Source: a bacterium (GTDB taxonomy: Bacteria > UBA8248). Taken from it: 64,000 bases of DNA. How positions within the stretch are numbered: position 1 is the first letter of the stretch; the number at the start of each line of letters is the position of its first letter. The stretch covers positions 3,296,001 to 3,360,000 of the forward strand of contig CBDBZU010000004.1 of assembly GCA_965213625.1 (NCBI GenBank), in the 5' to 3' direction. This document shows, one piece after another, positions 1 to 64,000 of this stretch. The notes under the pieces are model-generated. The model did not search any database, had not been told where the DNA came from, and saw only the letters and a program-made list of their open reading frames with translations. The translations under genes were made by a program, and so were the position numbers.

Positions 1-251
1 ACCGATTCGGGCGACACATCATCGCCCAGACCTGCAAGAATCACGAATTTGGGCGCTCCGCCTCCCTCGGGCACGGGCAGAACCGAGACTTGCCCCTCTT
101 TTCCCTCGAACACCTTGCGCTCGCGCAAGGAGGCCAGGGCGCCACCCAGAATTTTTTCGAGTTGTTCGTTTTTCTCATCTTTCGCCATGAGGCAAACCAG
201 GGCGTCCGTCCCCTGGTCGAAACCCTCACCGCCCACAACGGAGAACCGCAT
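1..251 (-). CDS. pepA: Leucyl aminopeptidase (M17) N-terminal domain, runs off window edge
   Basis: Not in ORF track. Minus frame reads MRFSVVGGEGFDQGTDALVCLMAKDEKNEQLEKILGGALASLRERKVFEGKEGQVSVLPVPEGGGAPKFVILAGLGDD; FxGKxGQ...VILxGLG pattern of M17 N-domain; GGAGAGGAG RBS at 258-266. Confidence 0.7.
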   Translation of the reverse strand, partial: MRFSVVGGEGFDQGTDALVCLMAKDEKNEQLEKILGGALASLRERKVFEGKEGQVSVLPVPEGGGAPKFVILAGLGDDVSPES

Positions 252-502
252 AACCATCTCCTCTCCCGATAATACGTAAAGTAGAAAGCGAATGGACCAA
301 AGTGTATCCCAGAGCGGCGCGCGCGGCTATGCAGAGCAGCCTATCCCGCCTTTTTCTCGTGAGATTGAGCGCGCGGATTGTCTTACTTTGTACCCTGCCC
401 CTAGAATGCCCGGCAATATCGGAATCAGACGAGCGGGCCGGGCGCAACGAAGCCCTGCATGCTCAAACGATAATTTTTTCCTCTCACGCGAAGGAATACA
501 CC

Positions 503-940
503 ATGAGTTTCTATAACTGGGATATGCTCCCCTTGAGTCACGACCGCCCCGGCGTCGCGCACAGGCGGATTTTTGGCGACAACATTCAGATGCAGCACTT
601 AATCACCGAACCGGGCGGCACGCCCTCGAAAATGCACAATCATCCCGATCACGAGGAGTTCTTCTACATCCAGGCGGGCGAGTGGGAGTTCACGCTCGAA
701 GACGAGGTGCGGCGAATTGGGCCGGGCGATGTGGTGCACGTCAAGGCGGGCGCGATGCACACGTTGAAATTGGTGAGCGAAGAGCCGGGAATGGCGCTCG
801 AGGTGTTCTACCCGATGTGGAACCCGGAACTCGCCGGTGACAAGGAGGATTTCACGATAGACGCCATCAAGAGCCGCATGGAGTTCGCCGAAGAGCCAGA
901 CGAAATGAACCGGGGCCGCCCACCGGGACACGAGGAATAA
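503..940 (+). CDS. Cupin domain protein
   Basis: MHNHPDHEEFFY...GDVVHVKAGAMH cupin metal motifs; AAGGA RBS before ATG 503. Confidence 0.85.
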   Translation: MSFYNWDMLPLSHDRPGVAHRRIFGDNIQMQHLITEPGGTPSKMHNHPDHEEFFYIQAGEWEFTLEDEVRRIGPGDVVHVKAGAMHTLKLVSEEPGMALEVFYPMWNPELAGDKEDFTIDAIKSRMEFAEEPDEMNRGRPPGHEE

Positions 941-987
941 CGGGAGAGCCGCCTTTTCCTGGGAGGCGGATTTTCGGAATTTCGCAC

Positions 988-1021
988 AAAAAAAACAGGC
1001 GGCGCCCGTCGACGCCGCCTG
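988..1021 (-). terminator. Intrinsic terminator for the minus-strand small transcript
   Basis: On minus strand CAGGCGGCGUC-GACG-GGCGCCGCCUG hairpin followed by U8. Confidence 0.85.
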
Positions 1022-1073
1022 CTGTTTTCGAATTTCCCTCAATGTTCCGTTTCAGGTAACACCAAGGGTCAGC

Positions 1074-1169
1074 TTAGGGTTTTTTCAGAACCCTCTTCCG
1101 GTGGTGAGCCGTTTTCAGCACCCTCCGGAGAGATGTGTTGTAGGCGGTTACTATCAAGTTCCTTACCAT
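1074..1169 (-). CDS. Candidate 31-aa basic peptide MVRNLIVTAYNTSLRRVLKTAHHRKRVLKKP
   Basis: AGGAGG SD a few nt upstream of ATG 1169, TAA at 1074-1076; below ORF-track cutoff. Confidence 0.35.
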   Translation of the reverse strand: MVRNLIVTAYNTSLRRVLKTAHHRKRVLKKP

Positions 1170-1218
1170 GACAGCCCTCCTCTTGCTACTCGTTACTACT
1201 CGCTGTTTGTACTCTCAA

Positions 1219-1247
1219 ATCCTAGCAAAGGGCCCGAATCGTGTCAA
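1219..1247 (-). promoter_or_regulatory. sigma70-type promoter
   Basis: TTGACA (1247-1242), 17 nt spacer, extended -10 TGcTAGGAT (TAGGAT at 1224-1219); A-rich tract upstream. Confidence 0.75.
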
Positions 1248-1360
1248 GAATTTTTTATCCTCAAAAGCGCCGGAAAATATCAGCTCCACATATTTCAACA
1301 CTTTATCCGCAAAAATTCATGGGCGACTCACCTGCTCTCCTGGCTCGACGCGCCCGTCAC

Positions 1361-2467
1361 TTACGCCTCGATGATGGCGGAGACCACCCCTCCGCCCACG
1401 GGTCCCTGATGGAACACGAGGCCGGCCGAGACGTATACCGCCGGGTCCTGCACCACCGAGGCGATGACGGCGTTCGCCACGGCGCGCACGGGCCGCGTGC
1501 CCAGAACCGAATCCGTAAGCAGCGTGACCCGCTTACCCAGAAGCCTGCCGTCCCAGGGAGCGCCCGCCTTTGCAAACGCGTGCACCACCCGCTTCAATTC
1601 CTCCACACCCGGCAAGCCGTCAAAGGCCAGTCCTGCATTCTTGAGCGCCTGCCTCACGGCGTCCGCGTCGATCAGGTGCTGCATCACCGCCCGGCCGATC
1701 TTGTAGCGGCTCACGGATTGTGAGGAATTCGCCAGTACGACGACTTCAGAGCGCATGAGTTCCACGCCCGCCGAGCAGGAGATCATCTCAGAATACAGGT
1801 CGCCCCGGCTGCACACGTCCGATATCTCGAAAGACGCCCTGTCGATCTCCCCGATACCCACCGCCGCGCCCAGGGCCGAACAGCCGTTCGAGAGGCTCAT
1901 CGAGCGCGTAGTATCCGTGCTCACCACCTTCTTGCCGCGAGAGGCCGCATCGTTGATCCGGTCCGAGGTGAGCAGCGGGCATTTCACCTGCACGTAACCC
2001 ACGTCATCCAGCGAATCCACGCCCGCCTTATCGAGCGCCTCCGCCGCCGCCTCGGCCACCAAGTCCACCTGCGCCATCGTGCCCAACTCCTCGGGCAGCA
2101 GCTCTCGGGTGAAGGCGACTCCCATCGAGAGGCGCTTCTCCCCCGGGCTTTCTGCATCACCCACGTCGGTCTTGGAAATGGCCACCGCGTGGGGACTCAT
2201 GATCCCCTCGCATCCGCCCGACATCACCATCGCGCACATGCCCTGCACCTCGTCGCGGGAGAGGCCCAGCTTCTCCATCATGTAGTCCTCGAAGGAATGG
2301 AGCGCATAGGGCCTCGAATAGTCGTTCACCCGGCCGTTTCCCTCCGTCTTGGCGATGATGGCCTGAATGTCCGCCGCCTGAATGCGGCCTTCCGCCACTG
2401 CATCCGCGAGGCCCGAGACGTCCTCGGGTCCTGCCATCTGAAACTTCACCACCTGGGTATCAAACAC
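1361..2467 (-). CDS. Ring-opening cyclic amide hydrolase (cyanuric acid hydrolase/barbiturase family)
   Basis: KTEGNG, MSGGxEG, QVKCPLL, SCSAGVE, AKA and HQGPxGGG motifs of the AtzD/barbiturase fold. Confidence 0.9.
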   Translation of the reverse strand: MFDTQVVKFQMAGPEDVSGLADAVAEGRIQAADIQAIIAKTEGNGRVNDYSRPYALHSFEDYMMEKLGLSRDEVQGMCAMVMSGGCEGIMSPHAVAISKTDVGDAESPGEKRLSMGVAFTRELLPEELGTMAQVDLVAEAAAEALDKAGVDSLDDVGYVQVKCPLLTSDRINDAASRGKKVVSTDTTRSMSLSNGCSALGAAVGIGEIDRASFEISDVCSRGDLYSEMISCSAGVELMRSEVVVLANSSQSVSRYKIGRAVMQHLIDADAVRQALKNAGLAFDGLPGVEELKRVVHAFAKAGAPWDGRLLGKRVTLLTDSVLGTRPVRAVANAVIASVVQDPAVYVSAGLVFHQGPVGGGVVSAIIEA

Positions 2468-2515
2468 GATTCAGTCTCCTTATTCATCAAGGGCGCCCGA
2501 TGCATGAACGCCGTG

Positions 2516-3919
2516 TCAATCTCCCGGAACCATCAAACCCGCGCGCTCGACGATGGCTGTGGAGGCCGCCTGCGCTTCCTCGCGAATCGCGCGCTCCTCA
2601 TCCTCGCTCATCTTGCTCAGGCGTCCCGCCTCCATGAGCGGCTCGCCATCCACCCAGACCCAGCGCACCTCCGTCCCGTGGGTCTGATACGCGAGAACAG
2701 AAGGCAAATGATGATTCGGGAGCATATGCGGGCCGCTCATGTCGAGCAGAATCATGTCCGCCCGCTTGCCCACCTCGATGCTCCCTGTCTCCGCTTCGAG
2801 TCCGAGCGCGCGCGCCCCATTGCGCGTGGCCATATCAAGCACCTGCTGCGCCGTGATGGCGGCGGGATCCTGATGCACCCCTTTATGGAGCAGGCAGGCG
2901 AGCCTTATCTCCCAGAACATGTTTACCAGATCGTTGCAGTTAGCGTTGTCAGTCCCCAAGGCCACGGGTATTCCGTAGCCCAGCATGCGGGGCACAGGCG
3001 ACACGCCCGAACCCAGATACATGTTGCTCGATGGGAGATGCACCACCTGAGTTCCTGATTCCTTCAAGAGCCGAATGTCCTCCTCGCTCAAGTGGATGCA
3101 GTGGCCGGCGACGAGGCGCTCCGAGAGCAGCCCCCAGGCCGCCAGGTGCTGTACGACGGGAAGACCGCCCACTTCCGATTCCATGGGGTCTTCCGATACG
3201 TGCGTGGAAACGCGGAGCCCGCGCGCTCCGGCCCATTCATCCACCTCGCGGAAGGTCTCCGGCTTCACGTAAACGGGGATGTTCGGCCCTGGCCAGACGA
3301 GAACGCGTCCCGCCGAGCGGCCGTGGTATTTATCCACCAGATGGGATGTCTCCTCGAACACCTCTTCCCTCGTCTTGAGGCTGGGCGGAAAGGTCTTGCC
3401 CCATGCGGCGATGTGGGAGTGCGCCCGCTCGGCGAGTTTTCCAGAAGGAGATATTTCGTTGAAACTCAAAGCGAAAACGCTCCGCATACCCGAATCGTCC
3501 ATGGCCTCTATCATCGCTTCGGCCAATGGGATGGGGACGCGCTCGTTCGTCACTACCGCCGTGGTGCCCGAGCGAATCGCCTCGCACGCGAAGAGTTTGA
3601 CGGAGAGCGCCGCATCCTCCGGCGTATAGGCAACCTGGCCGGGCGCCATGACGTTCAGTCGCCAGTCCATCAGCCGCCTGTCCGCGCCCAGGCCGCCGCG
3701 CAGCAGAATGCACATGATGTGGCTGTGGGCGTTCACCAACCCCGGCATGAGGGCCATTCCCTCGCCATCTACAACCTGCGCTGCGCCGGCATTAATCTTG
3801 GACTCTGAAACATCGGCGACCCGGCCATCCTCGACCAGCACGGATGCGCGAGGGATGACCTGACGCGTCTCGTCTTGCGTCAGGACGCAGGCGTTTTCGA
3901 CCACGAAACGACCCGCCAT
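2516..3919 (-). CDS. Metal-dependent amidohydrolase (AtzA/TriA/MTA-SAH deaminase-like)
   Basis: PGLVNAHSH, THVSE, AGHC, ALGTD, GSIEVGKRAD. Confidence 0.9.
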   Translation of the reverse strand: MAGRFVVENACVLTQDETRQVIPRASVLVEDGRVADVSESKINAGAAQVVDGEGMALMPGLVNAHSHIMCILLRGGLGADRRLMDWRLNVMAPGQVAYTPEDAALSVKLFACEAIRSGTTAVVTNERVPIPLAEAMIEAMDDSGMRSVFALSFNEISPSGKLAERAHSHIAAWGKTFPPSLKTREEVFEETSHLVDKYHGRSAGRVLVWPGPNIPVYVKPETFREVDEWAGARGLRVSTHVSEDPMESEVGGLPVVQHLAAWGLLSERLVAGHCIHLSEEDIRLLKESGTQVVHLPSSNMYLGSGVSPVPRMLGYGIPVALGTDNANCNDLVNMFWEIRLACLLHKGVHQDPAAITAQQVLDMATRNGARALGLEAETGSIEVGKRADMILLDMSGPHMLPNHHLPSVLAYQTHGTEVRWVWVDGEPLMEAGRLSKMSEDEERAIREEAQAASTAIVERAGLMVPGD

Positions 3920-4062
3920 GGGAAATCCTCCTGTTAGATGTTTCAGCAGAATACGACAATCGGGCGGATTTGAGTATCTCCGCTGTAAGCCGCGCCTTGC
4001 CAGAGAAGGAAAAGAGCATTATTAGTGTGAGAGAAAATCCGACACCTTGAGGAGAGACGCCG

Positions 4063-4458
4063 ATGTCCAAGATCAAATTCCTGCAGCATTTCAGCATCTA
4101 TTGCCGGGATTTACCGGCCATGCACAAATTCTACAACGAAATTCTGGAACTTCCCGAAATGCCCCGCCCGCACTTCCCCTTCCCGGGTTACTGGTACGAG
4201 GCGGGAACGGACCACCAGATCCATCTCGCCAAGGTGAGCGATACGCACGTGTCCCACTCAATCAGCGATAATGAGGATGGATACATGGACCACCACTTCG
4301 GGATGGTGACCGAAGATCTCGAGGGGATGAAGGAGCGGCTCAAGGCGCATGGCGTCCCGTTTCACGATGAGCCTTACGGCTACCCCCAAATTTTCTTCAG
4401 AGACCCGGAGAACAACCTGATCGAGGTCGCGTCCACCGCGATGTTCGAAATGGAGTAA
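4063..4458 (+). CDS. VOC/glyoxalase family protein
   Basis: QHFSI, QIHL, HHFG, FFRDPENNLIE. Confidence 0.85.
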   Translation: MSKIKFLQHFSIYCRDLPAMHKFYNEILELPEMPRPHFPFPGYWYEAGTDHQIHLAKVSDTHVSHSISDNEDGYMDHHFGMVTEDLEGMKERLKAHGVPFHDEPYGYPQIFFRDPENNLIEVASTAMFEME

Positions 4459-4592
4459 CCGGCGCGCGACGAGGGTGGGTGCGCACTCCGCCTTGGTCTC
4501 ACTATGTACCGGCTGTCAAGGTTGTAATTGCGGCGATGGAGCGTCATCGCTCCCCCATCGTGGCTTGTCCGATGATTTCTGGAGACAAAATC

Positions 4593-4985
4593 ATGTCATT
4601 TCAAAAATTCCACACCACGCATGTAACCGCCGGGGCGGGAAGCTACTCCCAGGGCCTTCTCGCGGGCAGGACGCTTTATCTCGCGGGCCAGACCGGAGAG
4701 GGGCTCGACGGCGCACCGCCCGCCCTCGGCGACGCGGCGGCCCAGGCTCGACAGGCGTGCGAGAACATAAAGCAGCTCCTCGAAGAGGCGGGCGGCAACC
4801 TCTCCCATGTCGTGAAGCTCACGAACTACATCACCGACAGGGCGTACCGGAAACCCGTCTACGCGGTGATCGCGGAATATTTCGGCCCCCATGCGCCCGC
4901 GAGCACGGGCGTGATCGTAGACGGGCTGGCCTCAGAGGATTTTCTCGTGGAAATCGACGCCACGGCCTATATTCCCGAAGCTTGA
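4593..4985 (+). CDS. RidA/YjgF family protein
   Basis: YSQG, LYLAGQ, LVEIDA; GGAG RBS before ATG 4593. Confidence 0.88.
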   Translation: MSFQKFHTTHVTAGAGSYSQGLLAGRTLYLAGQTGEGLDGAPPALGDAAAQARQACENIKQLLEEAGGNLSHVVKLTNYITDRAYRKPVYAVIAEYFGPHAPASTGVIVDGLASEDFLVEIDATAYIPEA

Positions 4986-5093
4986 GAGGAAATGGCGTAT
5001 TGAGTAATGCGCCTTAACAAGGCAGAATAGTGACACATACAGACAAGTTCGTAAGCAGCCCGTGTGGCTGAGTCCTTTCAGAGGAGAGGGATC

Positions 5094-6680
5094 ATGACCG
5101 AATCTTACGATGGATTGTTCGTCGGCGGCGGACACAATAGCCTGGTATGCGCCGCCTATCTGGCGAAAGCCGGGAAAAAGGTAGCCGTACTGGAACGCTC
5201 AGGCATCGCCGGCGGTGGCTGCTCCACGCATGAAGTCACCCTGCCGGGCTTCAAGCACAACCTGCATTCGAACTACTACGTGGGTTTGGAGAGAAGCCCC
5301 ATCCTCAGCGACCTGGAACTCCACGAATACGGCTTCAGCCTCATCTTCCCGGAGTTTCAACAGGGCTGCGCCTTCAGCGACGGCACGGCGTTCGTCATCC
5401 ACCGCGACGTGGAAAAGACCGTCAAATCTATCGAGCGGATCAACAAAAACGACGCGAAAACCTACCGCGACCTCCACGTCAAATTCACCGAGGGGATGCT
5501 CGATATCATCACCTCCTTCATGTACTGCGCCCCCCTGCCGCCCGAGGAATTGAAAGAGCGCTTCGCGGGGCCGCTGGGACGTGAGTTCCTAAGCTATGCG
5601 AACCTCAGCATGTACGAGGCGGTGGACCAGCATTTCGAGGACGACAGGCTGCGCGTGCTGTTCAAGCTCTTCCTCGGATCCTTCACCCTCGAGAATACGC
5701 CAACAACCGGCATTTTCTTTCCGAGAATCTTCTCGCGCATCGCTAGCTTCGCCCTGCCCGTGGGCGGGTCGGTGAACTTCACCCGCGCGCTCGAGCGCGT
5801 GGTCGTGAGAGGCGGCGGAAAGGTGCTCACCAACGCGGAAGTCCGCGAGATCACGGTCGAAAGTGGTGACGCAACCGGCGTCATACTGGAAGACGGCACC
5901 CGCATCGAGGCCACCGAGTTCGTGGCAAGCGGTGTGAACTGGCCGCTCACTGTGCGCCTGGCCGGGGAGGATTACTTCGGCGGCAGGCTCGCCAGGGCGG
6001 CGCTCGAGTTCCAGTGGGCGAGCCACGGGCTTTGCACCATCCACCTCGCGCTCAAGGAAGCGCCCGACTTCAAGGCCGCGAAATTCGATCCCGACATCAA
6101 CAAGACGTTCAACATCTTCTGGGGCGCGGATTCGACCGAGGAGATCAACGAGTGCTTCGAAACAATCCACGACGGCGAACTGCCCAAGCTCATGGGCAAC
6201 GGCGGGAGCAACAGCCACTTCGACCCGACCTATTCGCCCGACGGCACGCACGTGGGCTACTGGTGGCCGTTTGCGCCCTATGAACTCAAAGACGGCGGGG
6301 CCGAGGCGTGGGACACGCGGCGCGAGGAGTACACCCAGCACTTCATCGACTCCTGGAAGCCCTATGCGCCCAACATCAACCACGACAACATCATGGGCAG
6401 CTATCTCTACACGCCGCTCGACATCGTGCGCATGAACCCGAACTTCGTCCGTGCGAGCCACCACGTGGGCGCCTACATTCCCGAGCAACTCGGCTACAAC
6501 CGCCCGCATCCGGAAGTGAGCGACTTCCGCACGCCTGTCGGGAAACTGTATCTCTGCGGTTCTAGCTCACACGTGGGCGGTGCGGTGACGGGTGCGCCCG
6601 GCTACAACTGCGCGAACGCGATCGCCGAGGATCTGCACATCGATCGCTTCTGGGCGCCGGTCGAAACCATGATGGCCTGA
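5094..6680 (+). CDS. Phytoene desaturase-like FAD-dependent oxidoreductase
   Basis: VGGGHNSLVCAAYLAKAG..LE...GG and LYLCGSSSHVGGAVTGAPGYNCA; AGGAG RBS. Confidence 0.88.
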   Translation: MTESYDGLFVGGGHNSLVCAAYLAKAGKKVAVLERSGIAGGGCSTHEVTLPGFKHNLHSNYYVGLERSPILSDLELHEYGFSLIFPEFQQGCAFSDGTAFVIHRDVEKTVKSIERINKNDAKTYRDLHVKFTEGMLDIITSFMYCAPLPPEELKERFAGPLGREFLSYANLSMYEAVDQHFEDDRLRVLFKLFLGSFTLENTPTTGIFFPRIFSRIASFALPVGGSVNFTRALERVVVRGGGKVLTNAEVREITVESGDATGVILEDGTRIEATEFVASGVNWPLTVRLAGEDYFGGRLARAALEFQWASHGLCTIHLALKEAPDFKAAKFDPDINKTFNIFWGADSTEEINECFETIHDGELPKLMGNGGSNSHFDPTYSPDGTHVGYWWPFAPYELKDGGAEAWDTRREEYTQHFIDSWKPYAPNINHDNIMGSYLYTPLDIVRMNPNFVRASHHVGAYIPEQLGYNRPHPEVSDFRTPVGKLYLCGSSSHVGGAVTGAPGYNCANAIAEDLHIDRFWAPVETMMA

Positions 6681-6725
6681 AGATGAAAATTTGACTCGCG
6701 TTATTTGAGGAAAGGATAAAATTTC

Positions 6726-7436
6726 ATGGAACTGATCGACCTCTCACAAACTGTGGCGGCGGGCGGATTCGAGCGCCCGTTCCACCCCAAGGTGGCCATT
6801 GAGCCGATGATGACGCACGAGGAGTCGTCCGGAAGATTTCACGGGAAATTCTCTTTCGCCGCCATGAAGCTCACGCTCTCGGATCACACCGGAAGCCACG
6901 TGGACGCCCTGAACCATTACGTGCCCGGAGACGCCCCCTCCATCGACCAGTTGCCGCTCGATCGCTTCTATTCGGGTGCTATCTGTGTGGATTTTTCGGA
7001 CATCGCGCCCAAGACCTACATCGAAACCGAGCACATCGAGCGCGAACTGGAAAAACACGGGCTTTCCATCGAAGAAGGCGACGCTTTTTTGTATTACACG
7101 GGCCATTTCGAGAAGAGCTTCAAAAACCCCGACCCCGATGTATGGTGGAAGGAATTCGCAGGATTAAGCCGGCCCGCCACCGAGTATCTCGCCGATCGGG
7201 GCGTTCGCAACATCGGCTGTGAGGCGTTCACGATAGAAAACCCCACGCAGATGTTCCCCGAATCGGAAGAACCCTACCCGTCTCATCAGGTGTGCAAGGA
7301 GCGGGGGATGCTCAACACGGAGAATCTGGTGATCCCCAAGCGCCTGGTGGGCAAGCGCTTCACGTTCCTGTGCCTGCCCATCAAGCTGAAAGACGCCACC
7401 GGCTCCCCGGTGCGCGCCGTGGCGGTACTGGACTGA
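6726..7436 (+). CDS. Cyclase family (kynurenine formamidase-like) metal hydrolase
   Basis: HTGSHVDAxxH, ENL, GSPVRAVA. Confidence 0.9.
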   Translation: MELIDLSQTVAAGGFERPFHPKVAIEPMMTHEESSGRFHGKFSFAAMKLTLSDHTGSHVDALNHYVPGDAPSIDQLPLDRFYSGAICVDFSDIAPKTYIETEHIERELEKHGLSIEEGDAFLYYTGHFEKSFKNPDPDVWWKEFAGLSRPATEYLADRGVRNIGCEAFTIENPTQMFPESEEPYPSHQVCKERGMLNTENLVIPKRLVGKRFTFLCLPIKLKDATGSPVRAVAVLD

Positions 7437-7437
7437 C

Positions 7438-8328
7438 CTATAGGCCGAAGCCGAAGAGTGCGTTCGCGTTGCCGAAGGCGGCTTTTTCGATCTCCGCCTC
7501 GGCGATGCCGCCCCGGCGCATGGCGCGAATCGCCCGGGGGATGCAGTAGAGGTCGTTTGACGTGTAGGGGATGAGGTCGGAGTTGAGCATTATGCGCCCC
7601 GCCCCGTGGCGCCGCACCCACTCCACGATGGCGGATGGGGGAATCGGGCGAAGGCGGCTACCGAGACTCGTCGCGCACCATGCGCCCGTCTCTTCGTGCA
7701 CGAAATCCACTATCGTCGCATCCAAATGGTCGACAACGAGCAGCGAGTGGTCGAGACCCGCTGCATTGATGACTTCCAAATCCATTTTCAGGTAATGGAG
7801 CCTGAACTCTTCTGGCGAAACCTCTCCTTGCGTGTCCACGCCGCCCAGGAATTCCTTTGGATTTTTGTAGGTAGGGGTGTGTAAAATCAAAGGCTTTTTA
7901 AGTTCCGCTGCGAGGCGCGCTTGCGCTTCTAAACATCTGGCCTGATCTTCCAGATCCCAGGAAAAGCCGAAATACTGCCCCGGGTCCAGACCCACTTCAC
8001 CCAGGGCGGCCACCCGTTCGTTCTCCAGATATCCGGGAAGCGCGTCGATGAGCCGCTCCCAGCCGTCCACCCGCGTCATCGAACTGACGCCCACGGCGCA
8101 CATGGCGCGAATATGGTGCTTGGCTTCGGCGGCTTCCGCCATTCTGAGAGGGCTATCCCAAAGCCTCTTCACATCCTCTGATTCGGGCGCGCTCTTCCAT
8201 ATTTCGCGGTGCACGTGGGGGTTCCCGCACGAGAGAATAGAACCAACCATTCCGCACATCCCCTGCAGTTCCCAGTCGTCGAAACTGAATCCATGCAGGT
8301 GATTGTGGCAGTCGATGTACCTGTCCAT
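7438..8328 (-). CDS. TatD-related TIM-barrel metallohydrolase
   Basis: DCHNH, ALGEVGLD, ILHTP, VVDH, LNSD; start placed at ATG 8328 next to upstream stop. Confidence 0.8.
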   Translation of the reverse strand: MDRYIDCHNHLHGFSFDDWELQGMCGMVGSILSCGNPHVHREIWKSAPESEDVKRLWDSPLRMAEAAEAKHHIRAMCAVGVSSMTRVDGWERLIDALPGYLENERVAALGEVGLDPGQYFGFSWDLEDQARCLEAQARLAAELKKPLILHTPTYKNPKEFLGGVDTQGEVSPEEFRLHYLKMDLEVINAAGLDHSLLVVDHLDATIVDFVHEETGAWCATSLGSRLRPIPPSAIVEWVRRHGAGRIMLNSDLIPYTSNDLYCIPRAIRAMRRGGIAEAEIEKAAFGNANALFGFGL

Positions 8329-8329
8329 T

Positions 8330-9121
8330 CTAGGCCTCTGGTTTCTTCGCCAAAAACACGTAGCGGTTGAGACTGAAAAAATACTCACCGCGCTCGCCCA
8401 GCGTCATCAAATCCTCCGCCCAGGCTTTGGCCTCTTCTTTCGGCACGCCACCCTTGCGGATGACGAAGGGCACGATGACACTCACCATCCCGTGGCTGTA
8501 GTTTTCCGCAGGATACTCCGTATTGAGTAGAGGCAAAACCCTTACGTCTGCGATCTCAAAGCCGGCGCCTTGCAGCAGAGGCGATAACCTCCTCGGCAAG
8601 TGCGGGTCGGCCAGATGCGCGTCCCACGCGGTGAATATTTTCTTCGCCTGCGCGGCGTCCTGCGCGTTCCAGACGAGCGAGCCCCAGTCGGTGTCCATGA
8701 TGAGGGCGCGGCCGCCGGGCCTGAGTACGCGGAAAAGCTCCGACAGGGCAGCATCCATGTCGGTGACGTATTCATATACCTGGGAGATGATGGCTGCATC
8801 GAAATCATCATCCGCAAATGGCAGGCTCAGCGCGTCGGCCTCCCGGAACGACACCTGCGGCTGCGAGGTGCAACGCTTCTGGGCGAGGGCGAGCATCGGC
8901 GCGCTCTTGTCCACGCCGAAAACGGCGCCCCCCTCCCCCACCATGCGCGCAGCTTCCAACGTCATGAAACCCGGGCCAGAACCCAAATCGAGTACGCACT
9001 CCTCCGGTCGGGGTGAAACCATCTCCAAAAGGGCGCCACGCTGCGCGGCTACATCCGCCGTCGTGTAGACGGCCTCCACTCGCCGGGCTGCTTTTTCATC
9101 GAATCCCGGGGGCTGGCTCAT
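8330..9121 (-). CDS. Class I SAM-dependent methyltransferase (UbiE-like)
   Basis: VLDLGSGPG, DALSLPF, RVLRPGG. Confidence 0.88.
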   Translation of the reverse strand: MSQPPGFDEKAARRVEAVYTTADVAAQRGALLEMVSPRPEECVLDLGSGPGFMTLEAARMVGEGGAVFGVDKSAPMLALAQKRCTSQPQVSFREADALSLPFADDDFDAAIISQVYEYVTDMDAALSELFRVLRPGGRALIMDTDWGSLVWNAQDAAQAKKIFTAWDAHLADPHLPRRLSPLLQGAGFEIADVRVLPLLNTEYPAENYSHGMVSVIVPFVIRKGGVPKEEAKAWAEDLMTLGERGEYFFSLNRYVFLAKKPEA

Positions 9122-9401
9122 GCGTTGTTCTCTCTCATCACTGTGTTGACCCGAACGAAAGGCCAAGTGTCCTCGCCCGCACCGGGGGTAGTCAAGCGCC
9201 TCGGCGTCTTCATCCGCACATAAATCGCCTCATGATGCGGCGTTTCGCGCCAATTATTCTCAGAAATCAAGGCTTGGAGACCAGACGGCTCACTCTCTCC
9301 TTTTCACGCGCATGGGCCGCTCGGCATTGACGCGCGTTTTCCCCAGAACCTATAAGCCTAATGAAAGTATTTTTCGCGTCCCAGTCACCAGTGGAAGCCC
9401 C

Positions 9402-10598
9402 ATGGCCCCATCGAAGATATTCAACCTTTTCGCGATTGCGGGCAGCCACGCCGTCAACGCCTTCTATACGCAGCTTTTGATACCCGTCCTCCCGCTCATC
9501 GTCGCGGAATTCGAACTCAACTACGTGCAGGCGGGCCTCATCGTGACGACCTATTCGGTAGCAAACAGCGTCTTTCAGTTCCCCCTTTCCTTCATATCGG
9601 ACTACACACGGCGCTGGCGGACTGTCCTCGCCCTCTCCCTGCTCACCCAGGCGCTTCCCGTTCTGCTATACGGCTACGCGGCGAACTACTCCCTTCTGCT
9701 GTTGTTCGTCTTCATCGGCGGCATCGGGAGCGCGGCCTACCACCCGCCAGCCGTGGCGCTCATCACGCGAGAACTGCCCGAGAGGCGCGGGTTCTGCACG
9801 GGCCTGTTCAACGGCGGGGGCGAAATGGGGAACATCATCTCGCCGGCCATCGTCGGCTGGCTCGCCGTCTATCTGGCGAGTTGGCGCATGGCGGCGCAGT
9901 TCTACGTGATACCCGGCGTCATCTGGGCGGCGCTCATCTGGTTTCGCTTTCAGGATCAACTCGGAGAGCGCCTCCCCTTCCGCCAGGCGGCGAGGTCCAC
10001 TTTCGGCGCGCTTTTCAGCAACAAATCTTTGATGCTCCTCATCGCCCTCTCCTCGTTTCGGATCATGGGTTTTCGCGGCTTCATGGCCTTTTTACCGCTC
10101 CTACTGGCGGAGCAATTCGGCTTCGACACCAAGGGGGTGGGCTGGATGCTCAGCGCCTATTTCCTGATAGGTTCGACAATGTCCATCATTATCGGCAGGT
10201 GGTCGGACAAAACGGGCAGGACGAAGCTCATCGTCGTACTCACTTTCATGTGCGCAACCGCCATGGCCTCTCTCACCTGGGTGGCAAGCCTCACGACGCT
10301 GTTACTCGCGCTTTTCGCCGTCGCCTGCATCCTCACGCCGGTGCCCACCCTGGTGCTGGCCGTCGGGACGGAACTCGTGGACGAGCGGGTGCGATCGAGC
10401 TCGGTGGGTATGATCTATGGCTTCAACGAAGCCGCTAGCGCGCTCTCGCCGCTCATCGGCGGCCTGGTGGCCGAAGCGATGGGGCTTCAAATGGCGTTCA
10501 CCTTCTACGCCTCGATGTTCTTGGTCGGCGGCTGCATCGCCGTTTTCCTGCATAGAGAAAGCGCCCTCCAACCCCAGGTGCAAGTGAGCGAATCATGA
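9402..10598 (+). CDS. MFS transporter
   Basis: About 12 hydrophobic segments, GRWSDKTGR motif A, AAYHP. Confidence 0.88.
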   Translation: MAPSKIFNLFAIAGSHAVNAFYTQLLIPVLPLIVAEFELNYVQAGLIVTTYSVANSVFQFPLSFISDYTRRWRTVLALSLLTQALPVLLYGYAANYSLLLLFVFIGGIGSAAYHPPAVALITRELPERRGFCTGLFNGGGEMGNIISPAIVGWLAVYLASWRMAAQFYVIPGVIWAALIWFRFQDQLGERLPFRQAARSTFGALFSNKSLMLLIALSSFRIMGFRGFMAFLPLLLAEQFGFDTKGVGWMLSAYFLIGSTMSIIIGRWSDKTGRTKLIVVLTFMCATAMASLTWVASLTTLLLALFAVACILTPVPTLVLAVGTELVDERVRSSSVGMIYGFNEAASALSPLIGGLVAEAMGLQMAFTFYASMFLVGGCIAVFLHRESALQPQVQVSES

Positions 10599-11797
10599 GC
10601 CGGGCGGAAGAGATCGAAACGGGAGCAGGTCCGCAAGACCCGGCGCAGGATATCCCCTGGGGCGCGCTCGCCATCCTGTTCACCGCCCACTTAGTGGTGG
10701 ACGGCACGATAAATTTCATCGCACCTCTGCTGCCCCTGATTCGAGAGCAATTCCAGGTTTCCCTCTCAACGGGCGGTCTGCTCCTCACGTTCGCCTCGAT
10801 GAGTGCGGCGCTCTCACAACCGGTGACGGCGATTCTCGTGGACCGCTGGCCCGGGCTCCCCTGGCTCGCCGTCGGGATGGTGGGCAGTGCGCTGTTCATC
10901 ACCTCCATCGGCTGGGCGCCCAACTTCACGGTGCTCACCCTCATGGTCGCGGTCGGCGGCTCGATGGTCGGCCTGTGTCATCCGGATATGGCATCGCGCG
11001 CGGGCGCGCTATCAGAAAAACGAAAGGGGCTGGTGGTGAGCGTTTTCATCGCCGGAGGTCGCGTGGGCCACGGCCTTGGACCCGTTATCGCCATCGGCAT
11101 CGTCTCACTAGGCGGCATGAAATGGCTCTGGGCGTTTACCCTCGTCGCCATCGGGATGGCCCTGGCGGTGAAATTCGGGCTGCCGAAGCCTGAGTCGCCC
11201 CCAAGCAGCGGAGATAAGAAAGACTCCATCTGGGATTTCGTAACAGCGCTACGCACAGCAGGCACGCCGCTACTTCTTCTCTCGGGCGTCACCATTTGCC
11301 GCGCCGTCGTGAACATCAACTTCATCAGTCTCATTCCTTCTCTTTACGCCGAACACGGCATGAGCATCTGGAGCGGGGGAGCGGCCAGCGCCATCATGCT
11401 CATCTCGGGCGCAGTGGGCGTCCTGGTAGGCGGTTTTTTAGGAGATCGTTTCGGGAAAAAAGAGCTTATCGTCGGCGGCATCGGAATAGGCGCCTTGTGC
11501 GTCTGTGCATTTTTGATTGCGCCGCCCGAGTGGGGCTTCGTGCTGCTGGCTTTCCTGGGCGTCGCCACCTACCTCCCGATGGGAGTGACGATGGCCTTCG
11601 CCCAGCAATTGATGCCACACAACAGGGGTCTGGCCAGCTCCATCACGCTCGGCCTCTCGTGGTTCATCGCGAGCCTTTCGGTCTACCCGATGTCCGTTCT
11701 CGGCGAGTGGTTCGGCCTGGCGAACGCATTCTGGGCCCTTCCCGGCTTTTTCATCGCCGCGTGCGCGTTCGCGCTCTTCCTGCCGAAAGTCCGCTAA
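10595..11797 (+). CDS. MFS transporter (Fsr-like)
   Basis: AHLVVD, CHP, GFLGDRFGKK; ATGA overlap with upstream gene. Confidence 0.88.
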   Translation: MSRAEEIETGAGPQDPAQDIPWGALAILFTAHLVVDGTINFIAPLLPLIREQFQVSLSTGGLLLTFASMSAALSQPVTAILVDRWPGLPWLAVGMVGSALFITSIGWAPNFTVLTLMVAVGGSMVGLCHPDMASRAGALSEKRKGLVVSVFIAGGRVGHGLGPVIAIGIVSLGGMKWLWAFTLVAIGMALAVKFGLPKPESPPSSGDKKDSIWDFVTALRTAGTPLLLLSGVTICRAVVNINFISLIPSLYAEHGMSIWSGGAASAIMLISGAVGVLVGGFLGDRFGKKELIVGGIGIGALCVCAFLIAPPEWGFVLLAFLGVATYLPMGVTMAFAQQLMPHNRGLASSITLGLSWFIASLSVYPMSVLGEWFGLANAFWALPGFFIAACAFALFLPKVR

Positions 11798-11812
11798 CCC
11801 ACATACGCACAT

Positions 11813-11843
11813 AAAAAAACGGCCCCGAAGAGCCGCCTTTTTT
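11813..11843. terminator. Possible bidirectional terminator
   Basis: A7, short CGGC/GCCG stem, T6 between convergent genes; stem is weak. Confidence 0.45.
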
Positions 11844-11858
11844 GTTGTTTCGCTTCGC

Positions 11859-12497
11859 TTAAGCCGTAACACCCTGCTCGGTGAGCAATTCATCGAGCAC
11901 CCGGTCAACCCTGGGCTGCTCCGTCCAACTCGCCTTGTAGGCGATATTCCCCTCTTTATCGATGACGAAGACCATGTTCGGCATGCGCCCGTAGGCGTTC
12001 ACCACCGCCTCGTCGACGTCGTCCACCAGAACGGGGATTTTCATCCCGAATTCAGCCACCAGTTCCTTCGCATAGTCCATCTTGTGTTCGAAGGTAGTGT
12101 GCTGGGTGTATTTTTTGAAGTACTTGCGCTCCTGCGCGTGGGGTTCCTTGGAGTAGACGACGAAGAATTCGACGTCCTTATCCTTGTAACGCTCTTGCAG
12201 TTCATCCATGCCCGGCACCTGCCGGCGGAAGGGCGGTCACGTGATGGCGCCGAACTCCAGGACGACGTTCTTCTTCTCGCGAAAATCGGCCAGGTCCACG
12301 GTTTCTCCCGACGTGCTCTGGAGTTTTACCGGAGGCGCGGGCTGGCCTGGTTTCAACTGATCCTCAAACGCCTTGTGGCGGACTTTCCTGAATCCGCTGA
12401 GCTCGCGCTTGATCATCAGAAACGGGTCCAGATACCACATACTCCACAAGCCCCCCAGGGGGCCGGGCGGCCTGTCGATAAAATCTTCTTTCTGCAT
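11859..12497 (-). CDS. Deiodinase-like thioredoxin-fold selenoprotein (predicted Sec87), 212 aa
   Basis: ORFs 12237-12497 and 11859-12218 are one frame joined across TGA 12239-12237, giving VLEFGAIT-U-PPFRRQ and VYSKEPH (compare deiodinase FGSCTUPPF and YIEEAH). Confidence 0.88.
12212..12225 (-). promoter_or_regulatory. Candidate bacterial SECIS element
   Basis: CCGGC-AGGU-GCCGG hairpin starting 11 nt after the UGA, G-containing apical loop. Confidence 0.7.
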
Positions 12498-12603
12498 TTA
12501 TCAATCTCCTGAAAGATGAATGGCGAATACAGAAGGGTAGTTTATTTTCGGGATATTGTCGATTCCGTGCGAAAACCCGCCTCTTGCGCGGGAAAATGGG
12601 AAA

Positions 12604-13377
12604 TCAGGATGCGGTATCGCATCTTTCAAAGGCGCTCCAGTAGACATCCATCACTCGCTTGAAGCCCACACTTTCAAACACGCGCTCGGATGCCTCGTTT
12701 CCTTCCACGATATAGCAATACGCCTCGCGTCCTCTGGCGATTTGCGCCTCGACCTGTGCGGAAACCACCACGCGCGCAAGGCCTTGTCCGCGGAAATGCT
12801 CCATCGTGTGCAGCATGCCGATGGAGCCGTTCGCATGAACAACCATGTAGGAGGCGAGTTCACCGCCGATGCGTATCGCCGCTGTGGGGGCGCTTTGGAT
12901 TCTCGCCAGGGCGTATTCCTCCCCCTGGTCGTAGGGTGAATTCTCGGCCAGCGTCTTCGCGTCCTCGATTTTGAGGCTCTCAATCCGGTGGGTGCTGAAG
13001 ACGGGCCTGAAATCTTTTTTCTCGAGAATGTACATGCCCACGGGAGAGCCCCGGATGAGTTTTCTTCGCCTCTCAACGGCCTTCTGAACCTCAAGCGGGA
13101 TAGAGGAAAACTTGAGATAGCCGTCGCTCTCCTCCATCTGCGCGGAGAGCCGCTCCATGCCTTCTAGTTTCGCGAGTATCGCCTCGGGCCGCCCCAGCGG
13201 CGCGAGCCAGCCGCGACCGGTGTTCACCACCATCTGGGGCGCAGCAAGATCGTCCACCCAGAGGGGGACCTCCCTTCCCCCTTCCGCGATTGTTCCCGTA
13301 ATGCGCATCCGCAGCGGCCCCTGCGAGCGCAGGAATTTCTGGATAGATTCGCTCCGGGGGTTCTCCAACCGAATCAA
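12604..13377 (-). CDS. GNAT family N-acetyltransferase
   Basis: C-terminal FRGQGLA acetyl-CoA motif and GNEAS..VFESVGF. Confidence 0.82.
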   Translation of the reverse strand: MIRLENPRSESIQKFLRSQGPLRMRITGTIAEGGREVPLWVDDLAAPQMVVNTGRGWLAPLGRPEAILAKLEGMERLSAQMEESDGYLKFSSIPLEVQKAVERRRKLIRGSPVGMYILEKKDFRPVFSTHRIESLKIEDAKTLAENSPYDQGEEYALARIQSAPTAAIRIGGELASYMVVHANGSIGMLHTMEHFRGQGLARVVVSAQVEAQIARGREAYCYIVEGNEASERVFESVGFKRVMDVYWSAFERCDTAS

Positions 13378-13495
13378 TTTTCGTTAAACTCCCTTACTGA
13401 TGGAAACGCCGCTCCCTTGGAGGAGTGATTATACCCGCTTCTCCGCGCAGATGTAGAGGCAGTAATCCGCCAAACAAAATACTCCAGGAGAGAAA

Positions 13496-14569
13496 ATGAA
13501 GGGATATCGAATCATCACCATCCCGGGGGACGGGATCGGCCCGGAACTCATGGAATCCACCATCGCCGTTCTCGAAGCCGTGCAGGGCACAAACGAGACC
13601 TTAACGCTGAGACTGGAAGAACACGAAGCGGGAGCGGGCCGCTACGCCAGGTACGGCAAGCGCATCAGCGATGAAACCATGCAGGCCTGCCGCGAGGCGG
13701 ACGGCGTCCTCAAGGCGCCGGTCGGGAATCCGGCCGTCCGCACGCCGGAGGGTACCGAGGCGGGGCTTCTGGGCGGCGTGCTCAGAACGGGGCTCGACCT
13801 GTTCGCCAACATGCGGCCCGTCAAACTCTACCCGGGCATCCGGAGTCCACTGGCGGGCTATGCGCCCGGCGGCATCGACTACGTCGTGATTCGCGAGAAC
13901 ACCGAAGGCCTCTACGCCTCGCGCGACAAGGGCGTGGGCGGCCCCAACGCCGTGGCCGACACCATGATCATCACCCGCCCGGGCGTGGAGCGCGTCGTGC
14001 GGTTTGCCTTCGAACTCTCGCGCACAAGAAACGGCGCGCCAGAAGACGGCGTGCGGCGCGTCACCTGCGTGGACAAGAGCAACGTGCTTCGCTCCATGGC
14101 CCTGTTCCGCGAGGTATTCTTCGAGGTGGCGGCGGTTTACCCCGACATCGAGGCCGAGGCGGTCTATTCGGATGCCTGCGCCAACCATCTGGTGATTCGC
14201 CCGGCGCACTACGACGTGCTGGTGATGGAGAACATGCTGGGAGATTTGTTGAGCGATTTGGGAGGCGCCACGGCCGGCGGCCTCGGCATGTGTCCTTCGG
14301 GGAACATCGGGGAGAAATTCGCGTTTTTCGAGGCGGTGCATGGCTCGGCTCCCGACATCGCCGGGCAGGGAATCGCCAATCCGTTGAGCCTCATCCTCTC
14401 CGCCGCCCTCATGCTCGCCCACATCGGGGAGAGCGAGGCCGCGAACCAAATCGAGACCAGCGTGTGGGGAGCGCTTGAGGCCGGGGAGATTCGCCTCGAT
14501 AACAAGGGGCGCTCTGTTGACGGCTCCAAAGCCATCACCGAGGCGGTGTGCGCCCGCGTGAGGGGATGA
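13496..14569 (+). CDS. Isocitrate/isopropylmalate dehydrogenase family beta-decarboxylating dehydrogenase
   Basis: PGDGIGPE, RENTEGLY, DKSNV, NMLGDLLSD, FEAVHGSAPDIAG. Confidence 0.92.
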   Translation: MKGYRIITIPGDGIGPELMESTIAVLEAVQGTNETLTLRLEEHEAGAGRYARYGKRISDETMQACREADGVLKAPVGNPAVRTPEGTEAGLLGGVLRTGLDLFANMRPVKLYPGIRSPLAGYAPGGIDYVVIRENTEGLYASRDKGVGGPNAVADTMIITRPGVERVVRFAFELSRTRNGAPEDGVRRVTCVDKSNVLRSMALFREVFFEVAAVYPDIEAEAVYSDACANHLVIRPAHYDVLVMENMLGDLLSDLGGATAGGLGMCPSGNIGEKFAFFEAVHGSAPDIAGQGIANPLSLILSAALMLAHIGESEAANQIETSVWGALEAGEIRLDNKGRSVDGSKAITEAVCARVRG

Positions 14570-14570
14570 T

Positions 14571-15257
14571 TCAGGAAAACCGCTCGCGCAGGAGGGTCCA
14601 CACGGCGATAAAGCCGTCTCGCCAGGTGATTTTCTTGCCCTCCGCATAGGTGCGGCCGTAGTAGGATATCGGCACCTCGTAGATGCGCCATTTCGCGGGT
14701 TTCAGGATTTTTGCTGTAAATTCCGGCTCGAAGTCGAACCCCTTGGCGCGAATTGTCATATCCTTCACCACCTCACGGCGGAACATCTTGTAGCAGGTTT
14801 CCATGTCGGTGAGCGTACAGTTGAACAACATGTTGGCGAGAGTGGTCAGCATGTGGTTTCCCACCTTGTGCCAGAACATGTGCACACGCTGGGGCTTTCC
14901 GCCGAAGCGCGTGCCGTAGACCACGTCGGCCGCCCCCCGGCGGATGGGATCGTAAAGATCGGCGTATTCGGCAGGGTCGTATTCGAGGTCCGCATCCTGC
15001 ACGACGATCACGTCCCCGTTCGCCGCCGCGAATCCATCGCACAATGCAGCTCCCTTCCCCTCGTTTTTCTCCCGGTAAATGACGCGCGCACCGTTTTGTT
15101 CGATCTCGGCCAGGATGTCCCGGGTGCCGTCCGTACTGCCGTCGTCAACGATGATGAGCTCGATGTTCATCGGCACCGCCCGGACTCTTGCGACAATTTC
15201 GCGAATCGTGTCCCGCTCATTAAAACATGGCATCACCACGCTTAGTAAATCCGTCAT
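14571..15257 (-). CDS. Glycosyltransferase family 2 (polyprenol-phosphate glycosyltransferase-like)
   Basis: VDDGSTDGT, QDADLEYDP, DMETCYK, EGKKI. Confidence 0.92.
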   Translation of the reverse strand: MTDLLSVVMPCFNERDTIREIVARVRAVPMNIELIIVDDGSTDGTRDILAEIEQNGARVIYREKNEGKGAALCDGFAAANGDVIVVQDADLEYDPAEYADLYDPIRRGAADVVYGTRFGGKPQRVHMFWHKVGNHMLTTLANMLFNCTLTDMETCYKMFRREVVKDMTIRAKGFDFEPEFTAKILKPAKWRIYEVPISYYGRTYAEGKKITWRDGFIAVWTLLRERFS

Positions 15258-15470
15258 TGGGCCACCATCGCTCACAGCAGATCTCTCCATCAAGGGTCGA
15301 GCACTTCATTCGTTTATGAGGGCATCGCGCCAAAGCCTACATCCTCACCCCCGCACGGTCAATTTATTTTAATCGCCAATGGCTCTCAGGCTTGGCAAGC
15401 GCTCCCCCCCGTGAGAGTATTGCCGCGTCCAGGAATTCATCGAAAATGATCATATTTTCGGGATTATGAA

Positions 15471-16598
15471 ATGCCGTCGCCCCTGCTCGATAGAATGAAG
15501 ACGCTCTGTTCCCTGCCCGGCCCTCCCGGCCACGAAGGCGCCGTGCGCGACACCATCGCGGAGATGCTAAAAGACAGCGCGAGTGCGTTGCGGCGCGACC
15601 CTATCGGGAACCTCATTGCCCGCCACGATGCGAACGAAGCGGCTCCTCACCTCGTTCTGGAGTGCCACATGGACGAGGTCGGCTTCATCGTCACGGGCGT
15701 GGAAGCGGGCGGCGCCATCCGCTTCGAAAAAGTGGGACTCGTGGCGGACGCGATTTTCCCGGGACGCGAGGTCTCTCTCCTGACACTGGACGGAAATCTT
15801 CACCGGGGTGTCGTCAACGTGCGCAGCGGGCATCTCCAGTCCTTACAGGGCCAGGAACACCCCGGCGTCGATGAGATGTGGATTGATTTAGGCGCTTCGG
15901 ACGATGCGCCGATTCGCGCCCTCGGCATTGAGGCGGGCACACCGGGTGTATTCCACAGCCCCTTCATCCAACTCCCCGGCGGAGCGTGGAAGTCGAAGGC
16001 GGTGGACAACCGCTCGGGCTGCGCCCTGTGCGTGGAGGCGTTCATCAACACCGCCAACTCGCTCTCGGACAAGCTCCGCCTGAGCGCCGCCTTTTGCGCG
16101 CAAGAGGAAATCGGCGGGCGCGGCGCCTCTGTGCTTTCGGTGGATGAGGAAGGGAGAAATCCCGCCTCTCTCGCCATTGTGCTCGACAACGTACCCTCGG
16201 ACGGTCCGGGCCGCTCCGACGCCCGTGGCTCCAAGATCGGAGCAGGGCCGGTATTGCGCAGGTACGATCACCAGCCCACGAGTCTTTACGGCTACATCAC
16301 CCCGCCAGAGCTTATCCAGTGGGTGAAAGACGTGGCGAGCGACGCCCACGTGCCACTGCAGGAAGACGTGTTCGTGGGTACGTTTCTCGATTCCGCCACC
16401 TTGAGCAAATCCCGCCCTGGTGGACTGCCTATCGTGCCGCTCAATATGCCAAGGCGCTATTCCCACAGTCCGGTGGAGACTTTTATGGAATCGGACCTGG
16501 AAGCCATGGCTGCGCTCATCGGTGCTCTTTTGCGCTCCGCTGCCGAGGGAGGTGCGCCGGATTTGAAGCGGGATTATCTATCGCCCTCTGATTCTTAA
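15471..16598 (+). CDS. M42 family metallopeptidase
   Basis: HMDEVG, KAVDNR, QEEIG, YSHSP. Confidence 0.88.
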   Translation: MPSPLLDRMKTLCSLPGPPGHEGAVRDTIAEMLKDSASALRRDPIGNLIARHDANEAAPHLVLECHMDEVGFIVTGVEAGGAIRFEKVGLVADAIFPGREVSLLTLDGNLHRGVVNVRSGHLQSLQGQEHPGVDEMWIDLGASDDAPIRALGIEAGTPGVFHSPFIQLPGGAWKSKAVDNRSGCALCVEAFINTANSLSDKLRLSAAFCAQEEIGGRGASVLSVDEEGRNPASLAIVLDNVPSDGPGRSDARGSKIGAGPVLRRYDHQPTSLYGYITPPELIQWVKDVASDAHVPLQEDVFVGTFLDSATLSKSRPGGLPIVPLNMPRRYSHSPVETFMESDLEAMAALIGALLRSAAEGGAPDLKRDYLSPSDS

Positions 16599-16627
16599 TA
16601 TCTAGCGAAAACCGCACTTTTGGAGAA

Positions 16628-17488
16628 ATGAAACCTGTGTCAAAAGTAATTCGCGTCGCCCATAGCCCCGATTCGGACGATGCCTTCATGTTCCACGCCT
16701 TGGCGAACGGGAAGATCGCGCAGGGAGAATATGAATTCATCCATGAACTCCACGACATCGAGACGCTGAACCAGGCCGCATTCCAAGGCAAATACGAGGT
16801 GAGCGCCATCAGCTTTCACGCGTATTGCCACTTGGCAGACCGCTACGCGATTTTGCCGCACGGGGCGAGTTTCGGGGAAAATTACGGACCTGTCATCATT
16901 TCGCGAGAACCGATGACGACCGAGGCGCTCCGGGACGTGGAAATCGCCATCCCTGGCCTGCTGACGACGGCATACCTCACTCTCCGCCTGTATATGGGAG
17001 GCGAGGAGCCCAAACACCGCGTGGTGCATTTCGACGACATCATGGACGAGGTGAAAAAAGGAGCCTCACCTGCGGGACTTCTCATTCACGAGGGCCAGCT
17101 CACCTATGAGCAGGAGGGCTTTCATCTTGTGGAAGACCTCGGAAAGTGGTGGATGCGCGAAACCGGCGGCCCACTGCCCCTGGGCTGTAACGTCATACGA
17201 AAAGATTTAGGGCCGGAGGTTGTGGTCGAAGTGAGCCGCCTGCTGCACCAGAGCATCGTCTACGCACTCGAAAACCGGGACGAAGCGCTCGACCACGCCA
17301 TGGCCTACGCCAGGGACCTGCCGCGCGATAAGGCGGACGTTTTCGTCGGCATGTACGTGAACGAATGGACGCGCTCATACGGCGACGCCGGGCGAAAGGC
17401 CGTCTCCACGCTGTTGAACCGCGCCGCGGAGGCGGGCATCATACCGAGAAAAATTGAGCCGGAATTCGTATCCTCACCCACCGACTGA
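16628..17488 (+). CDS. mqnD: 1,4-dihydroxy-6-naphthoate synthase (futalosine menaquinone pathway)
   Basis: AHSPDSDDAFMF, DIETLN, LLIHEGQLTY, PLPLG, MYVN. Confidence 0.88.
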   Translation: MKPVSKVIRVAHSPDSDDAFMFHALANGKIAQGEYEFIHELHDIETLNQAAFQGKYEVSAISFHAYCHLADRYAILPHGASFGENYGPVIISREPMTTEALRDVEIAIPGLLTTAYLTLRLYMGGEEPKHRVVHFDDIMDEVKKGASPAGLLIHEGQLTYEQEGFHLVEDLGKWWMRETGGPLPLGCNVIRKDLGPEVVVEVSRLLHQSIVYALENRDEALDHAMAYARDLPRDKADVFVGMYVNEWTRSYGDAGRKAVSTLLNRAAEAGIIPRKIEPEFVSSPTD

Positions 17489-17505
17489 CAAGCGGAGGCG
17501 GATTC

Positions 17506-17889
17506 ATGCTGGAGGGAATGCACCACATATCCATCAGCGTCGATGACCTCGAAGAAGCGCGCGATTTCTACGCCGGCCTGCTGGAACTTGCGGAAATCGA
17601 CCGCCCGGACCTGCCGAACCCGGGCTACTGGTTCCAGGCGGGAGCCTGCCAGCTTCATCTCACGGGCCGCCAGGAACGCGCGAGCGAAACGAGTATTCCG
17701 GGCACCGGAGCCGGCGAGACTCATTTCGCCTTTGCGGCAACTGATTTGGAACCCGTAAAGCGAAGGCTCGAGATTGCCGGCGTGGACGTAAAAGACGGCG
17801 TCAACGCCGGGCTGGGATTGCGGCAACTGTTCTTCAGAGACCCCTCGGACAACCTCGTGGAAGTGTTCTGCACGCTGGAAGAGTCATGA
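17506..17889 (+). CDS. VOC/glyoxalase family protein
   Basis: HHISI, QLHL, HFAF, FFRDPSDNLVE. Confidence 0.85.
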   Translation: MLEGMHHISISVDDLEEARDFYAGLLELAEIDRPDLPNPGYWFQAGACQLHLTGRQERASETSIPGTGAGETHFAFAATDLEPVKRRLEIAGVDVKDGVNAGLGLRQLFFRDPSDNLVEVFCTLEES

Positions 17890-17913
17890 TGGAAATCGCA
17901 AGAAGCTTATCCG

Positions 17914-18996
17914 ATGCCGAAACCCAATAATTATTCGACCGGCTTAACCCGCCGCACTTTTCTCCTAGGTCTCGGCGCTGCGGCGGCTGGCCTGAGTCTT
18001 TCACCTCGGAACGCCTGGAGCACCGAAAACAAAAAGCTGAACTTCTACAACTGGGACACCTATATCGGCGAAACCACGCTGGCCGATTTCAAGGCCGCCA
18101 GCGGGGTTGAAGTGAAGATGGATATATTCGCCGACAACGATGAATTATTCGCCAAACTTAAACAAGGCAATCCCGGCTATGACGTCATCGTGCCGACAAA
18201 CAACTACGTCGATCGCATGATCGCTGCCGGTATTCTGATGCCGCTCGATCATTCCCTGATCCCCAACAAAGCGAACATCGACCCGATTTTTCAGAACGCC
18301 GCCTATGATCCGGGCCGCAAGTATTCCCAGCCCTATATGTGGGGCACGGCCGGGATAGGCTACCGGAAATCCCGCGTCGAGGGCATTCCTGACAGTTGGA
18401 AGTGGCTGCTTGCTTCGGATAAATACAAGGGCCGCATCGCCCTTATGGGTGATAAGAGCACAGCAATTCAGATGGGGCTCAAACTATTGGGTCACTCCCT
18501 GAACACAACCGACGGCTCCTTGGTAAAGCAGGTGGAGGATATGCTCATCCGCCAGAAGCCCCACATCAAGTTATTCGCCGAGGATGATGGCCAGGACTTG
18601 CTGCTCGCAGGCGAGGTCGATCTGGCCATGGAGTGGAACGGCGACATACTCCAGGTCATGAAAAAAGACGCCGACATCGGATACGTCGTACCCAGGGAAG
18701 GGGGACTCTTGTGGCAGGATTGCCTGTGCATTCCCAAAAGTGCGCCACACCCGCAAAACGCGCACAATTTCATCAATTTTCTTTTGAGAGCCGACGTGGG
18801 CGCTTCGATTGCCGACTTCATCCAGTACGCCACTCCAAACGCGGCGGCGAAAGCCAGAACGTCGGCTGACTACCGGAATAATACGGCCATTTTTCCGCCT
18901 CCTGAAGTCACCAAAGCGTCGGAGTTTCCGGTATATCTGGGCGAGGACTACGAACGCCTGATCGAGAAAACCTGGGCGCGCATCCAGGCAGCCTGA
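17914..18996 (+). CDS. Spermidine/putrescine ABC transporter substrate-binding protein (PotD/PotF-like) with Tat signal
   Basis: TRRTFL Tat motif; YNWDTYI, GYDVIVP, PYMWGT, WNGD. Confidence 0.9.
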   Translation: MPKPNNYSTGLTRRTFLLGLGAAAAGLSLSPRNAWSTENKKLNFYNWDTYIGETTLADFKAASGVEVKMDIFADNDELFAKLKQGNPGYDVIVPTNNYVDRMIAAGILMPLDHSLIPNKANIDPIFQNAAYDPGRKYSQPYMWGTAGIGYRKSRVEGIPDSWKWLLASDKYKGRIALMGDKSTAIQMGLKLLGHSLNTTDGSLVKQVEDMLIRQKPHIKLFAEDDGQDLLLAGEVDLAMEWNGDILQVMKKDADIGYVVPREGGLLWQDCLCIPKSAPHPQNAHNFINFLLRADVGASIADFIQYATPNAAAKARTSADYRNNTAIFPPPEVTKASEFPVYLGEDYERLIEKTWARIQAA

Positions 18997-19015
18997 GCGA
19001 GATAAGGACACCACC

Positions 19016-19444
19016 ATGAAGCAAAACAGATTTCACCTGGCCGGGGCCGTACCCTGGCGTAAGACCGAGGATGGGTTGGAAATCCTCCTCATCACGGCGC
19101 GCGACAGACCCCTGGACGACGACAATTTCTGGTGGATCGTGCCCCAGGGCGGCGTGGAGCCGGGGCAGACCGCCCAGGAAGCCGCCATCGCCGAAACCTG
19201 GGAGGAAGGCGGTGTCCGAGGCATGGCGTCGGAGGAGCCCATAGCGCGTTATGAATACGACATCGGCGCGGGCAGGTGCAAGGTCGACATCTACGAAATC
19301 GAGGTCGACGTCGTCGAGGACGACTGGCCCGAGAGCCACGAACGAAGGCGCGTCTGGCTGTCCCCCGAGGACGCCCTGGATACCATCTCGGGAGAAACGC
19401 TTAAAACTATCCTGGAAGAATTCCTGCGGAGAAAGGGAATTTAG
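19016..19444 (+). CDS. NUDIX hydrolase
   Basis: PQGGVEPGQTAQEAAIAETWEEGGV, a somewhat degenerate Nudix box. Confidence 0.82.
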   Translation: MKQNRFHLAGAVPWRKTEDGLEILLITARDRPLDDDNFWWIVPQGGVEPGQTAQEAAIAETWEEGGVRGMASEEPIARYEYDIGAGRCKVDIYEIEVDVVEDDWPESHERRRVWLSPEDALDTISGETLKTILEEFLRRKGI

Positions 19445-20136
19445 GGCTTTCGCGCCACTATGAGCACGCGGTTGTAGTGCAAATACAACGGCGAGGCCAA
19501 TAAGCCCGCGGCCGCAAGCCACGCGAGTTGATCATCCAGTTTTGCGGGGTAATCGTCTTTCGAATCGTAGCGCTCTCGATATTCCTGATAGCTCATCGGC
19601 GCATCCACACCCCGGTTCTGACGAATCCACACGCGCTCATACGCATCGGGAAAGTCGTCAAAGCGCGTCTGGAACCGGTCCAGTATGTAAAACGCGCCTC
19701 CCGGACGAAGCAATTCGAACACTTTTTCATAGACAACGCGTTTGCTCTCATGCGGAATCTCGTGCAGGGCCTGGCTGCTGAATACCGCCGCATAAGGCGC
19801 ATGGGGAAACTCGACCGCCCTCAGACGGTTCATATCGCCCGGAAGTGGATAATATCTGTCCCCATTAGCGTGCAGGCGCTCTGAGGCGAGTTTCAACATC
19901 TCCTCCGAGCTATCGAGGCATACTATACTTGCATGGGGTATGCGTTCGAAAATGAGGGCTTCCACCTGCCCCGAACCGGAACCCAAATCCAGCATCCAGC
20001 CATCATCCGGCCCCACACTTTCGAGAAGGGTGATCAACAAATCGAGTTGATTCGCCCGGTCGGGATTGTCCCGCGCCGCGTTCACCGCATCCCAGTTTTG
20101 GGCGAAACTCCCCTCTCCCCAGGCGTCTTTCTTCAT
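19441..20136 (-). CDS. Class I SAM-dependent methyltransferase
   Basis: LDLGSGSG, ALHEI, LLRPGG; TGATG overlap with upstream MmgE/PrpD gene. Confidence 0.85.
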   Translation of the reverse strand: MKKDAWGEGSFAQNWDAVNAARDNPDRANQLDLLITLLESVGPDDGWMLDLGSGSGQVEALIFERIPHASIVCLDSSEEMLKLASERLHANGDRYYPLPGDMNRLRAVEFPHAPYAAVFSSQALHEIPHESKRVVYEKVFELLRPGGAFYILDRFQTRFDDFPDAYERVWIRQNRGVDAPMSYQEYRERYDSKDDYPAKLDDQLAWLAAAGLLASPLYLHYNRVLIVARKP

Positions 20137-21512
20137 CAAGCAGCCCTGCAAGCGTTCATCAAAGAGCTCGCGTCCGGCGCCATTTCGAACGCCACGACGG
20201 CCTTAACGGCGGATTCGACTTTGGTCTCGGGCAGAACGCGGCTCGCATTGCCCCGGAACTTGGCCTGCACGTCCGTCCATTCCATCGGGTTTTCGGGATT
20301 TCCCCAGTTTATGGGTTCATCCCGCTCCAGGACGCGGCCGTCTTTGAGCGTCATTTTCACGCCGCCGTGCAGGTATTTGGGAAAGCGACCCGAATCCACG
20401 CCCGAGCACTTCACCTTCCCGGCCAGTTCGAGCACCTGCTGATCGCTCAGATTTTCTTCCTCGAAATCATCGAGCGTAGCCCGGCCCTTCACCACGTTCA
20501 CCGCCAGACAAAATGGCAGGCTGAAAAGCGCCGCATACTGGGTGTTGGGCTTTCTCTTGTGCTCGATGGGTTCGCATACGATGTGGAGGACCGGCTCGGG
20601 CGTGATGGTCTCGATCTCATCGATCTCACCAATAGATATGCCCGCTTCGCTCACCAGATTTTTGGCCGCATCCATCGTCGCGTGATTGAAATGGCAGCAA
20701 GGATAGGGTTTGAACGATATGCGCAGCGTCTCCCATCGTTCCCCGAGTCCGCCCGCCAGGATTTCCGCATCGTAGGCCGGCTCGCTCAAGTGCGTGGCAT
20801 AAAGGCCGAACCTGCCTTCCAGGACCTTTCGGGGACCCATGAATCCGTGCCCCGCCATCTGCGCGGCGGTGATTCCCGCATGGGAAGCCCAGCCCGGATG
20901 GAAGCGCTTCACCCAGCTTCCATCGTCCAGAAACTCCTGAATCCCCGCCGCCTGGCTCCCGCACACGCCGAAGGCGTTGGCGATTGCCTCGGGCGAATGC
21001 TTCATCAGACGCCCCATAATGGCCGCCGCACCAAATGCGCCGCATATCGGCGTGGCGTGATAACCCTCGGCGTGAAACGCCCCCGGCACCGCGCCCCCGA
21101 TTCTGGCGATGACTTCATAACCCGCCACCATGGCCGCTAAAATATCCTGGCCGCTTGCGCCCACCGCCTCGCCCGCTGCCAAAGCCGTTGGCACCACACA
21201 GGCGCTCATGTGGGTGATGGAATCCGTATGCGTGTCGTCGAAATCAAGGCCATGCACGTAGCTGCCATTCACCATGGCGGTGTGTGCGACGGGCAGCTTG
21301 TCCCCATAGCGCCAGATCGTGGCCTGTGGATTACCGCCCCAATCGCGCGCCGTTTTCGTTACCGCGTCGGCGTATGGCTCCCTCGTTGCAGCAAGTCCTA
21401 TCCCCAAGGCATCCAAAAGGTGGAGCTTCGCCTTATCGACCACCTGCCCGGGAATGTCCTCAAAAGATAAACCGGCGGCGAATTGCGCCAGTTTGTCGCT
21501 CATCGTTTCCAT
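20136..21512 (-). CDS. MmgE/PrpD family protein
   Basis: HGLDFDDTH, KRFHPG, FKPYPCC. Confidence 0.9.
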   Translation of the reverse strand: METMSDKLAQFAAGLSFEDIPGQVVDKAKLHLLDALGIGLAATREPYADAVTKTARDWGGNPQATIWRYGDKLPVAHTAMVNGSYVHGLDFDDTHTDSITHMSACVVPTALAAGEAVGASGQDILAAMVAGYEVIARIGGAVPGAFHAEGYHATPICGAFGAAAIMGRLMKHSPEAIANAFGVCGSQAAGIQEFLDDGSWVKRFHPGWASHAGITAAQMAGHGFMGPRKVLEGRFGLYATHLSEPAYDAEILAGGLGERWETLRISFKPYPCCHFNHATMDAAKNLVSEAGISIGEIDEIETITPEPVLHIVCEPIEHKRKPNTQYAALFSLPFCLAVNVVKGRATLDDFEEENLSDQQVLELAGKVKCSGVDSGRFPKYLHGGVKMTLKDGRVLERDEPINWGNPENPMEWTDVQAKFRGNASRVLPETKVESAVKAVVAFEMAPDASSLMNACRAA

Positions 21513-21539
21513 GTTCGTCTCCCGATCCTGAGTCCGCTC

Positions 21540-22904
21540 CTAGGCAAGATTCGTCACCAATCCGCTCATCGTTTCCATCTCATCGAGGTGCGAGGCGGCC
21601 TTTATCAACGCATCCTGTGCGTCAGGCGATATAACGCCTCCCGTTATCTGTCTGAATTTCCCCGCCACCATATCGAAATCCATCGGGTTCTGGGGCGAGC
21701 CCTTGGGTCCGGCGATGCGACTCTCGAGCTCACGGCCATCACGCGTGCGAATCGCCACTTTGGCAGGAAAGGTTTTGGGATAGAGCTGTTCGATCTCAGG
21801 GTCCACCGTGAAGCGCGCCCGCCGCGCGAGACTCACCAACTCAGGGTCGGCGATGCGTTCGGGAGTGAACTGGCCAGGCCCTGCCTCCCCGTCGGTCAGC
21901 GCAACTGCGGCGCAATACTCGATGTTCATCTGTGCGCGGAGTGAACTCACCGGCTCATAACGCCAGGAACATTGCTGCTTCACCACGCTGTGGTTCAATA
22001 TCTCCATTTCTTCCACGTCATCAGGAGCGACGCCATGTTCCCTGCGCAGGGCGAGAACGGCGTCGATGGTCGAATGTGTGCTCCCGCAACAGCAATATGG
22101 TTTGAAGGAAACTCCCTCCGCCTCCCAATGTTCACCTAAACTTCTTGTCAGCGGCTCAGGGTCCCCGCATCCGCTGAACGCTCGAATGAATCCGCCGTCT
22201 CCGTACTCGAAAATCTCCTTGGGTCCCGTATAGCCGCCCTCTGCTAAAGAGGTTGCCATCAGGCCGCTCTGGGCCGCCCGGCCTGCGTGAAAGCGCTTCG
22301 TCTCCGAGCCATCACACTGAAAGGCCCAAGTCCCCGCCCCCTGTGTTCCCGCTAACCCCAAAGCGTTGGCTGTCTGCTCGGGGTTCAAGCCCATCAGATG
22401 CGCCGCAGCAGCGGCGGCTCCAAAGGGACCGCACAGGCCCGTGAGGTGAAATCCCCGCCTGCGCACCTCCAGGCAGTCGGCGGCGATGCTCGCGCGAATC
22501 ATCGTTTCATAGCCCACGGCGCAGGCGGTCATGAACGTCCTGCCGTCCACGCTTAATTTCTCGGCAAGCGGATACGCGGCAGCGAAGACCACTGCGCCCG
22601 GGTGGAGCTTGGCGCCGCTGTGGTAATCATCAAGTTCGAACGCGTGCATCCAGGTGCCCAGACAAAGCGCGACAGGCCCCACCGGTCCACGCCAGTCGTT
22701 TTTCCAGAGAGTGGATTGCGCGCTTCCACCCTGATCCTGAATGAAACGAGACAGTATGCGTCCCGACTCGGTGGTTGTGCCATAAATTCCGCAGCCGACG
22801 GCGTCCAGAAAATACTTGCGCATACAGGCGCGCAGGTTTGCGGATAAATCTCCATAGGAAGTCTCACTGATGAATCGCGCGAGTTCGCGAGTGTGGCCGT
22901 TCAT
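21540..22904 (-). CDS. MmgE/PrpD family protein
   Basis: HAFELDDYH, HPG, KRFHAG, FKPYCCC, PKGSPQNP. Confidence 0.9.
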   Translation of the reverse strand: MNGHTRELARFISETSYGDLSANLRACMRKYFLDAVGCGIYGTTTESGRILSRFIQDQGGSAQSTLWKNDWRGPVGPVALCLGTWMHAFELDDYHSGAKLHPGAVVFAAAYPLAEKLSVDGRTFMTACAVGYETMIRASIAADCLEVRRRGFHLTGLCGPFGAAAAAAHLMGLNPEQTANALGLAGTQGAGTWAFQCDGSETKRFHAGRAAQSGLMATSLAEGGYTGPKEIFEYGDGGFIRAFSGCGDPEPLTRSLGEHWEAEGVSFKPYCCCGSTHSTIDAVLALRREHGVAPDDVEEMEILNHSVVKQQCSWRYEPVSSLRAQMNIEYCAAVALTDGEAGPGQFTPERIADPELVSLARRARFTVDPEIEQLYPKTFPAKVAIRTRDGRELESRIAGPKGSPQNPMDFDMVAGKFRQITGGVISPDAQDALIKAASHLDEMETMSGLVTNLA

Positions 22905-22911
22905 TCTAACC

Positions 22912-23787
22912 TCATTTTCTTGGTAGGTATTCTGCTTCTATCGCATGATACGCGTCGTAATCGAGGAGGCGGTAAAGTTCCTTGCGCGTCATCATGTTGT
23001 CCAGATAATCCACCATCGTACCTTTATTTTTCAGTTCATCGAGCAGCAATTCGCCCGCCTTGAGCATCGTGCGCATGATGCTCACTGGAAACAGGACAAA
23101 TTTATAGCCCATCTGCTCAAAATCCTCTTTTGAGATATGTGGCGTCTTGCCGAACTCCGTCATGTTAGCTAGCAGAGGGCCCGGGCAACGCTCGGCATAT
23201 TCGATGAACTCATCACGCGTCTCGAGCGCTTCGATGAAAATGACATCCGCCCCGGCGTCGAGTGCCGCATTGCCGCGTTCGACGGCCTCACCCATACCGT
23301 GGACGTATTTTGCGTCGATTCGCGCCATGACGGCGAAATCCGGATCCTCACGATGGTCCACGGCGGCGCGGATTTTTCCCATAAACTCCTCGCGGCTCAC
23401 CACCTGTTTTCCGTCCAGATGTCCGCAGCGCTTGGGCAGCACCTGATCTTCTATCTGAATACACGCAACGCCCGCACTTTCGAAATCGCGCACAGTGCGC
23501 ACCACGTTCACAGCATTGCCGTAGCCTGTATCTACGTCCACTACCAGCGGGATATCCACGGCGTCGGCCATATACCTCGCGTTCATGAGCACTTCGCTAA
23601 AAGAAGCCAGGCCGTTGTCGGGCAACCCCGCCAAAGCGTTCACCACACCCGCTCCGGACATGTAGACGGCCTCGAATCCCTTGGACGCGATGAGTCTGGC
23701 CGTAAGCGCGTCGTGCGCGCCGGGGATGATCGTCGTCCCCGGTCGTTCAATAATTTTTCTGAATTTTTTTCGTACCGACTCGGCCAT
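22912..23787 (-). CDS. prpB: Methylisocitrate lyase (ICL/PEP mutase family)
   Basis: DVDTGYG, EDQVLPKRCGH, LLANMTEFGKTP. Confidence 0.8.
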   Translation of the reverse strand: MAESVRKKFRKIIERPGTTIIPGAHDALTARLIASKGFEAVYMSGAGVVNALAGLPDNGLASFSEVLMNARYMADAVDIPLVVDVDTGYGNAVNVVRTVRDFESAGVACIQIEDQVLPKRCGHLDGKQVVSREEFMGKIRAAVDHREDPDFAVMARIDAKYVHGMGEAVERGNAALDAGADVIFIEALETRDEFIEYAERCPGPLLANMTEFGKTPHISKEDFEQMGYKFVLFPVSIMRTMLKAGELLLDELKNKGTMVDYLDNMMTRKELYRLLDYDAYHAIEAEYLPRK

Positions 23788-24031
23788 GCACCTTTCCTTC
23801 CCGGCAAAATCAATGGATTGAAGCGTAGGTCACCTAATCACCGAACCGCATCTTCTCCTTGATATAAAAGAACTTATCCGCCGCCCCCGCCTCAACGCAA
23901 CCACCCTTGATTCTTTCACATCATCCGGCGGCATCGCCATAGCCTAAAGCCGATTTTTCCTTGACAAACCGCCGACGAGAAGTGGCATAATTTCAGATGG
24001 CGTGGGGGGTTAGAACTTGGAGAGTTTTACG

Positions 24032-24568
24032 ATGACGAATGAAAACGAAGACGTGAGTTTCGACGAAAAATATGAAGAAGAATCCAAGGTCAACTCCGAC
24101 CTCAAGCGCGCCCTGGATCTTTTGAATCAAGGCGGCGTTGCCCATGCGAAAGGAAACCTCGACAAGGCCATCGAATTGTATAGGGACTCCATCGCCTACT
24201 ACCCCACAGCAGACGCGCACACCTATCTGGGCTGGATGTACAGCAAACAGGGCCGCCTCGAGGAAGCCATCGAGGAATGCCACATGGCCATAGAGGTCGA
24301 CGATGAGTTCGGAAACCCCTACAACGATATCGGCTGTTATCTCATGCAGTTGGGCGAACTCGATGAGGCGGCCAATTGGCTAGAGAAAGCGAAGGCAGCG
24401 CCGAGATACGAGCCGCGCCATTTCCCCTACATGAACCTGGGTCGTATCTACCTTAAGAAAAAAGAGTACGGCAAGGCGCAAGGCGAGATTTACGAGGCCA
24501 TCAGGCGCGCGCCCGAAGTGGAGGGCCTGAAAAAGAATTTCCTGGAATTGGTGTCGATGCTCAACTAG
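24032..24568 (+). CDS. Tetratricopeptide repeat protein
   Basis: Tandem TPR helices (ADAHTYLGW, GNPYNDIG, PYMNLG). Confidence 0.88.
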   Translation: MTNENEDVSFDEKYEEESKVNSDLKRALDLLNQGGVAHAKGNLDKAIELYRDSIAYYPTADAHTYLGWMYSKQGRLEEAIEECHMAIEVDDEFGNPYNDIGCYLMQLGELDEAANWLEKAKAAPRYEPRHFPYMNLGRIYLKKKEYGKAQGEIYEAIRRAPEVEGLKKNFLELVSMLN

Positions 24569-24581
24569 AAATCAACCCACG

Positions 24582-24613
24582 AAAAAAGCCGGCCCTTGTG
24601 CGGCCGGCTTTTT
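24582..24613. terminator. Bidirectional intrinsic terminator
   Basis: AAAAAAGCCGGCC-loop-GGCCGGCTTTTT between convergent genes. Confidence 0.8.
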
Positions 24614-24630
24614 CTTTATGCTCTCGATGA

Positions 24631-25083
24631 CTAACCTGGAATTTTGTCTCTCGTATCCTCTTCCATCCATTCGTTTTCCACGTAAATCGTCTTGGCGGCG
24701 TCACGGTTGGGACAATTGCCATAAGTAAAGACAAGTTCGGCGTCCTCGGTTTCGCTCGGGTTGTAGAGACCGTGGATCTCGCCCGCTGCGCAATAGACGA
24801 AAGTGCCCGAGGGCACCGTATGTTCTTCCCTGTCCTCTCCCATCCAGACAATGATCGGGCCTTTCACGATGTAGAACGTTGCGTCGCACACGTGGTAATG
24901 CCTCTGGTTGCGGCCCTTCGGCGGAATAATGGTGCGCCCCATCGTGATGGTCTGGGTGCCTGTGGCATTGCTGTCCACGCCCCATGCGATGATGAGGGGC
25001 GGCTCGTACTTCTTGTCCACGCCGATGGCAGTGGAATCGATGAGACACCAGCGCTGTTTCGTGGGTGCGGATATGGCTGACAT
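24631..25083 (-). CDS. Cupin domain protein
   Basis: RHYH..DATFYIVKG...GEIHGLYN. Confidence 0.82.
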   Translation of the reverse strand: MSAISAPTKQRWCLIDSTAIGVDKKYEPPLIIAWGVDSNATGTQTITMGRTIIPPKGRNQRHYHVCDATFYIVKGPIIVWMGEDREEHTVPSGTFVYCAAGEIHGLYNPSETEDAELVFTYGNCPNRDAAKTIYVENEWMEEDTRDKIPG

Positions 25084-25194
25084 GGAAGCTCCTTTTGATT
25101 GGTAACGATATGAAAATACCCGTTCACTCGAAGGTGGCCTAATCTAGTCGTTCGTTTCTCAGAGCGCAAGGGCGGAGCCGATATGAGTGAGTCT

Positions 25195-26214
25195 TCACCC
25201 TTCCAGGAACATCTGAACCTCGCTCAAGAGTTCCATCCTGCGTTTTTCCAGTTCCATGAAATGCGTCCCGTCGTTGATGATGACGTAGCGCTTGCCCCGG
25301 CTGTTGCGAAGCGCTTTGTACAGCCCCCAGGCTTCAGGGTCAGCCGAGGCGCCGTCCTGATCCCCCCGGATGAGCAATACGGGACACGTAATCTTGCTCG
25401 CGTCATAAAGCGGTATGTTCCTCGCCCGATCGTACAGATCCGCCAGGGAGCCGTTTGCCAGCCGGAACGCGGGCGTCTTGCGACTGGCGCCTTGTGAGTC
25501 GTAGCCAAGCAGTTCGCGAAAATACGTCTTGACCACTCTGTGTTCGCGCCATTTGTGGTGGGCGTCTCCCGGTATATGGCCCCACCATCGCTGGTGCACG
25601 TCTTTTTCCGTACACCAGGACCACGCCCCTCGCCTCGCGTCGAATACCCCGGGCATTCGGGGGTCTTCCATCTGCTTCGCGCGCTGAGGGTTGTCATATG
25701 CGTAATAAGGCGCATATAGCACGAGCTTGTGCACCTTCTTCATATTATCAGCCGCATACGCCGGGCTCGTCGTCGTTCCCCATGAGCGGCCCATAATACT
25801 GAGCTTGTTTACGCCCCGCTGCTCGCTAATGAAATCGACTGCCGCCTTGATGTCCCTTACGGCCACCTTTCCCGGTATCGCGGGAGGTTTGCCTTTAGGG
25901 CTGGCGAACATCTCCTCCGGCCAGGTCGATTCGCCAAAACCCCGAATCGAGAGCGCGAAAACGTCGAACCCGCGCGAGGCGATGTAATCCATCCAGGAAT
26001 AGCCGGGAACTGGGAGGTCATAGGCTACGGGGCCGGGCGCCATCCGCCCGTGCACGATGAGGAGCGTGGCCTGATCCCCAAATATTTTCTTGTCCTTGGG
26101 TCGCTTTTCTCTCAGGTGCAGCCTGATGCCGGGATCGAGCGAGTCGATGTAGTGATCGATCCGCTCCACTCCCTTCGAAGCGGAATTCTTTCGTGGCGCA
26201 GCGCTCAAATCCAA
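25195..26214 (-). CDS. Alpha/beta fold hydrolase
   Basis: VHG, GFGES, GRSWG nucleophile elbow, GDQD, GTHF. Confidence 0.85.
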   Translation of the reverse strand: MDLSAAPRKNSASKGVERIDHYIDSLDPGIRLHLREKRPKDKKIFGDQATLLIVHGRMAPGPVAYDLPVPGYSWMDYIASRGFDVFALSIRGFGESTWPEEMFASPKGKPPAIPGKVAVRDIKAAVDFISEQRGVNKLSIMGRSWGTTTSPAYAADNMKKVHKLVLYAPYYAYDNPQRAKQMEDPRMPGVFDARRGAWSWCTEKDVHQRWWGHIPGDAHHKWREHRVVKTYFRELLGYDSQGASRKTPAFRLANGSLADLYDRARNIPLYDASKITCPVLLIRGDQDGASADPEAWGLYKALRNSRGKRYVIINDGTHFMELEKRRMELLSEVQMFLEG

Positions 26215-26220
26215 ATTCCC

Positions 26221-27177
26221 TTAATTTTTCAGGTGTGAATAATCCTGGTCATACGCGGGCGGCAAAGCGCCTCCTTGTCCCTGAATGACGTGAAGCTTGC
26301 CCCATCCCTTGCCTGAATTGCGAAATCCGCGCTGTACTCCAGCAGGCGCCCAGCACATGTCCCATGGCTCGAGCACTGCCTGATGCGAATCTCCCCTCTC
26401 ATCCGTCCAGAATACCGTCCAGTCGCTCTCAAGAGGAATGAAGGCTTCTTCCAGATCAGGATGATCGTGCAGCGGAGCGCCCGAACCCACCCGATTCTCG
26501 TTGATAACGAAGGAGAACTCTCCCTCCGATAAGGACGGGGGCGGACCCACGCCTTCGAGTTCACCACCCACATGTCCTATGTAGCGTCGAATCCCCCGTA
26601 CCCCTTCGGGCAGTGAGGATTCATGATAGACTTGGAAATTCTTGGGACAATCATCGTAACGAACCAACTGGGTGAGCGGATCGACGAAAGAGGCCCCATC
26701 GTCCTCCGCGCCATCCCCTTCTCCCTGAAATATGGGCGGCTCGTAAACGCCGCGCCCGTGAATGTAGTAGAGAAATCCATCGCAATCGCCTGAATTCCTG
26801 TAGCCGCGCATGACGCCCGCCGGCATTCGGATGGCGTCGTAACGCCCGAGTTCAACTTTTTTGATTTCCCCGTCGCGCGCGTCGACCCAGAAGACTTCAA
26901 ACACGCCCTTCCACACCATGAAAACTTCCTCGAACCCATGACTGTGCAGTGGAGCACCGTTTCCAGGTGGCGCCATCACAATACCATTGGCGAATTCCCA
27001 GCCGGGGAGCGCCGCTTTGGGCTCTCTATCGCGAGATCCTCCGATATAGCGATAAACCGCCCGGTGGTGTCCCTCCTCGCGGGCATTGGGCGATGAGTCC
27101 CAGTCAGGCATGATCTCGGCGAAACGGACTATCGTGGTGGGGACAGCTTTGGAAGTTTGATTCGTCACCTTCAGCAC
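26221..27177 (-). CDS. Bicupin protein
   Basis: Two internal repeats: GAPLHSHGFEEVF...RGYRN and GAPLHDHPDLEEAF...RGFRN. Confidence 0.8.
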   Translation of the reverse strand: MLKVTNQTSKAVPTTIVRFAEIMPDWDSSPNAREEGHHRAVYRYIGGSRDREPKAALPGWEFANGIVMAPPGNGAPLHSHGFEEVFMVWKGVFEVFWVDARDGEIKKVELGRYDAIRMPAGVMRGYRNSGDCDGFLYYIHGRGVYEPPIFQGEGDGAEDDGASFVDPLTQLVRYDDCPKNFQVYHESSLPEGVRGIRRYIGHVGGELEGVGPPPSLSEGEFSFVINENRVGSGAPLHDHPDLEEAFIPLESDWTVFWTDERGDSHQAVLEPWDMCWAPAGVQRGFRNSGKGWGKLHVIQGQGGALPPAYDQDYSHLKN

Positions 27178-27193
27178 CTCGCCGGTTATCAGG

Positions 27194-28549
27194 TCAAGGA
27201 AGCGTCGCGTTTAGATACACGCCTTCCGCCTCATACGCTTCATCGAGCAAGACGACGGGATGCACCACCCGAAGGTCCATGTCCCGCTCTCGGGCGCCGA
27301 ACGCGATTTGAATCTGACAACCAGGATTGCCCGTGCAGACCACGGGCGCTTCAGAATCTTTCACATGCCCCATTTTTCTGTCGAGAAGCTGCATGGATAT
27401 TTCCGTTTGCGTGAGATTGTAGCTGCCAGCGGAGCCACAGCACCAATCGCTCTCCTTGAGAGGCACCGTCTCGACATTGCGAATCGCGGAAAGAACTTCG
27501 AGAGGCTCCTTGCGAACTTTGAGCGCGTGAAACAGATGGCAGGGGTGGTGATACGCGATTTTCCGGGGCGAGGGGTGCGCCGCTTCCCGTACGCCGATTC
27601 TGGAGAGAAACACGGTGACGTCCATCGCCTTGTCACTGAACACCTCGGCGCGGCTCGCGTAGAGAGGATCTTTTGCGAGCAAATCTTTGTATTCATGGAG
27701 CATCGCTCCGCAGCCGGAGACGGCCAGGATGACGGCGTCGTACTCGCCCGCGTCGATGGCGTCTATGTTCTCGCGCGCCAGGATTCTCGCTGCCTCTCTG
27801 TCGCCTGCATGGGCTTGCAGCGCCCCGCAGCAGGTCTGCGAAGCGGGGAACACCACGCGCACCCCGTTCGCCGCCAACGCGCGTATAGCGGCCCTGTTCA
27901 CATCGCCGAACAGGGTGGATTGAATACATCCGCCGAAGAAGGCGACGCGGTATTTTTCCTCTCCGATGGGCGCTACTTCCGTAGGAAGAGCTCTCATCGA
28001 GGAGACCGGCGGGGCTTCTGGCATCATGGGTTCGAGTTCGGCCAGTTTTTTGGGCATAAGACCCAGACCCCACACCACGCTTTTCAAAAACGTGGTCTGA
28101 TAAAGACGGGTGGCCACGCCCGCCAGGTTGAGCAACGTCCTGTTCGGCAAAAGCCAACGGAAGAGGATTCTTCTCAAAATCCGCACCGACAAGGGGCGTT
28201 TTCGTACTTTTTCTAGCCCTTCGCGCGCCGCCTCGATCAAGGAGCCATAGGGCACACCCGATGGGCATGCCGTCTCGCAGGCGCGGCAGTCCAGGCAGCG
28301 GTCGAGATGTTTCATCACCGTCTCGTTCGGCGCCATCTCGCCGTCTGTCACCATGCGCATGAGGTAAATTCTCCCCCGGGGGGAGTCCATCTCGTTGCCG
28401 AGCAGCGTGAAGGTGGGGCAACTCGTGCCGCAAAACCCGCAATGGATGCAACGCTGAATCATCTCCCTGTCGGGAGCTTCCGGGCCGACGAAGGGATTTT
28501 CGTATTCGGGAAAAACTTGAGCGAAACCTGCTTTTTGGTCCGTGGCCAC
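27194..28549 (-). CDS. glcF: Glycolate oxidase iron-sulfur subunit
   Basis: CIHCGFCxxxCPT, DSPRGRI, CLDCRACETACPSGV, two CCG domains. Confidence 0.88.
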   Translation of the reverse strand: MATDQKAGFAQVFPEYENPFVGPEAPDREMIQRCIHCGFCGTSCPTFTLLGNEMDSPRGRIYLMRMVTDGEMAPNETVMKHLDRCLDCRACETACPSGVPYGSLIEAAREGLEKVRKRPLSVRILRRILFRWLLPNRTLLNLAGVATRLYQTTFLKSVVWGLGLMPKKLAELEPMMPEAPPVSSMRALPTEVAPIGEEKYRVAFFGGCIQSTLFGDVNRAAIRALAANGVRVVFPASQTCCGALQAHAGDREAARILARENIDAIDAGEYDAVILAVSGCGAMLHEYKDLLAKDPLYASRAEVFSDKAMDVTVFLSRIGVREAAHPSPRKIAYHHPCHLFHALKVRKEPLEVLSAIRNVETVPLKESDWCCGSAGSYNLTQTEISMQLLDRKMGHVKDSEAPVVCTGNPGCQIQIAFGARERDMDLRVVHPVVLLDEAYEAEGVYLNATLP

Positions 28550-28563
28550 TTGGTCGTGTCCTC

Positions 28564-29943
28564 CTACATCCGGTCCACGAAGCGGCCGGGACTCAAAGTT
28601 CCTTTCGGGTCATAAGTTTTCTTTATATTTCGCATTACACGCAGCGCAGCGGGTTCGAGCGCGTCCTCACCCCATACGGATATCTGATCTTTCAGTGATT
28701 CCGGCCCCGAATCGAGGCGCAGGTGTACCGAGCGGGCTTGCGACTTATCCCTCCCCTCTTTGCAAAGAGAATTAAAAACGCGCCACGCATCGAGCGGTGA
28801 GGATTTCTCATCCTCGGGCGTGAGCCAGCACTTCAGTACACCGCTGCCCGCGTGAGCCGAAATCTCGCAGCAGTATTTCCCTGCCTCAGCGGCGCGCCTC
28901 GCCGCCTCCGCGAAACGGGGCAGCTGATCGAGTCTGCCTGAGACTCTGAGAGCAAGCGTCTCGGGACCGGAGAAATCTCTTCCAGGTGGATCGGCCAGGA
29001 CGCGGCCTAACCGCGTGGTTTCCCCGTCATCAATGCGCAAGATGTCTTCTGCCCCCTCTATTGCGAGGATTTCCTCGAAGCGGGCAAGTTGATCGTTCAA
29101 CCCATCTTCGAAATCACCGAAGGAGGCAACCAAGCTTACGGGGCCAGGTAAGGCGATGCCACAGCCCGACGCCAACGAGGCATTACGCGCATCGTCCAAC
29201 ACTTCCGCCCATATGGGCATAAGGGGCGAGGCCATCAGCGCCCTGGCCGCGTTAAAAGCGGCGTCTGTCGATGAAAAAGAGGCCGCTCTAGCTCCAATAC
29301 GCTCGGGGGCCTTATAGAGACGAATCGCCAATTCAGTGACGACGGCCAGCGTTCCCCAGCTTCCCGACATGAGGCGATTCATGTCGTAGCCGGTGACGTT
29401 TTTCACCACAAGCGCGCCATAGGTGTGGGTCTCTCCGTCGGCCAGTGCCACCTTCATGCGCATCACACGGTCGCGCGCCTTACCCCAGCGCACCCGCATG
29501 GGACCCGAGCGATCCGCAATGATGGTTCCCCCCACCGTGGAGGTTCCCGGGTACTGGGGGTCGAGTCCTGCCGTCTGGCCCTCAGCGCCTGTCAGCTTAT
29601 CGAGGCCTTCGATACTCATTCCCGCTTCCACAACGGCGGTTAAGTCATCTTGCAGAAACTCCACCGCCTTCGACATGCGCTCCAAAGAGAGCGCGACGTC
29701 GTATTTCCCGGGCGCATAGCCCGTCCCATGCCCCGTGCCTCCTCCCCAGGGGAATACGGCCAGGCCCGCTTCATTCGCGCGAGCGAGAACCCGGCAGAGA
29801 GACTCATGGTCGGAAGGGCTCACTACGACAGAGGGCGTCTTGCCTCCAAGTTTGAAGGACTCCGCACTCTCATTCGACAGCTGAACGGAGTCTCCTAAAT
29901 CTGCTTCAATGGATTGGGCGAACGAATCGAGTTTGAGAGCCAT
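28564..29943 (-). CDS. glcE: Glycolate oxidase FAD-binding subunit
   Basis: VVKNVTGYD, GSWGTL, DPKGTLSPG; lies between glcD and glcF. Confidence 0.82.
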   Translation of the reverse strand: MALKLDSFAQSIEADLGDSVQLSNESAESFKLGGKTPSVVVSPSDHESLCRVLARANEAGLAVFPWGGGTGHGTGYAPGKYDVALSLERMSKAVEFLQDDLTAVVEAGMSIEGLDKLTGAEGQTAGLDPQYPGTSTVGGTIIADRSGPMRVRWGKARDRVMRMKVALADGETHTYGALVVKNVTGYDMNRLMSGSWGTLAVVTELAIRLYKAPERIGARAASFSSTDAAFNAARALMASPLMPIWAEVLDDARNASLASGCGIALPGPVSLVASFGDFEDGLNDQLARFEEILAIEGAEDILRIDDGETTRLGRVLADPPGRDFSGPETLALRVSGRLDQLPRFAEAARRAAEAGKYCCEISAHAGSGVLKCWLTPEDEKSSPLDAWRVFNSLCKEGRDKSQARSVHLRLDSGPESLKDQISVWGEDALEPAALRVMRNIKKTYDPKGTLSPGRFVDRM

Positions 29944-29950
29944 GGTTTTC

Positions 29951-31396
29951 CTACTTCGTCATTCCCCCGCCCATTCGGGCGACGGTGCCACCGAGAGCAA
30001 CCGGGAACACGTTTTCCTCATCAGGTATGAGTTTACCGGGGTTCATCAAGCCATCTTCGTCGACTGCGTCGCGTACGCGCTCCATTATCTCGAGCGTGGG
30101 TTCATCGAACTGATCTTTCATCTCTCTGATCTTCTCGATGCCGATGCCGTGCTCGCCAGAGAGCACACCCCCGGCGCGTATGCAGGCGCGGAGCACCTCC
30201 GCACCGCATTCTATCGCCCGCTCGGTCTCTCCGGGCACCCGATCGTCGAACAAGACGTTGGGATGCAGGCTCCCGTCTCCGGCATGGAAGACGTTAGTGA
30301 TACGCAAATTAAAGCGTGCGGATATCTCATCGAACTCTTCGAGCACCTGTGCCAGTTTCGAGCGGGGAACCGTGCCATCCAGGCAATAGTAGGCAGGCGC
30401 GATAACCCCGAATGCTCCGAACGCTTTTTTCCGGCCCATCCACAGGCCCTCGCGCTCCTCTTCTGTCTCCGCGATCCGGAACGAGGAGCAATTGTTCTTC
30501 TCACTGACATCTCGAATTAAGGTTTCGAGCGGTTTGATGGAAGACGGCAGACCGTCGAGTTCGATTAGCAAGACGGCCTCGGCGTCCTTGGGATAGCCAG
30601 CCTGCACCACCGTCTCGACCGCCTCGATAGTGTAGCGATCCATCAACTCCATCGCGGCGGGCACCGCCCCTGCCGCAATGACGTCGCTCACCGTCCGGCA
30701 GGCATCCCCTACCTGCGTGAAACAAGCGAGCATTGTGCGCACGCTCTCGGGATTCGGCGTAAGTCGCACGGTGAGTTCCGTGATGACGGCGAACGTACCC
30801 TCGGAACCAATGAAGAACCCGCGCAGGTCCAGACCCGGCGTATCCTCCCCGTCCGCGCCCAGATGCGCCACCTCGCCCGTAGACAAAACGACGGTCATCT
30901 CCATGATGTGGTTTGTCGTCATACCGTATTTCAGGCAATGCGCGCCCCCTGAGTTTTCCGCCGCGTTGCCACCGATGGTGCAGGCCGCCTGACTGGAAGG
31001 ATCAGGCGCGTAATGAAAACCATGCGGCAGCGTCTCGCGGGAGAGGTGGAGGTTCACAACCCCCGGCTGCACGCGCGCGAGGCGGTTCTCGTAGTCGAGT
31101 TCCAGAATCTTGTTCATCCGCGTAAAGACGATAAGCACGCCACCCGGCAGGGGCGTCGCGCCTCCTGAGAGACCTGTGCCCGCACCTCTGGCGATCAGGG
31201 GCACGCGGTAATCGCGGCAGGTTTTCACGATCTGGCTGACTTCTTCGGTGCTCTCGGGCAATACGACGGCTGATGGAATGCCCTTGTAAATCGTGAGGCC
31301 GTCGCAGTCATACGTCCTGAGCGCCACCGGATCCGTATGGATGAATTCCTCCCCCACCACATCGGTTATTTTCTGAATGAATCCGGCGCTATCCAC
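29951..31396 (-). CDS. glcD: Glycolate oxidase FAD-linked subunit
   Basis: RGAGTGLSGG, PDPSS, GGAHCLKYG, HAGDG, GEHGIG; GTG start after GAGGG. Confidence 0.9.
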   Translation of the reverse strand: MDSAGFIQKITDVVGEEFIHTDPVALRTYDCDGLTIYKGIPSAVVLPESTEEVSQIVKTCRDYRVPLIARGAGTGLSGGATPLPGGVLIVFTRMNKILELDYENRLARVQPGVVNLHLSRETLPHGFHYAPDPSSQAACTIGGNAAENSGGAHCLKYGMTTNHIMEMTVVLSTGEVAHLGADGEDTPGLDLRGFFIGSEGTFAVITELTVRLTPNPESVRTMLACFTQVGDACRTVSDVIAAGAVPAAMELMDRYTIEAVETVVQAGYPKDAEAVLLIELDGLPSSIKPLETLIRDVSEKNNCSSFRIAETEEEREGLWMGRKKAFGAFGVIAPAYYCLDGTVPRSKLAQVLEEFDEISARFNLRITNVFHAGDGSLHPNVLFDDRVPGETERAIECGAEVLRACIRAGGVLSGEHGIGIEKIREMKDQFDEPTLEIMERVRDAVDEDGLMNPGKLIPDEENVFPVALGGTVARMGGGMTK

Positions 31397-31494
31397 TTCA
31401 AAACCCTCGCGGCGCTTCCTGAATGAACAAAAACCCATTAGAGTGGCGCCATTATACCCATGCGAATGAAAAAAACGAATAGAAAGGCAACTTT

Positions 31495-32796
31495 GTGAGC
31501 AAATCCGGCGGTTTCACTCCACTTTCCGGTTATCCTGCCAGATCCGGGCGAACAAGTGGTTTATATTACGGATGGGTGATCGTCGGCGTATCGTTCATCA
31601 CAATGGCCTTCCACATGTCGGCAAGTTTCTCGTTTTCCCTGTTTCAGGTTCCCCTCATTCAGGAATTCGGCTGGAGCCGGGGCGCTCTCGGCGGCGCATT
31701 CGCCCTGAGCATGAGCCTCTACGCCATCTGTAATCCCAAGGCGGGCTCCATCCTCGAAAGGAAAGGCCCCAGGGCCCTGATTCCATGGGGTTCGGTCTCG
31801 ATTGCCTTGGGACTCATGCTGGGCTTTTTCATCTCATCTCTTTGGCATGTTTATCTTTTTATTGGTGTTTTCATCGGCCTGGGGCTTTCGATGAGTGGCT
31901 TCGTGACGCACAGTGCGCTCCTGCCGCGATGGTTTTTCAGAAACCGGGGTCTGGCGGCGGGCATCGCCATCTCGGGCATCGGCATCGGCTCTTTCATCTT
32001 GATGCCCACCATCGAGAGACTCATCGCCGTCTTCGGCTGGCGCTACGCTTACCTGATTTTCGGCGCCTCGATACTCTTCATCATCCTGCCGCTCAAACTA
32101 CTCCTACTCAGAAACGCTCCCGCCGACGTAGGTCAGAATATCGATGGCGCGTCAGACGAAGAAGCCGCCGGGTTTCCGAAACCTCCTGCCTCCCAATCGC
32201 AAAATGTGGGAGAAGTATTCCGGCGCATAAGAGGGGAGAAAAATTTCTGGGCATTGACGATCCTCGTTTTCGTCATAGGCCTGAACAACAACTCCATCTG
32301 GAGCCAGCTCCAGATTTTCCTCGTCGACGCGAAATTCAGCACCGCATTCGGCGCTTTCGTTTTCGGGCTCACTGGCGCTATCCGTATTTTGGGCAGCGTA
32401 GTCCTGGGTTGGGCAAGCGATCGCATGCCGCGCAAAAGGGCCCAGGCCATCGCCCTTTTCCTTTCGGGACTCGGCGTCCTCATCTTGCTTCTCGTACCAC
32501 ATATGAACAACGGCATCGTTTTCGCTTTTATGTTCGCCGTCATCTACGGCTTCGGCGTCGGCGGCATGTCGGCATGCTATGCGGCCATGACCGCGGACGC
32601 CTACGGCGGACGCTCGTTCGCTGTCATCATCGGGTTACTGGAAATCTCTTTTGGACTCGGGGGATTCATCGGCCCCCCGATGGCGGGCTTCATGTTCGAC
32701 TATACGGGAAGCTATGTTCTGCCATTCTGCATCGTGGTCATATTCCAAACGGTCGCGCTCTTCGTCTGTCAGTTCGTCTACAGCACAGAGAGATAA
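31495..32796 (+). CDS. MFS transporter (OFA/MCT-like)
   Basis: YYGWVIV, WFFRNRGLA, DYTGSY. Confidence 0.88.
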   Translation: MSKSGGFTPLSGYPARSGRTSGLYYGWVIVGVSFITMAFHMSASFSFSLFQVPLIQEFGWSRGALGGAFALSMSLYAICNPKAGSILERKGPRALIPWGSVSIALGLMLGFFISSLWHVYLFIGVFIGLGLSMSGFVTHSALLPRWFFRNRGLAAGIAISGIGIGSFILMPTIERLIAVFGWRYAYLIFGASILFIILPLKLLLLRNAPADVGQNIDGASDEEAAGFPKPPASQSQNVGEVFRRIRGEKNFWALTILVFVIGLNNNSIWSQLQIFLVDAKFSTAFGAFVFGLTGAIRILGSVVLGWASDRMPRKRAQAIALFLSGLGVLILLLVPHMNNGIVFAFMFAVIYGFGVGGMSACYAAMTADAYGGRSFAVIIGLLEISFGLGGFIGPPMAGFMFDYTGSYVLPFCIVVIFQTVALFVCQFVYSTER

Positions 32797-32806
32797 GGCC
32801 TAACGA

Positions 32807-34090
32807 ATGAGAAAAAGAAAAAACGCGCGACCCTGGATATATTACGGATGGGTTATTGTCGGCACTTCCTTCACCGCCATGGCGTTTCATCAAACGGCGC
32901 GTTTTTCCTTTTCCATCTTTCAAGTTCCTCTGATTCAGGAGTTCGGCTGGGGGCGCGGCGCTCTGGGCGGGGCATATGCCCTGATGTTGGGCAGCTACGC
33001 GGTTTGCAGTCCCATCATGGGCAACTTGTTCGACAAAAAAGGCGCGCGCGCCATTATGCCTTGGGGTTCTGTGTTCGTCGGCACGGGCTTCACCCTCGCG
33101 TATTTCATCAGTGAACTCTGGCACGTCTACCTTGTCCCCTGTCTGTTCGTGGGGATCGGCATGGCGCTCAGCGGTTTCGCGCTGCACAGCGCTATCATGC
33201 CGCAGTGGTTTCAGAGAAAGCGGGGCCTCGCCACAGGACTGGCACTCTCGGGCAGTGGAACGGGAATCCTGCTATTCATCCCGCTCATCGAACGGCTCAT
33301 CGCCACACAGGGCTGGCGCCTTACCTATCTGATTTTCGGCCTGGCAGTCTTGTTTATCGTCGTCCCCCTCACAGCGCTACTACTCAGAAAAGGGCCCGAG
33401 GAAGTGGGTCAATACATCGACGGGGCATCCGAATCTTCTGTACGTTCATCCCCGAAACCAGGCAAAAAATCACCCAGCACGCCTTTGCTCCAGGTGTTTC
33501 GCCAAGTCTATCGGGAGAGGAACTTCTGGACGCTCCTCATCGTCGTCTTCTTCATCGGCTTGAACAATAACTCGATATTGAGCCAACTCCAGTTGTTTCT
33601 GGTCGACGCCGAATACAGCACGGCTCTGGCGGCTTTCTTTTTCGGGATGCTGGGCGCTATACGGATGCTGGGCACGTTTTCCGTGGGCTGGCTGAGCGAT
33701 TCTATCGGCAGGCCGCGCGCCCAGGCCCTCTCTGCCTTCATCACAGTCTGCGGAATCGCAATTCTACTGTCCATTCCCCATATATCATATAAAATTCTGA
33801 TGGGCTGGATATTCATATTCGTTTACGGAATGGGCCTCGGCGGCATGAGCGTGTGCCACTCCTCCATGTCTGCAGATGCGTTCAGAGGCCCATCGTTCGG
33901 GGCCACTATCGGACTGCTCGAAATTTTCTTTGGCTTGGGGGGATTCATCGGCCCACCGCTAGCGGGTTTTATGTTCGACTATACGGGAAGCTATATGATT
34001 CCCTTTGTAGGGATAGCGGTCGGCCTGTTTTTTTGCATCTTCATGTGCCTGTTCGTCTATGAAACGCCCCGAAGGGCTTCCTCAGCATAG
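32807..34090 (+). CDS. MFS transporter (OFA/MCT-like), tandem paralog
   Basis: YYGWVIV, WFQRKRGLA, DYTGSY; long identical blocks with upstream gene. Confidence 0.88.
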   Translation: MRKRKNARPWIYYGWVIVGTSFTAMAFHQTARFSFSIFQVPLIQEFGWGRGALGGAYALMLGSYAVCSPIMGNLFDKKGARAIMPWGSVFVGTGFTLAYFISELWHVYLVPCLFVGIGMALSGFALHSAIMPQWFQRKRGLATGLALSGSGTGILLFIPLIERLIATQGWRLTYLIFGLAVLFIVVPLTALLLRKGPEEVGQYIDGASESSVRSSPKPGKKSPSTPLLQVFRQVYRERNFWTLLIVVFFIGLNNNSILSQLQLFLVDAEYSTALAAFFFGMLGAIRMLGTFSVGWLSDSIGRPRAQALSAFITVCGIAILLSIPHISYKILMGWIFIFVYGMGLGGMSVCHSSMSADAFRGPSFGATIGLLEIFFGLGGFIGPPLAGFMFDYTGSYMIPFVGIAVGLFFCIFMCLFVYETPRRASSA

Positions 34091-34095
34091 CGGAA

Positions 34096-34917
34096 TCAAA
34101 AGGGCCGGCTCAATACCTCAAGCACTCTGGTAGCCTTCACCCTGTCGCCCTCGATGCGGAGGCGAGCCGCTCTTTCCTTAACCTCCAGACTCGCACGGCC
34201 TGTGGTAAGTAGTACAAGGTCGCTACCGCCACATACGACACGCGCGTCGCAATCGCCATGATCGGAAAACACGATTTCGGGCTTGCCTTTTTCGATGCGC
34301 AGCGCCCATTTGCGCTCGGGTTCGTTTGTTTCAAAGCAGATTGTTCCGTTGATATCCTTATCCCCCCGCGCACCGAAGAAGATGGGGAAACGATCGAGGA
34401 GACAATCCACCGCCACGGGCAGAGACGAAGCATGCAAATCGCCATCGGGCTGATTTCGAATGTCCCAGTCGTGGAGAATCAGTTCATAGAGCCTTTGCCC
34501 GGGAAACGTACGAATCGGGCATGGGGCGAGCCAGTGCCAGGCTTGTTTGTCCAGATCATCGGATCGAACCCCCTCAAAGACTTCCTGCAGCCGACATACG
34601 GCTTCGGTGAAAGCGTCTATGCGCTCTTCGCCCGATAGCGCAACGAGTTCATCCCCCACCTTTTTTCGATACGACCAGAACGATTTCAAATCCACCGCGC
34701 CGAAAGGCATCTCCAGACACCCTGCGGCGCCAGCGGGGATGACGTGCGCATAAAAACGCGCGCCCAACGTCATATGCGCCACTACATCTGCCACACACCA
34801 ACCTGGGCAAAAAGTGGGCGCGCGCCACCCTTGCTCGTCCAAGCATCTCAAGACATCGATGAACTTGTGATTTCCCTTTTCCACCCAGCAAACGACACCA
34901 GCAAAAAAATCATTCAT
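34096..34917 (-). CDS. Maleylpyruvate isomerase family (MDMPI/DinB-like) protein with C-terminal SCP2-like domain
   Basis: PTFCPGWCVADVVAH and ELILHDWD metal motifs. Confidence 0.8.
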   Translation of the reverse strand: MNDFFAGVVCWVEKGNHKFIDVLRCLDEQGWRAPTFCPGWCVADVVAHMTLGARFYAHVIPAGAAGCLEMPFGAVDLKSFWSYRKKVGDELVALSGEERIDAFTEAVCRLQEVFEGVRSDDLDKQAWHWLAPCPIRTFPGQRLYELILHDWDIRNQPDGDLHASSLPVAVDCLLDRFPIFFGARGDKDINGTICFETNEPERKWALRIEKGKPEIVFSDHGDCDARVVCGGSDLVLLTTGRASLEVKERAARLRIEGDRVKATRVLEVLSRPF

Positions 34918-34974
34918 AACGAAATCCCGCCCCCCTGCCCGGAGACGTGAAATTCCAAGCCCCCGCCAGCGTTA

Positions 34975-36027
34975 TCAAACGGGCATGGCCACTTTTAGTT
35001 CGCCCGAGATTTCCGCCACCTGCTTCCAAACGCCATCATCCACCGGGATTCCTTCCCGCAGCCTTCTTTCCTTTTCCCTGAAGCTGCGCTCCCCGGGCAC
35101 GCGAATCTCCTCCACGCCAGGGGCTCTGCGCGTGTTTTTGACCTCGGCGACATGGTAATCAACCATCTCCCTGAACACCTTCGGATCCCCAAATGCGGAT
35201 GGATCGATGGCGATGAACAAATCCCCCTTGTCGTAATGCCCCTCATGTACCGATTGACTGAGAGGCTTACCGACCTTGGCCCCAAGCAAAGGTCCCGCCA
35301 GAAGACCGATCAACAAACAAAGGCCGTAACCCTTGTGCTCCCCGAAAGGGGCAACCGCACCCGCAGCAGCCGTTTTCGCGTCCGTCGTCGGCTCGCCATC
35401 CGGCCCCACCGCCACGCCTTCCGGAATCGGCTCTCCCGTGACACTCGCTTTCAAGATCATCCCATAAGGAATGGCGCTCGTCGCAAAGTCGAGGAGTACG
35501 GGTTCGTCCCCGCCCTTTGGAACGGCTATTGAAAAAGGGTTCGTGCCCATGAGGCGCTCCACACCCCCATATGGATGAACAAGCGGCTGCGTGACGCCTG
35601 TAACGATTCCCACGCAACCTGCACGGGCGATACGCTCCGCATAATATCCCGTCATGCAGATGTGATCGCTATTCACGACGCCAACGGTGCAAGATCCCGC
35701 CTTTTCCGCTTTCCTGGCCGCGAGGGTTGCACCATAGGTTGCGCCCACGGGTCCCATGGCGCGATCGCCTTCCACCAACGCGGACCCCTCCCGCTCGTGC
35801 ACGACATGAGGTCTGGCATTTGCGTTAATCATCCCGCTCTGGATTCTTCGGATCATGTTCGGTAGGCGAATGAGGCCGTGGGTGGAATAACCCCTGAGAT
35901 CGGCTTCTATCAATACGTCGGCCGTCGACATCGATTGCTCGTGCGAACAACCCACGGCCGCCAGTATGCGCTCCATCAAATCGCGTAGTGCGTCCGCGTT
36001 GACGATGCGCTCTTTATCTAGACTCAT
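34975..36027 (-). CDS. Ldh_2 family (type 2 malate/L-lactate/sulfolactate/ureidoglycolate) dehydrogenase
   Basis: ADLRGYSTHG, GTNP, DFATS, HKGYGL, RVPGE. Confidence 0.9.
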   Translation of the reverse strand: MSLDKERIVNADALRDLMERILAAVGCSHEQSMSTADVLIEADLRGYSTHGLIRLPNMIRRIQSGMINANARPHVVHEREGSALVEGDRAMGPVGATYGATLAARKAEKAGSCTVGVVNSDHICMTGYYAERIARAGCVGIVTGVTQPLVHPYGGVERLMGTNPFSIAVPKGGDEPVLLDFATSAIPYGMILKASVTGEPIPEGVAVGPDGEPTTDAKTAAAGAVAPFGEHKGYGLCLLIGLLAGPLLGAKVGKPLSQSVHEGHYDKGDLFIAIDPSAFGDPKVFREMVDYHVAEVKNTRRAPGVEEIRVPGERSFREKERRLREGIPVDDGVWKQVAEISGELKVAMPV

Positions 36028-36049
36028 GTGCGAAAAAACCTTTCTGTCT

Positions 36050-36559
36050 CTAAAGATCGGGGTTGGGAGCGGAAACGCTCGGCTTGGTGACATGCATCAT
36101 CCAGCAATAAATTTCTATCCGATTGCCGTCAGGGTCTAAAAAGTAGAATGCATGGCTTCCGCTTCCGCCGATGAATCCGTTCTCATCCAAACCCTCATGC
36201 GCATGAACATAGGGACCCGAGACAAACTCCACACCACAGGATTTCACGTGTTCCTGAGCAAGAAGCCAATTTTCTCGGTCATCAACCTCAAAAGCGATAT
36301 GGTGTAATCCGACATCCGTTCGATGTTCGGAGTCGGTCATCGTCAACCCGGCTTTCACGGCGTCTTCGGGCAACTCGAACAAGACCAGAGTGTGATGCTT
36401 CTCCGCGCAACGCATGAAACAGATCGGACGGAAGAAATCCGGAGGACCCCATTTCCCCGTCAGCTTCAATCCCACCACCTCACGATAGAACTTGATGGAG
36501 CGTTCAACGTCACTCACGTGGATTCCCATGTGACCAAGTCGTGCAACATTACAACCCAT
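36050..36559 (-). CDS. VOC family protein (extradiol dioxygenase-like)
   Basis: LGHMGI, HH, LHHIAFE, YFLDPDGNRIE. Confidence 0.85.
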   Translation of the reverse strand: MGCNVARLGHMGIHVSDVERSIKFYREVVGLKLTGKWGPPDFFRPICFMRCAEKHHTLVLFELPEDAVKAGLTMTDSEHRTDVGLHHIAFEVDDRENWLLAQEHVKSCGVEFVSGPYVHAHEGLDENGFIGGSGSHAFYFLDPDGNRIEIYCWMMHVTKPSVSAPNPDL

Positions 36560-36703
36560 TCCTATCCCTCCAAGAACGAATGCAGTGCAGAAAAATTCGT
36601 TTGCCTAAAATGGTGCGGCATCATAACATGCGCGGGCACGGTTGGCGTGTGCCTGTCCAGTTTGCAGATAAGCCGCTTCATACCCCAATGAAAGGGCATT
36701 CGA

Positions 36704-37531
36704 ATGTCGAATAAACCGGGTATCATCGCAATTTTTCTTGCCGCCACCATACTCTTCTCCGGCATATATCTGCTCCCATCCGCGAATAGTGAAAAAGTGA
36801 AACCCGCCGCAAACACAATCTCATCAAAAGAAACCAGGTCGAAAGCAGCGCCTGCTCCCACCCTCTTGGCGCAAAATTTCGACAAAAAGCAAATTGAAAA
36901 AATCATCAGAGAATATCTCATTGAAAACCCTGAAGTACTTGAGGAGGCCATCAGGGCTTTAAGAACAAAGCGAGAAGCAAAGCGCCTGGCTGCGGCCCAA
37001 ACCTCTATCCTGAGAAACAGGAAACAAATCTATGAGGACCCCGATGACCCCGTTGGCGGGAACCCCAACGGAGATGTGACAATTGTGGAATTTTTCGATT
37101 ATCGATGCGGGTTTTGCAAGCGAGTGGCCCCTGTCGTAAATGAAGCACTCGCAAAAGACAAGAACATCCGTATCGTCTACAAGGAGTTCCCCGTACTAGG
37201 CCCGAATTCCATATTGGCGGCCCGGGCGGCTCTCGCCTCACGCGCACAGGGCAAATATCATACTTTTCACAAGGCTCTCATGAAGGCTAAAATTTCTTAT
37301 GATGAAGCGAGTATCATGAAAATCGCCGACACCGTGGGCATAGACACGGCTCGCCTGAAAAAGGACATGCAAGCGCCAGGCATCCAGGCCCAGATAGCCA
37401 AAACCCGCGCTCTGGCGCGCTCGCTAGGCATACGCGGCACACCAGCCTTCGTAGTGGGAGAACAACTCTTCCCGGGCGCGCTCAGTTCGGCTCAGCTTGC
37501 CCGTATGATTCAAATGGCGAGAAAGAAATAG
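36704..37531 (+). CDS. DsbA family (Com1/ScsC-like) thiol-disulfide protein
   Basis: N-terminal hydrophobic segment, EYLIENPE, EFFDYRCGFCK, GTPAF. Confidence 0.9.
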   Translation: MSNKPGIIAIFLAATILFSGIYLLPSANSEKVKPAANTISSKETRSKAAPAPTLLAQNFDKKQIEKIIREYLIENPEVLEEAIRALRTKREAKRLAAAQTSILRNRKQIYEDPDDPVGGNPNGDVTIVEFFDYRCGFCKRVAPVVNEALAKDKNIRIVYKEFPVLGPNSILAARAALASRAQGKYHTFHKALMKAKISYDEASIMKIADTVGIDTARLKKDMQAPGIQAQIAKTRALARSLGIRGTPAFVVGEQLFPGALSSAQLARMIQMARKK

Positions 37532-37536
37532 AAAAG

Positions 37537-37569
37537 AAAAAAGCCCCGGAGATTCCTCTCCGGGGCTTT
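37537..37569. terminator. Bidirectional intrinsic terminator
   Basis: AAAAAAGCCCCGGAGA-TTCC-TCTCCGGGGCTTT between convergent genes. Confidence 0.82.
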
Positions 37570-37585
37570 CCATCCATCGGCAAAC

Positions 37586-38038
37586 TCAGTCTACCGTCAC
37601 CGAACCCATTAACATTCTGCGGTAATCCCACCATTTCCATTTCTTGGGAACCATGGTGATTCGCACACGTATTTTCTGCGCGATGGGCGTATTTACGTAA
37701 TTCGCCCACATCTCCGGCCCAAAAAAGTGATCCACCACGCTTTTCAGCCCCTCGTGGTCCTTACCCATCACCTCGGAGACCTGCGCCTCCCCCTCCACGA
37801 CAACAGCGCGGAAAGGAGCTTCATCATCGTCGATGCAGATGGAAAACGCCGGGTTTCTCCTTAAATTCCTTGCCGAAACGGAATCCTCACCCGTGCTGAT
37901 GAAAAAACTGGCATCCTCGGGATTGAACAGATACAAAAGCGGAATTACGTGCGGGGAACCATCCGCATTCGTGGTAGCGATTCTCGCCATGTGGGGTTCC
38001 TGTAAAAATTCATCCATTTCGGTCGGGCGCTCGGCCAT
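37586..38038 (-). CDS. Pyridoxamine 5'-phosphate oxidase-like split-barrel protein
   Basis: IATTNADGSPHVIP, RNLRRNP, VVVEG. Confidence 0.85.
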   Translation of the reverse strand: MAERPTEMDEFLQEPHMARIATTNADGSPHVIPLLYLFNPEDASFFISTGEDSVSARNLRRNPAFSICIDDDEAPFRAVVVEGEAQVSEVMGKDHEGLKSVVDHFFGPEMWANYVNTPIAQKIRVRITMVPKKWKWWDYRRMLMGSVTVD

Positions 38039-38117
38039 TTTCCATCTCCTCTCGAAAATTCATGACGTTATGAATCATTCCCGATTTATCGCTCCAAAAT
38101 GATACCGGAGTCCTCCT

Positions 38118-40727
38118 TCACTTCACAATCAGATTCACCAGGCGTCCCGGCACGACAATGTGCTTCACGATCTCTTTATCACCGATGTAACTAGCCGTGA
38201 CGGCTTCCGCTTTTTTCTTCAGTTCCTCCTCGGGCGCATCCGGCAGCGCCATGAACGTGCGCCTCGTCTTTCCGTTCACTTGCACGGCGAATTCTTTCTC
38301 CTCGGCGGCAATGGCCGATTCATCCACTTGGGGCCACGCCACCCGGAAGATACTGACCTCTCCCCCACTTCCGCTAAGAACCTGCCAGAGTTCCTCTGCC
38401 ACGTGAGGCGCCATGGGCGCCATACAGCGAAGCAGAATCTCGGCCGCCTCGCGCTGCACCGCATTGTCCGCCTCGGCCTCCGAGCGAAGCGACGTGGCCA
38501 GTTCCATGATGCGCGCCACCGCCGTGTTAAAGGAGAAGGAGTGCTCATAAACTTCCGTCACCGCCTTCAATGTGGCGTGGGCGTCGCGCCTGAGCTTTCT
38601 CCCGGATGCGGTCAACCCGCTCCCGTCTCCGGAATAGGCATCTGTCTCCCTCCAGGCTTCGAGCCGCTCCGTGAACGTAACCCAAAGCCTTTGCAGGAAC
38701 CTGTGCACGCCTATCAATCCATCATCGCGCCATTCCTTCGAGCGCTCGGGAGGACCGATGAACAGCGTATACAGGCGGCCCGCATCGGCCCCGTATTTTC
38801 CCGTGCATTCTTCAATCGAGACTCCGTTCATCTTCGACTTGCTCATCGAGGCCATCTCGGGGAGCACCTTCTGCCCGGCTTCGTAGCCGCTGCCACTCGG
38901 GCCGTCTGCCGTAACGACAAGAGATTCCTCGTCCACGTCCTGATAGGGTACCCAAACACGGCCGCGCGCATCTGCCAAATAGTAGGCCATCCTGCAAACC
39001 ATTCCCTGGGTGAACAGATTCTCAAAGGGCTCCTCGAAAGAAACAAGCCCCAGATCGTAGAGCACTTTTGTGAAAAACCGCGAGTACAGCAGGTGCATTA
39101 CGGCATGTTCCGCGCCCCCGATGTACTGTGTCACCGGTAGCCAGTGGTTCACGATTTCCGACTGGAACACGGCGCTATCGTCGCGCGGGCTGACGTACCG
39201 CAGGTAATACCAGGATGAGTCCACAAAAGTGTCCATAGTGTCCGTCTCCCGCCGGGCGGGCCTTCCTGTTTTCGGGCTGATGACGTTCACGAAATCCTCG
39301 CTCTGGGCCAGGGGATTTCCCCCTCGGCCCGTGAACTCGACGTCACGCGGGTGCATGACGGGCAGATGATCGTCCGGCACAGGGGTGATGCTGCCGTCTT
39401 CTTCATAGATAACTGGTATCGGCACACCCCAGTAACGCTGGCGAGAAATGAGCCAGTCTCTGAGGCGCCAGTTGATTGTCTTGTCCCCGAAACCCTTTTC
39501 CGCGAAATAATCGATCATCTTCGGATACGCTTCGCGGTTCGGCTGCCCGTCGAATGGGCCGGAGTTTTCCATGACGCCGTCTTCGATGTATGCCTCCTCC
39601 ATCGTGTCGCCATTGAGTCCCCCTTCAGGATGCTGGATGACCACCTTGACCGGGATCCCGTATTTTCTCGCAAAAACGAAATCGCGCTGGTCGTGCGCGG
39701 GCACGCCCATCACGATGCCCGTGCCATATTCCATCAAAGCGTAATCGGCCACGAGCAAGGGTACGCGGTCTCCATTGACGGGGTTGATAATGAAATGACC
39801 CGTATCGACGCCCGTCTTTTCACTCTCTTCGCTCATGCGTTCCGCGGCGCTTTGGGTCTGCATGGCTTCCACGGCCTCACGTATGGAATCCGCGCGGGCA
39901 TTCCCTTCCAGTAACTGATCGATTAGAGGGTGCTCTGGCGCGCAGACCATGAAGGTGACGCCATAGACCGTATCCGGCCTGGTGGTGAAAACCGAGAGCG
40001 TCTCGCCGGTCGTTTCGAGTCTGAAATCAATCCGAGCACCTTCGCTGCGCCCCAGCCAGTTTCTTTGTTGCTGCTTTACGTGCTCGGGCCAGCCGACCAG
40101 ACCATCGAGATCGTCCAGCAGGCGCTGCGCATAATCGGTAATCTTCAGGAACCACTGGCTGAGCCAGCGTTTTTCCACCTTGGCGCCGCTGCGCCAGGCG
40201 ATGCCGTCGTGAATCTGCTCGTTCGCAAGAACGGTCCCATCCACCGGATCCCAGTTGACGAGGGCCTCGCGCTTATACGCCAGGCCATTTTCTAGCATCT
40301 GGAGGAAAATCCACTGTGTCCATTTGTAATAGCCCGGATGCGCGGTGGAAATCTCGCGCGGCCAGTCATAAGCGAGACCCGCCATTCGAAGCTGGCGTCT
40401 CATGTTGTCGATATTTTTTTTCGTCCACGCGGCGGGATGCGCGCCGGCATTGATGGCGGCGTTCTCCGCGGGCAGCCCCAGGGCATCCCAGCCCATCGGG
40501 TGCAAGACCTCAAAGCCGCGCATCTTCCGGTAGCGGCTGATGGCGTCGCCCATCGTGTAGTTGCAGGCGTGGCCCATGTGTAGGTCGCCCGATGGGTAAG
40601 GAAACATCATCAGGGAATAGTAAGTAGGCTTATCACCTGGGTGATCGGAGGTCTCGAATATCTTCTCCTCCGCCCACAGATTCTGCCATTTCCCCTCATA
40701 ACTGGATGGACTATATTCGCCGAGCAT
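38118..40727 (-). CDS. leuS: Leucine--tRNA ligase
   Basis: MFPYPSGDLHMGH, RDWLISRQRYWG, MSKSK; GAGGA RBS before ATG 40727. Confidence 0.97.
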   Translation of the reverse strand: MLGEYSPSSYEGKWQNLWAEEKIFETSDHPGDKPTYYSLMMFPYPSGDLHMGHACNYTMGDAISRYRKMRGFEVLHPMGWDALGLPAENAAINAGAHPAAWTKKNIDNMRRQLRMAGLAYDWPREISTAHPGYYKWTQWIFLQMLENGLAYKREALVNWDPVDGTVLANEQIHDGIAWRSGAKVEKRWLSQWFLKITDYAQRLLDDLDGLVGWPEHVKQQQRNWLGRSEGARIDFRLETTGETLSVFTTRPDTVYGVTFMVCAPEHPLIDQLLEGNARADSIREAVEAMQTQSAAERMSEESEKTGVDTGHFIINPVNGDRVPLLVADYALMEYGTGIVMGVPAHDQRDFVFARKYGIPVKVVIQHPEGGLNGDTMEEAYIEDGVMENSGPFDGQPNREAYPKMIDYFAEKGFGDKTINWRLRDWLISRQRYWGVPIPVIYEEDGSITPVPDDHLPVMHPRDVEFTGRGGNPLAQSEDFVNVISPKTGRPARRETDTMDTFVDSSWYYLRYVSPRDDSAVFQSEIVNHWLPVTQYIGGAEHAVMHLLYSRFFTKVLYDLGLVSFEEPFENLFTQGMVCRMAYYLADARGRVWVPYQDVDEESLVVTADGPSGSGYEAGQKVLPEMASMSKSKMNGVSIEECTGKYGADAGRLYTLFIGPPERSKEWRDDGLIGVHRFLQRLWVTFTERLEAWRETDAYSGDGSGLTASGRKLRRDAHATLKAVTEVYEHSFSFNTAVARIMELATSLRSEAEADNAVQREAAEILLRCMAPMAPHVAEELWQVLSGSGGEVSIFRVAWPQVDESAIAAEEKEFAVQVNGKTRRTFMALPDAPEEELKKKAEAVTASYIGDKEIVKHIVVPGRLVNLIVK

Positions 40728-40806
40728 GAAATTCCTCAATTTTTCGGTATATGTTTCTTGAATTCCAATGCAGGCGTTCCGCCTGCTTCAAAATGTTCGC
40801 GCTGCT

Positions 40807-41229
40807 CTAAAGGTGCGGTCCCTCCGAGATGGGCGCGGCCTCTCCTCTTATCTTCTCTAGGATTTCAGGCGGAATGCGTCTTGGCTTTCCAAGCGCATCG
40901 GTTCTCGCATGAAGCGTATAGCCTTCCACCAGAACCCGCCCCTCCTGCTCCACCAAATAATCAATACGTACCCGCACGCCTTCAGGCTCTCTGAACCAGC
41001 CGGTGACCTTCACCTGGCCATCATACCGAGCGCCTTCCTTGTAGCGGCAATGGCTCTCCACCACGGGAAAGAAAACGCCCTCTTTTTCGAGTTGCCCGTA
41101 GGGAAATCCGATCTTGCGAAAATACTCCGTTCTAAGCTGCTCGAACCATACAAAATAGACCGTGTGATGCACCACACCCATCTGGTCAGTTTCGGCATAC
41201 CTTACACGAAAATCAATGGATAGAGCCAA
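40807..41229 (-). CDS. Acyl-CoA thioesterase (YbgC/4HBT family)
   Basis: VRYAETDQMGVVHH. Confidence 0.9.
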   Translation of the reverse strand: MALSIDFRVRYAETDQMGVVHHTVYFVWFEQLRTEYFRKIGFPYGQLEKEGVFFPVVESHCRYKEGARYDGQVKVTGWFREPEGVRVRIDYLVEQEGRVLVEGYTLHARTDALGKPRRIPPEILEKIRGEAAPISEGPHL

Positions 41230-41250
41230 ACCGGATAAACCTATGAGCGG

Positions 41251-42618
41251 TTATGAAAAAAGAAACCAACGGGCGATGTTAAAGTAAATCAAAAGCCCCA
41301 GGACATCGACTCCAGTCGTCACAAAAGGCCCCGTCGCCACGGCAGGATCCACACGAAATCGATGAAGCACGAGTGGCAAAAACGATGCCAGAAGAGCGGA
41401 AAACATCATTACTACACAAATCGCGAGTCCCACAACAAAACCCAGCCAAGCGACAGAAGAGAACTGATACGTTGCTAACAATCCCAACAACAAGCCATAA
41501 CAAACGCCAAGAAGCGACCCGACGGTCACCTCCTTCGAGATGACGCGAAGCCATGATTTGGGATCGATGCGTCCAGTCGCCAAACCACGCACGACGATAG
41601 TAGCGCTTTGGGTGCCGACGTTACCCGCCATACCGATAATTACCGGCATGAACGCTGCGAGAGCCACAATCTTGCTCAATTGGTCTGAATACTGATGGAT
41701 AAGTTGAGCAGCGAGAATACCGCCCAACCAACTGAAAAACAGCCAGGGCAAACGAATCCACGCAAGGCGCCTTGCGGAAAGCGCCGTTACCTCGTCCTGA
41801 TAGGAGTGCGTCCCCGCCATCTTCAAGATGTCTTCGGTCGCTTCCTCCCTGATGACGTCGAGCACATCATCCACCGTGATAATTCCGACCAGGACGTTGT
41901 CGTCATCCACGACAGGGATGGCCAAAATGTTGTAGCGTGAGACGACGCGTGCGACGTGCTCCTGGTCGGCATGCACGCTCTCGCTCCAGACATTGGTAAT
42001 CATAATTTCAGACAGGGACTTGGACGGGCCCGCCAGCAAGAGTTGCCGCAGAGTAATCACCCCTCTCAGGCAACCATTCGTGTCGATGACGTAGACATAG
42101 AAAATATAGTCCACCTCGCTGGCTTTTCGCACTTGGGATATAGCTTCATCAACCGTGAGTTCTTCAGGAAGAGCCACATATGAATCCGTCATGATGGCGC
42201 CTGCAGTTTCCGGCAAATACGCCATCATGTCCTGCATAGCTTCCGTTTCCGGTGCATCGAGGAGCGCGACAATTTCCTGGGAACGATCCTCTGGCAGGGT
42301 CTCCAGAATGTATCTGGCGTCGTCGCTGTCCAATTCCTTGATCAGTGGGACGACATCTTCGTTCGACACCGGTTCCAGGAGTTCTCGTACGATGTGGGAA
42401 TCCGATTCCGTCAGAATGGAGGCGCGGTGCTCCCTGTTTCGGACGAGGGAAAACGCTTCTTGACGTTCTTCGGGTAGAAAATGCTGAAAAATCTGTGCTA
42501 CTTCGGCCGCGTGCATTTTTTCCAGTGCATTGGAAAGATTGGCGTCGGCCTTATGCCTCAAAAGCCGACGCACCATGTCTTCGACGCGAAGAAGTCTCGG
42601 ATCACGCTCGTTCACCAT
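41251..42618 (-). CDS. mgtE: Magnesium transporter MgtE
   Basis: CBS pair, RLPWL, GNVGTQ, DPAVATGPFVTT. Confidence 0.95.
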   Translation of the reverse strand: MVNERDPRLLRVEDMVRRLLRHKADANLSNALEKMHAAEVAQIFQHFLPEERQEAFSLVRNREHRASILTESDSHIVRELLEPVSNEDVVPLIKELDSDDARYILETLPEDRSQEIVALLDAPETEAMQDMMAYLPETAGAIMTDSYVALPEELTVDEAISQVRKASEVDYIFYVYVIDTNGCLRGVITLRQLLLAGPSKSLSEIMITNVWSESVHADQEHVARVVSRYNILAIPVVDDDNVLVGIITVDDVLDVIREEATEDILKMAGTHSYQDEVTALSARRLAWIRLPWLFFSWLGGILAAQLIHQYSDQLSKIVALAAFMPVIIGMAGNVGTQSATIVVRGLATGRIDPKSWLRVISKEVTVGSLLGVCYGLLLGLLATYQFSSVAWLGFVVGLAICVVMMFSALLASFLPLVLHRFRVDPAVATGPFVTTGVDVLGLLIYFNIARWFLFS

Positions 42619-42669
42619 GGCTGATCCTCACATCGTCAAGCTAGTAAACACGGTGTCCAAAAGGCGTAG

Positions 42670-42698
42670 AGTCTATTGAACACCTTAGGGAGTGTCAA
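42670..42698 (-). promoter_or_regulatory. sigma70-type promoter for mgtE-thioesterase-leuS
   Basis: TTGACA (42698-42693), 17 nt spacer, TAGACT (42675-42670). Confidence 0.65.
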
Positions 42699-42818
42699 TC
42701 ATATTGTGTTACGGGCAAACTTAGCATATCTTGGTTGTAGATTGTTGTTCATGCAGGGGGCATTTACTGGCGGTAACACTTATATTTTTCGCTCGTTTGA
42801 TTTGGGGAGTGCCTTACC

Positions 42819-44534
42819 ATCGCTAGACTTCATGGTCGCCTCACCGGGCTGAAGCCTAAGCAAATGAAAGTTTTGGAAAGGCTTTACCGCCGCAAAATTC
42901 CATCCAGTCAATTCATTCATTTAGAACTTGGCCGCGAACTGGCATTTCTATCTCATGAGATCTCGCGTCAGATTGGGCTGCTCATAGATAGACTCGGAAT
43001 CGTGCGCTACGTGATCATCGGAGATGCGCGGGGAATTGAAATTCCGGACCTGGGCCGCGCACGCGCCGGGATGGCCAGACTCAGAGGCCTTCGGTGCGTG
43101 CACACCCACTTGAAAGCCTCCTCGTTGTCCCAAGAAGATTTGACGGATATGGCCCTCTTGCGCCTCGACGCCATGGGAGTCATAGAAGTCGTGGAAGGCG
43201 GGATAGCGGGCCGTTTCCATTTCGCCCACATTACACCCCGGCCTCCTGATTTGAGTGGACAAGCCAACGGCCACTCGACCTTCGCGGAGAATCGCGCTCC
43301 ATGGGAAATCCAGTCGTTCCCAAACCTTGAATCGACCCAGGTCGATATCGAGGTCCTCATAAATTCTCTGGAAAATGAATTTGCACGACTGCAAAAATCA
43401 TCAATTGAGCTCGAAGAGGGAGAGCGCGCCTTGCTGGTGCATCTCGATACGGGGCAGAAATCGAACCGCTCTCCCGAGACCGAGTTCGAGGAATTGGCCC
43501 TCCTCACGCGCGAGGCCGGTTTCATCCCATGCGGACAAATCCTCCAGCGACGCAAAAAGCCGGATCCTCGCTTCGTCATAGGTAGGGGCCGGCTGGCAGA
43601 GGTCCTCATGAACTCGATGCAGGTAGGGGCCGAGGTGCTGTTCTTCTCCAACGAGTTGACGCCATCACAAATCAAGAATTTATCGGAATTCACCGATCTG
43701 AAAATCCTCGACCGGACGCAAATCATTCTCGACATTTTCGCCCAAAGAGCAAAGAGCCGTGTCGGAAAACTCCAGGTGGAACTGGCTTTATTGCGATATA
43801 CCCTACCCCGCATCTCCTCTCAACACACGGCCCTGAGCAGGCTCACCGGTGGTATCGGCGGCAGGGGACCGGGCGAAACGAAGCTAGAAATTCACCGCCG
43901 CCGCGCGTTCGATCGCATTCGCAGGGTTGAGAAAGAACTCGAAAATCTACAAAAAAAACGCTCTCAAGGCAGGCAACTCCGCCAGCGTCGTGAAGTACCG
44001 GTTCTATCTCTAGTGGGTTATACCAATGCGGGTAAATCGACACTGCTGAACGCCTTAACGAATAGCGAGGTAATTGCCGAGAATCGCCTATTCGCCACCT
44101 TGGACACATCGAGCCGAAGACTCAGGCTTCCCCGCGAGCAGGAAGTCATCATCACGGATACCGTCGGGTTCATTCACGACCTCCCCCAGGAGTTGATAGG
44201 AGCGTTCCGCTCGACATTAGAGGAACTGGGTGAGGCGGATCTCCTCCTTCACGTAATCGACGCCTCATCTCCGCATTGTGAGGACAACCTCTTTGCCGTA
44301 GAGAAAATTCTGGGTGAGATAGGATTGAAAGATACGCCTCTCATTCGTGTATTCAACAAAATGGACCAGACAGATGACATCCGTCTGGCCAACTTGTGCC
44401 GCCGGTTTGACGGCATCGCCGTGAGCGGCATAGAACCTGAAAGCCTTGTGCCACTTGTAGAAGAGGCAGCCTCCCGCCTATCGAGCATAGACAAGCAAGA
44501 TGAAACGCAAGAATATGAACAAATCGCAAACTAA
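42819..44534 (+). CDS. hflX: GTPase HflX, long form; probable ATC start (first ATG at 42864)
   Basis: GRGPGETKLE, GYTNAGKST, LFATLD, DTVGF, NKMD; conserved-looking GxxxGLKP segment lies upstream of the first ATG. Confidence 0.93.
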   Translation: MARLHGRLTGLKPKQMKVLERLYRRKIPSSQFIHLELGRELAFLSHEISRQIGLLIDRLGIVRYVIIGDARGIEIPDLGRARAGMARLRGLRCVHTHLKASSLSQEDLTDMALLRLDAMGVIEVVEGGIAGRFHFAHITPRPPDLSGQANGHSTFAENRAPWEIQSFPNLESTQVDIEVLINSLENEFARLQKSSIELEEGERALLVHLDTGQKSNRSPETEFEELALLTREAGFIPCGQILQRRKKPDPRFVIGRGRLAEVLMNSMQVGAEVLFFSNELTPSQIKNLSEFTDLKILDRTQIILDIFAQRAKSRVGKLQVELALLRYTLPRISSQHTALSRLTGGIGGRGPGETKLEIHRRRAFDRIRRVEKELENLQKKRSQGRQLRQRREVPVLSLVGYTNAGKSTLLNALTNSEVIAENRLFATLDTSSRRLRLPREQEVIITDTVGFIHDLPQELIGAFRSTLEELGEADLLLHVIDASSPHCEDNLFAVEKILGEIGLKDTPLIRVFNKMDQTDDIRLANLCRRFDGIAVSGIEPESLVPLVEEAASRLSSIDKQDETQEYEQIAN

Positions 44535-45183
44535 TTTGTACGCTGAACAGAAAATTCTTTTTGCATCTGCCATCTTGCTGAGTATTCTGGTTGGTGGTTG
44601 TGCCGGAGGCAACTTTTCGTCAAAAGACCTTTGGGAAAAAACGAAAACCACGGCTCAATCAGCATACTTCAATACTCAAAAAGCCGTTACGAACACGCTG
44701 ATCTCCATCGGGAAATATCAGCGAGACCATGCATACGGACAAGATGACAAAGAAGAAACACAATCCACAGACGATATAAACAGCAGAAACCCTGCTCTCC
44801 GTCCCGCCGAAACGCCCCGCACGGATGATTGGTTTCCTTCCAAAACTACTACTCCAGTAGAGGAAAACCTTAGGTCCGGACAAGCCCGGCAAACAGCCAG
44901 AACAATCACGCGAGATGAAACCCCGAAAGAAATGCCTTTGCCGCCACGTACAAAAATGACTCTCGAAGAATTGCGTCAACGCATTCAAGATATCGAACGA
45001 GAGCGAATCCGTTCAAAAAATTCTGCGGAAAGGCGCAGACTGGCTGCTGAACTGAAAGAATTGGAGCGAGTGGTGCTTACATACCAAAGAGAAGAAAACA
45101 TCATCGAAGAAATGACGCAATTACGGCGCAGATTGAGAAAACTACAAGAAGATTTGTTCGAGATGCAACAATCCAATCGCTAG
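44515..45183 (+). CDS. Hypothetical lipoprotein with C-terminal coiled coil
   Basis: Hydrophobic stretch ending VGGC (lipobox-like); heptad-rich C-terminus. Confidence 0.6.
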   Translation: MNKSQTNLYAEQKILFASAILLSILVGGCAGGNFSSKDLWEKTKTTAQSAYFNTQKAVTNTLISIGKYQRDHAYGQDDKEETQSTDDINSRNPALRPAETPRTDDWFPSKTTTPVEENLRSGQARQTARTITRDETPKEMPLPPRTKMTLEELRQRIQDIERERIRSKNSAERRRLAAELKELERVVLTYQREENIIEEMTQLRRRLRKLQEDLFEMQQSNR

Positions 45184-45192
45184 AGAGTCAGG

Positions 45193-47940
45193 CTAGTTCA
45201 AAGTATTGCCCGACACAGTCACCAGGCATTCTTTACTCGGATTCATAAAATGATGCGCGGCTTCCCTTACTGCGCTTAAGTCTATATGTTCAATCTGTCG
45301 CTTGGTGTCATCAAGCGTCTCCCAGCCCAAGCCATGGACAAATCTACCCGCCAAGTCGGCCGATCGCGCAAAGGCCCGCTGATGCGCGCGAGACAATCCA
45401 CCAACAAGGTAAGCCTTCGCCCTATTGAATTCCTCCTCGCCAAGACCTTCGGTGCTCACGCGAGTAATTTCTTTCCTCATTAGGTCAATAACGAGCTCTT
45501 CCTTGCCCGCAGGCGTGGCCGCATAAATCGAAATCGGCCCTGGGTCCAGAGACTCGTGAGATGAAACGCTCACATCGTAGGCAAGGCCACGCTTTTCTCT
45601 CAGTTCCAGAAACAGTCCTCCCCCCTGACTCCCCAAGGCCGCTGTTATAATGGCAAGCGCATGTCTGGCCGGATCATGAAATGTTGTTCCCATAAACATC
45701 ATATGAATATGGCTTTGCGAGGCTTCATCGAGCGTGTAGGAACGGAATCGCCTTCTCGAGGGAGTTCTCGGCGAGGCGGGATGAAGGACGGGCGTATCCA
45801 CAGGTGCGCTTTCAGCCCAAGTCTTTAGCATTTTCGGGAGTTGTTGTTCCAAATATTTGGCGTCGAAATTACCGGCTGCCGCGATTACTAGATTCGCAGG
45901 CGTAGCCCTTTTACGCCATTCCCGCCTCAAGACATTTCGGCTGAATGCGGCCATCGCCTTGGACGTCCCGAGTGGATGGCGACCCAACGGGTGTTTGCCG
46001 TACAAGAGTTGATAGCCCTTGAAGCGGCACCATTGCCCCAAGTCGTCGAGTTCGCTATCGCGCTCCGCATTAAGCTCCGCACGAGAGAATTCAACATCAT
46101 CTTCATCAAAAGCCGGCGCAGTCATGACCTCCACGAATTTTCCCATTACCTCGGGCAAAACCGCACTGAGACCGGAGGCAGTAAATCCAAACGTATTTCT
46201 CCCGGAAAACCCATCGATGCTGGCGCCCAAACCCTCCACTTCTTTGGTGTGGGTGAGCGAGGGACATTTCTCCGTAGCCATTGGAGCGACGGACATCATC
46301 AGAGCGTGCAGTCCAGCCTGACGGGCCGATTCATTTCTTTGCCCTCCCGGAAACACGACTCGCAAAGAGAAAACGCGCGGACCACTATCCGGGAGCATAA
46401 CCAAGCGTCCGCCTCTCGGAAGTTTTGTCTCTATTGGTGTGTTTTTGCCTCTCGAGCGTCTTGTATCTTTGAGGTGGCTTCTTTTTTGTGAAGCAGAACG
46501 AGTACGACCGGATACGGTTGATTTATCCCCAGCTCTCTGACTTCGACTTGCAGCGCTTAGTTTTTGCTCAAGACTGTTTTCGAATCCGTTCCATATCGCT
46601 TTGCGAATTCTTCGTGCACCGATTCGCGGCGCTTCTCCCTTGGGGAAGAATACGCCCGCGGTCAATCGTGACGGCGTCAAATAACGCCTCGCCACATCCG
46701 AGACGTCATCCGCATCCACCTCCATAACCATTTTCGTGTAATTCAGATGATAATTCATGTCTCCAGTAATCAGCTCGGAATAACCCGCCACACGAGCGCG
46801 GCCGGTCATGCTCTCGCGCCGAAACTCAAGGCCTGTCAGATAAGTCATACGCACTTTATTCAACTCATTGGGTGTGGGTGGCCTATCCTCGTAAATTTGT
46901 TTCGCCACCTGGAGGATTTGCTCGGCGGCTTTCTCGACATTTTCCGGCGCCGTATATCCGCCCAGGAAAAATAACCCCGGCCCGCCAGTGAGATAGACAT
47001 CCGTAGAAACGTCGAACATCAGCGATGTGTTCATGCAAAGTTGCTCATACAATCGGGAACTCTCGCCCGCTCCCAGAACGATGCCAAGCACTTCTAGCGC
47101 GGGAGCATCCCGATTCGTGAGGGGAGGAATTTCAAAAGCGAGTTCCAGGTGCGCCGTACCCGAGCGTCCGCGTTGAACGACAATGCGCGGACCTTCGTTC
47201 AGAGGAGTCGGCCGGGGAACTTTCGGGAATTTCCTCCGCTGAGGTTTTGGCCATTTGGTGAGCAAACTCTTTTGTTTTTTTCTCAAAATGAATTTTACTC
47301 GTGGGACTTCAAAGGCCCCGGCGATAACCAGGACTGCGGATGAAGGCGCATAGAATTGCTTGTGATATCTCTTCAACTCTGCCGCGCCTATGTTCTTGAG
47401 TGTCTGCCGTGTGCCCAAAATTGTGCGGGCGTAAGGATGCCGGGGACCGTAGGCTTCACGATAGAGGTGATATTGGAGCAACTGATCGGGTTGTTCATAA
47501 GTGCGACTGAATTCCGAGAGAATGACCTGTCTTTCCTGGCGGACCTCGCTCTCGTCGAGTCGTGGCCACCAGAGCGCATCGAGAAGCCCTTCCAGGCACT
47601 TTTCGAATTCGTCCGGCATCGATATCAGATCGTAATGGGTGGTCTCGTTCGTCGTATAGGCGTTGATATCTCCACCGGAAGACTCGGACAGCGAGGCGAG
47701 TTCTCCTACTTCCAAGTTTTCCGAACCCTTGAATATCATATGCTCCAGGAAATGGGAGATGCCCTCGATAGGATCCGTTTCCGTAAGACTACCGACGCGA
47801 AACCATGTTTGTACGCTCACGGCGGGAGCGTTGGAGTCCGGCAGGAAAAGACAGGTGGGTCCACCCTTCATCCGGTAGACGATAGATTTTCTATCTTCAG
47901 AGAATGCATTGCTTACGTCGTTTGAAATTTTTATGAACAT
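45193..47940 (-). CDS. M16 (pitrilysin family) zinc peptidase, fused active and inactive halves
   Basis: SHFLEH, NAYT, second half LREKRGLAY; start uncertain. Confidence 0.88.
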   Translation of the reverse strand: MFIKISNDVSNAFSEDRKSIVYRMKGGPTCLFLPDSNAPAVSVQTWFRVGSLTETDPIEGISHFLEHMIFKGSENLEVGELASLSESSGGDINAYTTNETTHYDLISMPDEFEKCLEGLLDALWWPRLDESEVRQERQVILSEFSRTYEQPDQLLQYHLYREAYGPRHPYARTILGTRQTLKNIGAAELKRYHKQFYAPSSAVLVIAGAFEVPRVKFILRKKQKSLLTKWPKPQRRKFPKVPRPTPLNEGPRIVVQRGRSGTAHLELAFEIPPLTNRDAPALEVLGIVLGAGESSRLYEQLCMNTSLMFDVSTDVYLTGGPGLFFLGGYTAPENVEKAAEQILQVAKQIYEDRPPTPNELNKVRMTYLTGLEFRRESMTGRARVAGYSELITGDMNYHLNYTKMVMEVDADDVSDVARRYLTPSRLTAGVFFPKGEAPRIGARRIRKAIWNGFENSLEQKLSAASRSQRAGDKSTVSGRTRSASQKRSHLKDTRRSRGKNTPIETKLPRGGRLVMLPDSGPRVFSLRVVFPGGQRNESARQAGLHALMMSVAPMATEKCPSLTHTKEVEGLGASIDGFSGRNTFGFTASGLSAVLPEVMGKFVEVMTAPAFDEDDVEFSRAELNAERDSELDDLGQWCRFKGYQLLYGKHPLGRHPLGTSKAMAAFSRNVLRREWRKRATPANLVIAAAGNFDAKYLEQQLPKMLKTWAESAPVDTPVLHPASPRTPSRRRFRSYTLDEASQSHIHMMFMGTTFHDPARHALAIITAALGSQGGGLFLELREKRGLAYDVSVSSHESLDPGPISIYAATPAGKEELVIDLMRKEITRVSTEGLGEEEFNRAKAYLVGGLSRAHQRAFARSADLAGRFVHGLGWETLDDTKRQIEHIDLSAVREAAHHFMNPSKECLVTVSGNTLN

Positions 47941-48011
47941 TATTGAAACAGATTCACTCCAGGTCAAGACGATCGATCCGACGTGCCTTTAATCCGAAAG
48001 AGGCGAATCCC

Positions 48012-48039
48012 TTGACTTCTAGTCAGCGGAGCGTATCAT
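48012..48039 (+). promoter_or_regulatory. Possible sigma70 promoter for ferredoxin-UxaA cluster
   Basis: TTGACT, 16 nt spacer, TATCAT. Confidence 0.45.
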
Positions 48040-48140
48040 CCTGTTCTGGCAAAGTCATTCAGGGATGATGTAGGAAGATTCTAAAACCTCGCTCTGAGAA
48101 ATTCCAAAAGAGACTACCATAATTTGAAAAGAGGATAATT

Positions 48141-48482
48141 GTGGAACACATCAAAAGACACGTTTTCGTCTGCATCAATCAACGCCCGCCGACTCACCCG
48201 ATGGGCTGTTGCCAGAGCAAGGGCAGCATAGAGGTCGCCCAAGCAATCACGGAGGCGATTGGCTCGGATGATGAACTCGCCGCGGATACGGCTATGGCGG
48301 GAGCCACTTGTCTGGGTCCGTGCACGATGGGCCCCACTCTGGTCGTATACCCCGAGGGCGTCTGGTATACGGGCGTAAAGGTGGAGGACGTTCCCGAAGT
48401 CATCGAGGAACACCTGAAAAACGGCCGCCCCGTCGAGCGGCTGCGGTTGAGGCTCCCCGGTAATGTCGGAAGCGACGATTAG
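48141..48482 (+). CDS. Thioredoxin-like [2Fe-2S] ferredoxin
   Basis: HVFVC...GCC...CLGPC..GP..VVYPEGVWY. Confidence 0.9.
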   Translation: MEHIKRHVFVCINQRPPTHPMGCCQSKGSIEVAQAITEAIGSDDELAADTAMAGATCLGPCTMGPTLVVYPEGVWYTGVKVEDVPEVIEEHLKNGRPVERLRLRLPGNVGSDD

Positions 48483-48503
48483 ACCCGCCATGGAGAACAA
48501 CCG

Positions 48504-48776
48504 ATGAGCCGAGCGCTGGTAATGCACCCGAAAGACAACGTGGCAACTGTGCTCGAGGACGTCTCCCCCGAGCAGAGCGTGGAAATCGAAGGCGGTGAAA
48601 AGATACTCACGCTCTCTGCATCAGAATCGGTTCCTTTTGGACACAAAATTGCGTTGCGTAAGATCCGCTCGAACGCAAAAGTGCTCAAATACGGCGAGGT
48701 CATCGGCACCGCCACACAAGAGATATCCGTCGGCAGTCACGTTCACGTCCATAACATCAAGAGCACAAGAGGCTAG
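48504..48776 (+). CDS. UxaA family dehydratase/lyase small (SAF) subunit
   Basis: HPKDNVA, PFGHKIA, KYGEVIG, HVHVHN. Confidence 0.88.
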   Translation: MSRALVMHPKDNVATVLEDVSPEQSVEIEGGEKILTLSASESVPFGHKIALRKIRSNAKVLKYGEVIGTATQEISVGSHVHVHNIKSTRG

Positions 48777-48778
48777 GC

Positions 48779-49957
48779 ATGGCCCGGAAAAAAGCAACTC
48801 CCACTTTCTGGGGCTACAGAAGACCTGAAGGTCCTCCGGGTGGGCGGAATCATCTCGCTATCGTCAGCGGAATGGACAATTCCAACCCCATCGTTCGAAG
48901 AATCGGTTCACTGGTGCGAGACGCCACCCCCGTCAACACCTCGTTCGGACGCGCCCTGATGGGCGAGGACGAGGCGCAACACTGGCGGGTCATGGGGCAC
49001 ACCGCCGCCCACCCGAACGTCGGGGCTGCCATCATCGTGAGCCTCGAACCCAAGAGCGCCAGCGCCATCGCGGAAGTAGCCGCGAGAACATCTCCCTGGA
49101 TGCCCATAGAAGCCGTAAACATCCAGGAGATTGGAGGCACGCTCAGCACCACCTCGCATGTCGTGGAACTCGCAACGAAACTTTCCGCCCATCTCGCATC
49201 CGCCAAGCGCGTCCGTTGTGAATTGGGTGAACTCACCATCGGGGCGGAATGCGGAGGATCAGATACAACCAGCGGCGTCATCTCGAACCCCGTGACGGGC
49301 ATGGTCGCAGACAGGGTCGTGGAAGCGGGGGGTTCGGTTATTTTTTCCGAAACGCTGGAAATCGTGGGCGCCGAGCATCTCCTCGCTCGTCGGGCTGCGG
49401 ACAAAAAAACGGCGCGGAGAATCATCGATTCCGCAAATAGCGCCGTCGATTACGCCGAAAGCATCGGCGTCGACTTCATCGGATCGAATCCGGCGCCGGA
49501 TAACATCCGGGGAGGTCTGTCGTCCATCGAGGAAAAAAGTCTGGGGGCTATAAAAAAAGCAGGGAGCCACCCCATCGTCGAGGTCGTAGGCGTAGGAGAA
49601 CGCCCCTCGAAGAAAGGCACCATCTTCGCCGACGCTCCCTGCGCGGGCGTAGAGAACATCTCCTCCCTGGCGGCCAGCGGGGCGCAGGCGATCATTTTCT
49701 CGACCGGAATCGGCAATCCTATCGGCCATCCCATCTCTCCCACCATCAAAGTGACCGGAAATCCCCGGACCGCGCGGACGATGGCCGAGAACATCGACGT
49801 GGACATCAGCGGCGTCATGGAGGGAACGATGCGAATCGATGAGGCGAAGAATTTGCTCGAAAAAGAACTGATAGCGGTGATGAGCGGTAAACTCACGACA
49901 TCGGAGCTTCTCGGAGAAACCGAACTCACGGTCAGCAGGGCCGCATTAAGCCTCTAA
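48779..49957 (+). CDS. UxaA family dehydratase/lyase large subunit
   Basis: GYRR, ECGGSDTTSG..SNP, NPAPDNIRGGLSSIEEKSLG. Confidence 0.9.
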   Translation: MARKKATPTFWGYRRPEGPPGGRNHLAIVSGMDNSNPIVRRIGSLVRDATPVNTSFGRALMGEDEAQHWRVMGHTAAHPNVGAAIIVSLEPKSASAIAEVAARTSPWMPIEAVNIQEIGGTLSTTSHVVELATKLSAHLASAKRVRCELGELTIGAECGGSDTTSGVISNPVTGMVADRVVEAGGSVIFSETLEIVGAEHLLARRAADKKTARRIIDSANSAVDYAESIGVDFIGSNPAPDNIRGGLSSIEEKSLGAIKKAGSHPIVEVVGVGERPSKKGTIFADAPCAGVENISSLAASGAQAIIFSTGIGNPIGHPISPTIKVTGNPRTARTMAENIDVDISGVMEGTMRIDEAKNLLEKELIAVMSGKLTTSELLGETELTVSRAALSL

Positions 49958-50004
49958 ATCATCTATTCCAAGCATCTCCAGCCTGGAAGTAGTAGAACCT
50001 CATA

Positions 50005-50517
50005 TTAAAAACCCATGCCCACAATGAGTCGATTCCAGGAGTTAATGAGCGCGATGGCTCCGAGAAGCTCCACAATCTGCGCTTCTGAATAGTGGGCCTT
50101 CAGCGCTTCAAACGTCTCATCCGAAATGCTCACTCCCTGCGTGCTCTCCTCGCAAAGGCGAAGCGCCGCCTTCTCCTTCTCATCGAAGACGTCACTCGAA
50201 GAACCCTCTTGCGCGGCTTTCGTCTTCTCGTCTCCTGCCTTGTGCATCCTTGCCATGTTGGAATGCATGTTGGTGCAAAAATGACACCCGTTTAGCACCG
50301 ACGCCCGAATGTTCAAGATTTCCTTGAAGCCGACGTCGATCTCCCCCGGGCCGTCCGCCACCGTGGTCAGGCTCAGCAAAGAACGCAAAAAATCCGGTTT
50401 GTGGGCCAGCGCCTTTACCGGAGGAATCACGATGCCGAATTGTTTTTTCAGATTCTCCATGATGCGTTTCGCGGATGCTTCCGCCTGCTCGGGCTCTAAC
50501 AAGGAAATCCGTGGCAT
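50005..50517 (-). CDS. AhpD/carboxymuconolactone decarboxylase family protein
   Basis: SVLNGCHFCTNMH (CxxC..H), NSWNR. Confidence 0.88.
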   Translation of the reverse strand: MPRISLLEPEQAEASAKRIMENLKKQFGIVIPPVKALAHKPDFLRSLLSLTTVADGPGEIDVGFKEILNIRASVLNGCHFCTNMHSNMARMHKAGDEKTKAAQEGSSSDVFDEKEKAALRLCEESTQGVSISDETFEALKAHYSEAQIVELLGAIALINSWNRLIVGMGF

Positions 50518-50750
50518 TCCATGCTCCTTAGATAGATTCGTCTGAATGTGAGCTTACTAAAAAAAGACATACTCTTTTCACAGATATTTACGCCACCTCA
50601 AGGCTACCGGTCAACGAATACGCTAAAATCATCCCTCTTTCAGCAGCTATACGTATGAGCGCAAGCACATATCATCAACATTTGTTAAACTATGCCCCAT
50701 AATTTGTGTTACCCACATCATGCGCCCAAAACGAGTGGATGGAAGCTGCC

Positions 50751-51578
50751 ATGAGCAAGCAAATGTCCTTACGAGAAGCCGCTTCTCTCATTGAAGGAGG
50801 AGACGCAATAAGTCCCGGCGGCACCCTCTTGCACAGAACACCCGCCGCCCTCATCCGTGAAATTGCGCGCGCGGGCCTTCGGGATCTCATGCTCATCAAA
50901 CCCTCTCCCGGATACGACGCCGATCTCCTTTGCGCCGCAGGGGCCGTGAAGAGAATCATCAGCGGCATCGTCACATTCGAGGCGGAATTCGGATTGGCGC
51001 CTCACTACCGGAAGGCGATTGAAAAGGGCTTGACCGGCCTCACCGAACACGCCTGAGCCAGTGTTCTGGCAGGGCTGCGGGCCGCAGCCTACGGCGTTCC
51101 ATTCCAGCCCATTCGCGGTTTCGACGGGAGCGACATTCCGGAACAAAGCGGCATATTCACGATGGAAGATCCCTACACGAAAGAGGAACTCTATGCGATT
51201 CCCGCTCTCAAGCCGGACTGGGCATTAATACACGTCCAGAAATCTGACCCGCATGGAAACGCGCAAATCCTGGGCAACCAGCAATTCGACGTTGAAATGA
51301 CGCGCGCGGCACAAAATGGCGTCATTCTCACGACCGAGAAAATCGTAGACCCCGAAGAGATCGCAGCGGAACCGGAGAGAACCACCATTCCAGGCTTTCT
51401 CGTCAAAGCTGTTGTGGAAACGCCGGGCGGAGCGTCTCCCTGCAGTTGCCATCCATACTATGGGGTCGACAAAGACGAAATGAAACGTTACATGACCTTG
51501 ACTCAGAGCCCGGACGGGCTTCGGGAATATCTTGCGAGCACCGACAAAACACACACACAAGATGCGGTGACAAAATAG
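50751..51578 (+). CDS. Family I CoA-transferase-fold alpha subunit, predicted selenoprotein (Sec102), 275 aa
   Basis: ORFs 50706-51056 and 51162-51578 share a frame; reading through TGA 51054-51056 gives TEHA-U-ASVLAGLRAAAYGVPFQP, then PALKPDWALIHVQKSDPHGN. Confidence 0.85.
51057..51090 (+). promoter_or_regulatory. Candidate bacterial SECIS element
   Basis: GCCAG-UGUU-CUGGC hairpin immediately after UGA, then GGCUGCG-GGC-CGCAGCC (51073-51089) with G-led apical loop. Confidence 0.6.
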
Positions 51579-51580
51579 CG

Positions 51581-52333
51581 ATGGGCAATCGTCTGGCTTC
51601 GTTGCCCAAGCACGTAATTCGCGCGGGAAACCAGATGGCCGTCACACTCTCGCGCCTCATCCAAGATGGCGAGAAGGTGTTCCACGGCGTCAACTCCCCG
51701 CTTCCCATGGTCGCGATCTTTTTGGCCAAGAAACGACATGCCCCCAATTGCTCGCTTATAGAAGTCGCGGGTTCGGTGGACCCTCAACCGCGCTTCATGC
51801 CGAATAGCACGGCCGACCCTGAACTCTGCCATGGCGCGGCTTCCATGTTCTACAACCCGGACATGTACGATCTTTTTGCTCGCGGCGGGGTGGACATGGC
51901 TTTCCTGGGGGCCGCCCAACTCGACAAACAAGGGCGAGCCAACATGAGCTACATCGGCGACCCGTTCCAGCCGAAAGTGAAGCTTCCCGGCGGAGGGGGA
52001 GGCGCCGTCATCATGCCTCAGGTGAAACGCACCGTCATATGGCGAACTTTGCACGACAGGCGATTTCTCGTACCCCGGGTCGATTTCTCTACCCAATCAG
52101 GCAGTCTAAGCCACTTGGTGACACCTATCGCTTTGTTCGAGAAAAAACCCACAGGGCTCGAAATTGCCAGTGTTCACCCTGGCCACTCGATGAATGAAGT
52201 GATCGAGAATACCGGCTTCGAACTGGAACACCCGAGCGTCGTGGCGCAAACTACCGCGCCAAACGCCGAAGAACTGAACGCCCTGGAGGAACTCGACCCT
52301 GATGGCGTGCGCTTTACGGAATTCCGTTTTTAG
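51581..52333 (+). CDS. Family I CoA-transferase-fold beta subunit
   Basis: HAP, FLGAAQLDKQGRAN, KLPGGGG, SVHPG, ENTGF; starts 2 nt after alpha stop. Confidence 0.9.
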   Translation: MGNRLASLPKHVIRAGNQMAVTLSRLIQDGEKVFHGVNSPLPMVAIFLAKKRHAPNCSLIEVAGSVDPQPRFMPNSTADPELCHGAASMFYNPDMYDLFARGGVDMAFLGAAQLDKQGRANMSYIGDPFQPKVKLPGGGGGAVIMPQVKRTVIWRTLHDRRFLVPRVDFSTQSGSLSHLVTPIALFEKKPTGLEIASVHPGHSMNEVIENTGFELEHPSVVAQTTAPNAEELNALEELDPDGVRFTEFRF

Positions 52334-52418
52334 GTCCCAAACTTGCCACGAAACGAGTATCGTTTCCTTTACAATTTGACACCGATTTCTTCCGGCACGA
52401 CGGATTCAGGAGAATTTC

Positions 52419-53060
52419 ATGAGTAATGACTTGGTAAATCGATTAAGGAGCTATTCAGCCTGTCAGGCGGCAGACGCTTTTGACAAATTGAAGATCAGGG
52501 GCCACATGCCCGACATTATCCTGTTGTCTCCCGACCCTGATTACAGGATGGTGGGGGAAGCCCATACCGTTCGAATGGTTCCCGCCGGCGGCGGACCGCT
52601 GCCCAAACGCGAGGTGCACCACATCGACGCGGCGCCCGAGGGCAGCATCGTCGTCATCAGCATCCCGCCCGGAGTCACGACGGCCAACTGGGGCGGGATG
52701 ATGACCACGCGGGCGAAGGTGATGAACCTCGCAGGTGTCGTCCTGGACGGCAGGGCAAGGGACATTGAAGAACACCGCCATGCGGGTTTTCCCGTGTTCG
52801 CCAGGGGGGTATCGGTTCACGGCAGCGGCGGGTATACGGTTCCCATCAGTGTGGGAGAGCCGATCAATTGCGGGGGCGTCGCGGTGAGGCAGGGAGACAT
52901 CATTCTTGGCGACGTAAACGGCGTTGTCGTCATCCCCGTGGAAAGGCTCGAGGAAGTCATCGACAAGATGGATGAACTGGCGGAAATCGAAGAAAGAATC
53001 ATCGCGGAACTCGACAAAGGCGTGAGCATTGGTGAGGCATTCTCCAGGCACAGAAACTAG
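52419..53060 (+). CDS. RraA family protein (HMG/CHA aldolase-like)
   Basis: WGGMM, DGRARD, GDIILGDVNGVVVIP. Confidence 0.9.
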   Translation: MSNDLVNRLRSYSACQAADAFDKLKIRGHMPDIILLSPDPDYRMVGEAHTVRMVPAGGGPLPKREVHHIDAAPEGSIVVISIPPGVTTANWGGMMTTRAKVMNLAGVVLDGRARDIEEHRHAGFPVFARGVSVHGSGGYTVPISVGEPINCGGVAVRQGDIILGDVNGVVVIPVERLEEVIDKMDELAEIEERIIAELDKGVSIGEAFSRHRN

Positions 53061-53193
53061 CACGAGGCCACGATAACCGCCTGAAAGTTTGATTTTGCAA
53101 AATCCGTCCGAAAGAGACGCTTCCATGGCAGCGCCGGATGAAACTGATATAATTACTTCGTCTTTTTACGAATTACGCCCCAGACGTATCCCG

Positions 53194-53856
53194 ATGAATT
53201 TAATGACCAATCCCTCGTGTACTCCCCCCCTGATGGCTCTTATCATCAGCCTCGCAATTTCCTTTCTCCTGAGTGGATGCAGCTTTCTGCCCACTCAAAG
53301 GAGTTATGACACCGAAGGGAAGGGTTCCCACGGCATCGCCTCGTGGTATGGAAATCCCTACCACGGGCGTAAAACGGCGAACGGCGAAACCTACGACATG
53401 CACGCCCTTACTGCCGCGCACCGCACCTTGCCTTTTGGTTCCATCGTACGGGTGCGTAGAAACGACGACGGGCGGGAAGTGCAAGTGCGAATCAACGACC
53501 GGGGACCCTTTTTCATAAACCGTGTCATCGACCTCTCCCGTGAGGCGGCCCGTAGAATCGGCATGCTGCGCAGAGGCACCACCGAGGTTTCCATTGAACC
53601 CCTCTACATTCCCCGAGAGCCGAACCCGAAGTGGATGATCCTGGTGGGCGGGTTTATGGAAAAAACGGAGGCGCAAGAGTTCGCCGATTACTTTCATAGA
53701 AACGGTACGAAATCGGAGATCCGACCGGGCTGGCATGGAAACTACGCCCACTACCACGTGCAGATCAAAGGCCTTACCGGCGAGAGTCAAGCGAAGCGAT
53801 TGGTGGAAAGGCTGCAGCGCAAAGGGTACGGGGCATTCATCGTGCGGTCGAAATAA
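53194..53856 (+). CDS. rlpA: Septal ring lytic transglycosylase RlpA family lipoprotein with SPOR domain
   Basis: LSGC lipobox, ASWYG, TAAHRTLP, INDRGPF, IDLS; start uncertain. Confidence 0.88.
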   Translation: MNLMTNPSCTPPLMALIISLAISFLLSGCSFLPTQRSYDTEGKGSHGIASWYGNPYHGRKTANGETYDMHALTAAHRTLPFGSIVRVRRNDDGREVQVRINDRGPFFINRVIDLSREAARRIGMLRRGTTEVSIEPLYIPREPNPKWMILVGGFMEKTEAQEFADYFHRNGTKSEIRPGWHGNYAHYHVQIKGLTGESQAKRLVERLQRKGYGAFIVRSK

Positions 53857-53861
53857 TCGAT

Positions 53862-55934
53862 TCAGTCCCTATCGAGCGCATGTTCAATCGCGCCCAAGTC
53901 CGTGAGGGGCTCCTTGCATGTAAAATTTTCGCACAGATACACAGCCGCTCGCCCATCCACCATGGATTTTCCATCAAGCAAAGGAACTGCGGCGTCTGTT
54001 TCTTCGCTTGATGATTTGGACTTGAAAGCCAAAACCTTGTTTGGAATGAAACGGGAATCAACGGCCCTGAGAGCCGCTTGTGTATCCTCAGCGTTTCTTT
54101 CACCGACAATCGCCACCTCTACCGGGGAATCAAGATGAAAATCAAGCGCCACCAGCATCATGTGGAAAGCGGCGGGCACGCGGCTCAGATAGTCGCCGAA
54201 CGAGCGCAAAACGCCCTCGCCGCGTTTTGCGAATTCTGCCTCGCCCGTGAATTTCGCCAGCTTCAGTAACGCCAGCGCCGCCACCGAATTCCCGCTCGGA
54301 ACGGCGCCGTCTTGCGTCATCTTCTTCCGCACGATGAGTTGTTCATGATCGTGGGCCGTAAAGAAGAATGCGCCCCCCTCATCATCCCAATAGCGCGATA
54401 TCATTTCCTGCGCCAATTCAGACGCCGCTCGAATCCACCGCGGCTCGAAACTCGCCTCATATAAATCCACCAGCCCCAGGATCAGAAAAGCATAATCATC
54501 CAGATAGGCGTTAAATTTGCTCACGCCCTCCCGGTGGCTTCTCAGCAAGCCGCGCTCCTCGCGCATGTTGTTCAAAATAAATTCAGCCGCTTTGCCCGCT
54601 TCTTCAACGTAAGGGCGGTGCTCCAGAATCCTGCCCGCCAAAGCCATCGAACCGATCATGAGTCCGTTCCAGCTCGTGAGAATTTTATCGTCCAGGCCCG
54701 GCTTTACTCGCCGCTCGCGCTCGGCGAAGAGTTTTGCGCGCCCTCTTTGCAAGACATCAAAGAGCTTCTCTTCGGTGAGCCCCGACTCTTCGGCGAAAAC
54801 GCGGGGTGGTTTCTGAATAAACAAGGCGGAGGTCTTGCCTTCGAAGTTCCCCTCCTCCGTCACGCTGTAGAACCGGCAGAATATGTCGGCTTCTTCTTTG
54901 CCGAGAATCTCTTCTATCTCCTCAGGACGCCATACGAAGAACTTGCCCTCCTCGCCCTCGCTGTCGGCGTCCTGCGCAGAATAAAATCCACCGCTCGGGC
55001 TGGTCATCTCGCGCAAAACGTAATCGAGCGTATCCGTAACCACGGAACGGTAAAACGCGCTTCCCGTCGCCTGGTATGCCTCGAGGTAGACTCTGGACAG
55101 CAGAGCGTTGTCATAAAGCATTTTCTCGAAGTGCGGGATGAGCCAGTAAGCATCCACGCTATAGCGGTGAAAACCTCCTCCGAGTTGATCATACATCCCG
55201 CCCAGCGCCATCCTCTGGAGTGTAATCTCGACCATTTTCAGCAATTCCTGATCCGGGGACCGTTTCCATTTTCTTAAAAGGAGCATCAGCGCCATGGAGG
55301 GCGGGAATTTTGGAGCGCTCCCGAAACCGCCCCAGGTGGAATCGAATCGTTCCTTTAATTCCTGAGCAGCCTGGTCGATCCACTCGGCTTTCAAATCACC
55401 TTCAGCTGGCGTTACGACCCCCATTTGCTGCAGATTCGCAGTGATGCTCTCTGCGTTCGTATGCAATTCGTCCTGTCTCGTCTGGTAAATTTCGGCCAGC
55501 TTCATGAGCACGTTTTTAAAGCCGGGCCTCCCCCATTTGTCATCCGGCGGAAAATACGTGCCCCCGAAAAAGGGCCTCAAATCCGGGAGCAGGAAAACGC
55601 TCATCGGCCAACCACCCTGGCCCGTCATCATCTGCACCGCTTCCATATAAATGCCGTCGATATCGGGGCGTTCTTCCCGGTCCACCTTGATGGAGACGAA
55701 ATGCTCATTCAGGATGTCGGCGATTCCCTCATCCTCGAAGCTCTCATGCTCCATCACGTGGCACCAATGACAGGCGGAATAGCCGACGGACAAGAAAATG
55801 GGCTTGTTCTCATCTCTTGATTTACGGAGCGCGTCCTCGCCCCAGGGATACCACTGCACCGGATTGTTTTGATGCTGCAAGAGATATGGGCTCGTCTCCT
55901 GTGCGAGGCGGTTCTTCTGCCGGGGTTGATTCAT
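53862..55934 (-). CDS. Thioredoxin domain-containing protein (YyaL/SSP411 family)
   Basis: [32 protein letters not shown]. Confidence 0.93.
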
Positions 55935-56007
55935 GAATTCCTCATGTAAGTAGATAAAAGTCCGCTGACCAAGAAAATACGCCTGCCGACAGGGTATGGG
56001 AGAATGA

Positions 56008-56511
56008 TCAACAAAACAATTCGGGCTGCGGAGCGATTTGCACGTGTGTCTCCACGCGGCCGTCCCCGCGAATATGCGATATGTTTTCGCCGCAACTCTC
56101 CGTCCAAGCCGCCGATACCAGATGCAGGCGATGACAGTTTCTCGGGTTCTCCTCCGCACAAAGAACCGCCGTGGGTTCTTTTCCCACTTGCGTTCTCAAG
56201 CGCTCCATCGCAAGGATGAAACTCTCATCACGCCTCACTTTCTTCCAGTCGATACGCCTATCAGAGCCAAAGAATTCTGGGTTTTCACTAAAGTTGCGTT
56301 TCCCGCCCAGCGCCTCTCCTTCCCAAACGTATGCGATATTTCGCGATGAGAGGCTTTGTCTCATCTTCTCTCTACTAAACTGTGGATTTCTCCTGCTGTA
56401 GGGGATGCTGCGAACATCCACAACGCATGCGATCTCATGACGAGCTAGCAAGTCAAGGAATTTCTCCGCGTTGTGGTTGCTGTGGCCTATCGTCCAGAGC
56501 GGGTGCTTCAT
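56008..56511 (-). CDS. DUF488 family protein
   Basis: [18 protein letters not shown]...CHR. Confidence 0.85.
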
Positions 56512-57848
56512 GCGAGACCCTCCATGAGAGTTGCCGCAATCTCGCAACCCCGATGAAATATCTCCACGTCGATATTCTCATCAGGCGCATGGGCGTTCGA
56601 ATCCGCATTGGCGAGGGGGAACCAGACGGAAGGGATCCCTAAATCCTTCGTAAACATACTGTCGGGAACGCTACCGCCGAAATTGGGGTAGATGATCGGT
56701 TCAACCCCGTAACCGCCGACGGCTTGGATCACCTTTTGAACATAGAGGTTGTCCGCGGGCGTTTTGCTCGGGTCGAACGTGGCCATCTTGCGTACTTCGA
56801 TATCATCGAAACCTTCAGCTCTTAAAAATGAACACACATCATCGAACAGCTTATCCGGGTCCTGCTCCACGACGAGGCGGAAATCCAGCTTGGCGCGCGC
56901 GGAACCTGGCAGGACCGTTTTCATGCCATCGTTGGAATACCCTCCTTGAAATCCACAAATGTTCAGGTTCGGCTGGGTGAGAACTTTCCTGTAAAAGGCG
57001 GAAAGATCCGGAATACGGGAGGCGCCTTCTCCGATGACGGCCCGTAGCTCCGCCTCCGGATCAGGAATTCCTTCCAGCGCATCCTGATCCGCATCCCCTA
57101 TCGGGAGCACTGACTTATAAAACCCCGGCACGCGCACCCTTCCCTCATCATCTCGCAGGCATTGCACAGCCTCCATGAGGCGCCAGAACGGGTTCGGCGC
57201 TGGCCCTCCATAAGACCCGGAATGGAGGTCTTTTCCGACGCCGCGCGAGATTAGTTCGATATAGAGCAATCCCCTGCAGCCCATAGAGAGGGTCGGCCTA
57301 CCCGAGGGGTGTACGGAGCCATCGGATGAGCAGGCGATATCGGCTTTCAACAAGTCTGTGTTCGACTGTATGAATTTCCTCAAGTTTGGGGAGCCCATCT
57401 CTTCTTCCCCTTCAATCAAAAACTTGAGGTTGATTGGCATTTTTGTGTTCGTCTGGTGGTAGGCTTCAACAGCCTTGATCTGGGCGAAATGCTGGCCCTT
57501 GTTGTCTCCCGAACCACGTGCGTAGAGGCGGCCATTTCGAACCTGGGGTTCAAATGGTTCGGAACTCCAGCCCTCGGAAATATCAGCCGGCTGAACGTCA
57601 TAGTGGCCATATATCAGCATGGTCGGAGCATCCGGAGGCCCCTTCACCTCTCCGTATACGAGAGAAATACCGTCGGTCGGCAGAATTTGCACCTCGATGC
57701 CAGCTCTACTCATCAACTGGACGAGATGCTCCGCCGCCTCCTCGACACCAATACCCAACGTGCTGATAGAGGGTATCTTGAGGTATTCGATGAGTTCCGC
57801 CAGGCTCTGCTCCCTTCTCGCTCGCAGAAAATCAATCACCGCCGCCAT
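56508..57848 (-). CDS. M20 family dipeptidase/deacylase
   Basis: YGHYDVQP, RGSGDNKGQ, EGEEE, DLHSG, HAPDE. Confidence 0.92.
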   Translation of the reverse strand: MAAVIDFLRARREQSLAELIEYLKIPSISTLGIGVEEAAEHLVQLMSRAGIEVQILPTDGISLVYGEVKGPPDAPTMLIYGHYDVQPADISEGWSSEPFEPQVRNGRLYARGSGDNKGQHFAQIKAVEAYHQTNTKMPINLKFLIEGEEEMGSPNLRKFIQSNTDLLKADIACSSDGSVHPSGRPTLSMGCRGLLYIELISRGVGKDLHSGSYGGPAPNPFWRLMEAVQCLRDDEGRVRVPGFYKSVLPIGDADQDALEGIPDPEAELRAVIGEGASRIPDLSAFYRKVLTQPNLNICGFQGGYSNDGMKTVLPGSARAKLDFRLVVEQDPDKLFDDVCSFLRAEGFDDIEVRKMATFDPSKTPADNLYVQKVIQAVGGYGVEPIIYPNFGGSVPDSMFTKDLGIPSVWFPLANADSNAHAPDENIDVEIFHRGCEIAATLMEGLA

Positions 57849-57970
57849 TCATTTCTCCTTCACATAAGCTATGTTCGCCGAGATGTTGCCGAATTCGTCC
57901 GCTCAGATTATTCTCAGAGATGGCATGAACCTGCCAATTCTTTTGCCGCCGTGCAAAAACTGGATTTCGC

Positions 57971-58981
57971 ATGATTCGATCTGTACTTAGCATAATGCAT
58001 CGCTTCTTCAAGATCATCCGCATAAAGTCCCTATTGCTTTTCATCATCGTCGTGCTGATGGTGACGAGTTGCGCCCGACCCCGCACCTTGAACCTGGCTC
58101 CTGCTCCTGCTGGAAACCACGACCACCAGGAGAACTACGTCGAACTGCCATCGAGCATCGAAAACGCATCCATGACGGGATATCTGGTACGTCCTTCGAA
58201 AGATGGGAGATATCCTTGCGTCGTATTGCTGCACGGAAAAGGCGGTTGGTGGCGGGCATACATCCGCTACGCCCGAAAACTTGCGAGCCATGGATTCTCA
58301 TCCCTGGTCATCAATTATTACTCTGTGCACCAGGTGGACCTCGAGGGTCTAAGAACACCTTTCGTTCAAAGAAAATCAAATTTCGAACGCCAGAATGAAG
58401 ACATCAACCGAGCCGTTTCCGCCTTTGCGAAAAGCGCGCATTGCATACAAGACAAGATTGGTCTCATCGGCTTCTCACTCGGTGCAGACAAAGCGTTCCG
58501 TGCTGCCGCGTCACTCCCAGTTGTGAAGGCCGTGGTGGCCTACTATGGCCCCTATGATTATGAGGCTCTCATCAAAAAGCGCATCAACGCCGTGGTGCTC
58601 GCTCTGGCGACTGAGGATTTGCTGCGCTGGAAAGAATATCTGGAACTTCACAGCCCCGCCAATAAGATACAGAACACAAATGCTTCGGCCTTGATGTTTC
58701 ATGGCGTGGCGGATGGGCTCATTCCTGTCCAGCAATCTTTCACGATGATGAAAAAACTGCGAGCGAGAGGAGCAGGCAACGCCCAATTGAAACTTTACGA
58801 GGGCACCGGCCACAATTTCGTTCTCAGAAGGAGAACTCCTCGGGAAAGAGAAGACTCGATTCGGCTCGCGTTGCTTTTTCTCAAAGATCACTTGCCCCGT
58901 AGCGAAGAAACCCCCGAACCAAAAGAATTGAGAAAAAAACGGGCCGATTTTCATTCTGAAACCGAAAAACAAGATAGTTGA
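57971..58981 (+). CDS. Dienelactone hydrolase-like alpha/beta hydrolase, probable lipoprotein
   Basis: VTSC lipobox-like, LLHG, GFSLG, HGVAD, GHNF. Confidence 0.8.
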   Translation: MIRSVLSIMHRFFKIIRIKSLLLFIIVVLMVTSCARPRTLNLAPAPAGNHDHQENYVELPSSIENASMTGYLVRPSKDGRYPCVVLLHGKGGWWRAYIRYARKLASHGFSSLVINYYSVHQVDLEGLRTPFVQRKSNFERQNEDINRAVSAFAKSAHCIQDKIGLIGFSLGADKAFRAAASLPVVKAVVAYYGPYDYEALIKKRINAVVLALATEDLLRWKEYLELHSPANKIQNTNASALMFHGVADGLIPVQQSFTMMKKLRARGAGNAQLKLYEGTGHNFVLRRRTPREREDSIRLALLFLKDHLPRSEETPEPKELRKKRADFHSETEKQDS

Positions 58982-58987
58982 CATATC

Positions 58988-61204
58988 ATGGATACGACAC
59001 CAGACGGCAGACACGGCAAGAGTGAATCCTGGGTTCGCGAATGGGTGGGCTGGAGTGAACTCACCCCCGCCGGGAACGTGGAAGCGGGTGCGTGGGGCAT
59101 TTGGACGATCACTTACCACGTTGGCAGATACGGCGTGGACGATGGCGGGACAATCATCCTTTCGCGACGTTTCGCCAGTGATTGGGCCAAACCGCAAACC
59201 GACACGCCTGGTGAACCTCACTATGTGAAGGTGAACACGAGTGGAAGCGCTTCCCTAAGGGCAAGATGGGACCCGAAATCGAACATCAGGCCTTGGCAGC
59301 AAGGCTTGGCAATCGATGTATTTGACAGCTATCTCGCGGAAGGAGATACGGTAACCATCGTTCTGGGAGACCAAAGCGGGGGCGGAGCGGGAACCCGTGC
59401 TCAAACCTTTTGCGAAAACAATTTCCGTTTCAGGCTATTCGTCGATTGCTTCGGCTCGAATCGTTTCATTGAGGCAGCCGATACGCCCGCCTTCTCCATT
59501 GTCCCTGGGAAACCCGCCCGCCTCGTCATTCATGGGCCAACCGAACAAGCACCTGATGAATCTTCGTGGATGCAGGTGAAACTCGAAGACATCTGGGGAA
59601 ATCCATGCTGCGGCATAGATGCGCAAGTTTCGCTCACCGCCGCGGGGGGAATCTGCGAAGGGCTGCCCGGAATTGTTCGGTTCAAACGTGACGAGCCGGC
59701 CGTAGCTCGCCTGGAAAATCTGCGTTGGGAAACAGGAAAATGGGGGCGCATACGAGGCGACGCAGGGGACGGCATCCCTCCTGCATACAGCAATTACTTA
59801 TACGCCATGGAGAAAACCCACCAATGGCGGCCATTCTGGGGCGACCTCCACGGCCAGAGCGAAGAGACGGTGGGCACAAATACTGCGGATGATTACTTTG
59901 CTTTCGCCCGTGATATGGCCGGAGCGCAATTTTCCTGCCACCAAGGAAACGATTTTCAAGTCTCGAAAGATACCTGGAGCGCCATTCGAGCGGCCACGAA
60001 GAAATACAACGAGCCGGGTCGCTTCGTCACGTTCCTGGGAGTCGAATGGTCCGCCGTAACGGGAATGGGCGGGGACAGAAACGTCATGTATCTAGGTGAC
60101 GACGGCCCTCTGCACCGTACCAGCCATTGGCAACTGGAGGACTGGACCGATCAAGAAACAGACAGATATCCCCTAGATGCACTCTATGGCGCCCTGGAAG
60201 GCCGCCGGGACGTCACCCTGATCCCCCACATCGGGGGCCGGCGGGCCAGCCTGGACTATCACCATGTAGAACTCGAACGCGTCATGGAGATATATTCCTC
60301 CTGGGGACGATTCGAATGGTTCGTGGAGGAAGCCCTGGAAAAGGGCTGGCGCGTGGGCATCACGGCAGGGAGCGATGGGCACAAGGGCCGACCGGGAGCC
60401 AGTTACCCGGGAGCTGCGATTTTCGGGGTCTATGGCGGTTACGCCTGCTTCTATGCGGAAGAACTCACGCGTGAGAGCCTCTGGGAAGCGGTTCTGGCAA
60501 GACGCGTCTACGCAACAACAGGGAAGAAAATTCATCTCTCCTTCTCGGCAGGCGAACATTTCATGGGAGAGGAATATGAATCCTCCACTCCCCCAGCGTT
60601 CAAGGTACATGCCATGGGAGAGTGCGGCATCGAGTCGATAGAGCTAAAGCGCGCCTCGCAAACCATATCCTCTTACCGCCCCAAAGATGCGGCTGCCGAA
60701 CATTCCGATTGGTTCCGTGTCTCCTGGAGCGGCGCCCGTATACACCAGCGTAATCGACAAACCCACTGGCACGGCGGTTTGCGGGTCGATAAAGGGAGAA
60801 TCGAAGAGCCCAGAAACTGGCAAGTGGACAACCTCGAAGAAGGCATACAGTCAGCCGATGAGCGTAATATCCGGTGGTTGAGCCGCACGACCGGGGATGC
60901 GGACGGCGTCGAATTCCGCCTTTCAGGCGGGGAAGGCGCAACGCTCTCCTTCGAAACTGATGTCGTTTCCTTTGATGTAAAACTCGATGACATCGGGGCC
61001 GTTCCGTATGTGGTGGACGCAGGCGGCGTTCGCCAACAAGTGGAAGTGCAGCGCATCTGCCCAACGCCAGGGAATCCTTACGCGAGTGTCACATTCGACG
61101 TCAATGAAAATGATTTTCATGACGGCTGGAACCCTTATTTCATCCGCCTGATGCAAGAAGACGGGGCATTGGCCTGGAGCAGCCCCATTTTCACAAAAAG
61201 GTAA
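58988..61204 (+). CDS. DUF3604-like PHP-fold metalloprotein
   Basis: WGDLHGQ, EWS...GGDRNV, IPH, GSDGHKGRPG, RRVYATTG, AWSSPI. Confidence 0.72.
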   Translation: MDTTPDGRHGKSESWVREWVGWSELTPAGNVEAGAWGIWTITYHVGRYGVDDGGTIILSRRFASDWAKPQTDTPGEPHYVKVNTSGSASLRARWDPKSNIRPWQQGLAIDVFDSYLAEGDTVTIVLGDQSGGGAGTRAQTFCENNFRFRLFVDCFGSNRFIEAADTPAFSIVPGKPARLVIHGPTEQAPDESSWMQVKLEDIWGNPCCGIDAQVSLTAAGGICEGLPGIVRFKRDEPAVARLENLRWETGKWGRIRGDAGDGIPPAYSNYLYAMEKTHQWRPFWGDLHGQSEETVGTNTADDYFAFARDMAGAQFSCHQGNDFQVSKDTWSAIRAATKKYNEPGRFVTFLGVEWSAVTGMGGDRNVMYLGDDGPLHRTSHWQLEDWTDQETDRYPLDALYGALEGRRDVTLIPHIGGRRASLDYHHVELERVMEIYSSWGRFEWFVEEALEKGWRVGITAGSDGHKGRPGASYPGAAIFGVYGGYACFYAEELTRESLWEAVLARRVYATTGKKIHLSFSAGEHFMGEEYESSTPPAFKVHAMGECGIESIELKRASQTISSYRPKDAAAEHSDWFRVSWSGARIHQRNRQTHWHGGLRVDKGRIEEPRNWQVDNLEEGIQSADERNIRWLSRTTGDADGVEFRLSGGEGATLSFETDVVSFDVKLDDIGAVPYVVDAGGVRQQVEVQRICPTPGNPYASVTFDVNENDFHDGWNPYFIRLMQEDGALAWSSPIFTKR

Positions 61205-61208
61205 AACA

Positions 61209-61934
61209 ATGACTGAGCAACAACTTCCCGCTCTCGATGAAAATTGGGAACGTGCGCTGGCCATCGTGGCTCATCCTGACGACATGGAATTCGGCGCATC
61301 GAGTGCAATTGCCAGATGGACGTCACAAGGCAAAATAATTTCATACATCCTCATGACGAGTGGGGAGGCGGGCATCGACGGTATGTCGCCGGTAGAAGCC
61401 GGCCCCGCAAGAGAAGAGGAACAAATGAAAAGCGCCGCCATCGTCGGTGTGGATAAGGTGGAATTCCTCGGCTATTCGGATGGGGTCATCGAGTACAATC
61501 TGAAATTAAGACGCGACCTTACCCGCAAAATCAGAGCGTTTCGGCCTAATGTCGTAATCACGCTTTCACACCACCTCACCTGGCCGGGCGGTCCGTTGAA
61601 CATGGCGGATCATCGCTGGCTAGCATATGGCGTGATGGACGCTAGCCGCGATGCCGGAAACCGCTGGATTTTCCCCGAACTGCTGGACGAGGAGCTGGAA
61701 CCCTGGGCGGGCGTTCGCATGGTTTTACTCAGCGGCTCTCCTGATCCCACACATGCCGTGGATGTCACTGAGTACCTCGACAAAGGAATCGAATCCTTAC
61801 AAGCCCATAAGCTCTACATCGACAATCTCGCGCAAGGTTTCGACCCCGTCGGGTTTCTCACCCAGGCGACCGCCGTAACAGGGAAACTCGCCGGTTTTGA
61901 ATATGCGGTATCTTTCGAGGCGATTTCGATATAA
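61209..61934 (+). CDS. PIG-L/LmbE family deacetylase
   Basis: AHPDDME, TSGEAG, ADH. Confidence 0.9.
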   Translation: MTEQQLPALDENWERALAIVAHPDDMEFGASSAIARWTSQGKIISYILMTSGEAGIDGMSPVEAGPAREEEQMKSAAIVGVDKVEFLGYSDGVIEYNLKLRRDLTRKIRAFRPNVVITLSHHLTWPGGPLNMADHRWLAYGVMDASRDAGNRWIFPELLDEELEPWAGVRMVLLSGSPDPTHAVDVTEYLDKGIESLQAHKLYIDNLAQGFDPVGFLTQATAVTGKLAGFEYAVSFEAISI

Positions 61935-62054
61935 ATAACTGAAAAAAATTGCCGCTCAAGGCTATATCTTCACCAGCGAATTGGGTAGTATTCGCCTGCG
62001 GTTGGGCTGCAATGCGATTTGTTAAATTGATTGATATATCCAATGAGGAATTGA

Positions 62055-62999
62055 ATGCTTGATGATGCAACAAAACAAGAGTTAAAGGAAAAACATTACA
62101 ACGCCACAGTAGCCGATATCGTCTGGCAGCATGAGACGCTCGCATGTTTTCGCGTCAAACCCGATTTCAACTTTCCCGACTATAAATCGGGGCAATATAC
62201 GACGCTGGGACTGGGCAACTGGGAGCCCCGCCACGAAGACGCCGTCAAAGAAAAAGAGCTCGACGAGAAAAGAATCCGGCGATTGGGCAGGCGCGCCTAT
62301 TCCGTATCTCACCCTGTGGTCAACGGAGCGGGAGAACTGTATCCGCTAGAAGACCTGGATTTTCTGGAATTCTACATCGTCATGGTTATCGGCGAGGAAG
62401 GCGAACCAGCGCCGCTCCTTACTCCAAGACTCTTCCTCCTGAAACCAGGCGACCGTATCCACATGGGCCAAAAATTTACCGGTGAATACACGCTCGAATG
62501 CATGAACGATATTCGAGACGACGAAAACTCTCTTGTCGTCTTCGCTGGCACGGGAACGGGAGAAGGCCCGCACAACCACATGATTTGGGAACTTCTTCGC
62601 ACGGGCTACAAAGGCCAAATCGCCAGCATCAACGTCGTACGATACAATAACGACCTTGCATACGAACCCCTATACAGAGAACTCGAGAATAAATACCCCC
62701 AGCTTACATATCACGCGCTCACCACGCGCGAGGCGGATACTATACACAACAAAGTGTATGTACAGGACTATCTGGCTACAGGTGCGTTCGAAGATAATAT
62801 CGGTCGCAAAATGGACCCTGCGAACACGCATTTGTTCTTGTGCGGAAACCCTGCCATGATCGGAATCCCCAAAGTTCGTGAAGGCGAGAAGATATGGCCG
62901 GAAGGCGGACCGGGCGTTATCCAGATCATGGAAGATCGCGGCTTCACGATGGACTATGGCCAAACAAAGGGAAACATCCATTACGAGAAATACTGGTAA
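62055..62999 (+). CDS. fpr: Ferredoxin--NADP+ reductase
   Basis: RRAYS, GTGTGEGP, LCGNPAMI, terminal EKYW. Confidence 0.85.
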   Translation: MLDDATKQELKEKHYNATVADIVWQHETLACFRVKPDFNFPDYKSGQYTTLGLGNWEPRHEDAVKEKELDEKRIRRLGRRAYSVSHPVVNGAGELYPLEDLDFLEFYIVMVIGEEGEPAPLLTPRLFLLKPGDRIHMGQKFTGEYTLECMNDIRDDENSLVVFAGTGTGEGPHNHMIWELLRTGYKGQIASINVVRYNNDLAYEPLYRELENKYPQLTYHALTTREADTIHNKVYVQDYLATGAFEDNIGRKMDPANTHLFLCGNPAMIGIPKVREGEKIWPEGGPGVIQIMEDRGFTMDYGQTKGNIHYEKYW

Positions 63000-63055
63000 A
63001 ACCTATTTTTCACAAATCACCTCGGCTCATGTAAACGAATTCCGCAGGAGGCCCA

Positions 63056-63835
63056 ATGCCCGATCTTATTCATGAAGCCGAGGGCGCACTCTCCATCTTG
63101 AAGTTCAACAGAAAAGACGTTCGCAACGCCATCAACGAAGAAATCATGCAGGGACTTACAGACGTCCTGGACAACCTTGAGGCTTCAGATGAACTGAGAG
63201 CCGTCATCCTCACAGGTGCGGGCGAGGAGGCATTCTGCTCGGGCGGCGACTTGAAATGGCTACAGTCTTTCGAGTCTCGTGACGAAGGAATGGGTATGAG
63301 CATGCGCATGCAGGGAATCCTAGGACGCTTGTCAGCGTTGCCGGTGCCCGTCATAGCCGTTTTGAATGGATACGCTCTGGGCGGCGGGACCGAAATCGCC
63401 ATGGCCTGCGACATGCGGGTCATCGAAAAACACGCCTACATGAGCTTCAAGCAAGCCCGCGTGGGTCTCATGACGGGCTGGGGAGGCGGGGGTCGTCTTG
63501 TTCGGGCCATCGGCTATGGACGCGCGATGGAGTTGTTGACCACATGCAAGGAATTGCACCCGGAAGACGCGATGGAGATGGGACTCGCATGCGCCGTCGT
63601 GCCCAGAGGAGACGGTCTTTGCGTCGCCAAGGCGATGGTGGATGATATTTCCAAAAGCGCGCCGGGGGCTATCCGTTCTTTGAAGGAATTGCTCTTATTC
63701 GGATTAGAAAATACACTGGATGAAACGACGGTTTTGGAATCGTCGCTATTTGCCGATCTATGGGTGTCAGAAGATCATGATGAGGCGGTAAAAGCGTTTT
63801 TTGAAAAGCGAAGCCCCGTTTTCAAGGGGAGGTAA
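63056..63835 (+). CDS. Enoyl-CoA hydratase/isomerase family protein
   Basis: AFCSGGDL, NGYALGGGTEIAMACD. Confidence 0.92.
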   Translation: MPDLIHEAEGALSILKFNRKDVRNAINEEIMQGLTDVLDNLEASDELRAVILTGAGEEAFCSGGDLKWLQSFESRDEGMGMSMRMQGILGRLSALPVPVIAVLNGYALGGGTEIAMACDMRVIEKHAYMSFKQARVGLMTGWGGGGRLVRAIGYGRAMELLTTCKELHPEDAMEMGLACAVVPRGDGLCVAKAMVDDISKSAPGAIRSLKELLLFGLENTLDETTVLESSLFADLWVSEDHDEAVKAFFEKRSPVFKGR

Positions 63836-63842
63836 CCGCGAA

Positions 63843-64000
63843 ATGACTAATGAACATCCACAGACGAGAACACGCTCGGGCCTCGCCGTTGAAAACACTT
63901 ACGGCCTTGGGGATTTGCCTCAGAACTATTCCCCTGGCAAACCAGGCGAATATCCTCTCACGCGCGGCATTCACCCCGAGATGTACAGAAAACGCCTGTG
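63843..64000 (+). CDS. Methylmalonyl-CoA mutase family large subunit, 5' fragment
   Basis: MTNEHPQTRTRSGLAVENTY...PGEYPLTRGIHPEMYRKRL; GGAGG RBS; runs off window. Confidence 0.85.
   Translation, partial: MTNEHPQTRTRSGLAVENTYGLGDLPQNYSPGKPGEYPLTRGIHPEMYRKRL

Follow-up and report, generated by a model that had tools for sequence, protein, structure and literature searches.

We report that the gene for the alpha subunit of a CoA-transferase-fold protein is interrupted by one in-frame UGA, and that this codon (codon 102) very likely encodes selenocysteine (U102), with no experimental evidence of selenium incorporation so far. The codon is conserved, a specific hairpin follows it, the genome holds the selenocysteine machinery, and the alignment and fold of the protein are well defined. 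The alpha subunit and the beta subunit encoded beside it likely form a non-canonical selenocysteine enzyme, probably not a classical CoA-transferase, for which catalysis, substrate and chemistry are inferred. The gene lies in a stretch of 64,000 nucleotides of bacterial DNA, hereafter the window, and its main features are:

50751 to 51578, plus strand: alpha subunit gene, a putative selenoprotein gene with one UGA read through; 275 codons; CoA-transferase fold, glutaconate-CoA-transferase/IpdA/AibA branch
51054 to 51056, plus strand: UGA codon, very likely selenocysteine (U102); TGA at the same site in orthologues, Cys codons in paralogues and homologues

Open reading frame analysis showed that the alpha frame (50751-51578, plus strand) is open apart from the single TGA, and that the fragments called under the standard code, 50706-51056 and 51162-51578 (the latter from its first ATG), share one frame. 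The Pfam domain PF01144 (CoA_trans) spans alpha residues 5-223 unbroken across the TGA (E 1.5e-20), and the window's alpha protein matched no family-specific NCBIfam model (release 20.0). The 35 codons 3' of the TGA are the best-conserved motif of the alpha family; in an alignment of 80 sequences A111 is invariant and G115, P117 and P120 are nearly invariant. Wherever dS was not saturated, dN/dS was 0.10-0.18 on both sides of the TGA, therefore both halves of alpha are under purifying selection. The AlphaFold model of alpha (pLDDT 92.4) superposes on IpdA and GctA with TM scores of 0.88-0.89 (Foldseek), and it predicts a strand at residues 96-99 and a helix at 102-113, of which U102 would be the first residue.

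The TGA recurs at this one codon across a wide range of relatives. Of 51 genomes from the phylum (its records are labelled Nitrospinota), 34 contain alpha homologues with a single TGA, in 35 places and with identities from 100 down to 64%; all 30 orthologous loci that were fetched carry it at the same codon. A second set of loci, resolved at position 102 in 72 of 80 cases, comprised 35 TGA, 27 TGC and 10 TGT. Eighteen of these 35 TGA loci are in records labelled with phyla other than Nitrospinota, i.e., Methylomirabilia, Chloroflexi, Thermodesulfobacteriota, ANGP1, Bacillota and Beta- or Gammaproteobacteria, as well as two metagenome-assembled genomes (MAGs) labelled Streptomyces and Chitinophaga. 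Among 79 database homologues the residue at position 102 is Cys in 59, Glu in 11 and His, Ser and Gln in one each, Trp, Arg and Gly being found in none, while six are gene calls of 166-170 aa that start 3-7 alignment columns past the position. In all 19 paralogues of the phylum the codon is TGC or TGT. The motif of the clade at this site is EH[AS][C/U], and at least four changes between Sec and Cys are required by the tree.

Two hairpins follow the UGA:

51072 to 51090, plus strand: SECIS-like hairpin GGGCUGCG-GGC-CGCAGCCU, 8-bp stem, from the RNAalifold consensus
51057 to 51070, plus strand: small hairpin GCCAG-UGUU-CUGGC directly 3' of the UGA, weakly supported

Bacterial SECIS elements are stem-loops a short way past the UGA whose apical loop has an early G. 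The 8-bp stem begins 18 nt past the U of the UGA and its apical loop GGC occupies 51080-51082, which we take to meet the SECIS criteria that bSECISearch reportedly applies. All 29 distinct orthologues keep this stem fully (100%) paired, the sole changes being U-A to U-G and G-C to G-U. No two-sided compensatory change was seen in it within the Nitrospinota orthologues, because the hairpin hardly varies there; a compensatory C-G to A-U change was seen between clades. Synonymous entropy reaches its minimum for the gene at codons 108-114, a stretch that the hairpin covers (0.089 versus a mean of 0.618), and the Cys paralogues vary freely there, with three to four different codons at each position. 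Perfect stems of 7 bp or longer occur in 47 of the 50 Sec forms versus 7 of the 52 Cys forms. In the Sec motif groups with a best stem reported it starts at +17 to +19, versus scattered starts in the Cys forms, and a hairpin at the same distance was found in every Sec clade.

Other measures of structure were less informative. The helix of the smaller hairpin is 82% paired and has one pair with compensatory changes, yet 17 of 29 sequences are unpaired there. The folding energy of the 67 nt past the UGA was no better than chance (z -0.56; 54 of 200 shuffles equal), and the minimum free energy of +3 to +63 was alike in Sec and Cys forms (-21.9 versus -20.7, p 0.50). Crude folding energy is thus uninformative in this GC-rich motif, and the specific 8-bp hairpin exceeds chance. 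Rfam gave no relevant match to the region and, to our knowledge, contains no general bacterial SECIS model. In one clade, Leu-to-Met and Ala-to-Ser changes preserve the pairing of the hairpin, a case of constraint passing from RNA to protein.

The genome encodes the machinery for selenocysteine insertion, with selA at 564 bits, selB at 388 bits, selD at 333 bits and the selenocysteine tRNA (selC) at 75.9 bits, all above their curated cut-offs, and its selD itself contains one TGA. As selB is present in 48 of the 51 genomes of the phylum, a co-occurrence test with this gene does not discriminate. A further selenocysteine gene is present in the window:

11859 to 12497, minus strand: second selenocysteine gene, deiodinase family; TGA at 12237-12239, motif GAIT-U-PPF

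This frame matches NF038285 (E 8e-32, 111 bits), under the curated cut-off of that model (250), and all other candidate TGA-split frames that were tested were negative. A scan for further selenocysteine genes by GC content at codon positions was dropped as a filter, having missed even the alpha gene.

An earlier sequence-only reading of this stretch had claimed that two ORF fragments form one frame split only by the TGA, that the 35 codons after it are a conserved family motif, that hairpins follow the UGA and that the window holds a second clear selenocysteine gene. All of these held, the hairpin claim in the restricted sense that overall energy is at chance level and one 8-bp hairpin is beyond chance. 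Those of its proposed checks that were run also came down on its side: position 102 alternates between TGA and Cys among homologues, with a single Ser as the only one of the residues it named as refuting, and selA, selB, selC and selD are all present in the genome.

The second subunit is encoded immediately downstream:

51581 to 52333, plus strand: beta subunit gene, 250 aa, 2 nt past the alpha stop codon; Pfam PF01144, E 1.5e-17

Its best solved relative is AibB (E 5e-36). In glutaconate CoA-transferase (GCT) the residue Glu54-beta is essential, and it is absent in IpdAB (PMC5380842). This glutamate maps to Cys56 of AibB and Val62 of the window's beta, and all 123 beta segments of the Cys/Sec clade have Val or Ile there. 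Among the criteria for a family I CoA-transferase the fold is met in both subunits and the catalytic beta glutamate is not. The window's beta has Glu61 one residue before the canonical position (IEVAGS), and Glu at this preceding (+6) position occurs in 47 of the 123 segments, comprising all Nitrospinota Sec-type betas and that subgroup only. In the remaining Sec and Cys clades, +6 is occupied by Asn, Ser or Thr and +7 by Val or Ile. It remains possible that the canonical glutamate is shifted in the Nitrospinota subgroup, and we do not exclude this. The genome also encodes a third, GctAB-like paralogue pair, in which the beta Glu is retained and alpha position 102 is His instead of Cys.

U102 aligns to the Glu of the IpdA motif MDEGM (Glu105), both by single sequence and by profile. 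At the residue aligned with U102, chain 6co6_A has Glu and chain 6coj_A has Ala, and PDB entry 6COJ is titled 'IpdAB E105A COCHEA-COA complex'; a mechanistic role for IpdA Glu105 is reportedly given by Crowe et al. 2018 (PNAS, PMC5899439). We consider it likely that U102 is in the active site, the distance from selenium to substrate being unmeasured.

Comparison with characterised systems places the window's pair nearest to enzymes that lack the beta glutamate. IpdAB, the COCHEA-CoA hydrolase of steroid ring catabolism (PDB 6CO6, 6CO9, 6COJ, 6CON), is likewise an alpha/beta enzyme of the family I CoA-transferase fold, without the canonical beta Glu and with its functional residue in alpha, aligned with U102; IpdA shares 31% identity with the window's alpha (rmsd 2.0 Å within the TM range above; sequence E 1e-29), but has Glu105 where the window's family has Sec or Cys. 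AibA/AibB, the 3-methylglutaconyl-CoA decarboxylase of Myxococcus xanthus (PDB 5MZW to 5N03), is the best solved sequence relative for both subunits (E 3e-32 for AibA against alpha). It also lacks the beta Glu, but differs in having Gly at the U102 position and Cys56 of AibB where the window's beta has Val, and it reportedly works without a catalytic side chain, according to its paper. GctAB (PDB 1POI) and the classical family I CoA-transferases share the fold and PF01144 in both subunits, whereas GctB has the catalytic Glu54-beta (PMC5380842) where the window's beta has Val, and GctA has Ser at the U102 position. Bacterial Sec/Cys families, e.g., deiodinase-like and AhpD-like proteins, share the in-frame UGA, Cys homologues, a coding-region hairpin past the UGA and dependence on selABCD. 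However, the alpha fold is neither thioredoxin-like nor another typical redox fold, and its Sec replaces the acid/base Glu of the nearest characterised enzyme.

The surrounding genes are:

50005 to 50517, minus strand: CMD/AhpD-like protein with a CHFC (CxxC) motif, divergent to alpha; adjoins the Sec gene across genera
52419 to 53060, plus strand: RraA-like aldolase/decarboxylase family gene, downstream of beta
48504 to 49957, plus strand: split UxaA/galactarate-dehydratase-like pair (SAF-like small ORF 48504-48776, large ORF 48779-49957)

The CMD/AhpD-like gene was found in 28 of 30 orthologous loci, and was not found beside the Sec forms outside the bacterial family of the window. The RraA-like gene was found in 27 of 30, some of the remaining loci being cut short, and the UxaA-like pair adjoins the cluster only in loci of the window's genus or at least 80% identical to the window's alpha. 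RlpA is also among the neighbours. The steroid context of IpdAB (crotonase EchA20, IpdC, FadD3) is not met at the window, and no crotonase, acyl-CoA ligase or reductase was matched among the neighbours examined. Characterised RraA-like and UxaA-like relatives act on free acids. A CoA-thioester substrate is consequently not shown by this gene context, which is without a CoA ligase or crotonase and has neighbours of the free-acid type. The Cys form adjoins an enoyl-CoA hydratase and an AMP-forming ligase in both cultured isolates examined, with a family III CoA-transferase also adjacent in one of the two, a context which suggests that the substrate arrives already as a CoA thioester.

We propose that UGA-102 is decoded as selenocysteine under the direction of the hairpin 18 nt downstream, together with SelA, SelB, SelD and tRNA-Sec, and that the product would be an alpha subunit containing Sec, part of an alpha/beta enzyme that has the fold of family I CoA-transferases. 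By analogy with IpdAB and AibAB, the enzyme probably transforms a bound acyl-CoA or related carboxylate, and the putative active-site nucleophile or base would be Sec102, replaced by Cys in the sister forms. The balance of the evidence leans modestly towards Sec102 being the catalytic residue, which is an inference, and a thiolase-like or selenoester cleavage of C-C or C-S bonds is a possible chemistry, likewise inferred. The sequence-only reading had given a gap-free alignment of the site to the catalytic Glu of IpdA, and the match of U102 to that Glu was confirmed. It had also stated that classical family I CoA-transferases use a beta Glu, which is absent from the aligned beta position here, and it had inferred that Sec102 is catalytic and the enzyme not an ordinary transferase. 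This is supported, with the catalytic role and the reaction remaining inferences.

The alternative that survives best, which we regard as unlikely, is that the enzyme is a true CoA-transferase acting via beta Glu61, with acyl-anhydride and CoA-thioester intermediates, and that Sec102 has a supporting or redox-regulatory role, possibly serviced by the AhpD-like CxxC protein. In its favour are the +6 Glu of all Nitrospinota Sec-type betas, the CHFC AhpD-like gene beside the Sec gene in nearly all orthologous loci, and the fact that known selenoproteins are mostly redox proteins (PMC13188914, PMC9312934). However, neither position of beta is Glu in most of the family, and the AhpD-like gene is absent beside the Sec forms outside this bacterial family. 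Furthermore, the HAP...AGS alignment is gap-free, which puts Glu61 out of line with Glu54-beta of GCT.

A second alternative, that the TGA is a genuine stop (in a pseudogene, through a sequencing error or between two halves translated separately), is all but ruled out. Public gene callers did give only the C-terminal piece in six homologues. However, the TGA persists at this codon in 34 genomes, at identities as low as 64%, and in 18 loci whose records bear the labels of other phyla, dN/dS is low on both sides, and the next in-frame start lies 36 codons on, at 51162, so that a restart would lose the family's best-conserved motif. The whole gene also occurs, at approximately 94% likeness, on contigs from other runs, which show presence only; all 40 listed differences lie outside 51054-51056 (14 more are unlisted). 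No RNA run was among the sequencing runs listed. An altered genetic code, in which UGA would stand for an ordinary amino acid such as Trp, Gly or Cys, has nothing specific in its favour and can be set aside almost entirely, given that long genes of the window and genome, namely leuS (873 aa), hflX, mgtE, selA and selB, contain no internal TGA and stay open under table 11, that genes with one TGA occur only in isolation and each with a Cys-bearing family behind it, and that the full selenocysteine machinery and a position-specific hairpin are present.

On the selenocysteine reading, alpha represents a further selenoprotein family, in a fold with no known use of selenium; its records are labelled with several phyla and are almost all uncultured. 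Whether the family had been catalogued before was left undecided by the sequence-only reading; no listing was found in the literature searched: no paper calling a CoA-transferase-family protein a selenoprotein was found in the full texts (supplementary tables were not covered), the family is absent from the family table of a 2026 review (PMC13188914), and it is not among the selenoproteins in the relevant sections of PMC13188914, PMC12013277, PMC9312934 and bioRxiv 10.1101/2022.07.06.499078.

A bolder version of this reading, which we offer only as a possibility, is that the EH[AS][C/U] clade would add a third class of mechanism to the CoA-transferase fold. The alpha Cys or Sec would replace the beta glutamate as covalent nucleophile, forming an acyl-thioester or acyl-selenoester intermediate as in thiolase and cutting or rearranging acyl-CoA, and in Nitrospinota a dedicated AhpD-like CxxC partner would keep the selenol reduced. 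If true, this would be a non-redox selenoenzyme with new chemistry.

There are also consequences for annotation. Public gene calls cut the gene at the UGA, leaving the six C-terminal stubs among the 79 homologues, one of which is named 'hypothetical protein'. As Sec marks residues that do chemistry, the widespread Cys-bearing proteins annotated as 'glutaconate CoA-transferase subunit A' are probably not transferases, and it is likely, by inference, that they use the aligned Cys instead. No paper describing a Cys-type member was found in the literature searched. The Cys form is carried by cultured bacteria, including Comamonas, Achromobacter, Piscinibacter and Streptomyces.

We consider it very likely that UGA-102 of the alpha gene encodes selenocysteine (Sec), on five independent lines of evidence, namely codon conservation, Cys homologues, a hairpin, the Sec machinery and selection, although no selenium measurement is available. 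The gene forms a single frame whose sole interruption is the TGA at 51054-51056 (codon 102), and it is followed after 2 nt by the gene of its partner subunit:

50751-51578, + strand: alpha subunit gene, 275 codons, CoA-transferase fold
51581-52333, + strand: beta subunit gene, 250 aa

The standard code splits the alpha frame into 50706-51056 and a second part with its first start codon only at 51162. Pfam CoA_trans (PF01144) covers alpha residues 5-223 as one match spanning the TGA (E 1.5e-20), and also matches beta (E 1.5e-17). NCBIfam has no specific model for alpha, its sole matches lying far under the cut-offs (35.8 bits vs 128.5 and 30.5 vs 315).

A six-frame search of the 51 genomes of the phylum found alpha orthologues with exactly one TGA in 34 genomes (35 places), all from a single family and spread over five of its genera, at 100% to 64% identity. 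The TGA occupied the identical site in 30/30 orthologous loci retrieved (motif TEHA-U-[AP]S[VI]LAGLRAAAYG). Scanning all prokaryotes, one genome per species, gave 80 loci, 72 of which were resolved by the motif pattern, with TGA (35), TGC (27) or TGT (10) at alpha-102. Seventeen of the TGA loci are of the Nitrospinota type, labelled Nitrospinota, uncultured Nitrospinaceae, Candidatus Tectomicrobia or without a taxon name, and the other 18 are labelled Methylomirabilia, Chloroflexi, Thermodesulfobacteriota, ANGP1, Bacillota and Beta-/Gammaproteobacteria, plus two MAGs (Streptomyces and Chitinophaga) whose binning is not trusted. Among 79 protein homologues the residue is Cys in 59, Glu in 11, and His, Ser and Gln in one each; the remaining six are gene calls of 166-170 residues starting 3-7 alignment columns past the site, the expected gene-caller product at an unrecognised Sec codon. 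The nearest full-length database protein is a Cys form, 56% identical, closer relatives being truncated calls. Nearly all genomes of the family additionally encode a Cys paralogue, about 46-53% identical, with TGC or TGT at the site in all 19 that were read. A maximum likelihood tree computed from 102 distinct sequences, the alpha-102 column being masked, requires at least four changes of the Sec/Cys label, three of them forced by well-supported branches. One genome, G029, carries two copies of the Sec gene (C1:42516-43334 and C8:999548-1000366), possibly from two strains given its contamination estimate of 16%.

Downstream of the UGA, RNAalifold on 29 distinct orthologues identified one conserved helix:

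51072-51090: 8-bp helix, GGGCUGCG-GGC-CGCAGCCU

It is paired in 29/29 orthologues, with just two variable positions (U-A to U-G in two sequences, G-C to G-U in three). Because this Nitrospinota-type helix hardly varies, covariation statistics are uninformative and the evidence comes from synonymous sites: codons 108-114 form the lowest 7-codon synonymous-entropy window of the whole gene (0.089 vs a gene mean of 0.618). In the Cys paralogues from these genomes the peptide is nearly identical (GLRA[AS]AY) and its codons vary (GGC/GGT/GGG/GGA, CTG/CTT/CTC/TTG, CGC/CGG/AGG/CGA). Among 50 distinct Sec forms from all clades, the longest perfect stem starting 12-26 nt past the UGA had a mean length of 7.96 bp (at least 7 bp in 47), the best stem reported per Sec motif group starting at +17 to +19, whereas in 52 Cys forms the mean was 5.0 bp (at least 7 bp in seven) with scattered starts. 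The Methylomirabilia and ANGP1 stem, GGGAUGC...GCAUCC, shows a compensatory C-G to A-U change at the cost of Leu-to-Met and Ala-to-Ser replacements, and in the proteobacterial clade the 3' arm lies one codon earlier (GGGGCUG-CGUG-CAGCCUC). The replacements fall at codons 109 and 113 and accompany the stem change in the clades of loci L089, L090, L103 and L129, where the RNA signal appears to constrain the protein sequence. Total folding energy downstream of the UGA was unremarkable (z -0.56; Sec vs Cys forms, p 0.50), and Rfam gave no relevant match.

The window's genome encodes selA (564 bits) adjoining selB (388 bits), selD (333 bits) and tRNA-Sec (75.9 bits), all above curated thresholds, and selB occurs in 48/51 genomes of the phylum; the other three are 67-91% complete. 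The selD gene (locus L068, G000:C4:1518852-1519814) contains one in-frame TGA, from which we infer that selenophosphate synthetase is likely a selenoprotein itself. The window holds a second selenoprotein gene, matching NF038285 at E 8e-32 (111 bits, under the model's cut-off of 250):

11859-12497, - strand: deiodinase family, thioredoxin-fold, TGA 12237-12239, motif GAIT-U-PPF

Purifying selection is similar on both sides of the alpha TGA, with dN/dS of 0.10-0.18 for the 101 codons before it and the 165-173 codons after it (pairs with unsaturated dS). The sequence-only reading had proposed two ORF fragments forming one frame with a recoded UGA, a second Sec gene in the window, and hairpins after the UGA, and had named TGA/Cys alternation and sel genes as checks; all of these held on sequence evidence, the hairpins as the single conserved one.

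Classical family I transferases require a beta-subunit glutamate, Glu54-beta, which IpdAB, a COCHEA-CoA hydrolase, lacks (PMC5380842). With the third paralogue pair of the window's genome, which is GctAB-like, as a bridge, this position corresponds to Cys56 of AibB (AibAB being the 3-methylglutaconyl-CoA decarboxylase) and, in the window's beta, to Val62. None of the 123 beta segments that partner Cys or Sec alphas has Glu at this position, which is Val in 75 and Ile in 48. The third pair, which matches glutaconate CoA-transferase (GctAB; 1POI) at E 1e-42, has retained the beta Glu, with His at alpha-102, whereas the window pair has Val62-beta and Sec. The pattern is complementary, with either the beta Glu present or Glu, Cys or Sec at alpha-102, and is our main argument that alpha-102 carries chemistry in the Cys/Sec clade. 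The third pair (L069, G000:C4:1896963-1905745) adjoins a LysR regulator, an M20 peptidase and a luciferase-like monooxygenase.

Alpha-102 aligns to the Glu in MDEGM of IpdA, both as a single sequence (E about 1e-29) and with a Cys/Sec-clade profile (E about 1e-39), while the aligned residue is Gly in AibA and Ser in GctA. Precisely there, 6co6_A has Glu and 6coj_A has Ala (6COJ is titled 'IpdAB E105A COCHEA-COA complex'), and U102 is therefore the counterpart of the residue that was replaced by the depositors in order to trap the substrate complex; Glu105 of IpdA is reported to be the catalytic base (Crowe et al. 2018). An AlphaFold model of alpha (pLDDT 92.4; TM 0.88-0.89 to IpdA and GctA, 0.85 to AibA) predicts that helix 102-113 opens with U102, directly after strand 96-99, a position that we infer to be a common setting for activated thiols. 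Whether the family was already catalogued had been left undecided. The literature searched in full text named no CoA-transferase-family selenoprotein, and the family was absent from the relevant sections of the 2026/2022 prokaryotic selenoprotein reviews, the deep-Sep paper and the Haft preprint, supplementary files not being covered. Within that literature, this is likely a new Sec/Cys selenoprotein family, a Cys/Sec version of IpdAB/AibAB-type enzymes.

Four genera of the family share the gene order CMD/AhpD-like (divergent, CHFC motif), alpha-U, beta, RraA-like. Of 30 loci, 28 carry the CMD gene and 27 the RraA-like gene, some of the loci without them being cut short. Upstream of alpha in the window lie:

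48504-49957, + strand: split UxaA/galactarate-dehydratase-like enzyme, composed of a SAF-like ORF (90 aa) and a large ORF (392 aa) separated by 2 nt
50005-50517, - strand: AhpD/CMD-like protein with CHFC motif

The split pair was found only at loci of the window's genus or at loci whose alpha shares 80% identity or more with that of the window. The AhpD/CMD-like protein, which weakly matches NCBIfam 'YciW-related (seleno)protein' (79.9 bits, cut-off 310), is a possible redox partner. Cys forms of Comamonas thiooxydans and Piscinibacter sakaiensis adjoin an enoyl-CoA hydratase and an AMP-forming ligase, with a family III CoA-transferase also adjacent in the former. Such neighbours suggest that the CoA thioester is formed before it reaches the enzyme, as with IpdAB and AibAB; the Nitrospinota cluster holds no such hint, and the substrate of the Sec enzyme is therefore left open.

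In the mechanism that we consider most likely, UGA-102 would be decoded as Sec, aided by the +18 hairpin, the alpha/beta enzyme would be a non-canonical member of the CoA-transferase fold, and Sec102 would be an active-site nucleophile or base acting on an acyl-CoA-like substrate. The classical ping-pong mechanism passes through a glutamyl-CoA thioester, which neither Cys nor Sec can form, and ordinary CoA transfer via alpha-102 is therefore excluded on chemical grounds. Of the claims of a gapless alignment to the IpdA Glu and of a catalytic Sec102 in an enzyme other than an ordinary transferase, the first held, and the second is largely supported, by the alignment and the missing canonical beta Glu. 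That Sec102 itself is catalytic we favour by a narrow margin, with catalysis, substrate and reaction all inferred.

The main rival holds that Glu61-beta is a shifted catalytic glutamate, the Sec having a redox or auxiliary role tied to the AhpD-like neighbour. In its favour, Glu stands one residue before the canonical position in 47/123 beta segments, all of the Nitrospinota Sec type; against it, the other segments carry Asn, Ser or Thr there, followed by Val or Ile, and we regard it as unlikely. Returning to the Sec codon, contigs of other sequencing runs span alpha in full and are about 94% alike to it; of 40 differences examined none touches the TGA, 14 further ones not being covered. Together with the lines of evidence for Sec, these contigs lead us to reject a pseudogene (the TGA is conserved, dN/dS is low on both sides and the gene is intact in other runs), a sequencing error, a split gene and an altered genetic code. 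These contigs, over 50751-51578, come from runs X5 and X11 of other studies, one run being labelled sponge metagenome.

One genus has a tandem order of alpha-U, beta and alpha-Cys, with no CMD or RraA-like gene close by. With one further MAG it accounts for the four loci of this order (L048, L049, L053 and L099); tblastn found no second beta past alpha-Cys in them, and a single beta may thus serve both alpha subunits there.
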